From contig CATOJL010000005.1 of NCBI GenBank assembly GCA_951800155.1, positions 1-23,653 of the forward strand: 23,653 bases of DNA. Reading direction: 5' to 3'. The stretch is from an uncultured Bacilli bacterium (GTDB lineage Bacteria > Bacillota_I > Bacilli_A > RF39 > UBA660). Below, piece by piece: positions 1 to 23,653 of this stretch. Positions within the stretch are counted from its first letter, which is position 1. The number at the start of each line of letters is the position of its first letter. The notes below the pieces were generated by a model. That model made no database searches, was not told the DNA's origin, and saw only the letters and a list, made by a program, of their open reading frames with translations. The translations under genes were made by a program, and so were the position numbers.

Positions 1-36
1 CCCCATCATTTTGTCAACTTCATTTTTATAACACAA

Positions 37-61
37 CAAAAAAAGGTAGAGCCTCTCTACC
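37..61 (-). terminator. Rho-independent terminator-like hairpin (distal of two) downstream of the HTH-CYTH gene
   Basis: Perfect 7-bp stem GGTAGAG/CTCTACC (45-51 / 55-61) with a 3-nt loop. An A-run at 38-44 on + gives a U-tract after the hairpin on the minus transcript. Confidence 0.45.
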
Positions 62-74
62 AAATTAATCTTAT

Positions 75-110
75 ATAAAAAAGGAAACATATAAGAAAAG
101 TCGTTTCCTA
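75..110 (-). terminator. Terminator-like hairpin (proximal) downstream of the HTH-CYTH gene
   Basis: 7-bp stem AGGAAAC/GTTTCCT (82-88 / 103-109) with a 14-nt loop. The A-run 77-81 on + becomes a U-tract on the minus RNA. Confidence 0.35.
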
Positions 111-193
111 CTACTCAAATTTCTCTTTTTCTAAAACAAAATTTTGCACGCTACCTTCACTCCATTTTTACAGTTTCCATTTTATAAGAGCTT

Positions 194-946
194 TTATCTA
201 GAACTATGTATCAAGTGATAAGGATAACCTCTTTTATCTACATCATCTAAATTCAAACCTAGCTTCCTAGCTAATTTAAGTAATTCCTCATATTCTTCCA
301 TAGTAGAAGTATCATACTTTTTTACTTCAATTTCTATAAAATATCCTAAGTCTTGCACATAATCAAGTGCTATTTCATATTTACTAAGATAAAAATATGT
401 TTTTCTTACTTTGTTTACAATTGCGATTGTTTCTAAACCTAAAACTTTAAATATTTGCTCTAAATGATTTTCATCATCTATTTCAACTTCATATTCATCA
501 CAGTACATATTGTCATACCATTTTTTATAGTTTACTATTTTCTTATTGCCTCTTATTCCAATTCGTAGCCATTCATCAATTATTTCATCATCCTCTTTTA
601 AAAATTTTCTATAGGTTGGTTGGTAATATGTATCTATTTGTATACTCTCATTTAAAAATACAGCGCCCTTCTTCATAAATAATTCTATATGTTCAAACGT
701 ATCCTTTGAAAGTCTTATCTTTATCTCTGTTTCAATATTACTTTTCTCTATATCCCCGTAGATAAGATAACCAATACTACAAGCAAATAATTCACTTAAC
801 TTCACTAACGTTTCTAAACTGGGTTCTGTTCGATTCAACTCCCAACTGGATACCGTTTTATCCGTTACAAAAATTAAATCGGCTAAATCATTTTGTGTCC
901 ATCCTTTTTTCTTTCTTAAATGTGCAATTCGATTTCCTAAATGCAT
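194..946 (-). CDS. XRE-type HTH domain fused to a CYTH (class IV adenylyl cyclase / triphosphate tunnel) domain
   Basis: The N-terminus LGNRIAHLRKKKGWTQNDLADLIFVTDKTVSSWELNRTEPSLETLVKLSELF is a classic HTH_3. The C-terminal ~170 aa carry CYTH-like alternating charged beta-strand motifs (ETEIKIRL ... EYEVEID ... YFIEIEVK). The track ORF starts at a GTG (955). The ATG at 946 is preceded by GAGGTGGAAGGA and is the more likely start. Confidence 0.75.
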   Translation of the reverse strand: MHLGNRIAHLRKKKGWTQNDLADLIFVTDKTVSSWELNRTEPSLETLVKLSELFACSIGYLIYGDIEKSNIETEIKIRLSKDTFEHIELFMKKGAVFLNESIQIDTYYQPTYRKFLKEDDEIIDEWLRIGIRGNKKIVNYKKWYDNMYCDEYEVEIDDENHLEQIFKVLGLETIAIVNKVRKTYFYLSKYEIALDYVQDLGYFIEIEVKKYDTSTMEEYEELLKLARKLGLNLDDVDKRGYPYHLIHSSR

Positions 947-1055
947 TCCTTCCACCTCACAAATTCATAATACCACACAAAAACAGGAAAAATCCTCTAC
1001 ATTTTGTAGAATAAAATATGCTTTTCTCTCCTTTTGGAAGAAAGCTCTTTCATAC

Positions 1056-1080
1056 AAAAAAAGACAGTTCATCCTGAACT
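1056..1080 (-). terminator. Weak terminator-like hairpin after the ftsY-ylxM-herA-like-HTH operon
   Basis: 6-bp stem AGTTCA/TGAACT (1066-1071 / 1075-1080) with a 3-nt loop. The A7 run 1056-1062 on + gives a U-tract on the minus RNA. The stem is short and AT-rich. Confidence 0.35.
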
Positions 1081-1190
1081 CTCCCTTTCTTTCATCCTTT
1101 TTATACACATGCTTAGAAATTCTCTAAGTTTATAGGCCTTTTTTCCAAATCATGTACTTCACTTCTTTTAAAATTTTTCTATACAAACAT

Positions 1191-1439
1191 CTATGATTCC
1201 TTTAAAAAATCATCGAGTGGTCTTTCAAAAAGAATACTAAATTTAATTAAAAGTTTTAAGGAACAACTTTTCGTTAAATCCTTATTTGACTCAATCCTCC
1301 TTAAATAGTCATAAGATATATCCAATAATTCTGCTGCTTGCATAGCAGAAAGACCGCTTGTCTGTCTAAACTTTTTTATATTCTTATAGATAATAGGCAT
1401 ATAATCCCTATCTAATTGTTCTTGTTTTTCTAAATACAT
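1191..1439 (-). CDS. Small XRE-family helix-turn-helix protein (82 aa)
   Basis: SGLSAMQAAELLDISYDYLRRIESNK is an HTH_3-like core. It starts 36 nt downstream of the HerA-like ORF on the same strand. Confidence 0.65.
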   Translation of the reverse strand: MYLEKQEQLDRDYMPIIYKNIKKFRQTSGLSAMQAAELLDISYDYLRRIESNKDLTKSCSLKLLIKFSILFERPLDDFLKES

Positions 1440-1475
1440 ATATTTTCCTTTCTATTCTTTTTACGTAGTCCTATT

Positions 1476-3227
1476 CTATGCCTTCCATCTAGCTTCTACA
1501 TCACAGTTACTACTATGTGGTGGTGGATTTGGTGGGTCCATTTTTATAATAATTGGAATTCGAAAAGCTTTTCCGAATCCAACACAAGTACCTGGTTGTA
1601 AACTTTTTTGTTTTTCAATAATTTCTTGATTAATATTAGGAAGCATTTTGGCAATATAGTCTAAATCCCTTGGATGATTCATTTTAAAAATTAAGAAATT
1701 AGAACATTGTGAAATCACTGTTTCTGAGATTTCAACTGGTCTTTGTGAAATTAAATTGAAAACCAATCCATATTTTCTTCCTTCTTTAGCGACACGATCA
1801 AAGATATTATAACCAAGTAAAAATTTATCATTATCGTTTTGCACATAACGGTGAGCTTCTTCTAAAAAGATATGAAAAGGAATAGATGCCCTAACTTTTA
1901 AAGCTTTCGTAAATGTGAACAACATCTTCGTATAAATTTTTGTAATGACTTTTGCAATTCGATCTTCAATATCCTCTAGATTAAAATTAATAATCTGTGC
2001 TTTCTTTCCCGGTGCATATGTAACAAGTGTTGCTATATAATTTTCTAAAGTAATATATTGTGGGTAATGAAAATATTTTGCATTTTCTCCAATTACAATC
2101 GAATGAAGTCTTACTTTTAAAGCAATTGCCTCACTATAGGTTTTCTGATTTCTTAAAAGTCCCTCTGAAATTAAAGTAAAACTTAATGCCTTCTCTAAAT
2201 CCTCTAAAGTAAAATAATGACTTTCTCTTGACTCATATTTATCTAGACTGTCATCAATAAAATCTGAAATATATTGTGTGACTAAAATGCTTTCTGTAAA
2301 ATTTCCTTCCTTATCAATAATAAAGCAATCTCTAAATTTACGAACATATCCAATTCCTTGCACAGGAGCTTCTAAGTGGAAGGCTTCTGTCGAACAAGTG
2401 GCAAGAATCGAGAAAATATCATTTCTCTTCGCTGTTGCACTTTGATTTGTATATAAAATGGTCATGATTGCTTTTGCAATTAAATGATTCTTATAACTTA
2501 CTGCCATTTCATCGGATTCAGAAAAAATTCGAACTAATTTCAGCATTTCCTCGATAATAGGAAGTTGTGAATGATCTGTCGCATCTAATAATAAAGCCAT
2601 ATCATCTACATCAAGGAGCCATAAAGGAATAGAAAGCAAGTTTCCTTCTGTATCATTTACATTTGTTGTATAGTATTTAAAATAGAAATTAGGATTGATT
2701 TTGTTAATATCTCTAAATGCCGTATGATATTCTCCATAGGCATCAAAAATAAAGAAATTCGAGCGAAGGGGAACTACATTTTTATTGGCAAATACATTCT
2801 GCATCAACCTTGCAAGTCCCCATGATTTTCCACTCCCAGTATTTCCAAAAATGGCAGAATGATTTGAGAACATATCATTTACATCAATATAAAGAGGAAA
2901 ATCATTATAAAGGGGTGATCTTCCAATTAACATGCTACTTGGTGTTTCTCTTCCGACAATCAGTCCAAATTCCTCTTCCGTGATAATACGAACTTGTGCT
3001 GATAAACTAGGCTTTCGAATTACTCCACCTAAAAAACGATTGTCCCTTATTTCCCCTAAAAAACGAACCTTTATAAGTTCCATATCCATATCTTCCACTT
3101 CACCAATAATTTTCTTTTTATTATCTTCAAAGACAATATGCATATTCATCATATCTTGCGCTAAAACATTTCCTTCTACTTTAATATGTGCGACATTATC
3201 TGATATATATATAATTTTACCAATCAT
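1476..3227 (-). CDS. HerA/DUF87-family P-loop ATPase (FtsK-HerA superfamily)
   Basis: N-terminal HAS-barrel-like segment (IGKIIYISDNVAHIKVEG ... IIGEVEDM ... VRFLGEI). Walker A is FGNTGSGKS and Walker B is HIFLEEAHRY, separated by the long helical insert typical of DUF87/HerA. A GGAGG lies 9 nt upstream of the ATG, and only 14 nt separate it from the ylxM stop. Confidence 0.75.
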   Translation of the reverse strand: MIGKIIYISDNVAHIKVEGNVLAQDMMNMHIVFEDNKKKIIGEVEDMDMELIKVRFLGEIRDNRFLGGVIRKPSLSAQVRIITEEEFGLIVGRETPSSMLIGRSPLYNDFPLYIDVNDMFSNHSAIFGNTGSGKSWGLARLMQNVFANKNVVPLRSNFFIFDAYGEYHTAFRDINKINPNFYFKYYTTNVNDTEGNLLSIPLWLLDVDDMALLLDATDHSQLPIIEEMLKLVRIFSESDEMAVSYKNHLIAKAIMTILYTNQSATAKRNDIFSILATCSTEAFHLEAPVQGIGYVRKFRDCFIIDKEGNFTESILVTQYISDFIDDSLDKYESRESHYFTLEDLEKALSFTLISEGLLRNQKTYSEAIALKVRLHSIVIGENAKYFHYPQYITLENYIATLVTYAPGKKAQIINFNLEDIEDRIAKVITKIYTKMLFTFTKALKVRASIPFHIFLEEAHRYVQNDNDKFLLGYNIFDRVAKEGRKYGLVFNLISQRPVEISETVISQCSNFLIFKMNHPRDLDYIAKMLPNINQEIIEKQKSLQPGTCVGFGKAFRIPIIIKMDPPNPPPHSSNCDVEARWKA

Positions 3228-3241
3228 TGTGCATTTCCTCC

Positions 3242-3526
3242 TTATAAAATTTCTTCTATTTTTTCTTTTAATGCTTTATCCTGAATCAAAGCAAGAATCT
3301 TTTTATTCTTTTCATAAATACGTAATGTATTCTCATAAAATAAAAGTTTTTCTTCGGTTTCTTTCAATCTTTTATGAATCGCATTTCTTGTTATACCATA
3401 ATTTTCACTCATTTCAGAAAGGGTTAAATTATTGAAGTAATAATCTTCAAAACAAACTTGTTGTTTTTTTGTAAATAAATCACCATAAATGGCAAAAAGG
3501 TTTCCTAAATAAATTTGTCTTTCCAT
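3242..3526 (-). CDS. ylxM: YlxM/p13-like putative DNA-binding protein (UPF0122), SRP-operon associated
   Basis: YGDLFTKKQQVCFEDYYFNNLTLSEMSENYGITRNAIHKRLKETEEKL matches the YlxM sigma-70 region-4-like HTH, and the gene sits directly downstream of ftsY. The track ORF begins at a GTG (3538). ATG 3526 (MERQIY...) fits the family length better, but the start is uncertain. Confidence 0.8.
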   Translation of the reverse strand: MERQIYLGNLFAIYGDLFTKKQQVCFEDYYFNNLTLSEMSENYGITRNAIHKRLKETEEKLLFYENTLRIYEKNKKILALIQDKALKEKIEEIL

Positions 3527-3571
3527 TAAGAAAACCACACTTTGAAAATTGGATTTTGAAAGACATTTCTT

Positions 3572-4564
3572 TTATTCCTCATCACTACCACCTATATCAC
3601 TAAATAATCCATAAATGTACTTCTCAATATCAAAGGATTTTAAATCCTCTTTGCCTTCCCCTAAACCTATATATTTAACAGGAATTCCCACTTCTTCCTT
3701 AATCGCTAGTACAATACCCCCCTTCGCTGTACCATCTAATTTTGTTAACACAATGCCCGTAATATTTGTAATTTCCTTAAATCCTTTTGCTTGACTAATT
3801 CCATTCTGCCCCGTCGTTGCATCCAATACCAAAAGTGTTTCATGAGGAGCCTCAGGAATATGTGTTTGAATTACTCGATTCATCTTTTCTAATTCATTCA
3901 TCAAGTTCGTTTTATTTTGAAGACGACCTGCTGTATCCACAAGCACGACATCAAATGCCTCCTTTTTTGCTTTCTCCATCGCATCATAAATAACACTCGA
4001 TGGATCACTTCCTTCTTTTTTTACAATACTAGCCCCTGTTCTTCCTGCCCATTCTTCTAATTGCTCAATCGCTCCTGCTCTAAAAGTATCCCCCGCTACT
4101 AACAATACTTTCTTTCCTTCTTTTATCAATTTATAGGCAATTTTCCCAATGGTTGTCGTTTTCCCAACGCCATTCACACCGACAAATAATAAAATGGTAG
4201 GCCCCTCACTACTATAATGAATTTTATTCGTTAAAATAGAATCTCCTACATAAATGATGAACATTTCATCAACGATAATTTCTCTTAAATCAGTAGCATC
4301 TTCTATTTTTTCTTGCACAACTCTTTTTCGTAATCGATCAACAAACTCCATCACTGTCGAAACACCTATATCAGCCGTAATCAAGATATCCTCCAACTCT
4401 TCAAAATATTCCTCATCTATTTTTTTGTGATGTAAGGCTAAAGTAGTTAATTTCGACTTTAAATCATTTCTTGTTTTACGAAGTCCCTCTGTATACGATT
4501 TTACTTCTTCCTTCTCATTTTCATTCTTTTTTAAAACTTTTTTTAAACTAGCAAATAATTTCAT
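3572..4564 (-). CDS. ftsY: Signal recognition particle receptor FtsY
   Basis: SRP54-type GTPase motifs: GVNGVGKTTT (G1), DTAGR (G3), TKLDGTAKGG (G4). Helical N domain and an acidic/basic N-terminal tail. Confidence 0.95.
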   Translation of the reverse strand: MKLFASLKKVLKKNENEKEEVKSYTEGLRKTRNDLKSKLTTLALHHKKIDEEYFEELEDILITADIGVSTVMEFVDRLRKRVVQEKIEDATDLREIIVDEMFIIYVGDSILTNKIHYSSEGPTILLFVGVNGVGKTTTIGKIAYKLIKEGKKVLLVAGDTFRAGAIEQLEEWAGRTGASIVKKEGSDPSSVIYDAMEKAKKEAFDVVLVDTAGRLQNKTNLMNELEKMNRVIQTHIPEAPHETLLVLDATTGQNGISQAKGFKEITNITGIVLTKLDGTAKGGIVLAIKEEVGIPVKYIGLGEGKEDLKSFDIEKYIYGLFSDIGGSDEE

Positions 4565-4692
4565 ATTCTCACTTTCCTTGTTATCATTTTACTATAAAAT
4601 ATGAGAAAATACAAACCTAAAGTGGACAAAAGAGAAAAAATAGTCTATAATGGACATGTTCATTTCATCTTATAAAAAGAAAGGAGTTTAAA

Positions 4693-6390
4693 ATGAAATT
4701 TAAAGAAGAGGGCGATACAAAGATATTCGCACTTGGTGGTTTAGGTGAAGTCGGAAAAAATATGTATTGTGTAATGCACGGAAATGAAATCGTAATTACA
4801 GATGCAGGAATGCTTATGCCCGATAGCACATTAATGGGTGTCGATTATGTCATTCCAGATTACACATTTTTGAAAAAAAATGAAGATAAAATTAAAGCTC
4901 TATTTATAACACATGGTCATGAAGATCATATAGGAGGGATTCCCTTTTTACTACAAACAGTAAATATTCCTCTTATCTATGCTCCAAATCAAGCGGTTGG
5001 GCTCATTCGTAAAAAATTAGAAGATAGAAATATACAATATAAAAATTTAATCGTTTATGAAGAAAAAACAAGAGTGAAGTTTAAAAATATAGAGGTTTCT
5101 TTCTTTAGAACAACCCATTCCATTCCAGATTCTCATGGAATTTGTATTGCGACACCTAATGGAACTGTCGTAACTACAGGAGATTTTAAGTTTGACCTAA
5201 CGCCAATTGGACCAATGGCAAATTTACATAAAATAGCTGCCATTGGAAAACATGGGGTGACTTTACTATTAAGTGATTCAACAAATGCACTCAATGATGG
5301 TTTTTCATTAAGTGAATCTAGAGTAGACAGTGCTCTTTCTGATATATTTGAAAAACAGAAAGGCAGAATCATTATTGCAACGTTTGCATCCAACATATAT
5401 CGTTTAAAACATATCGTAGATACATGTAAAAGAAATGGAAGAAAAATTGCTATATTTGGAAGAAGCATGCAGAATAATATTGAGATTTCTATTAGTGGCG
5501 GATATATTAAAAATAAAGATATATTTGTAACAGCTGAGGAAGCCAATCATCTTCCCTTAGACAAAGTTTGTATTCTTTGCACAGGAAGTCAAGGAGAACC
5601 TCTAGCCGCTTTATCAAAAATAGCAGATGGTTCTCACAAACAGATTAAATTGCAGTCAAATGATGTAGTTATTTTCTCTTCCTCTGCCATTCCGGGAAAT
5701 GCCGCTTCCATTGGAAAAATCATTAATAAGCTATACTTAAAAGGTGTAGAAGTATACACAAATACTTCTTTAAACGACATTCATACAAGTGGGCATGCTA
5801 ACGAAGAAGAGCTAAAACTAATGATCCGACTTATACAACCAAAATACTTTATGCCATTTCATGGCGAATATCGAATGCTCAAAAGACATGCGGATATTGC
5901 AGTTCTATGTGATATTCCTAAAGAAAATACGTTTGTGCTACAAAATGGAGAAGTTTTATCCATGAAAAAAGGGAAAATAAAAAGAGAAGGTTTAATTCAG
6001 GCAGGGGATACTTATGTGGATGGAAATCGCATTGGTGATGTTTCTACTTCCATTATTCGTGATCGAAAAATTATGGCATCAGATGGAATTATTGTCATCA
6101 TTGCTAGTATTGATGCAACAAAACCTGCCCTTTTAGGAAAGGTCAATATCTCCACTAGAGGATTTGTTTTAGTGAACGATAATCTTGAGCTTTTAACAGA
6201 ATTAGAAAATATTGCTCGTAAAACAATCTTAGCAGGATTGCATAAACCTGTAAATTATGCAGATATCAAGTCTGAATTAATTACAAATATTCAATCAAAA
6301 GCATTTACAAAAACGGGCAGAAGACCCATTATTTTACCTATTATTATGGATGTAAAGAAAACAAAAGGAAACAAAAAAGATACAGAATAA
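4693..6390 (+). CDS. rnj: Ribonuclease J (metallo-beta-lactamase / beta-CASP family)
   Basis: THGHEDHIGG zinc motif, beta-CASP segment, C-terminal RNase J domain, 565 aa. AAGGAG lies 6-7 nt upstream of the ATG. Confidence 0.95.
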   Translation: MKFKEEGDTKIFALGGLGEVGKNMYCVMHGNEIVITDAGMLMPDSTLMGVDYVIPDYTFLKKNEDKIKALFITHGHEDHIGGIPFLLQTVNIPLIYAPNQAVGLIRKKLEDRNIQYKNLIVYEEKTRVKFKNIEVSFFRTTHSIPDSHGICIATPNGTVVTTGDFKFDLTPIGPMANLHKIAAIGKHGVTLLLSDSTNALNDGFSLSESRVDSALSDIFEKQKGRIIIATFASNIYRLKHIVDTCKRNGRKIAIFGRSMQNNIEISISGGYIKNKDIFVTAEEANHLPLDKVCILCTGSQGEPLAALSKIADGSHKQIKLQSNDVVIFSSSAIPGNAASIGKIINKLYLKGVEVYTNTSLNDIHTSGHANEEELKLMIRLIQPKYFMPFHGEYRMLKRHADIAVLCDIPKENTFVLQNGEVLSMKKGKIKREGLIQAGDTYVDGNRIGDVSTSIIRDRKIMASDGIIVIIASIDATKPALLGKVNISTRGFVLVNDNLELLTELENIARKTILAGLHKPVNYADIKSELITNIQSKAFTKTGRRPIILPIIMDVKKTKGNKKDTE

Positions 6391-6404
6391 AATGTATCTT
6401 TTTT
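6373..6404. terminator. Bidirectional rho-independent terminator between rnj (+) and the histidine kinase (-)
   Basis: Perfect 12-bp stem AAAAAAGATACA / TGTATCTTTTTT (6373-6384 / 6393-6404) with an 8-nt loop. A/T runs on both sides. It overlaps both stop codons. Confidence 0.7.
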
Positions 6405-7662
6405 ATATATAATTCAAATCTTCTATTCGTGGCAAAGTAATAATGACTTGTGTCCCCTTTTCTATCTCTGATTCATAACGAATTGTACCACCATGTCCTC
6501 TTATAATTTCTTTTGATAAATAAACACCTAATCCTGTTCCTTGCTTCTTTGTCGTGAAAAAAGGTTCACACATTTTTTTTAGATTTTCACTAGTTATCCC
6601 TATCCCGGAATCTTTAATTCGAATTTGAACAGTATCTTTTTTCTCTTCTGCATAAATAGTTAAAATTTTCTGTTCCTTTTGTTCCATAGATTCAATACTA
6701 TTTTTAATTAAATTGATGATAACCTGATTTAATCGATTATAATCTGCTTCCATAAACACTTCTTCCTCAGATATATGTAAATCTGTCTTGATCTTCTTTT
6801 CTTTTAAAAGAGGGCTTACACTATCAATTACATTCTCTAATAAATAATTAATATCCAATGTTTCTTTCTCAATTTTTATCTTACTAATTGACAAGAAATC
6901 TTGTAATAAGGTAAGTACCTTCTCAATTTCACTTTTTAAAATAGGGATATACTTTTTACTATGCTCTTTCTTATCTATATCAAACATATCTAAATACCCT
7001 TTACATACAGCAATTGGATTTTTTATTTCATGCGTAATTTTAAATAAAGAAGCTCTTAGCTTTTTTTCTTCATCTAGCAAAGAAATAGCATTTGAATATA
7101 AAATCATATCCTCCGACTTTTTTAATATAAAAATAGTAAAAGTAATCAGAAAAACAAAGATCAAAAAGACAAAAAAGATCTCAACAAATTCAACTTTATT
7201 CTCATATCCCATAGGTACTTTAAATAGAAAATAACTATAAGCAAAAACAAATTTAGCTAAAACAAAGACAAAGGCGTCTTTTGTATAATCACGTTTTCGA
7301 TAAGATAATACTTTATAAAGAAAATAACACCCTATTCCATCAAGCAAAAGTAAGGCAAGATGCTCCTCAAAAAAATGCTTCATAAATAAAATTTGAAAAA
7401 CAGTAATCATAAGAAATGATAACTCTCTTTTCTTTACATAAGCGAGAATAAGGGGAACATTCAATGAAAAATAAAGGAGATAGGAATATCTTAGATTATA
7501 AATTTTTGTCATGAGATAAATCATGGTAAAAAGTGCTATATCAAAAGAGATCGTTCTTCTTTCTTTATCAATATTTTTAATATAAATTTGATAAATCATC
7601 CAAATGGATAAAGGAAAAATAATAAAAATTGTTTCTAACAAGATATTGTCAAATAATGTCAT
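6403..7662 (-). CDS. Membrane sensor histidine kinase (no adjacent response regulator)
   Basis: The N-terminal ~190 aa are hydrophobic multi-pass. HisKA H-box is ITHEIKNPIAVCKGYLDM. The HATPase_c region has an N box (LNQVIINLIKNSIES), G1 (IKDSGIGI) and G2 (GTGLGVYLSKEII). ATG 7662 (MTLFDN) is preceded by AGGTGA; the track start at 7689 is less likely. Confidence 0.85.
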   Translation of the reverse strand: MTLFDNILLETIFIIFPLSIWMIYQIYIKNIDKERRTISFDIALFTMIYLMTKIYNLRYSYLLYFSLNVPLILAYVKKRELSFLMITVFQILFMKHFFEEHLALLLLDGIGCYFLYKVLSYRKRDYTKDAFVFVLAKFVFAYSYFLFKVPMGYENKVEFVEIFFVFLIFVFLITFTIFILKKSEDMILYSNAISLLDEEKKLRASLFKITHEIKNPIAVCKGYLDMFDIDKKEHSKKYIPILKSEIEKVLTLLQDFLSISKIKIEKETLDINYLLENVIDSVSPLLKEKKIKTDLHISEEEVFMEADYNRLNQVIINLIKNSIESMEQKEQKILTIYAEEKKDTVQIRIKDSGIGITSENLKKMCEPFFTTKKQGTGLGVYLSKEIIRGHGGTIRYESEIEKGTQVIITLPRIEDLNYI

Positions 7663-7740
7663 AAAATCACCTATTCCCATTATAGGCACTTAGATTGTCA
7701 AATTTTGTCGAATTTTGTTAAAAAGAAAAAAGTGATACAA

Positions 7741-8055
7741 TCACTTTAAATCATCAATATGTTTTTTTAATTGATAAGCTCCCTCTCCAAGAATGATTTT
7801 AAGCTGATTATCAATCTCAACGATTCCTTGTGCTCCTAGTTTTTGAATAGCATCTTTGTTGACAATTTCTACATTCTTAAGAGTAACAATAAAACGAGAT
7901 TTATTCACTTCATAACTGATAATATTATCTTTTCCTCCTAAATAAGTTACTAGCTTATTTACCTCAAACTGAAAATCTTTCTTTTTTGATTTTATAATTG
8001 CAATTGCAACAATAAGTAAAACAAAAGCAATGATTAGATATTGTACATATTCCAT
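7741..8055 (-). CDS. Membrane-anchored PTS EIIB-like domain protein (lacks the phospho-cysteine)
   Basis: One N-terminal TM helix (YLIIAFVLLIVAIAII). It is followed by LVTYLGGKDNIISYEVNKSRFIVTLKNVEIVNKDAIQKLGAQGIV, which parallels the glucose-family EIIB fold (LGGKENI..xxHCxTRLR..L.D....D...L...G..GV). The Cys position reads N-K-S. Confidence 0.55.
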   Translation of the reverse strand: MEYVQYLIIAFVLLIVAIAIIKSKKKDFQFEVNKLVTYLGGKDNIISYEVNKSRFIVTLKNVEIVNKDAIQKLGAQGIVEIDNQLKIILGEGAYQLKKHIDDLK

Positions 8056-8172
8056 AGAATCACCACTATTATTATACTATACTTTCAATCCATTTAATAG
8101 TGTTTTTTCTAAATTTATGAAGTTGTTCTTTTTATCTAAAAAATCTCAAATCTTTCTAAATCTTAAACCTTT

Positions 8173-9618
8173 TTACATTGCCCTTCCCTTTGTTTCATAA
8201 TGACATAATTTTTTTAATTGTTCTTCATTTATGTATATAACTTTCCCACCTATTGGATTAATTTTTCTATCACCAAATACAATCCATATTGCATCAATAC
8301 GTGTACTTGGCATATTCGCCCATCCATCCGTAAAAATAATCTTATTCTCCACTCTTCTTGTAAAAGCATTTACAGCTACATCGAAATCAGTTCCACCACC
8401 ACCATAAAATGGTACTTTATCAATATCTGCTTCATTTTTAATTTCTGTGAAGCCATAAAATTTCGTATCAAAGCACCCTACTTTCACCTTTGAACTACTC
8501 AAAATATTTTTACACTCTCTTAAAAAGTTTCGAAGAAGTACCTCGTTAATAGAACCACTCGTATCCAATACAATTTCAGTTTCAGGTTGAGGCATTTCCT
8601 CTAAATAAGCGGTTACAACTCCATCTTCAATTCCTGCATTTTCATATGACCAATCTATTTCATATTTCACAGCTTCTTTTAACAATCTTCTCCAATCAAG
8701 TAAAGGTGCAGAGGTTCCAATCGAAGTTATGTTTCTTATATTCCTATTTGTAGTATCCCCACATCCATGTGATTGCCTTACCAGTGCATCTCTCAGTTCC
8801 TCTAGTTGTTTTTTTCGCTCTATTTTATTTTGCTTAAAAAAATCTTTTTCTCCCCGTTGCGACCATTTCTCAATATCTTCTTCTCTTTCATTTTCTTTCT
8901 CGGATTCCTGCTTTTTTTCGACTTCCCCTTGTGATTCATCCTTTGCCTCTCGCTTCTGTTTTTGTTCAGAAAACAATCGTTTCACTTTTGAGAGAAAACT
9001 ATCTTTTTCTACTGTTTGTTTTTCCTCTTCATCCATTAAATCCTTTTCACAACTACTTTTTTCTTCTCTATGCTTGTCCTCAATGGCTTTCTCCCACATA
9101 GCATGTGTATCATGTCCCACGTCATGATATCCACTTTCATTTTCATCGTTTTGTTGCCTACTATTTTCCTGATTATTTGATGAATCCTGCTTTTGACCTT
9201 CTTTATTTCTATTATCCTTCTCTTGTTGCTTCTTCTCTTCCAATAACTTTTGATAAAACTCTTCTGCATCATAATCAATTGCCTCAGAAATCGCAACTAC
9301 TCCGTCTACCAAAGGTAGTCCATCTTGTTTTAAAAATGCGTTTATAACTGCGTCAGTAGCTATATTCCATAAATCTTTCTCTCTTCCTTCACTCCGAAAT
9401 ATATGATTAAATGCAATATGACAAATCACATGAGCTAGGACAAATACTTGTTCTTCCTTTGAAAGAGAGGCCAAAAAAAGGGGATTGTAATATATCGTTT
9501 TTCCATCTGTTCCTGCCGTTTCTATTGATGATTCTTCCACAAAATGAGAATGAGCCACTACACTCCCAAATAAAGGATATTTCACCAACATTCTATTAAT
9601 AATTGATTCTATACACAT
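8173..9618 (-). CDS. DUF2201-type protein: N-terminal metallopeptidase-like domain, long K/E/Q-rich linker, C-terminal VWA-like domain
   Basis: The N-terminus (GTDGKTIYYNP ... VLAHVICHIAFNH ... LWNIATDAVINAFL) resembles the DUF2201_N putative peptidase. The C-terminus (VLDTSGSI ... GGGGTDFDVAV ... IIFTDGW) is a VWA/MIDAS-like fold. Residues ~125-270 are low-complexity and charged. Confidence 0.75.
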   Translation of the reverse strand: MCIESIINRMLVKYPLFGSVVAHSHFVEESSIETAGTDGKTIYYNPLFLASLSKEEQVFVLAHVICHIAFNHIFRSEGREKDLWNIATDAVINAFLKQDGLPLVDGVVAISEAIDYDAEEFYQKLLEEKKQQEKDNRNKEGQKQDSSNNQENSRQQNDENESGYHDVGHDTHAMWEKAIEDKHREEKSSCEKDLMDEEEKQTVEKDSFLSKVKRLFSEQKQKREAKDESQGEVEKKQESEKENEREEDIEKWSQRGEKDFFKQNKIERKKQLEELRDALVRQSHGCGDTTNRNIRNITSIGTSAPLLDWRRLLKEAVKYEIDWSYENAGIEDGVVTAYLEEMPQPETEIVLDTSGSINEVLLRNFLRECKNILSSSKVKVGCFDTKFYGFTEIKNEADIDKVPFYGGGGTDFDVAVNAFTRRVENKIIFTDGWANMPSTRIDAIWIVFGDRKINPIGGKVIYINEEQLKKLCHYETKGRAM

Positions 9619-9628
9619 ATACTATTCC

Positions 9629-10030
9629 CTATATTTGAGCACATAAAGAATATACTTCTTCATTTATCTTATGAACACTTAAATCAGAACAGGTGGCAAT
9701 AATCAAGCAATTTTGAGGTAAATCAAAAGTACTTACTTTTTTATATTTTAACAACTCTACAAATTTTGTTTGTTCTTCTAATGCAATCTCATTAATATTC
9801 TCAATCAATAAAATAACAGAACCTTTTTTGCTTTTTTCAATTAATTCTCGATACCATTCTGGTGGACAAAACTCTATGTTTTCATAATGTCCATTTAATG
9901 CCAGTCTATCCACATTTGCTTTTATAATCACTGCATTATCAAAAACAGTAGAAGGTATATTTTCAATTAATAAAGGAGAAAGACCAGACTGCATATAGTT
10001 CTCTAATAAATTTACTCTTTCTTTATTCAT
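9629..10030 (-). CDS. Small AAA-like protein lacking a Walker A motif (133 aa)
   Basis: GSVILLIENINEIALEEQTKFVELLKYKKVSTFDLPQNCLIIATCSD parallels the Walker-B/sensor-1 half of the upstream ATPase (HIIFFDELTNALPSIQGMAFNIVLDG..KWKLPDNARIVAAGND). No GxxxxGK[ST] is present. An ATGA start/stop overlap with the upstream gene and a strong AAGGAGG 9 nt upstream indicate translational coupling. Confidence 0.6.
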   Translation of the reverse strand: MNKERVNLLENYMQSGLSPLLIENIPSTVFDNAVIIKANVDRLALNGHYENIEFCPPEWYRELIEKSKKGSVILLIENINEIALEEQTKFVELLKYKKVSTFDLPQNCLIIATCSDLSVHKINEEVYSLCAQI

Positions 10031-11958
10031 TTTCTTATTCCTCCTTGGGTATTATTTTCAGACATTTTTATTTCGAGTAAGCGCTCCATTCTTGCTTCAT
10101 CCCCATGTGCCCACATAGATTCAAAAACAGCTCTTGGTTCCGCTCCTAATTTCTTCATAAAATCTCTTATGATTTCAAAATGTTCATCATCAACAGAAGA
10201 TAAGCCAACAGCTGTTGCAAATTTCTGTGATACATTCATCTCTAAATCTCCCTCAGAGTAATTATGCTGAATTACATCTTCAACACATAAAACCTGAAAA
10301 CTTACAAATGCAATAAAATCTCTTGTTAACTCCTCTCCTATTAAAGCACGAAGCATCTCTGGCTTCTTCGTTTTATAAAGTACCTTAGATGCCATCTCCC
10401 ATTTTCTTGGATCTGCATTTGGTTGATCACCTGTATAAGGTGTTCTTAATACATCACTACCACTATAAGATTTATAGGCCACATAAGCATAAATCGCAGG
10501 ATGAATTGGTAGTTCTAATTCCTCTTCTTTATAATCCAATCTCTCATATTTTCCCTTTGGTGTAGATGCCCATTTTAACCAACTATCTACCGTCGTTTGA
10601 ATATATACATGTGCAAAACGATTAAATAGTGGTTCTGCCATTTGGTTTGCAGCCAATGAATCATTTAAATCATTTCCAGCTGCCACTATTCTTGCATTAT
10701 CTGGTAATTTCCACTTACCATCGACTTCCCCATCTAATACAATATTGAATGCCATTCCTTGAATCGAAGGAAGAGCATTAGTAAGTTCATCAAAAAATAT
10801 AATATGAATTTTATTGGGTTCTCTCTCACATTTTTCTTTTACCTTTAAATACCATGTCGGTGCTACATCTATCATTTCGCCCATTTCTGCATTATACACA
10901 CTTTTTCCATTTAAACTATTTGGTGTCGCATTTCTCATATATATAATTTCACAATCTGGATCAAGCTGTTTCACCCTCGCTGATTTTCCCTCACTCGATC
11001 TACCATGTAAAAAAACAGAAACATTGCTTTCGATAGCACCTCTTATGATGTCTTCTTCGGATACATTATCAAATTGGAATCCATATGGGTTTTCTTTTCT
11101 CGACTTTTGCTTACTAAGTAAAGATTCCTCTTGATCCATTGCCCCTTGCAAATATGTTTGACTAGATACAATTTCTTTTGCAAAACAAGTATCCATAAAT
11201 TGTTTGATATCTGTTCGATCAAAATCACCATCATAATCTCTTATATGTTTAAATTGCACTCCAGAAAAAATAATTTTCTTACAAAGAGCAATATTCGCCA
11301 TTTCATCGATTAACCAAGAAATTGGCTCCACTTTCACCCAATACACATAACCTGATTGCACAGTTCTACCATCAGATAAAGTCGAACCATCTGCATTCAT
11401 ATCAGCCACAAAACGGATATACTTGCTTCCATTATACGCATACTCGATATGTTTTCGTGCTTTAAAATATATTTCTACGCTTTGAGAGTTTTCTGAATCC
11501 GTTGTATACTTTTTTCCTGTTATTCTTAAATTTCCGCTATTATAAAGTCCCTCTAATAGACTTGAACTTTTTTCATCCACTATCGTTTGTGGATATTCCC
11601 CATATTCTACTTCCTTACATCCGTTAGCACCTCTCACTTCGTTCGAGGAGATAGAGGAGATTGCAGAATAAGGTAAAGCGGGGCGAGAACCTACAGACCG
11701 TTTAGAAATATCGATCCAGTGCCTAGTGCCGTGTAAATTAACCGCGCGCGCATCATTGTCACCATCAGATGACTTTGTCCACCACCACCCAGTTCTATCC
11801 TTTCCTGTGTTTCCTTCGCTTGTATAATAGGACGATGCAAATCCCCCTAATAAAATAGAGAAATCTGTTATAGCACATGCTGTACCATATTTTCGAATTA
11901 TATCTAACTGATTGCTTCCAAATATCTGTTCATCCGTTAAAAATGTAAAATTGTTCAT
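10027..11958 (-). CDS. DGR target protein: N-terminal variable lectin-like (WW..S...G.RPAL type) domain + central beta-rich region + C-terminal MoxR/AAA_5-like ATPase
   Basis: It contains the VR (residues ~70-96 counted from ATG 11958). N-terminal signature: FLTDEQIFG...TGWWWTKSS...ARAV..G.......VGSRPALPY. ATPase motifs: Walker A VFLHGRSSEGKS, Walker B IHIIFFDELTNA, sensor-1 RIVAAGND, then LFNRFAHVYI. No signal peptide or TM helix is seen. The track start TTG 12006 has no SD. ATG 11958 is preceded by GGTGA at 7 nt. Confidence 0.85.
   Translation of the reverse strand: MNNFTFLTDEQIFGSNQLDIIRKYGTACAITDFSILLGGFASSYYTSEGNTGKDRTGWWWTKSSDGDNDARAVNLHGTRHWIDISKRSVGSRPALPYSAISSISSNEVRGANGCKEVEYGEYPQTIVDEKSSSLLEGLYNSGNLRITGKKYTTDSENSQSVEIYFKARKHIEYAYNGSKYIRFVADMNADGSTLSDGRTVQSGYVYWVKVEPISWLIDEMANIALCKKIIFSGVQFKHIRDYDGDFDRTDIKQFMDTCFAKEIVSSQTYLQGAMDQEESLLSKQKSRKENPYGFQFDNVSEEDIIRGAIESNVSVFLHGRSSEGKSARVKQLDPDCEIIYMRNATPNSLNGKSVYNAEMGEMIDVAPTWYLKVKEKCEREPNKIHIIFFDELTNALPSIQGMAFNIVLDGEVDGKWKLPDNARIVAAGNDLNDSLAANQMAEPLFNRFAHVYIQTTVDSWLKWASTPKGKYERLDYKEEELELPIHPAIYAYVAYKSYSGSDVLRTPYTGDQPNADPRKWEMASKVLYKTKKPEMLRALIGEELTRDFIAFVSFQVLCVEDVIQHNYSEGDLEMNVSQKFATAVGLSSVDDEHFEIIRDFMKKLGAEPRAVFESMWAHGDEARMERLLEIKMSENNTQGGIRK
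11671..11752 (-). repeat. DGR variable repeat (VR)
   Basis: 82 nt are colinear with 13251-13332. In the 73-nt core (11680-11752 vs 13260-13332), 58 positions are identical and 15 differ, all at purines of the TR sense strand. It is bounded by adenine-free GC clamps: TGCGCGCGCGGTT (5') and CGCCCCG (3'). Confidence 0.85.
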
Positions 11959-12011
11959 ATATAAATCACCAACTATATCATAACATAAATTTCCTTTTTT
12001 TGACAAATTTT

Positions 12012-13034
12012 CTATTGAAAAGGAAATGTATCCATTTTTAATTTTTTACTCTCTTTTGTGTCTTTTATATGATTATAAAAGGCATTTTTTCGAAGATACA
12101 CATATTCATCATCTACTATTCCTTTTTTATATAACTTATTTACCGTTTTTAAATGTTTTTTCAAACGTTGCTTTGATGTATATCTTAGCTTCATAATGAT
12201 TTTCCCATGATTCATTAAGATATGCCGATATCCTAAAAAATCAATTCCATTTTTTACCATTCCAATTTGTGTTTTATTATTTAATTCTAAATCCAATAAT
12301 TCTTTACATAGCTTTTCTATTTTAGTTTTACATAAAGCTAAGTACTTTTTATCCCTATGAACTAAAATCATATCATCCATATATCGCACATACCCTTTTA
12401 TTTGTAATTGCTCTTTTATATAATGGTCAACTTTATTTAAATATAAAAGGGCAAACCATTGACTAGACTGATTGCCAAGTGGTAAACCAATATTAGCACA
12501 ATTTGGTTGTTCATCAATTAACTTTTTTATCATCCACATCTCATCTTCTGAAAAATTGAGTTCTTCTAAAAGATGAATTAATATACTATGATTTATACTT
12601 GGAAAATATTTACGAATATCACATTTTAAGAAATATATATCATTATTTTTTTCTTTCCCATACTCTTTTTTCAAAAATGTATGTAATCTTTCTATAGCAA
12701 AAGTTGTCCCTTTCCCCTTTCGACATGCACAATTGTCATAGATTAATTTTTTATCTATTTTAGGTTTTAAACAAACATCACAAAAACATCGAATCATTAC
12801 TCGATCTTTAAAAGGTAAAGCTTCTATCAATCTCTCTTTCGGTTCATAAATATAAAACTCTTTATATTTGCCCATTGCATATTTCTTCCCTACCAATTCT
12901 TTATGCAAAACAGATAAGTTAAAAGACAAATTTGATTCAAATCGAATCACCTCTCCTTTATGTTGTTTTGCTATTCTACAATTTTTATATGCAACATTTA
13001 AATTTTCAAAAGAAAATATTTCGTCCAATCGCAT
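12012..13034 (-). CDS. DGR-type reverse transcriptase
   Basis: YIYEPKERLIEALPFKDRVMIRCF (RT motifs 1-2), GLPLGNQSSQWFALLYLN (the DGR-diagnostic GNxxSQ in motif 4), VRYMDDMILV (YMDD catalytic box) and GIDFLGYR. ATG 13034 (MRLDEIFSFENL) has GGGGAGG 5 nt upstream. The track extension to 13073 has no SD. Confidence 0.9.
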   Translation of the reverse strand: MRLDEIFSFENLNVAYKNCRIAKQHKGEVIRFESNLSFNLSVLHKELVGKKYAMGKYKEFYIYEPKERLIEALPFKDRVMIRCFCDVCLKPKIDKKLIYDNCACRKGKGTTFAIERLHTFLKKEYGKEKNNDIYFLKCDIRKYFPSINHSILIHLLEELNFSEDEMWMIKKLIDEQPNCANIGLPLGNQSSQWFALLYLNKVDHYIKEQLQIKGYVRYMDDMILVHRDKKYLALCKTKIEKLCKELLDLELNNKTQIGMVKNGIDFLGYRHILMNHGKIIMKLRYTSKQRLKKHLKTVNKLYKKGIVDDEYVYLRKNAFYNHIKDTKESKKLKMDTFPFQ

Positions 13035-13411
13035 AAAATCCTCCCCAAAAAATAGACACCCCTTATAACGCACAAAGAGTCCCCTGACTCGTTGCTTGTG
13101 TGAGTGTCCCTAATTCTTCCATCGCAAACTTAGGATGATATCCTTTAGCGATTAGAAAAGAAGAAAATTTCTTCACCTTACAATACGGATATATTTTTCT
13201 TAAAATATATTTCTCTGATTTGTTTTCTGAATTCAATAAAATTCCTTCAAAAGTGAATCGGGGCGATCCCCTACATCCCGTTTAGAAACATTGTTTCAGT
13301 TCCTATTTCCGTTTTAATCAACCGCGCGCGCAAGACAGCAACAGGGGCTCAAGACAAAGCACGCACAAAAATAAATTTTCTTCTTAATTAAAGGCTTTTC
13401 AACCTAAAATC
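13035..13411 (-). ncRNA. DGR template RNA region (TR plus RT-proximal structured spacer)
   Basis: Non-coding interval between avd and the RT. It is visibly more GC-rich than its surroundings. It contains the TR and an imperfect long hairpin near the RT start, with sense-strand nested stems GACAC/GTGTC, CACAA/TTGTG and GAGTC-AGGG-GACTC (about 13057-13110). Transcript boundaries are not determinable. Confidence 0.55.
13251..13332 (-). repeat. DGR template repeat (TR)
   Basis: Non-coding copy of the VR. Read in the VR frame it gives A R A V D * N G N R N * N N V S K R D V G D R P. It is rich in AAC/AAT codons, which is typical of TRs. Confidence 0.85.
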
Positions 13412-13996
13412 CTAATTTCTTTTTCTCCATCTCTCATCATCACTTTTCTTCCAAGCAACGATCAAATTAATAGTTTCTGCCAATTGCATCGAAATTTGCT
13501 TATATTGCTTTTGTAAAATGCAACCTGAACTCTCTGCAACCATAGCTATATAACCAAGCAATTTTAATTTCACAATCGCTTCTTTTTGATTCTGTTCCCT
13601 TTTTTCCTTATGTGTCATTGAGTCTATACGAATAAAATTTGCTTCCAACAAATACTCAATGGTATCTAAACAATAATTCTGCATCCGATTTACAAATACA
13701 CCTCCAAATTTTTTAGGTGATTTTTCGGTAACTGCAATAACATATGCACATAATTTTTTAGCTACTGTAATCACCACTAAATCGTTCGCATTGGAGGGAA
13801 TCTTTTCTATCACTTTCCATTCTTTATCCTCAGCTTCCAGTTTTTCTCTCATCTTTGATTCATTAAACTTTTCACTAGTCGCTAGTGCTACTCCCTTCTT
13901 AATAGCAAGCGTAGAATCTATATCATTCGCGGTTCTTTCCACAATCTCTATTTTTTTAGGAATTTTCAAATGATTATCTCTACTCACCTGTAACAT
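13412..13996 (-). CDS. avd: Avd-like DGR accessory protein (four-helix-bundle, 23S rRNA IVS-protein family) with an N-terminal extension
   Basis: The C-terminal ~125 aa (VAKKLCAYVIAVTEKSPKKF...RMQNYCLDTIEYLLEANF...IVKLKLLGYIAMVAESSGCILQKQYKQISMQLAETINLIVAWKKS) follow the Avd helix pattern, including the terminal W-K-K-S. It sits immediately upstream of the TR and RT. The first ~70 aa are extra. Confidence 0.75.
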   Translation of the reverse strand: MLQVSRDNHLKIPKKIEIVERTANDIDSTLAIKKGVALATSEKFNESKMREKLEAEDKEWKVIEKIPSNANDLVVITVAKKLCAYVIAVTEKSPKKFGGVFVNRMQNYCLDTIEYLLEANFIRIDSMTHKEKREQNQKEAIVKLKLLGYIAMVAESSGCILQKQYKQISMQLAETINLIVAWKKSDDERWRKRN

Positions 13997-14028
13997 ATGA
14001 CCACAGCCTTACTTATATAAATAGATGC

Positions 14029-14066
14029 ATCTAGAAAAATTTTCCTAGATACCTTCTAGATACCTT
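14029..14066. promoter_or_regulatory. Operator-like repeats in the divergent avd / SEDS intergenic region
   Basis: Tandem 11-bp direct repeat CTAGATACCTT x2 (14045-14055, 14056-14066). The inverted pair ATCTAG (14029-14034) / CTAGAT (14045-14050) overlaps it. The site is 30-70 nt upstream of the avd ATG on the minus strand. Confidence 0.3.
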
Positions 14067-14256
14067 CAAGTGCTTTATAGTATATCACCTTTTTTCTGCT
14101 TTGAATAGTCCTATTATATATAAATACAACTCTTCTATTCTATATAGATTTTCACCTATTTATAATCAACACAGGTTCTTTTAAAAAGTATGTCGAAGAA
14201 AGAGAGATGAATTGTAATTAAATATATATTTTAGTAAGATAAAGTTGGTGATTAGA

Positions 14257-15393
14257 ATGAATTTATCAAAATATAAAGTAGAAAAATCATTAATTCTTAC
14301 TATGATACTGTTTTTTATAATCAGTCTTATTTCTATCTATAGTGCAGGAGCCATTGATAGTGCGAATGCAAGCTTATATATAAAGCAACTCATGTGGTAT
14401 ATTTGTGGCACTATTTTAGTATTTTTCATCATGTTTATTGGAAATGACTTTTTTATTAGAAATAGTTTTATTTTTTATATTCTTGGTAATATTTTTCTAT
14501 TATTACTTCTTTTCTTTGCGCGACCAATTAACGATGCCAAATGTTGGTTTGAAATAAAGGGGATTGGGACCATTCAACCTAGTGAATTTATGAAAATTAT
14601 CCTTATTCTTTTTTTAAGTAAACAAATTGAAGATTTTCGAATAAAGTACAACAATCCTACTATACTAGAAGAGTTTCTATTTTTATTAAAAATAATGATT
14701 CTTGTAGCCATTCCTAGCATTCTTACCTTTTTAGAACCAGATACTGGTGTTGTTCTAATTTATTTCCTAATTACCATCATTATGCTTTTTGTTGGGGGCA
14801 TTCGTTTTCGCTGGTTTCTACTCCTAATAATTTTATGTTCTCTAGGCATAGGAACTTTATTATTTATTTACTTTCAAAAACAAGAAATGTTTATTAAACT
14901 GTTTGGAACTAGCTTTTTTCTTCGTGTGGATCGACTGCTTGATTGGTCAAATAAAAGTGGATTTCAATTAGAGCATGGATTATTTTCTATTGGTTCAGCT
15001 GGACTATTTGGACATGGGTTAAAAAAAACACCTCTTTATTTTCCAGAAGCTCATACTGATTTTATTTTTGCTGTATACGCTTCTAATTTTGGACTTCTTG
15101 GTTCCTTATTCCTTCTATGTCTTATTATCTTTTTTGACTTAAAGCTAATCCAAACTGCTTTAAGGGCAAGCAACAACATCTATAAATATATTACGGCTGG
15201 CATTGTAGGAATGCTGATTTACCAACAAATACAGAACATAGGCATGACCTTTGGAGTAATGCCAATTACAGGTATTACCTTACCCTTTATTAGTTATGGT
15301 GGCTCTAGCTTATTAAGCTATATGTTTATGGTGGGCGTACTCTTTAACATTTCCAATCATGTAATTAAATATCGACATAAATATGGAGAATAA
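14257..15393 (+). CDS. SEDS-family peptidoglycan glycosyltransferase (FtsW/RodA/SpoVE)
   Basis: Multi-pass membrane protein with family motifs: IQPSEFMKI, GLFGHGL, PEAHTDFIFAV, PITGITLPFISYGGSSLL. ATG 14257 is preceded by GGTGA at 5 nt. The track start at 14245 is a TTG. Confidence 0.9.
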   Translation: MNLSKYKVEKSLILTMILFFIISLISIYSAGAIDSANASLYIKQLMWYICGTILVFFIMFIGNDFFIRNSFIFYILGNIFLLLLLFFARPINDAKCWFEIKGIGTIQPSEFMKIILILFLSKQIEDFRIKYNNPTILEEFLFLLKIMILVAIPSILTFLEPDTGVVLIYFLITIIMLFVGGIRFRWFLLLIILCSLGIGTLLFIYFQKQEMFIKLFGTSFFLRVDRLLDWSNKSGFQLEHGLFSIGSAGLFGHGLKKTPLYFPEAHTDFIFAVYASNFGLLGSLFLLCLIIFFDLKLIQTALRASNNIYKYITAGIVGMLIYQQIQNIGMTFGVMPITGITLPFISYGGSSLLSYMFMVGVLFNISNHVIKYRHKYGE

Positions 15394-15397
15394 AAGA

Positions 15398-15425
15398 GGC
15401 TGTCATGAAATGAAATAATTTCATA
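15398..15425. repeat. IS left terminal inverted repeat
   Basis: GGCTGTCATGAAATGAAATAATTTCATA is the exact reverse complement of 17046-17073. Confidence 0.85.
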
Positions 15426-15517
15426 TAGCTTCTTTTTTAGTTAAACAAAAATAAAAAAAGCACTAGAAAGTAAATTCCTAATGCAGTTTTGTGATACAAT
15501 CAAATTGCTGAAAGAAG

Positions 15518-17050
15518 ATGTATCACATGGAATATTTTACTACAAATAGATTCCTTTTTCTAGTGTCCTCAAAGAAATGTCTTGAGGAATATGAAAAAAT
15601 AGATAAATTTATAGGAATTTTAAATAAAAGTAATATAGGAAATTTGATTGAAAAGAAAATTAAGTGTAATGGTCGAACAGGATATAACCCATATGATTTA
15701 GTTGCCACAATAGTATATTGTTTCTCACAATTCAAAAGCAGTTTAAGAGAAATAGAAAAATTATGTACATTTGATTTAAGAATTATTTACTTAATGAAAC
15801 AGAAACAACCAAGTTATAACGCTATTTGTGAATGTATTAATAGATATATTTTACCTTATCAATATGAAATCTTTACTATGATAACGAAAGCAATTATCCA
15901 AGAATTTCATTTAGATATAAGCAACCAATATTTAGATGGTACTAAGATAGAAGCAAATGCAAATAAATATAAATTTGTATGGAAACCAACTACTTTTCAC
16001 AAAAGATTAGATATTAAAATAAAAAAATTATTACTATTAATGAAAATAGAAATTAATTCAATTCCTTCTGGCAAAGGAAAACGATTAACTAAAGCTCAAA
16101 AAAATTATAAATTGGCATATCAATATTTAATTAAATTATTAGAATATGAAGAAAAAGAATGTATTTGTGGTGAGAATAGAAATTCTTATTTTAAAACAGA
16201 TGAAGATGCTACTGTAATGGTATTAAAGGAAGATTATTATTCAAAATTAAGCCATGATTTTCATGCTGGATATAATATTCAAGTTTTAGTATCCAGTGGA
16301 TTAATAACGATGTATGGATTATTTCAAGATAGAAGTGATCATTATACTTTTATTCCTATGAATAATTTATACTTTAAATACTATAATAAGTATCCTAAGA
16401 ATGAATGTGCTGATTCAAGATATGGAATATACATAAATTATAAATATATGAGAAGACACAATATAGGGAATTATGTAAAATTTCAATCTTGGTCAGGAGA
16501 AGCAGATGGAAAACGTCCTCAATTTTTTTATACATTTCCTAATGGTGTCCCATGCCTGAACACTTGTATTGGTGAAGAAGTATCATTTGACAATAATCAT
16601 CATCAAAGAAATCAAGGTGGAAAACTATATAAATTTATTGGTTGTAATAGTTGTAATTATTCATATTTATGTAAGAAAAATTTAAAAAACAAAGATTTAG
16701 ATTACAGACTATATGAATTGATACCTGACTATGAATTATTAAAAGAACAAGCACGAGAGAATTTACTTAGTCCAAAAGGAATAGAAATAAGGATTAATAG
16801 AAGTATTCAAGTAGAAGGGACTTTTGGACAAATTAAACAAAATATGAATTATGAACGAATAAGAAGACGTGGTTTAGAAAGAGTATCCTGTGAAATTATG
16901 CTCATGTGTTTAGGAAGAAATGTCAGAAAATTTTTTACATTATTAAATACAGATAATATAAAAAGTAATTATTGGGAAAAATCGTCAAATTTAAAAAAAG
17001 AAAAGTTTCCTTTTCCTAAACAAAAAACTCCAAAGAAAAAAGCTGTATGA
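15518..17050 (+). CDS. IS1182-family DDE transposase
   Basis: N-terminal GRTGYNPYDLVATIVYCFSQFKSSLREIEKLC (InsH-type N domain). YLDGTKIEANANKYKFVW (first D), KTDEDATVMV...AGYNIQVLV (second D), and the C-terminal EGTFGQIKQNMNYERIRRRGLERV...LGRNVRKF block. The usual ADAGYG reads ADSRYG, so activity is unproven. Confidence 0.85.
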   Translation: MYHMEYFTTNRFLFLVSSKKCLEEYEKIDKFIGILNKSNIGNLIEKKIKCNGRTGYNPYDLVATIVYCFSQFKSSLREIEKLCTFDLRIIYLMKQKQPSYNAICECINRYILPYQYEIFTMITKAIIQEFHLDISNQYLDGTKIEANANKYKFVWKPTTFHKRLDIKIKKLLLLMKIEINSIPSGKGKRLTKAQKNYKLAYQYLIKLLEYEEKECICGENRNSYFKTDEDATVMVLKEDYYSKLSHDFHAGYNIQVLVSSGLITMYGLFQDRSDHYTFIPMNNLYFKYYNKYPKNECADSRYGIYINYKYMRRHNIGNYVKFQSWSGEADGKRPQFFYTFPNGVPCLNTCIGEEVSFDNNHHQRNQGGKLYKFIGCNSCNYSYLCKKNLKNKDLDYRLYELIPDYELLKEQARENLLSPKGIEIRINRSIQVEGTFGQIKQNMNYERIRRRGLERVSCEIMLMCLGRNVRKFFTLLNTDNIKSNYWEKSSNLKKEKFPFPKQKTPKKKAV

Positions 17051-17073
17051 AATTATTTCATTTCATGACAGCC
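17046..17073. repeat. IS right terminal inverted repeat
   Basis: TATGAAATTATTTCATTTCATGACAGCC. It overlaps the transposase stop codon (17048-17050). Confidence 0.85.
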
Positions 17074-17342
17074 CCTTTTGTTTGTAGGCAAATCCATTCC
17101 TAATTTAAACACTCTGTCCTAGTTTGCACGTGATAATTAGCTTTTATATACATATTAAATTTATTATTTTATCAAGTATAAACTAGAGCAGAACTCTTTT
17201 TAAATTCAAAATTTCCATTATGCACTAAAGTTGCTACACGCCAAAATGTAGCAAAAGAAAATCGCATTTCTGCGAAGATTTTATTACAGATTTTGGGAAT
17301 CTGTAACATCTATTTCTCTTTGTAAAACAAAGGCAAAATCAT

Positions 17343-17370
17343 TTACTTATAGTCCAAAAAATAGTATAAT
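17343..17370 (+). promoter_or_regulatory. Sigma-70-like promoter candidate
   Basis: TTACTT (17343-17348), a 16-nt spacer, then TATAAT (17365-17370). Confidence 0.4.
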
Positions 17371-17427
17371 GAATATAGAGATACGTAATAACTGTTAAGC
17401 GTTCCTCATGAATGTGAGGTGATGTCT

Positions 17428-17541
17428 ATGCGGAAAGGAATTTATGGAATATTTAGTAATGTTAGTTATTCTAATTTTGCTCTTAGACCTAAGACCCAAA
17501 AACAAAGACTAAAAAGAAAACGCTTGGCAACTTTGTCATAG
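17428..17541 (+). CDS. Candidate small basic peptide (37 aa, or 39 aa from ATG 17422)
   Basis: MRKGIYGIFSNVSYSNFALRPKTQKQRLKRKRLATLS. GAGGTG (17416-17421) lies 6 nt upstream of ATG 17428. That SD can pair within the hairpin CCTCA-TGAATG-TGAGG (17404-17419). The ORF is followed by the stem GAAAACGCT/AGCGTTTTC (17517-17525 / 17541-17549). There is no homology evidence. Confidence 0.2.
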   Translation: MRKGIYGIFSNVSYSNFALRPKTQKQRLKRKRLATLS

Positions 17542-17667
17542 CGTTTTCTATATCAATTTGATAAGGACAACGCTTAACCAACCAAAGTTATACGTGTCTC
17601 TTTTATTGTATGGAATTTCTTCCATCTATATACATTATACTAAATTTTTTTTGTTTGTGCAAGTTAC

Positions 17668-18009
17668 TTATTTTATCTTTACAGGTTCTAAATTTTCAGC
17701 TAAACGTTTTTTAAATTTCTTATATATGCATTTTTGTTGTACTTTTTTAGACGCTAGAATATAAAGCTCTTTTATGTTTTTGTCTCTACCATCACTATCT
17801 GAAAAATTAAATGCTTCTATTATTTCCTCTGGCGTAAATGTTTTATCGCAATCTTGACCTAAAATTCGATCAACCATAACGTAATCTCCACGGTTCATTT
17901 CATTCACCAAACTACATAATTGACTTGATTCTAGAAATGCTGAGTTAAAAAGAATTTGCTTTTGAAAATCTATATCAAAAAGCATATACAAAAAAAGATG
18001 CTTGTTCAT
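17668..18009 (-). CDS. Hypothetical protein (113 aa) downstream of the prepilin-type gene
   Basis: Open frame starting 15 nt after the 18025 stop on the same strand. No recognisable motifs. Confidence 0.5.
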   Translation of the reverse strand: MNKHLFLYMLFDIDFQKQILFNSAFLESSQLCSLVNEMNRGDYVMVDRILGQDCDKTFTPEEIIEAFNFSDSDGRDKNIKELYILASKKVQQKCIYKKFKKRLAENLEPVKIK

Positions 18010-18024
18010 CTTTTCTTAAAAACT

Positions 18025-19656
18025 TTATTTAATGGTTATAACAGGTCTAAATCCTATCCCCAAACTTGCATTCCCATTCGTTCTATCATACGCATATAAT
18101 CCACTTGCTGTATTTCCTGAATAGCTTCCTCCACGAATCATATATTTATTGGTAGCATCTACCATATTATGCTTATCATCATACTTGCCAAATAAGGCCC
18201 CGCCAATACAGTTAGCCTCTGTATTTAAACATACTTTATTTTGGTAATAATCCACATATTTATTGTCCACAGCTATTCCATTTAAAGTTAAAGAGGTTCC
18301 ATTATAACCCATAACAAATTCTTCCAGTCCGCCAGACATATCATAAATACCTGTAATATTTCCAGAAGTTGTCCCTTTTATAGATGCATCACTTGCATAG
18401 TGATTCCGACAATCCGTTGTAACACTTCCACCTGCATTCCCAGAAGTACATCCTGTTACTGTACCTTTGTTATAATAATTATTAAGCCATATTTCTTCTT
18501 TTTTTCCATAATTAGAGTCTGTTAAATAAGCCACTGCCCCCCACTCAACATTTTTCATAAGATGTGTATCTACCTGCGTACTATTTAAGCCGAAAGAACG
18601 AGTAGATGTAGCCATATTTTTTGCTACAGTAAAGGCATTCGCAAGCGATATTCCAGACCAAGAATTTCTACCGGGTACTGTTACTAAATCAATGTGTGTC
18701 TTATTACAACTTGCTATGTCTGGTGTTTGGAAGCAACTTGTATTAATAGGAGCACTTGCTTCAAATTTTGCCACCCACATTCCCTCTAACTGCTTTCCAC
18801 CAAACTGAAAGGCTGGATGAATTTTATATCCACTTGATGGAGATGTTTTTGTTGTTTTAATAAAGTTAATAGCAAAATTTGTCCCTTCTTGTTTATATTC
18901 ATATCTAGGGATCCATACATACATTCCTGTCACATCATCTAAACTGATTCTTGTACCCGGAACTGCTCTTTGATAATAAGATCTGGCATGCTTTCCATTC
19001 GAATCTAAGCAAACAGAACCTTGTCTAGATTCACAATCAGATTTTTCTTTCGAAAACGTCACCGCATTCGCCCATTTCTTTTCTCCATAATTGTACCAAG
19101 CAGTTGTCTTATCCGCTATAACCCAATATCCTTTATCCTCTCGATATACAACTGGAACAAGTCCATCTACCAAAACAGGATAAATCCCTTCCTGTAAACT
19201 ATCATCTTTATAGGTTGGCTTTGGTGGAGCATTCACATCTGTTGCATTTCTACAATCGGTATCTTCAGACAATACATATTCAAATTCATTAAATTCATTC
19301 GTAGTTGCATAAATAATTCGCTTTAAAAAATTTTTCTTTTCTTCTTCTGTTTTGCCATAATCAATGTAATCCTGTAACTTTTCTTCCTCAACTTTTCCCG
19401 CATCAATTAGCTCTTTAATCGTGATACAATAACTTGATTTTTCCTCAGGACCAATATACAACTTCTGATATGTATTTGTATCCCCACTCGTATAACTATC
19501 CGCTGCATCATATAACATTTGCTTAGCTGTATCACTTATCGTTCCCCTTTTAGATGCTGTTAAATTTTGAATTTGAGGAAGAGCAACAATGATCACTAAT
19601 CCCATGATTATAACGACTGCTAACATTTCTACTAAAGTAAATCCACGTTTTCTCAT
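18025..19656 (-). CDS. Prepilin-type (type IV pilin / pseudopilin-like) protein with a large C-terminal FGE/lectin-like domain
   Basis: N-terminal class III signal MRKRGFTLVEMLAVVIIMGLVIIVALPQ (G/FTLxE cleavage-methylation motif). The C-terminal part has VWIPRYEY, HPAF, GMWVAKFEAS, NVEWGAVAYL and RGGSYSG, and ends in GIGFRPVITIK, as in sulfatase-modifying-factor/C-type-lectin-like folds. AGAGGGA lies upstream of the ATG. Confidence 0.8.
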   Translation of the reverse strand: MRKRGFTLVEMLAVVIIMGLVIIVALPQIQNLTASKRGTISDTAKQMLYDAADSYTSGDTNTYQKLYIGPEEKSSYCITIKELIDAGKVEEEKLQDYIDYGKTEEEKKNFLKRIIYATTNEFNEFEYVLSEDTDCRNATDVNAPPKPTYKDDSLQEGIYPVLVDGLVPVVYREDKGYWVIADKTTAWYNYGEKKWANAVTFSKEKSDCESRQGSVCLDSNGKHARSYYQRAVPGTRISLDDVTGMYVWIPRYEYKQEGTNFAINFIKTTKTSPSSGYKIHPAFQFGGKQLEGMWVAKFEASAPINTSCFQTPDIASCNKTHIDLVTVPGRNSWSGISLANAFTVAKNMATSTRSFGLNSTQVDTHLMKNVEWGAVAYLTDSNYGKKEEIWLNNYYNKGTVTGCTSGNAGGSVTTDCRNHYASDASIKGTTSGNITGIYDMSGGLEEFVMGYNGTSLTLNGIAVDNKYVDYYQNKVCLNTEANCIGGALFGKYDDKHNMVDATNKYMIRGGSYSGNTASGLYAYDRTNGNASLGIGFRPVITIK

Positions 19657-19696
19657 ACTTGTCCCTCTATTCTTATATTTATTATATCTTTGAAAG

Positions 19697-19723
19697 CAAA
19701 AAAATGCAACAATTAAGCTGCAT
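19697..19723 (-). terminator. Rho-independent terminator after rpmF
   Basis: On the minus RNA: stem AUGCAGC/GUUGCAU (7 bp, one G-U) with a 6-nt loop, followed by a run of 6-7 U (plus-strand A-run 19698-19703). The stop codon lies in the loop. Confidence 0.6.
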
Positions 19724-19919
19724 CTTCTTGTTTAATAATTTCTTTTCCTTTGTATGTTCCACATTCTTTACAAACTCTATGTGGTTTTACAGTAGCGCCA
19801 CACTTTGGACAAGTAGTCGTTGTATTTTCAGAAATCTTATAATGTGTACGACGTTTTCTTCCTCTTGTTTTACTTACTTTTCTAAATGGAACTGCAAATA
19901 ACTGTAATTCTAATCTCAT
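19713..19919 (-). CDS. rpmF: 50S ribosomal protein L32
   Basis: [18 protein letters not shown] plus the zinc-ribbon CPKCG...CKECG. GAGGT lies 7 nt upstream of ATG 19919. The N-terminus carries about 7 extra residues relative to the usual MAVPK start. Confidence 0.9.
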
Positions 19920-19934
19920 CTTCTCTACCTCGCT

Positions 19935-20414
19935 TTACTTTAATAAATCATTTAATTTTTCAAAAGGGGAATTCCTTTCTGTTTCACCATCTGTTATCAG
20001 TTTCCATCCATCACCTTCTAGATGGATATCCTTTGCTTTTTCACTCACAACTTTCATGGGAATTTCCATTAGTATATTTTCCCATATAATTGGTAAAATA
20101 TCAATAGAATTTTCATAATTTCTATATTTTTTTTGTCCCTTTTCGATTTGTTCATCTAAATCTGTATCAATTGTAATTGAAAAAGGATAATCGACTTCTT
20201 CTAAAGTAATTGCACAAGAAAGCACCATAATACCTGAAACTGTAGCATCTATATGATAAGTATCATATTGCATAGTAATGATTCCTGTTGCTTGTATATC
20301 TTTTAAATCAGATAACTCTGTTCCTGCCAATTCATCTTTACTAAATGTATGGGTTTGGGCAAATGTGACAGAATTTTCATATCCACTTTTTAATTTCGTA
20401 ATATCAATCTGCAT
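19935..20414 (-). CDS. yceD: YceD/DUF177-family protein (large-subunit rRNA accumulation protein)
   Basis: Conserved position directly upstream of rpmF, about 160 aa, acidic, with a family-like N-terminus (IDITKLK...F...F) and C-terminal SPFEKLNDLL. Confidence 0.8.
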   Translation of the reverse strand: MQIDITKLKSGYENSVTFAQTHTFSKDELAGTELSDLKDIQATGIITMQYDTYHIDATVSGIMVLSCAITLEEVDYPFSITIDTDLDEQIEKGQKKYRNYENSIDILPIIWENILMEIPMKVVSEKAKDIHLEGDGWKLITDGETERNSPFEKLNDLLK

Positions 20415-20470
20415 AAAATCCCTCCGCTAGTATTATAACAAAAAAGAAGGATTGTATCAAATTTTCTTTA

Positions 20471-21157
20471 TTAACGTATACTTTTAACAAGCAAAAGAAG
20501 AATTAAAAAGGATATAACTAGAAAGGCAATTCCTGCTCCATATTTTATTTTCAAATTTCGTCTACAAATTTCTTCTCTACTTATATCATCATAAGGATGT
20601 ATGAGAAGATCCATTTCTTTTAATTTAAACTCTGCTCGTTTCTTTTGAACTAAAAATTTGGCTTCTTCTAATAGAGAATCAATACTTTTCTTAGGTTTTG
20701 CTGTTCGACTATCTAAAGAAGTATAGGTTTTTTCACTAGAGGATGGTGCGTTTTGGTACAATCTACTTAAACGGCTTGTAGTCGTAATTGTGGAAATCAA
20801 TTCTTTAATCTCCCTGTCTTCTTTAGCTGTAATTCCTCTTGGATATCTTGTTTGTTCTAAGTGTTGTGAAGTTGTTTCATTCATTGTTTTTAGCATATGA
20901 TATACCGCATCATCATCATCTATAAATGTTCTCTGTTCTACTTTAGGATAATACTTCTTTTCTCGCTCTTGGTATTTATAATCATCATAGCTTTTAAAAA
21001 GACGCTCAATTCTTGTTGTAGCCAATGCTTCTTCTTTATCGATATCTCTACTCGTTGTTAATAAGTCATCCATTTGTCGGTATAATAGTGAATTTTTCTC
21101 GCTACGCTTGATTGTTTTTTCTTTTTCACTATAATACCTTTCCATCCTACTAGCCAT
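20471..21157 (-). CDS. Hypothetical C-terminally membrane-anchored protein
   Basis: Charged, coiled-coil-like body with a single C-terminal TM helix (GAGIAFLVISFLILLLLV). ATG 21157 (MASRMERYY) is preceded by AGGTGG. Confidence 0.55.
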   Translation of the reverse strand: MASRMERYYSEKEKTIKRSEKNSLLYRQMDDLLTTSRDIDKEEALATTRIERLFKSYDDYKYQEREKKYYPKVEQRTFIDDDDAVYHMLKTMNETTSQHLEQTRYPRGITAKEDREIKELISTITTTSRLSRLYQNAPSSSEKTYTSLDSRTAKPKKSIDSLLEEAKFLVQKKRAEFKLKEMDLLIHPYDDISREEICRRNLKIKYGAGIAFLVISFLILLLLVKSIR

Positions 21158-21384
21158 AGCACCACCTAGATAAATCATACCACAATTTTATCAATTTAAA
21201 CCAATTTCTTTCGTTTTCTGCCTTTTATGAATAGGAGAGTAACCGCATAAATAACTAAATTCCTATTAAAATGGATAGCTTCTTCTATGTTTACATTTAT
21301 TTACACTAATATATTAATATATTTACATTTATTTGTCCACTTTAATCAAAAATGTGCTATTGTAGTAATAAGAGGAGTGGTAGT

Positions 21385-22071
21385 ATGTTTGAAAATAGTA
21401 TACTCGTATTTATAGCAATAATCCCTATTACTATTTTATTGAAGTATATATTTGAAAAAGATAAAATTGAAAAAGAACCTTTTCCGCTATTGATTAAATT
21501 ATTTTTAGCCGGCATCTTTTCAGCAGCTCTTGTACTTCTTCTAACAAAAAGTTTAAACCTCATTCTTCCTATACATAATGGGGTATATAATTCTTTTATT
21601 GAAGTTGGCTTTTTAGAAGAAATATCAAAATGGATCTGTGTTTATTTAATTACTTGGAAAAATAAAGAATTTGATTATAAATTTGATGCTATAGTCTACT
21701 GTATTTTTGTATCTTTAGGATTCGCACTTATTGAAAATATAGGCTATTCGATTACTTATGGGATTACCACATGTCTTCTTAGAGCTGTTATATCAGTTCC
21801 AGGGCATGCTTTCTTCGCTATCTATATGGGTTATTATCTTGGAATGGCAAAAATGGCTTATACAAATTATGAAAACAGTACAGGCTCAACTTATACCATC
21901 TACAGCATTTTGATTCCCACATTCCTACATGGTATTTTCAATTATTGCCTTTTAGGTGAAAATGATGGATTCTATATCTTCTTTATCTTATTTGTTATTT
22001 CTTTATATATTCTTTCTTTTAAAACAGTAAATACATCTTCAAATACAGATATGGCATTTGATACTAAATAG
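21385..22071 (+). CDS. PrsW-family intramembrane metalloprotease
   Basis: Multi-pass membrane protein with GFLEEISKW (EExxK), ALIENIGY, PGHAFFAIYMGYY and HGIFN motifs. ATG 21385 is preceded by AGAGGAG at 7 nt. Confidence 0.8.
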   Translation: MFENSILVFIAIIPITILLKYIFEKDKIEKEPFPLLIKLFLAGIFSAALVLLLTKSLNLILPIHNGVYNSFIEVGFLEEISKWICVYLITWKNKEFDYKFDAIVYCIFVSLGFALIENIGYSITYGITTCLLRAVISVPGHAFFAIYMGYYLGMAKMAYTNYENSTGSTYTIYSILIPTFLHGIFNYCLLGENDGFYIFFILFVISLYILSFKTVNTSSNTDMAFDTK

Positions 22072-22282
22072 GAATTTTCTATTATTTTTATAAATATTTT
22101 TCTTTTCTACATAGTTTGTTTAAAACGAAAAAAAATAGGAACAATATTATCTTAAGATTTAGAAATTATTAGCTACATCCCATTATCATCAAGATAATGA
22201 AACTCAATTAAAATATAGAATCTTTTATATAAGGGAAAATAATTGTTCAAGATTATATAATTAAAATTCTTTAAAAAGAGTA

Positions 22283-22312
22283 AAAAGGAGGGAAATTTTT
22301 CCTTCCTTTTTT
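22283..22312. terminator. Bidirectional terminator-like hairpin
   Basis: GC core stem GGAGGGAA/TTCCTTCC (22287-22294 / 22299-22306, one G-T) with a 4-nt loop. A-run/T-run pairing extends the stem. T-tracts follow it on both strands. Confidence 0.55.
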
Positions 22313-22460
22313 CATTTCAAAATTGAATATCAAATCTTATTTTTTAACTTTATGACACTATGAAAGAAATTGTAACAAGTATAGAAAAGATTCCTTCAAA
22401 ATGATTAGTTTCCTATTAAACAAGTTAAATCATATTGATTTTAAACAAATCACTTTTCTA

Positions 22461-22820
22461 CTACTCATAAGCGAGTACACCTGATAGATAGAATTCCTGT
22501 GCACGTGTCTGTACTGAACATATACCACTAGTAGTCCCACTATAGTAAAGACTCATTCGAAAGCTTAACTTATTTCCATTAACACGACAGTTTCCCACTG
22601 TATCTGTATAATCATTGACAGAATCTGAATTGGATGTATAGTAATCGTTTGGAATATTCATTGTATACCAATATCCAGAAGAATTCGAAAATCTAAAATC
22701 TGCATCCCAACGATTTTGATTTGATGATGTATAATTTCCAGATAGATTTACATAGCAAGACTCAATCTTTTTAGGTGTAATTGGTAAGTTGCTTGTAAAA
22801 GCAGTATACTTTTTACCTTC
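22461..22820 (-). pseudogene. Truncated paralogue (C-terminal ~120 codons) of the tail-fibre-like gene at 22937-23653
   Basis: The frame is open from the stop at 22821-22823 down to 22461. My hand translation is EGKKYTAFTSNLPITPKKIESCYVNLSGNYTSSNQNRWDADFRF...QTRAQEFYLSGVLAYE. It aligns with GKTADFSVTLPFTPTKLIGCHLVLSGNYATSSSTRWDANFRE...RTRADEFYLTGIIVYE. There is no N-terminal part and no SD. The only ATG is internal (22661). Confidence 0.6.
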
Positions 22821-22857
22821 TTAAGTTAATGACATTGGAAGTTTTTATTTTTAATTC

Positions 22858-22902
22858 TAAATCTAATACAAAATTTCTATTTCTAGTTTTGGATTAGATT
22901 TA
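22858..22902. repeat. AT-rich 16-bp inverted repeat between the two paralogous cassettes
   Basis: TAAATCTAATACAAAA (22858-22873) / TTTTGGATTAGATTTA (22887-22902), one mismatch, 13-nt loop. No flanking U-tract on either strand. Confidence 0.5.
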
Positions 22903-22936
22903 ATATAATCCTCTAATGTATAGCAAATGATAATCA

Positions 22937-23653
22937 TTATTCATAAACAATTATCCCTGTGAGATAAAATTCATCCGCTCTAGTTCTAAAACGACAGTTA
23001 CATGTACTCGAACCTGAACAGAACGTATAAACATGAAAGTTCAATTTATTTCCTGATAAGGTGCAAGATGTTTCAGTATCTACATAATTGCTTAATGAAT
23101 CGCCAGAAGTCGAAGCATAAGTTCCAGAAGCCAGATTCATCTTAAACGATTCATCACCCTCCCTAAAATTTGCATCCCATCTAGTCGATGACGATGTAGC
23201 ATAATTACCACTTAAAACAAGATGACAACCAATTAATTTTGTAGGAGTAAAGGGAAGAGTAACTGAAAAATCAGCTGTTTTACCATTTCCTGCTTGGGTT
23301 AATCTCGTCCAAGTACCATAATTAAAAGTTTGCCCCGAAACAGTAGCTTTTTCTTTTTTCAATTCATACGTTTTTCCTTGCACCCCGGTTCCAGTAATCT
23401 TATTCCCATTCACATAAGCAGTCTTTCCTTTAGATATATCCGCAGCCGTTGCTGTTGCATCACTTGTATTTAAACAGGTTGGACATGTTGGGCAACAAGA
23501 AGAACAACTTGGACAAGAGGTTTCACCAGTTCCTGCTACTCCAGCTATACTTTGTCCTTTTAAAATCTTGCTTGCTGTGATTCCTAAAGATGATCTTAAT
23601 GTATTTGCACCTATTCTAGCTTCGGGTGCCCATGTATTTCCATCCGAATGATA
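22937..23653 (-). CDS. Tail-fibre-like / surface protein, C-terminal part (ORF open to the window edge)
   Basis: The track start at 23413 is a GTG inside a longer open frame. My hand translation upstream is ...YHSDGNTWAPEARIGANTLRSSLGITASKILKGQSIAGVAGTGETSCPSCSSCCPTCPTCLNTSDATATAADISKGKTAYVNGNKITGTG..., with no stop to position 23653. ILKG.. and GKTAYVNG.KITGT motifs recur in Firmicutes phage fibre-type proteins (recalled from memory). Confidence 0.6.
   Translation of the reverse strand, partial: YHSDGNTWAPEARIGANTLRSSLGITASKILKGQSIAGVAGTGETSCPSCSSCCPTCPTCLNTSDATATAADISKGKTAYVNGNKITGTGVQGKTYELKKEKATVSGQTFNYGTWTRLTQAGNGKTADFSVTLPFTPTKLIGCHLVLSGNYATSSSTRWDANFREGDESFKMNLASGTYASTSGDSLSNYVDTETSCTLSGNKLNFHVYTFCSGSSTCNCRFRTRADEFYLTGIIVYE

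Follow-up and report, generated by a model that had tools for sequence, protein, structure and literature searches.

The window, the whole 23,653-nt stretch of DNA analysed here, carries a chromosomal operon of uncultured gut Bacilli that consists of an ATPase gene, a gene for a small paralogue and a gene for a zincin/VWA partner, and in the window lineage a DGR lies directly upstream of this set. Judged from comparative data, the DGR is active in the window species, and the same data show residues 74-91 of the target protein head being rewritten by adenine-directed mutagenic retrohoming. A sequence-only reading of the locus had described a DGR hard-wired to an ATPase/VWA operon with a conflict role; the DGR, the fused AAA+ target and the VWA partner stand, while the hard-wiring, the pseudo-peptidase, the AAA remnant and the conflict role do not hold as worded.

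Composition and setting of the locus

Six units are packed head to tail on the minus strand (Avd, TR, DGR-type RT, a 643-aa target, a 133-aa ORF and a DUF2201_N/VWA protein), with the ORFs and spacing that the sequence-only reading had given. The features are:

13412..13996, minus strand: Avd accessory protein, 194 aa (PHROG 3206 'Avd protein of DGR', E 2.6e-16)
13256..13332, minus strand: template repeat (TR), 77 nt, non-coding (repeat search; ends refined against relatives)
13035..13255, minus strand: TR-RT spacer (position alone)
12012..13034, minus strand: DGR-type reverse transcriptase (RT), 340 aa (RVT_1 6.6e-18; PHROG 1423 9e-97)
10027..11958, minus strand: target protein, 643 aa (AF2, Foldseek, PHROG, homologue Pfam matches)
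11676..11752, minus strand: variable repeat (VR), target residues 70-94 (ARAVNLHGTRHWIDISKRSVGSRPA; TR/VR repeat, homologue entropy)
10672..11004, minus strand: ATPase catalytic motifs of the target (motif coordinates; conservation across loci)
9629..10030, minus strand: P-loop-less AAA+ core paralogue, 133 aa (homologue survey, hhalign, BLASTP)
8173..9618, minus strand: partner protein, 481 aa (DUF2201_N 2.8e-34; DUF2201 2.8e-12)

The target gene begins with an ATG at 11958, leaving 53 nt between it and the RT stop codon. The 133-aa ORF (10030-9629) shares an ATGA with the end of the target gene, and a gap of 10 nt separates this ORF from the DUF2201 gene (9618-8173). Avd, RT, target, small ORF and partner are five full-length open frames in the window copy. 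The DGR is complete, as claimed, and HMM searches uphold the RT, Avd, AAA+ and VWA assignments.

The four-helix region of Avd spans approximately residues 69-192, and its N-terminal extension is kept in relatives; below the cut-off, the protein also matches NF033474 (4.5e-7) and bAvd PF22296 (8.4e-6), and in tblastn its full 194 aa are covered at 60-85% identity in DGR-positive loci. The RT, whose translation contains the LGNQSSQ signature and YMDD, finds its best solved structure in the 8ub7 series (8ub7_A, deposited as 'Reverse transcriptase', 4.9e-36), which we take to be the Bordetella phage bRT. The closest phage RTs, gut phage nd12 among them, are about 39% identical, and the window DGR is of the gut-phage type. 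By analogy with the BPP-1 DGR, the TR-RT spacer is presumed to be the 3' part of the DGR RNA; Rfam gave no match across the whole window.

The flanks of the operon encode RodA, HisK, RNase J and FtsY and contain no phage structural genes. An IS transposase lies 1.5 kb from the operon. A sister species (L005) has the operon at the same chromosomal site, with protein identities to the window of 90-97% for the flanking genes and of 80% for Avd, 82% for RT, 77% for the target, 82% for the small protein and 60% for the VWA protein.

Homologous ATPase/VWA operons adjoining DGR parts were looked for and found. Enough flank was available at 57 species-level loci: a full RT adjoins the operon in 18, RT fragments remain in seven and 32 have no DGR, so that the DGR is not 'hard-wired' to the operon; on this comparative evidence the triad of ATPase, small protein and VWA partner is the conserved core. 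The neighbours of DGR-less relatives are housekeeping genes (tRNA synthetase, RuvAB, PNPase, MutS) and not defence islands, and PADLOC gave no match for any of the three proteins of the triad. Homologues are widespread among virulent and jumbo phages (550 records for the ATPase and 431 for the partner). A full-length relative occurs in one of 2.9 million viral contigs vs 147 species-level genomes, and the N-terminal module has no match among 50,697 phage records.

Diversification of the target head

The TR/VR repeat is 77 nt long (TR 13332-13256, VR 11752-11676). An 83-nt repeat was set aside, its last two mismatches falling outside the homology seen in relatives. Over those 83 nt, mismatches are concentrated at TR adenines (11/24 A vs 7/59 non-A, Fisher p = 0.002); over the 77 nt, the window has 11 mismatches at A and five at G. 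The five G sites, which adenine mutagenesis cannot explain, count against a DGR account of the window allele. In 13 of the 18 loci with full-length RT a TR/VR pair of 76-100 nt has 7-16 A mismatches and 0-2 non-A; a locus with Avd and a partial RT match (L009) also has such a pair, and no TR was found in loci without RT. The five G-site mismatches are unique to the window allele, three of them are grouped at 11697-11688 beside the conserved GGGGCTCGCCCC element, and in the GC-rich element at the VR 3' end the G-run GGGG has become GGTT.

Within the species, alleles from different metagenomes carry distinct VRs in 12 of 12 cases, differing at 8.7 of the 26 VR-window residues vs 1.8 of the other 633, and 14 of their 23 variable columns fall inside the 26-residue VR window. 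In a control sister species with an RT remnant alone, 19 alleles have 33 variable columns and none in the VR. The entropy peak of 57 homologues is confined to target residues 74-88, and 17 of about 62 substitutions relative to a 98.8%-identical strain are inside the VR. The VR is therefore hypervariable between strains and not invariant.

Read in the VR frame, the TR contains TAA at 13316-13314 and TGA at 13298-13296, a new finding of this analysis. With these two codons, many homing events should yield null alleles; the window VR is in frame and both stop codons are mutated away.

Target, paralogue and partner proteins

The target consists of a DUF6273-like head (approximately residues 1-115), a beta-rich middle region (approximately 115-265), a disordered linker (266-285) and an AAA+ ATPase with a helical C-terminal region (approximately 300-636). 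Its AF2 model, built with alignment A3, has a mean pLDDT of 82.5, and Foldseek matches it to MCM subunits, NorQ and phage AAA_5/MoxR-like ATPases. The target matches the PHROG 1297 ATPase (2.4e-37), and its homologues match AAA_5, AAA_3 and DUF6273. Every locus examined conserves Walker A (GRSSEGKS, residues 319-326, 11004-10981), Walker B (IIFFDE, residues 386-391, 10803-10786) and sensor-1 (AAGN, residues 426-429, 10683-10672), except that one has NE in Walker B. These data support the earlier assignment of the C-terminal half to AAA+ proteins of the MoxR/AAA_5 group with a VWA partner gene downstream; the ATPase can be assigned to the AAA_5/NtrC/MCM group and to no specific MoxR subfamily.

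The VR, the only one in the window, lies in the N-terminal lectin-like, DUF6273-related module, as had been proposed. The window target itself is below significance for DUF6273, and a paralogous head module in P0002, 52% identical to window residues 3-128, matches this model above the cut-off. DUF6273 is reported to be a C-lectin-like DGR target in which the VR forms a beta-hairpin (PMC10743442; bioRxiv 2024.10.15.618418). The VR is modelled by AF2 over strands 69-73 and 79-83, and a GW(W/Y)WW motif before the VR is common to the target and tentaclin-type DGRs. The head fold is thus probably C-type-lectin-like, on transitive Pfam homology and the literature. By a crude hydropathy scan, the three downstream proteins lack TM segments and signal-like N-termini (maximum 19-residue Kyte-Doolittle means of 1.17, 1.02 and 1.37 vs 2.67 for the RodA control), in agreement with the earlier reading, and the target is predicted to be cytoplasmic.

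The 133-aa protein, in which EN replaces the Walker B DE, had been called an AAA remnant. It has 345 homologues, with exactly 133 aa in 117 of 120 among the matches listed, and it aligns with target residues 304-450 (hhalign probability 87.5%, E 3.5e-6; pairwise BLASTP E 0.002), so it is a conserved, fixed-length paralogue of the ATPase core that lacks the P-loop and no decayed fragment.

The partner contains a zincin-like DUF2201_N domain, an E/K-rich linker (approximately 121-335) and a VWA domain with the MIDAS motif DTSGS at 8565-8551, and it matches minigluzincin MJ1213 weakly over the HExxH helix. The family consensus is AHE[VI]CHIAFNH plus DTSGS; in the window the HExxH site reads HVICH (9432-9418), with Glu64 changed to Val at codon 9429-9427. 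Residue 64 is V in the window and L079, A in L082-84 and E in L001, L002 and L080. 'Pseudo-peptidase' does not fit a family in which HExxH is intact in almost every relative and Glu is lost only in the window strain (E64V) and one sister lineage (E64A). One species carries several independent lesions: E64V, E64A and, in sister strains, an Avd deletion of 143 nt, an RT frameshift of -1 nt and a target frameshift.

Possible functions and known systems

A proposal that we regard as evenly balanced is that the DGR-diversified head senses a variable cytoplasmic ligand and is coupled via the ATPase ring and the VWA partner to a metallopeptidase. The head would be the ligand-binding surface, the ligand would most plausibly be an invader's protein, for instance that of a phage, and its binding would act through the ATPase ring and VWA partner on the metallopeptidase activity of the latter, a coupling scheme that would follow the logic proposed for MoxR-vWA conflict systems. 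Each homing event would alter specificity and, given the stop codons in the TR, would be quite likely to inactivate the sensor; the E64V change may have disabled the output arm of the window copy. We infer a possible defence role, compatible with the greater divergence of L005 operon proteins than of flanking genes, with the independent lesions in one species and with published DGR/MoxR-vWA precedent. The earlier conflict/immunity claim was nevertheless overstated, considering the PADLOC result and the housekeeping neighbours of DGR-less relatives, and the many phage homologues make the role of the module not obviously host defence.

The triad could instead work in remodelling or maturation, as the MoxR-type machines NorQ/NorD, CbbQ/CbbO and RavA/ViaA do. 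Its lectin-like head would then bring in a client from the cell, or else a glycan or metabolite of the cytoplasm, and the DGR would adjust client specificity to gut physiology and not to defence. The MoxR-VWA pairs characterised so far are chaperones or metal-insertion machines, conservation of the triad is strong and extends to the Walker motifs, HExxH and MIDAS, all intact, more than half of the loci are the DGR-less ones among housekeeping genes, and PADLOC found no match. A housekeeping client, however, would not favour 12 binding surfaces across 12 samples, and neither a nonsense-yielding template, nor repeated knock-outs in one species, nor evolution much faster than that of the flanking genes is expected from it, which leaves such a machine unlikely.

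Somewhat better placed, though still doubtful, is decay of the window copy into a relic with a dead peptidase and VR changes underived from the present TR, where GGTT at the VR 3' end might block further homing. E64V occurs in two assemblies while sister strains keep E, the G-site mismatches are found in the window only, sister strains show decay and RT fragments persist in seven species. Against this, all five window genes are full-length open frames, the VR is in frame and free of both stops, analogy is the basis for giving the G-run a role in homing, and Val at the catalytic Glu matters only if the peptidase is the output. That the operon came from a phage, whether domesticated or still resident, and serves a prophage or satellite in superinfection exclusion or host takeover, is very improbable: the phage homologues of the ATPase (PHROG 1297) and partner (PHROG 1314), the nearest deposited RTs from gut phages (nd12 having the Avd-TR-RT-target order and an N-terminal VR) and the nearby IS transposase are in its favour, but full-length relatives are nearly confined to cellular genomes, the N-terminal module is unmatched in phage records, the flanks are chromosomal genes and L005 is occupied at the same site.

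The PHROG 1297 and PHROG 1314 pairs of phages such as Pseudomonas phage PA5oct and Acinetobacter phage Ab2712 are homologous to the window ATPase domain (E 2.4e-37) and zincin/VWA partner (E 3.3e-61), and their genes lie within a few kb with small ORFs between, as in the window. The phage ATPases, of about 370 aa, lack the lectin head and middle domain and have no associated DGR; the 'HNH endonuclease' label of PHROG 1314 appears to be mistaken and to reflect inserted homing endonucleases. NorQ-NorD, CbbQ-CbbO, RavA-ViaA and BchI-BchD (Mg-chelatase) share with the window the AAA+ structural group and an adjacent VWA gene, the window partner has an intact MIDAS, and NorQ is among the best Foldseek matches of the target. 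These pairs, whose clients are defined metallo-enzymes, are without the hypervariable head, the DGR, the dead-AAA third subunit and the zincin on the VWA partner.

Tentaclin DGRs (nd4/nd12; Baykov et al. 2023, PMC10743442) share the Avd-TR-RT-target order, with the target right after an RT that is 39% identical, and they and other DUF6273 targets likewise have the VR in an N-terminal DUF6273/C-lectin-like domain and not at the C-terminus. The tentaclin head belongs to a receptor-binding protein of phages and continues into Ig-like domains. The window head has no significant pairwise similarity to it; a beta-rich domain and the AAA+ ATPase come next in the chain, and the gene is part of a chromosomal operon.

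DGRs with MoxR/vWA conflict systems (VMAP/iSTAND) are described by Kaur et al. (2020, eLife, PMC7159879) and Doré et al. (2024, PNAS, PMC10907252), who propose, from comparative genomics alone, that the vWA-MoxR ternary systems are anticipatory sensor/effectors in biological conflict; the general idea is thus a computational prediction already in print. These systems, like the window, have a DGR-diversified lectin fold, a MoxR-like AAA+ ATPase and a vWA protein with a peptidase, and several of their targets, too, are predicted to be cytoplasmic. Among the differences, bpMoxR matches members of the window ATPase family only weakly. Their VR lies in a C-terminal FGS/CLec on the vWA component or a separate target and their MoxR is a separate gene, whereas in the window the ATPase itself carries the VR, in a fused N-terminal domain of DUF6273-like type. 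The third component is VMAP or iSTAND there and a 133-aa dead AAA+ paralogue here, and the peptidase is a trypsin or caspase on VMAP there and a zincin (DUF2201_N) on the vWA protein here. Their hosts are multicellular cyanobacteria, gammaproteobacteria and actinobacteria, and that of the window belongs to unicellular, low-GC gut Bacilli; the window system looks like a variant of hypervariable intracellular sensors so far predicted only in multicellular bacteria.

Layout of the operon and its DGR

A DGR rewrites residues 74-91 in the head of a predicted cytoplasmic AAA+ ATPase, whose operon also encodes a dead AAA+ paralogue and a zincin/VWA protein; confidence in this anatomical description of the operon is high. 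Re-examination of the minus strand from 13996 to 8173 reproduced exactly the positions and order of all the open reading frames proposed in the sequence-only reading:

13996-13412, minus strand: Avd ORF, 194 aa
13034-12012, minus strand: RT ORF, 340 aa, separated from the Avd ORF by a non-coding stretch
11958 (ATG) to 10027, minus strand: target ORF, 643 aa, starting 53 nt past the RT stop
10030-9629, minus strand: small ORF, 133 aa, with an ATGA overlap with the target stop
9618-8173, minus strand: partner ORF, 481 aa, after a 10-nt gap following the small ORF

The G+C content of the window is about 30%, and the operon is flanked by ordinary chromosomal genes, with RodA and an IS transposase on one side and a PTS-EIIB-like small protein, a histidine kinase, RNase J and FtsY on the other. 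The transposase (DDE_Tnp_1_6; 15518-17050, plus strand) lies beside RodA, 1.5 kb off the operon, and has a 99% identical copy in L001, a strain of the same species. An HTH-CYTH fusion protein (194-955, minus strand) and a HerA-like DUF87 ATPase (1476-3227, minus strand) are encoded towards one end of the window, and a pair of proteins of 113 and 543 aa without Pfam match (17668-19656, minus strand) towards the other. In the sister species L005 the operon occupies the same chromosomal site, with flanking proteins 90-97% identical to those of the window, and the identities of its own products are 80% for Avd, 82% for RT, 77% for the target, 82% for the small protein and 60% for the partner.

An inverted repeat with an 11-bp stem (GTATCTAGGAAAATTTTTCTAGATGC), located at 14052-14027 on the minus strand about 30 nt 5' of the Avd start, may serve as an operator or resemble a terminator. 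In the gap that separates the RT stop from the target ATG, a sigma-70-like sequence (TTGTCA, 18 nt, TG-TATGAT; 12006-11977, minus strand), identified by consensus match alone, could permit transcription of the target, small protein and partner genes (the triad) without the DGR. The promoter scan of the window was uninformative, with 37 matches against 33 expected, and the terminator scan gave 6 matches against 2.2 expected, none of them positioned to mark an operon end. An Rfam search of the window gave no match, and it contains no tRNA genes.

The Avd protein, whose gene adjoins TR and RT, matches PHROG 3206 'Avd protein of DGR' (E 2.6e-16), as well as NF033474 (DivGenRetAVD, 4.5e-7) and PF22296 (bAvd, 8.4e-6), both under the curated cut-offs; a sequence search of the PDB with Avd gave no match. 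An N-terminal extension of about 68 residues precedes the Avd fold (residues 1-68, 13996-13793) and is conserved in DGR-positive relatives. The RT matches RVT_1 (6.6e-18) and PHROG 1423 (9e-97), and its translation holds the YMDD motif and LGNQSSQ, which fits the [I/V/L]GxxxSQ motif of the DGR clade. Its top PDB match, 8ub7_A (deposited as 'Reverse transcriptase', E 4.9e-36), scores well above group II intron, retron and Drt RTs; the 8ub7 series is presumably the Bordetella phage bRT.

A direct repeat joins the non-coding stretch to the target gene. Trimmed to 77 nt by means of the relatives, it comprises TR at 13332-13256 and VR at 11752-11676, and no second VR was found in the window. Over the 77 nt, 11 mismatches are at TR adenines and 5 at TR guanines, which puts 69% of them at A, and the adenine bias is significant (Fisher p = 0.002, for an 83-nt repeat). 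DGR finders commonly ask for about 75-80% of mismatches at A, a level that the window pair would miss. In the relatives, the 3' ends of TR and VR, where the GC-rich IMH of a DGR would lie, share GGGGCTCGCCC(C/A)G, and the window VR reads GGTT where the 3' element of the relatives has GGGG. A hairpin or cruciform was sought downstream of VR, where the DNA fold was no better than shuffles (z = +1.3).

Two further positions concern the 3' part of the repeat. In every DGR-positive locus TR reads GAT and VR reads GCT, the Ala codon of an invariant RPAL motif, near the repeat end (window 13258 and 11678), a constant difference due either to strong selection or to a sequence-transfer boundary (IMH versus IMH*). 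At 13267 the window TR has A (codon GAT), where C (GCT) stands in the same-species strains examined and in most DGR-positive relatives. In some alleles of the species the corresponding VR codon is GTT (Val), though their own TR reads GCT. The differences at 13267 hint at TR polymorphism or turnover, as far as the compared sequences indicate.

The five mismatches at TR guanines (11739, 11709, 11697, 11689 and 11688; three G to T and two G to A) give N74, I84, S88 and S91 and a synonymous change at G90, and are unreachable from the present TR by adenine mutagenesis. They are unique to the window allele and recur in L079, an independent assembly of the same species; three of the five lie close together next to GGGGCTCGCCCC, a conserved element at the VR 3' end, and at a background divergence of about 0.8% well under one such change would be expected. 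One partly plausible origin is an older TR that had adenines there, since lost by drift, as ancestral TRs read AAC or AAT where the window TR reads GAT, although the VRs of sister strains whose TR is almost identical agree with that TR. Selection on point mutations and recombination between strains are both possible sources, and so is an RT that is less specific for A; for bRT the error rate at G is about 1.6% (PMC7826257).

Variation of the VR and stop codons in the template

When one genome per species was scanned, 147 relatives of the target were found, and 76 loci were fetched. Of the 18 loci that have a full-length RT, 13 carry a TR/VR pair of 76-100 nt, as does L009, a related locus with Avd and a partial RT match, and in these 13 loci and L009 the mismatches number 7-16 at adenine and 0-2 elsewhere. 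TR was also sought in the relatives' loci without RT, and none was present. The strain L001 is 98.8% identical to the window over 5.5 kb, and 17 of its approximately 62 substitutions fall inside VR; its own TR/VR pair has 12 mismatches at A and one at another base.

Variation between strains, which the sequence-only reading had named as a check, was found in the 90%-identity cluster of the window protein, whose 12 full-length alleles come from different samples. No two of the 12 share a VR, 14 of the 23 variable columns fall within a 26-residue VR window, and the mean number of pairwise differences is 8.7 in this window vs 1.8 in the other 633 residues, the pattern of a hypervariable VR in an otherwise conserved gene that is expected of a DGR. 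The related species of locus L090 (protein P0012) serves as the negative control: upstream of its target gene there is an RT remnant alone (152 residues aligned), Avd and TR are absent, and none of the 33 variable columns among its 19 alleles lies in VR. Because VR is identical in these 19 alleles and the 33 other columns vary, it was taken to be frozen after loss of the DGR. The window pair is imperfect by itself; the TR/VR pairs of the relatives, the comparison with L001, the 12 alleles and the L090 control show that mutagenic retrohoming in the window's species is ongoing or very recent.

Of the 76 genome-collection loci, 66 have a detectable target, small ORF and VWA gene together. Among the 57 loci with at least 2.3 kb of upstream sequence, a full-length RT is present in 18, RT fragments alone are present in 7, and the remaining 32 lack RT. 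The triad is thus the core and the DGR a frequent but dispensable add-on, often lost, and its description as 'hard-wired' to the operon was overstated.

Decay is also seen among strains of the window's species. L001 and L002 share a 143-nt deletion in Avd (window 13644-13502) and a 1-nt deletion in an A-run of RT (12652). L082-84 have a short Avd, the substitution E64A in the partner and a target frameshift with a 603-aa product, in which one GC unit is lost from a (GC)n run at the 5' edge of VR.

Read in the frame of VR, the window TR gives ARAVD*NGNRN*NNVSKRDVGDRPD, with a TAA stop at 13316-13314 and a TGA stop at 13298-13296. One or two in-frame TR stops occur in the closest clade (L001, L005, L009, L010, L014, L016 and L020), and in the species-level genomes L005, L014 and L020 the VR retains the TR stop at exactly that codon, which truncates the target. 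The VR position that alternates between W and C corresponds to the TGA codon of TR. By our estimate, about 25-31% of homing events would leave an open frame at a per-adenine substitution rate of 0.46-0.52, in which the lower value is that of the window pair (11/24) and the upper is the 51.6% measured for bRT (PMC7826257). AAY codons in a DGR template 'preclude a stop codon' (PMC7826257), and since the window TR has two, it departs from the usual design. Such templates oppose the textbook view of AAY codons as a guard against nonsense alleles, and suggest that the DGR doubles as a phase-variation device.

Domains of the target, small protein and partner

A Pfam search with the window target protein itself gave nothing significant, so its homologues were used for the domain assignment. 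The family has 3,728 matches in a 90%-clustered collection and 5,433 clusters at 50% identity (E up to 0.001). The AlphaFold model, built on an alignment of 81 sequences (A3), has a mean pLDDT of 82.5; a model from a shallower alignment (A1, 57 sequences, 74-97% identical) reached a pLDDT of 40 and was discarded. Residues 1-265 are confidently modelled as an alpha/beta head (approximately 1-115) and a beta-rich middle domain, followed by a disordered linker (266-285) and by the AAA+ domain with a helical C-terminal region (300-636). VR corresponds to the strands 69-73 and 79-83 and the loops following them.

The best Pfam match of the window head is only Fib_succ_major (E 0.038), and some target homologues are flagged PF19789. 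In the homologue P0002, a paralogous second copy of the head module, 52% identical to window residues 3-128, matches DUF6273 with 27.3 bits (cut-off 23.5), and through this copy the window head is very probably related to DUF6273. DUF6273 is described as a C-type-lectin-like DGR target domain with VR as a beta-hairpin (PMC10743442; bioRxiv 2024.10.15.618418). Foldseek with the full-length model returned AAA+ matches alone, as the ATPase dominated the output. A search of PDB sequences with the head profile (A5) returned designed and PQQ beta-propellers, which were rejected as a repeat-additive artefact because no single stretch was significant. In P0002, P0003, P0288, P0111 and other homologues of about 900 aa, the N-terminal module of head plus middle domain is duplicated, and some loci (L027, L042, L068, L074 and L075) have two paralogous target genes. 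The repeats between these duplicated modules or targets were ascribed to paralogy, not to TR/VR pairs, because their differences are mostly non-A.

Foldseek searches of solved structures group the ATPase with MCM subunits and with NorQ, a protein of the MoxR class, and searches of viral models group it with phage proteins named 'dynein-related AAA', 'COG0714 MoxR-like' and CobS. The window target itself matches AAA_5 with an E of 0.24, and its relatives match AAA_5 (up to 48 bits), AAA_3 (38.7 bits) and Sigma54_activat. The best PDB match in a profile search with the ATPase is NtrC1, and PHROG 1297 'ATPase' covers target residues 303-609 (2.4e-37). The AAA+ core is complete, with Walker A (GxSSEGKS), Walker B (hhhFFDE) and sensor 1 (AAGN) conserved in the 76 genome-collection loci, one of which has NE in Walker B. 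From the Foldseek groups, the Pfam matches of relatives, the PHROG match and the conserved motifs, the domain is assigned with good support to the AAA+ group of MoxR, AAA_5, NtrC and MCM, a placement at the level of the group and above any MoxR subfamily. The label 'MoxR/AAA_5-like' of the sequence-only reading holds to that extent, for the AAA+ motifs and, via relatives, for group membership.

The 133-aa protein had been called an AAA remnant, yet it is not a product of decay: among its 345 homologues, 117 of the 120 that were listed have a length of exactly 133 residues, and many positions are invariant. In a profile-profile comparison it aligns with target residues 304-450 (probability 87.5%, E 3.5e-6), and it has no P-loop and carries EN or DK in place of the DE of Walker B. 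It is a conserved paralogue of the AAA+ domain and catalytically dead.

The partner has a DUF2201_N domain (2.8e-34) and a VWA-like DUF2201 domain (2.8e-12) joined by an E/K-rich linker, which agrees with the peptidase-like and VWA assignment proposed earlier. All loci conserve the MIDAS motif DTSGS of the partner, and the ATPase gene has an adjacent VWA gene with a MIDAS motif, as expected of a MoxR/VWA pairing. The term 'pseudo-peptidase' came from the window copy, in which HExxH reads HVICH, and does not fit the family, as the motif is intact (AHE[VI]CHIAFNH) in about 60 of 62 relatives. Codon 64 (window 9429-9427), that of the catalytic Glu, encodes Val in the window and in the independent ENA assembly L079 and Ala in L082-84; L001, L002, L080 and almost every other species have Glu. 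The catalytic Glu was therefore lost twice, independently, in one species. A simple hydropathy scan of the target, small protein and partner found no TM segment and no signal-like N-terminus in any of them, in agreement with the sequence-only reading.

Possible function and relation to known systems

In the proposed mechanism, the head would bind a variable ligand and the ATPase ring would engage its VWA partner in the manner of other MoxR-VWA pairs, with the metallopeptidase activity of the partner as the output. For a hypervariable cytoplasmic receptor the likeliest ligands would be proteins of phages or other invaders. Evolution faster than that of the flanks, frequent loss, independent knock-outs of the effector and a template prone to null alleles fit a costly conflict system. 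Against a role in conflict, no PADLOC model matches the system: in PADLOC-DB v2, Avd, target, small protein and partner gave no match at E up to 0.1, and RT matched generic RT models only. In addition, DGR-less relatives sit among housekeeping genes, and phages themselves encode the ATPase/partner pair. The chances that the operon is a conflict sensor are judged to be about even. The arrangement described in the sequence-only reading is confirmed and its interpretation borne out in part, since 'hard-wired', 'pseudo-peptidase' and 'remnant' are overstated or unsupported and a conflict role is what we infer.

A more specific and rather improbable proposal is an anticipatory repertoire of intracellular receptors in unicellular gut bacteria, in which the nonsense-bearing template would be both randomiser and stochastic ON/OFF switch and a lectin-headed AAA+ sensor would control the zincin/VWA effector. 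The repeated and independent knock-outs of the effector Glu, of Avd and RT, and of the sensor in one species would then be the footprint of an autoimmunity cost. What intracellular DGR targets sense is directly testable, because the family is abundant (at least 147 species-level genomes, the 5,433 clusters, and many alleles in public gut metagenomes) and offers natural controls in its DGR-positive, DGR-remnant and DGR-free lineages and in alleles with and without the catalytic Glu.

The target family is, on the evidence of database searches, cellular. A full-length relative was found in 1 of 2.9 million viral contigs, and the N-terminal module had no match in 50,697 phage records. In contrast, matches in phage records number 550 for the ATPase domain taken alone and 431 for the partner. 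The ATPase and partner genes lie a few kb apart in jumbo and N4-like phages, as in Pseudomonas phage PA5oct (locus L085, 234078-239153), which encodes a homologous ATPase and a DUF2201 partner with small ORFs between them. The 'homing endonuclease' that follows the ATPase in PA5oct was considered as the DUF2201 partner and rejected, being a genuine inserted endonuclease, with the partner gene following it. An insert of this kind may be the reason why PHROG 1314 and several records label the DUF2201 protein as 'HNH/homing endonuclease'. If the functional proposal is true, the widespread phage ATPase/DUF2201 pair gains a functional lead.

The nearest deposited RTs (about 39% identity) are those of gut phages, including nd12, whose DGR has the same order of Avd, TR, RT and target, with VR in an N-terminal domain. 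The gut phages nd4 and nd12 have tentaclins whose DUF6273 domain, which carries the VR, is N-terminal as well (PMC10743442). The tentaclins are phage-encoded and have Ig-like domains after the DUF6273 head, whereas the window head is followed by an ATPase; the window target therefore falls outside the tentaclins and phage DUF6273 targets, and its pairwise comparison with nd12 target1 gave no significant similarity. The related RT, the shared gene order and the N-terminal VR suggest that a gut-phage-type DGR, together with its DUF6273 head, may have been grafted onto an ATPase/VWA module.

Among DGR targets in general, the VR usually occupies the C-terminus, and cellular targets are for the most part secreted or anchored in the membrane (Roux et al. 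2021); Wu et al. 2018 reported N-terminal VRs in a few cases, and a Midasin-type AAA motif in CPR targets. In literature of incomplete coverage, on DUF2201 or on gut-bacterial DGRs with AAA, ATPase or VWA, no published description of this family or system was found.

DGRs coupled to vWA-MoxR ternary systems were described by Kaur et al. 2020 (PMC7159879) and Doré et al. 2024 (PMC10907252). In those systems VR lies in a C-terminal FGS/CLec domain on the vWA component and MoxR is a separate gene, whereas in the window VR is N-terminal and on the ATPase. Their third component, compared by description, is VMAP or iSTAND, and here it is the dead AAA+ paralogue of 133 aa; their peptidase is of trypsin or caspase type and goes with VMAP/iSTAND, and here it is a zincin on the vWA protein. 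The bpMoxR model reaches only E 0.006-0.009 in relatives of the target. The window system works like the vWA-MoxR ternary systems, yet it stands outside them as they are delimited, by its third component and by the position of the hypervariable domain, which is on the ATPase and not on the vWA protein. Their hosts are multicellular cyanobacteria, gammaproteobacteria and actinobacteria, in contrast to the unicellular gut Bacilli of the window. Should the proposed function be right, the range of DGR-driven "antigen sensor" systems would widen from multicellular bacteria with large genomes to Bacilli that are small, unicellular and host-associated, and the wiring would differ, the receptor being joined to the motor instead of to a vWA adaptor.

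Follow-up and report, generated by a model that had tools for sequence, protein, structure and literature searches.

Why should a DGR whose mutagenesis is directed at adenines carry a VR that also departs from its TR at five guanines? The question arises from a window of 23,653 nt (the whole stretch of DNA analysed here), in which a repeat search recovered the family D1 (11670-11752 and 13250-13332, 83 nt, 78% identity). Aligned without gaps on the sense (minus) strand, TR and VR differ at 15 positions of the core: ten at TR A, five at TR G and none at pyrimidines, in a 73-nt TR core (13260-13332) that holds 22 A, 22 G, 15 T and 14 C. Two of the five guanine changes are G>A (VR positions 11739 and 11709) and the other three are G>T (11697, 11689 and 11688). 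These are the codons, base counts and restriction to purines that the initial annotation had read by hand, and its concern that the alignment might be shifted is settled by an identical register in 55 related TR-VR pairs. Its reading of a TR/VR pair under adenine-directed mutagenesis is thus borne out, and the five guanine differences are real. Neither a third TR/VR copy nor an ectopic donor was found in the window, where a degenerate TR pattern matches the two known copies only and GGTTCTCG occurs in the VR alone. The TR carries an in-frame TAA (13314-13316) and an in-frame TGA (13296-13298), and many homing products must therefore be null alleles. Genetic code 4, with TGA read as Trp, is ruled out: TGA terminates 3 of 21 ORFs and the Trp codon is TGG.

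The element is a complete canonical DGR, with the order Avd-like gene, TR, RT and target gene on the minus strand of the window (Table 1). In DGR RTs the signature [I/V/L]GxxxSQ replaces QGxxxSP, and the RT here has LGNQSSQ (aa 186-192) together with YMDD (218). The ORF listing starts this RT at a GTG at 13073, giving 353 aa; in conspecific contigs it is called at 340 aa. The Avd-like gene, which lies upstream of the TR in conspecific loci as well, aligns over the full length of two profiles but scores under the cut-off of each: Pfam bAvd (E 8.4e-6; 26.7 bits against 40) and NCBIfam DivGenRetAVD (E 4.5e-7; 30.1 bits against 80). The C-terminal half of the target looks like an AAA+ ATPase, judged from weak matches only, to AAA_5 and Sigma54_activat (E 0.03-0.1). 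Residues 17-294 of the target, which are its first 278 aa when counted from an ATG at 11958, were modelled with AlphaFold2 at a pLDDT of 79.9 and a pTM of 0.83. Searched with Foldseek, this variable-domain model matched no lectin or Ig structure, the best E values being 0.039 in PDB and 0.061 in BFVD, and neither a PDB sequence search with the variable domain nor a Pfam search with the N-terminal part returned a match, so that none of the three identified a C-type lectin or Ig fold. Such a fold is usual in DGR targets, yet it is not a defining trait of the retroelement. The 133-aa gene that follows the target is kept in all conspecific loci and matched no family in Pfam or NCBIfam.

Table 1. 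Features of the DGR locus and positions of sequence change, in window coordinates
Feature	Position	Strand	Basis
Avd-like accessory gene, 194 aa	13412..13996	-	Weak profile matches and position
TR, intergenic, 74-nt core from TGCGCGCGCGG to CGCCCCG	13259..13332	-	Repeat detection and alignment
Private TR mutation, sense A, GGGGAT against GGGGCT elsewhere	13267	-	TR comparison
TR 3' flank ATTCACTTTTGAAGG, IMH*-like, family-conserved, unlike VR flank	13240..13258	-	Function putative, from the Bordetella phage BPP-1 analogy
Reverse transcriptase, 340 aa from ATG	12012..13034	-	RVT_1, E 6.6e-18
Target gene, 659 aa; N-terminal domain with VR, C-terminal half AAA+ ATPase-like	10027..12006	-	
VR, target codons about 85-109	11679..11752	-	Repeat detection and alignment
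G>A, GAT>AAT, Asp>Asn, private to window	11739	-	Allele comparison; same site G>C in L144
G>A, GTT>ATT, Val>Ile, private to window	11709	-	GTT in all related TRs and VRs
GA>TC, GAT>TCT, private to window; G>T directly 5' of mutated adenine	11696..11697	-	Allele comparison
GG>TT, GGGGCT>GGTTCT, in 3' GC-rich boundary element; common to L059	11688..11689	-	Allele comparison
VR 3' flank CTTTACCTTATTCTGC, IMH-like, encodes conserved ALPYS motif	11660..11678	-	Sequence comparison
133-aa gene, overlaps target stop	9629..10030	-	Family not assigned
DUF2201_N metallopeptidase-like and DUF2201 VWA-like protein, 481 aa	8173..9618	-	Pfam, E 2.8e-34 and 2.8e-12

The DGR is active in the population. The species holds 14 distinct VR alleles, the window's included, each of them a contig consensus sequence rather than reads. 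Loci of one clone (L051-L060) carry nine VR alleles on flanks that differ at 0-1 sites over about 3.9 kb, and the TR is identical in 11 of 12 conspecific copies, the window's alone differing, at one site. All 20 adenines from 11738 to 11696 vary across conspecific alleles; the last VR adenine, 11692, is invariant. The window's own allele recurs on a single other contig, L046, which is 100% identical to the window over 10.5 kb and probably comes from the same assembly. For wider comparison, a metagenome scan with the RT yielded few close relatives and ten extra usable TR-VR pairs, and the family comparisons draw on an earlier set of 53 pairs or on 55 related pairs (56 with the window).

The one odd TR site is itself among the 15 differences. 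At position 13267 the other 11 conspecific TR copies, like the wider family, read C, and the window alone reads A; what looked like a tenth A>C is a C>A private to the window's TR, and the VR retains the ancestral C. The original count of 10 of 22 TR adenines changed is correct as a tally, but one of these is a TR mutation, so nine are true A>N changes. Drift in the TR had also been proposed for the guanine changes. It has occurred at 13267, a site that had not been suspected, but it does not account for the five guanine differences, since G stands at these sites in all conspecific TRs; comparison of the TRs of conspecific loci thus revealed no polymorphism at these positions. Descent of the five from ancestral TR adenines is excluded likewise, GTT and GGGGCT being conserved in the family. 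The window's branch is about 0.7% diverged from its conspecifics, a distance at which drift should account for one change in the TR and at most about 0.4 in the VR.

The population tally shows that the five guanine-derived positions are not fixed among VR alleles. Those at 11739, 11709 and 11697 are private to the window, and the pair at 11689/11688 is also found in L059. VR and TR agree at 11689/11688 in 12 of 14 conspecific alleles and at 11697 in 13 of 14, which rules out the proposal that the three 3' changes are fixed IMH/IMH*-type differences. In spirit the proposal partly survives for two of the three, the GG>TT pair, which lies inside the GC-rich boundary element. The locus does have an IMH/IMH* pattern, which the family conserves: GGGGCTCGCCC(C/A)G is followed by CTTTACC in the VR and by ATTCAC in the TR, and conserved TR-VR divergence begins only past CGCCCCG. 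By analogy, the GC-rich element and its diverged flanks would serve as IMH versus IMH* in directing transfer. Non-adenine differences are denser within the 3' GC-rich element (10/210 versus 10/510 cells, p 0.046). The two backgrounds that carry GG>TT are about 1.3% apart, and candidate causes of the sharing are descent, recombination, a hot spot and chimerism of a contig.

Structure around the repeats offered little. Folded as DNA, the segment 11600-11690 did not outdo shuffled sequences (z 0.25) and gave no hairpin or cruciform after the VR, and the fold of the TR RNA (13075-13400) is not distinctive (z -0.33). A candidate palindrome in GGGGCTCGCCCC was rejected: its arms show no compensating changes in relatives, and the same letters encode a conserved Gly-Ala-Arg-Pro motif.

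Across the 14 alleles of the species, change reaches 50% at A, 4.0% at G (2.7% without the window), 1.9% at C and 1.5% at T; the corresponding family rates (53 pairs) are 44.8%, 1.45%, 1.2% and 1.2%. Guanines do not change significantly more often than pyrimidines either in the 13 other alleles (8/299 versus 7/377, or 1.9%; p 0.6) or in the family, and with the window included the species counts become 13/322 versus 7/406 (p 0.07). The window tops the 56 pairs in non-adenine changes and also in guanine changes, and the probability of at least 5 of 22 guanines changing is about 1e-5 at the family rate of 1.45% and about 3e-4 at the species rate without the window. Guanine changes are clumped, with five in the window, three in L059, two each in L141 and L144 and none in 8 of the 14 alleles. 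Variants at guanine sites nevertheless recur in independent samples (L056, L059, L141-143 and L144-146).

Nor are the non-adenine changes random across the 55 pairs. G>T outnumbers C>A by 15 to 1 (13 to 1 in the earlier 53-pair set, binomial p 0.0055). Non-adenine sites directly 5' of a mutated adenine are changed in 12 of 351 cases versus 28 of 2553 elsewhere (odds ratio 3.2, p 0.0019), and the 3' side of mutated adenines shows no such effect (2/236). The G>T excess and the 5'-adjacency excess point to RT errors and tie a share of the non-adenine changes to reverse transcription. A low-level guanine error with an RT-like signature is thus a property of the family, in agreement with the miscopying by bRT-Avd in vitro of 1.6% at G, 0.5% at U and 0.3% at C (PMC7826257).

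We therefore read the five guanine differences, with a probability of roughly 60%, as rare non-adenine changes of the kind already known from DGRs, present here in unusual number and of mixed origins, in a canonical and active element. As deduced from the family, the RT-Avd complex would make cDNA from TR RNA and miscopy about half of the template adenines, and the cDNA would then substitute for the VR as far as the GC-rich 3' boundary element. For the individual changes we infer several processes. GAT>TCT (11697/11696) may be a tandem RT error, in which a wrong base is placed opposite A and dA is then placed opposite the 5' G, giving G>T. GG>TT (11689/11688) lies where VR and TR may differ and would not be reset at each homing; it could be an inherited VR polymorphism or a recurrent error at a junction or hot spot. 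The G>A changes at 11739 and 11709 may be further RT errors or ordinary point mutations on the strain's branch. There are two of them, where neutral drift would bring only about 0.4 changes to all non-adenine VR positions together, and G>A occurs in 2 of 1147 guanine cells in the family, so that the window alone carries as many. This account of mixed origins is somewhat ad hoc, since the window is an outlier with five guanine changes and no pyrimidine change.

It is tempting to extend the tandem error to the family, although we give this rather less than even odds. RTs of the family would make directional errors in which the 5' neighbour of a miscopied adenine, mostly G, is copied with dA, and some cDNAs, the window's included, would be hit several times. 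If so, GA>TC and GA>TT would reach codons closed to adenine-only mutagenesis, such as GAT>TCT (Ser) and TGA>TTT (Phe).

The clumping of guanine changes among the 14 alleles could instead mean that the window's VR, and perhaps that of L059, derives from one cDNA made under conditions that raise guanine errors, such as dCTP shortage or oxidised TR RNA (8-oxo-G:dA), with several guanines hit together. All five window changes displace the dC expected opposite G in cDNA, and A>G, which requires dC insertion, makes up 2 of 9 adenine changes in the window versus 258 of 641 in the family, where it is the commonest class. However, G>A and G>T would need different wrong nucleotides, and if GG>TT is inherited or a hot spot, the window and L059 are left with one independent G>T apiece and the clumping loses its significance. 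Both a nucleotide-pool shortage and RNA damage are conjectural here, and we regard this explanation as unlikely.

Alternatively, rewriting of the VR might have ceased, for example when GG>TT broke the 3' recognition element, the guanine changes then being later point mutations, some of them selected. GG>TT and the private TR change both fall within the GC-rich 3' element GGGGCTCGCCCC, and the two G>A changes are conservative and of the commonest spontaneous mutation type. The divergence of the window's lineage, about 0.7%, would give time for such mutations, but predicts only about 0.4 neutral changes in the 51 non-adenine VR positions, against the five seen (Poisson P < 1e-3). Selection is not the cause of GGG>GGT, which is synonymous. 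Change at sense-strand G and never at C fits an RNA or cDNA step better than mutation of duplex DNA, and the window's RT, Avd and TR are intact. A frozen VR is accordingly quite improbable.

An RT with relaxed purine fidelity, which the initial annotation had offered, does not hold for the species: the RT is not a general purine mutator, because the other alleles show 2.7% change at G and 1.9% at pyrimidines beside about 50% at A. As a property of the window's strain, with guanine miscopied as well as adenine, it would suit the highest guanine count of the 56 pairs and the five residues (V14A, S34A, E115K, L159I and K303N) that alone separate the window's RT from that of the clone. Yet all five lie outside the LGNQSSQ, YMDD and FKDRV segments, and at S34, E115 and K303 the window's residue is also present in related RTs. 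None was found at the equivalents, assigned by motif only, of bRT R74 and I181, which we take to be fidelity-determining positions. Near-identical RTs yield adenine-specific alleles, two of the five guanine changes are also seen with the clone's RT (L059), and the window's RT is represented by a single allele, from which a rate cannot be estimated; we consider a strain-specific change of fidelity very unlikely. A chimeric or erroneous VR in this metagenome-assembled contig is just as hard to credit, even though VRs are polymorphic within samples, short-read assemblers can fuse alleles and the sole other contig with the allele is probably from the same assembly, for adenine-only alleles cannot yield guanine variants by chimerism, five errors in 74 nt with clean flanks are implausible, and the recurrence in independent samples described above speaks against it.

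Returning to the reading as known, rare changes of mixed origin, the closest reference is the BPP-1 DGR (bRT, Avd, TR and mtd VR). In both, the RT has the motif [I/V/L]GxxxSQ and a small helical accessory gene, Avd-like in the present element, adjoins the TR; in both, VR and TR end in a GC-rich 3' element beyond which the flanks diverge, in the manner of IMH and IMH*. Differences are centred on adenine in both, at about 50% per allele here versus 52% in vitro for bRT-Avd, and extra errors are highest at guanine, at 1.5-4% here versus 1.6% in vitro (PMC7826257). Unlike BPP-1 and DGRs in general, the present element has the order Avd, TR, RT, target, with the target downstream of the RT; its VR lies in the N-terminal domain of a 659-aa protein and not at the C-terminus; its TR contains in-frame TAA and TGA; and both a hairpin after the VR and a C-type lectin fold went undetected.

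Wu et al. 2018 (PMC5758913) reported substitutions other than A-to-N for 23% of DGRs, a single target having as many as 11, and Yan et al. 2019 (PMC6642488) for 46% of TR-VR pairs; they number about 1.5 per pair and have been attributed to RT errors, integration errors or independent mutation (PMC5758913, PMC6642488). Like those pairs, the window's has a few non-adenine differences beside many adenine changes; here, however, population data split them into one TR mutation, two changes shared with L059 and three private ones. Non-adenine TR-VR differences are thus already published for DGRs, and the five guanine changes of the window are not a sign of a new kind of mutagenesis. The finding of guanine changes is in itself of small import, such differences being documented and the RT adenine-specific in the population. 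Pairwise tallies can mislead, since without conspecific alleles the TR mutation and the two recurring guanine changes pass as private events. Neither the G>T excess nor the excess 5' of mutated adenines seen in the family was found described in the cited literature on non-A-to-N substitutions. The locus is a good natural system, with a clone bearing nine VR alleles, a target variable domain with no recognised fold match and a stop-bearing TR that therefore generates many null alleles.

The target also deserves mention. MoxR-AAA/vWA ternary conflict systems combine a MoxR-like AAA+ ATPase with a vWA protein and with a third component of VMAP type. DGR-diversified MoxR-like AAA ATPase/vWA conflict systems and CLec-AAA ATPase targets in CPR bacteria have been described (PMC10907252 and work cited there). 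The present locus resembles these in that a single operon joins a DGR target to a putative ATPase of AAA+ type and to a protein with a VWA domain. It differs in that the N-terminal variable domain and the ATPase-like region share one polypeptide (the AAA assignment coming from weak matches), in that the partner with the VWA-like domain belongs to DUF2201 and is metallopeptidase-like at its N-terminus, and in that the host is a low-GC gut Bacilli-type organism. By analogy, this arrangement suggests a diversified sensor coupled to an NTPase.

An ordinary active diversity-generating retroelement (DGR), whose variable repeat (VR) in the window is an allele with unusually many rare non-adenine changes of mixed origin, is the reading we favour, at a probability of about 0.6. 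The VR and its template repeat (TR) fall within the sole strong direct repeat returned by a repeat search of the window (11670-11752 and 13250-13332; 83 nt, 78% identical), and a window scan with a degenerate pattern, N at each TR adenine, found no third copy. TR and VR align without gaps on the minus strand and differ at 15 positions: 10 TR adenines, 5 TR guanines and no pyrimidines (composition of the 73-nt TR core, 13260-13332: A 22, G 22, T 15, C 14). The initial annotation, which had counted these purine-only substitutions by hand, was correct in its alignment and its numbers. The ten adenine-site mismatches are real, but the one at 13267 is not a VR change: the window TR has a sense A where the 11 other conspecific TR copies, identical to one another, have C, and GGGGCT, with C at this site, is also found in relatives. 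What had looked like a tenth A>C is thus a TR mutation, C>A, private to the window. This is the sole difference between the window TR and the other conspecific TRs, so drift in the TR, which had been raised as a cause, holds at 13267 and at no other position. One TR change in 74 nt is approximately the drift expectation for a window branch ~0.7% diverged.

In the 90%-identity cluster that contains the target protein, the 26 sequences differ mainly within the VR. Look-ups of cluster members gave 20 loci from the same species, L047-L060 and L141-L146, with 98.7-99.5% identity to the window. With the window, these hold 14 distinct VR alleles, all of them contig consensus sequences from assemblies and, being naturally sampled, already filtered by selection (TGA>TTT, for example, abolishes a stop codon). 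Ten of the loci (L051-L060) carry nine different VR alleles on flanks with 0-1 differences over ~3.9 kb, across many sequencing runs, and thus represent a single clone whose DGR is active; this clone, which is naturally diversifying its target, would be a good study system. The guanine sites had been proposed as fixed differences of the IMH type (IMH and IMH* being the VR and TR 3' elements that set homing direction). Such fixation is not borne out, as each site is changed sporadically, in only one or two alleles (see table); fixed TR-versus-VR divergence begins only past CGCCCCG, with CTTTACC in the VR and ATTCAC in the TR.

Features of the DGR locus and the VR guanine sites altered in the window
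Feature	Coordinates	Strand	Details
Avd-like (accessory protein) gene	13996-13412	minus	full-length, sub-threshold matches to bAvd and DivGenRetAVD
TR	13259-13332	minus	TGCGCGCGCGG at start, GGGGATCGCCCCG at end
Reverse transcriptase (RT)	13034-12012	minus	RVT_1 E 6.6e-18; DGR signature LGNQSSQ; YMDD
Target gene, 659 aa	12006-10027	minus	VR encodes residues about 85-109
VR	11679-11752	minus	TGCGCGCGCGG at start, GGTTCTCGCCCCG at end
VR guanine site	11739		changed in 2/14 alleles: G>A in window, G>C in L144
VR guanine site	11709		changed in 1/14 alleles: G>A in window
VR guanine site	11697		changed in 1/14 alleles: G>T in window
VR guanine sites	11689 and 11688		changed in 2/14 alleles: GG>TT in window and L059
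133-aa gene		minus	downstream of target
DUF2201 VWA-like/metallopeptidase-like gene		minus	after 133-aa gene

Across the 14 alleles, 50% of adenines are changed, compared with 4.0% of guanines (13/322), 1.9% of cytosines (4/210, all four at one site) and 1.5% of thymines (3/196). With the window left out, guanines (8/299) and pyrimidines (7/377) do not differ (p 0.6), and in the wider family 53 TR-VR pairs give 44.8% for A, 1.45% for G, 1.2% for C and 1.2% for T. The RT is adenine-specific, and guanine shows no significant excess over pyrimidines. Among 56 pairs the window is nevertheless the most extreme; given the guanine rate of the family, five or more changes in 22 would have a probability of ~1e-5, which, like the other P-values here, is approximate and takes no account of the window having been picked as odd-looking.

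The non-adenine changes have a directional signature. In 55 TR-VR pairs (related loci L001-L077 and the conspecific loci, window excluded) they comprise G>T 15, C>T 7, T>G 5, T>C 4, T>A 3, G>C 3, G>A 2 and C>A 1, a 15 to 1 asymmetry between G>T and its complement C>A (13 to 1, p 0.0055 by binomial test, in an earlier 53-pair set). Non-adenine sites immediately 5' of a mutated adenine were changed in 12/351 cases (3.4%) versus 28/2553 (1.1%) elsewhere (odds ratio 3.2, p 0.0019), with no excess immediately 3' (2/236) in the same pairs. Because the RT moves along its template 3' to 5', once it has misincorporated a base it copies the 5' neighbour next. Asymmetry and neighbour effect alike fit reverse-transcription errors better than ordinary duplex DNA mutation. 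They also agree with measurements on bRT-Avd, for which misincorporation is 1.6% at G, 0.5% at U and 0.3% at C, and the base most often misinserted opposite adenine is dA (PMC7826257). The phenomenon first flagged in the window is itself already known, since 23% of curated DGRs have non-A-to-N substitutions, as many as 11 in a single target, for which errors of the RT, errors at integration or unrelated mutation are the proposed causes (PMC5758913), and a second survey has them in 46% of TR-VR pairs, at ~1.5 per pair (PMC6642488). Only the excess of G>T and the directional effect of adjacency were not found described in the DGR literature compared here. GAT>TCT at 11697/11696 in the window has the exact form of the 5'-neighbour tandem change, as do TGA>TTT in L141 and L144 and GAT>CTT in L144.

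Half of the 20 non-adenine changes in the species fall in the 15 nt that precede the divergence of the flanks (10/210 versus 10/510 elsewhere, p 0.046). The only adenine in that stretch, 11692, is the third position of GTA; every change there would be synonymous, yet it is unchanged in 14/14 alleles, whereas variation is seen at each of the other 20 adenines. Four alleles of the one clone, all with different upstream VR sequences, share C>T at 11687, which persistence through homing explains more easily than four independent hits; it may be one event. Together, these observations around 11686-11693 suggest that TR information is usually transferred only as far as a point upstream of the GC-rich element GGGGCTCGCCCC, at whose positions VR and TR could then be free to diverge. 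In BPP-1, the transfer boundary likewise lies within the GC-rich part of the IMH. Both the GG>TT of the window and its TR mutation are inside the 3' GC-rich element. The same GG>TT in L059, on the flanks of the clone, could stem from descent combined with recombination, from a hot spot or from a contig that is chimeric.

For an ordinary active DGR, then, GAT>TCT would be one tandem RT error, GG>TT one tandem change in the boundary element common to another allele, and G>A at 11739 and 11709 two transitions of uncertain origin, with the apparent adenine change at 13267 a miscounted TR mutation. A single error-rich cDNA, produced under nucleotide-pool imbalance or from a damaged template, would account for the clumping of the guanine changes, and we consider it unlikely. 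A frozen VR that drifted later is somewhat more doubtful still, as drift alone predicts ~0.4 changes against the five observed. An RT with relaxed purine fidelity, suggested initially and here taken as strain-specific, is very improbable: guanines do not significantly exceed pyrimidines, and the window and clone enzymes differ at five residues (V14A, S34A, E115K, L159I and K303N), none in a catalytic motif and none supporting such a change, while two of the five guanine changes occur with another RT too, in L059. An assembly artefact is just as hard to credit, given that guanine variants recur in independent samples.

Several conspecific loci are altered in other ways. In L047-L049, the loss of one base from an A7 run (window 12652) breaks the RT into ORFs of 135 and 185 aa; either slippage has truly inactivated the gene or the assembly is wrong there. 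A shorter version of the Avd-like gene, 128 aa, is called in L047, L048 and L141-L145. Loci L141, L142 and L143, from three samples, are TR/VR recombinants that join the TR upstream flank, a VR-type repeat and the VR downstream flank, with the RT and the target N-terminus (~1.6 kb) deleted; these loci lost the DGR when its own repeats recombined. In L144-L146 (at least three samples), the (GC)n clamp at the VR 5' end, corresponding to window about 11742-11751, has lost 2 nt; this frameshifts the target, for which gene calling then gives a 603-aa protein with a different start.

Two in-frame stops in the TR, TAA (13314-13316) and TGA (13296-13298), mean that an unmutated or partly mutated transfer would truncate the target. 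Natural conspecific alleles with a VR stop occur in L057-L060, where the gene is split into 90- or 96-aa and 536-aa ORFs, and 536-aa target fragment proteins are recorded on 19 contigs. In-frame stops are present in 10 of the 23 distinct TRs of the family, and a VR stop in five sampled VRs of related genomes (L001, L007, L010, L025 and L037). AAY-rich TRs usually avoid stops; against that rule, the TR stops look like DGR-driven ON/OFF switching.

The minus-strand order is Avd-like gene, TR, RT, target gene, 133-aa gene and DUF2201 gene. The VR is far from the target's C-terminus, and N-terminal or internal VRs are rare, yet described (PMC5758913). The C-terminal half of the target has weak AAA_5 and Sigma-54-type matches only; DGR targets linked to AAA+/MoxR ATPases and vWA proteins have been described (PMC10907252). 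The AlphaFold2 model built for target residues 17-294 (window 11125-11958, the first 278 aa when counted from the ATG at 11958; pLDDT 79.9, pTM 0.83) had no significant Foldseek match in PDB or BFVD, and the VR-bearing N-terminal region has neither a PDB sequence match nor a Pfam match. The usual C-type lectin fold is thus unconfirmed for the variable region, and the modelled region may be a variable-domain fold new to DGR targets. Some target homologues carry a precomputed PF19789 match. The genetic code is standard bacterial, with TGA terminating 3/21 ORFs and TGG encoding Trp. RT relatives at 63-82% identity come from many gut metagenome-assembled genomes labelled Bacilli, Clostridia or Tenericutes, and the TR-RT-VR spacing is kept in their loci. 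Beyond an FtsW/RodA gene, ~1.4 kb from the DGR, lies an insertion sequence (15389-17082), also in conspecific contigs, with a DDE transposase gene (15518-17050, DDE_Tnp_1_6) between 50-nt inverted repeats (15389-15438 and 17033-17082, 90% complementary).
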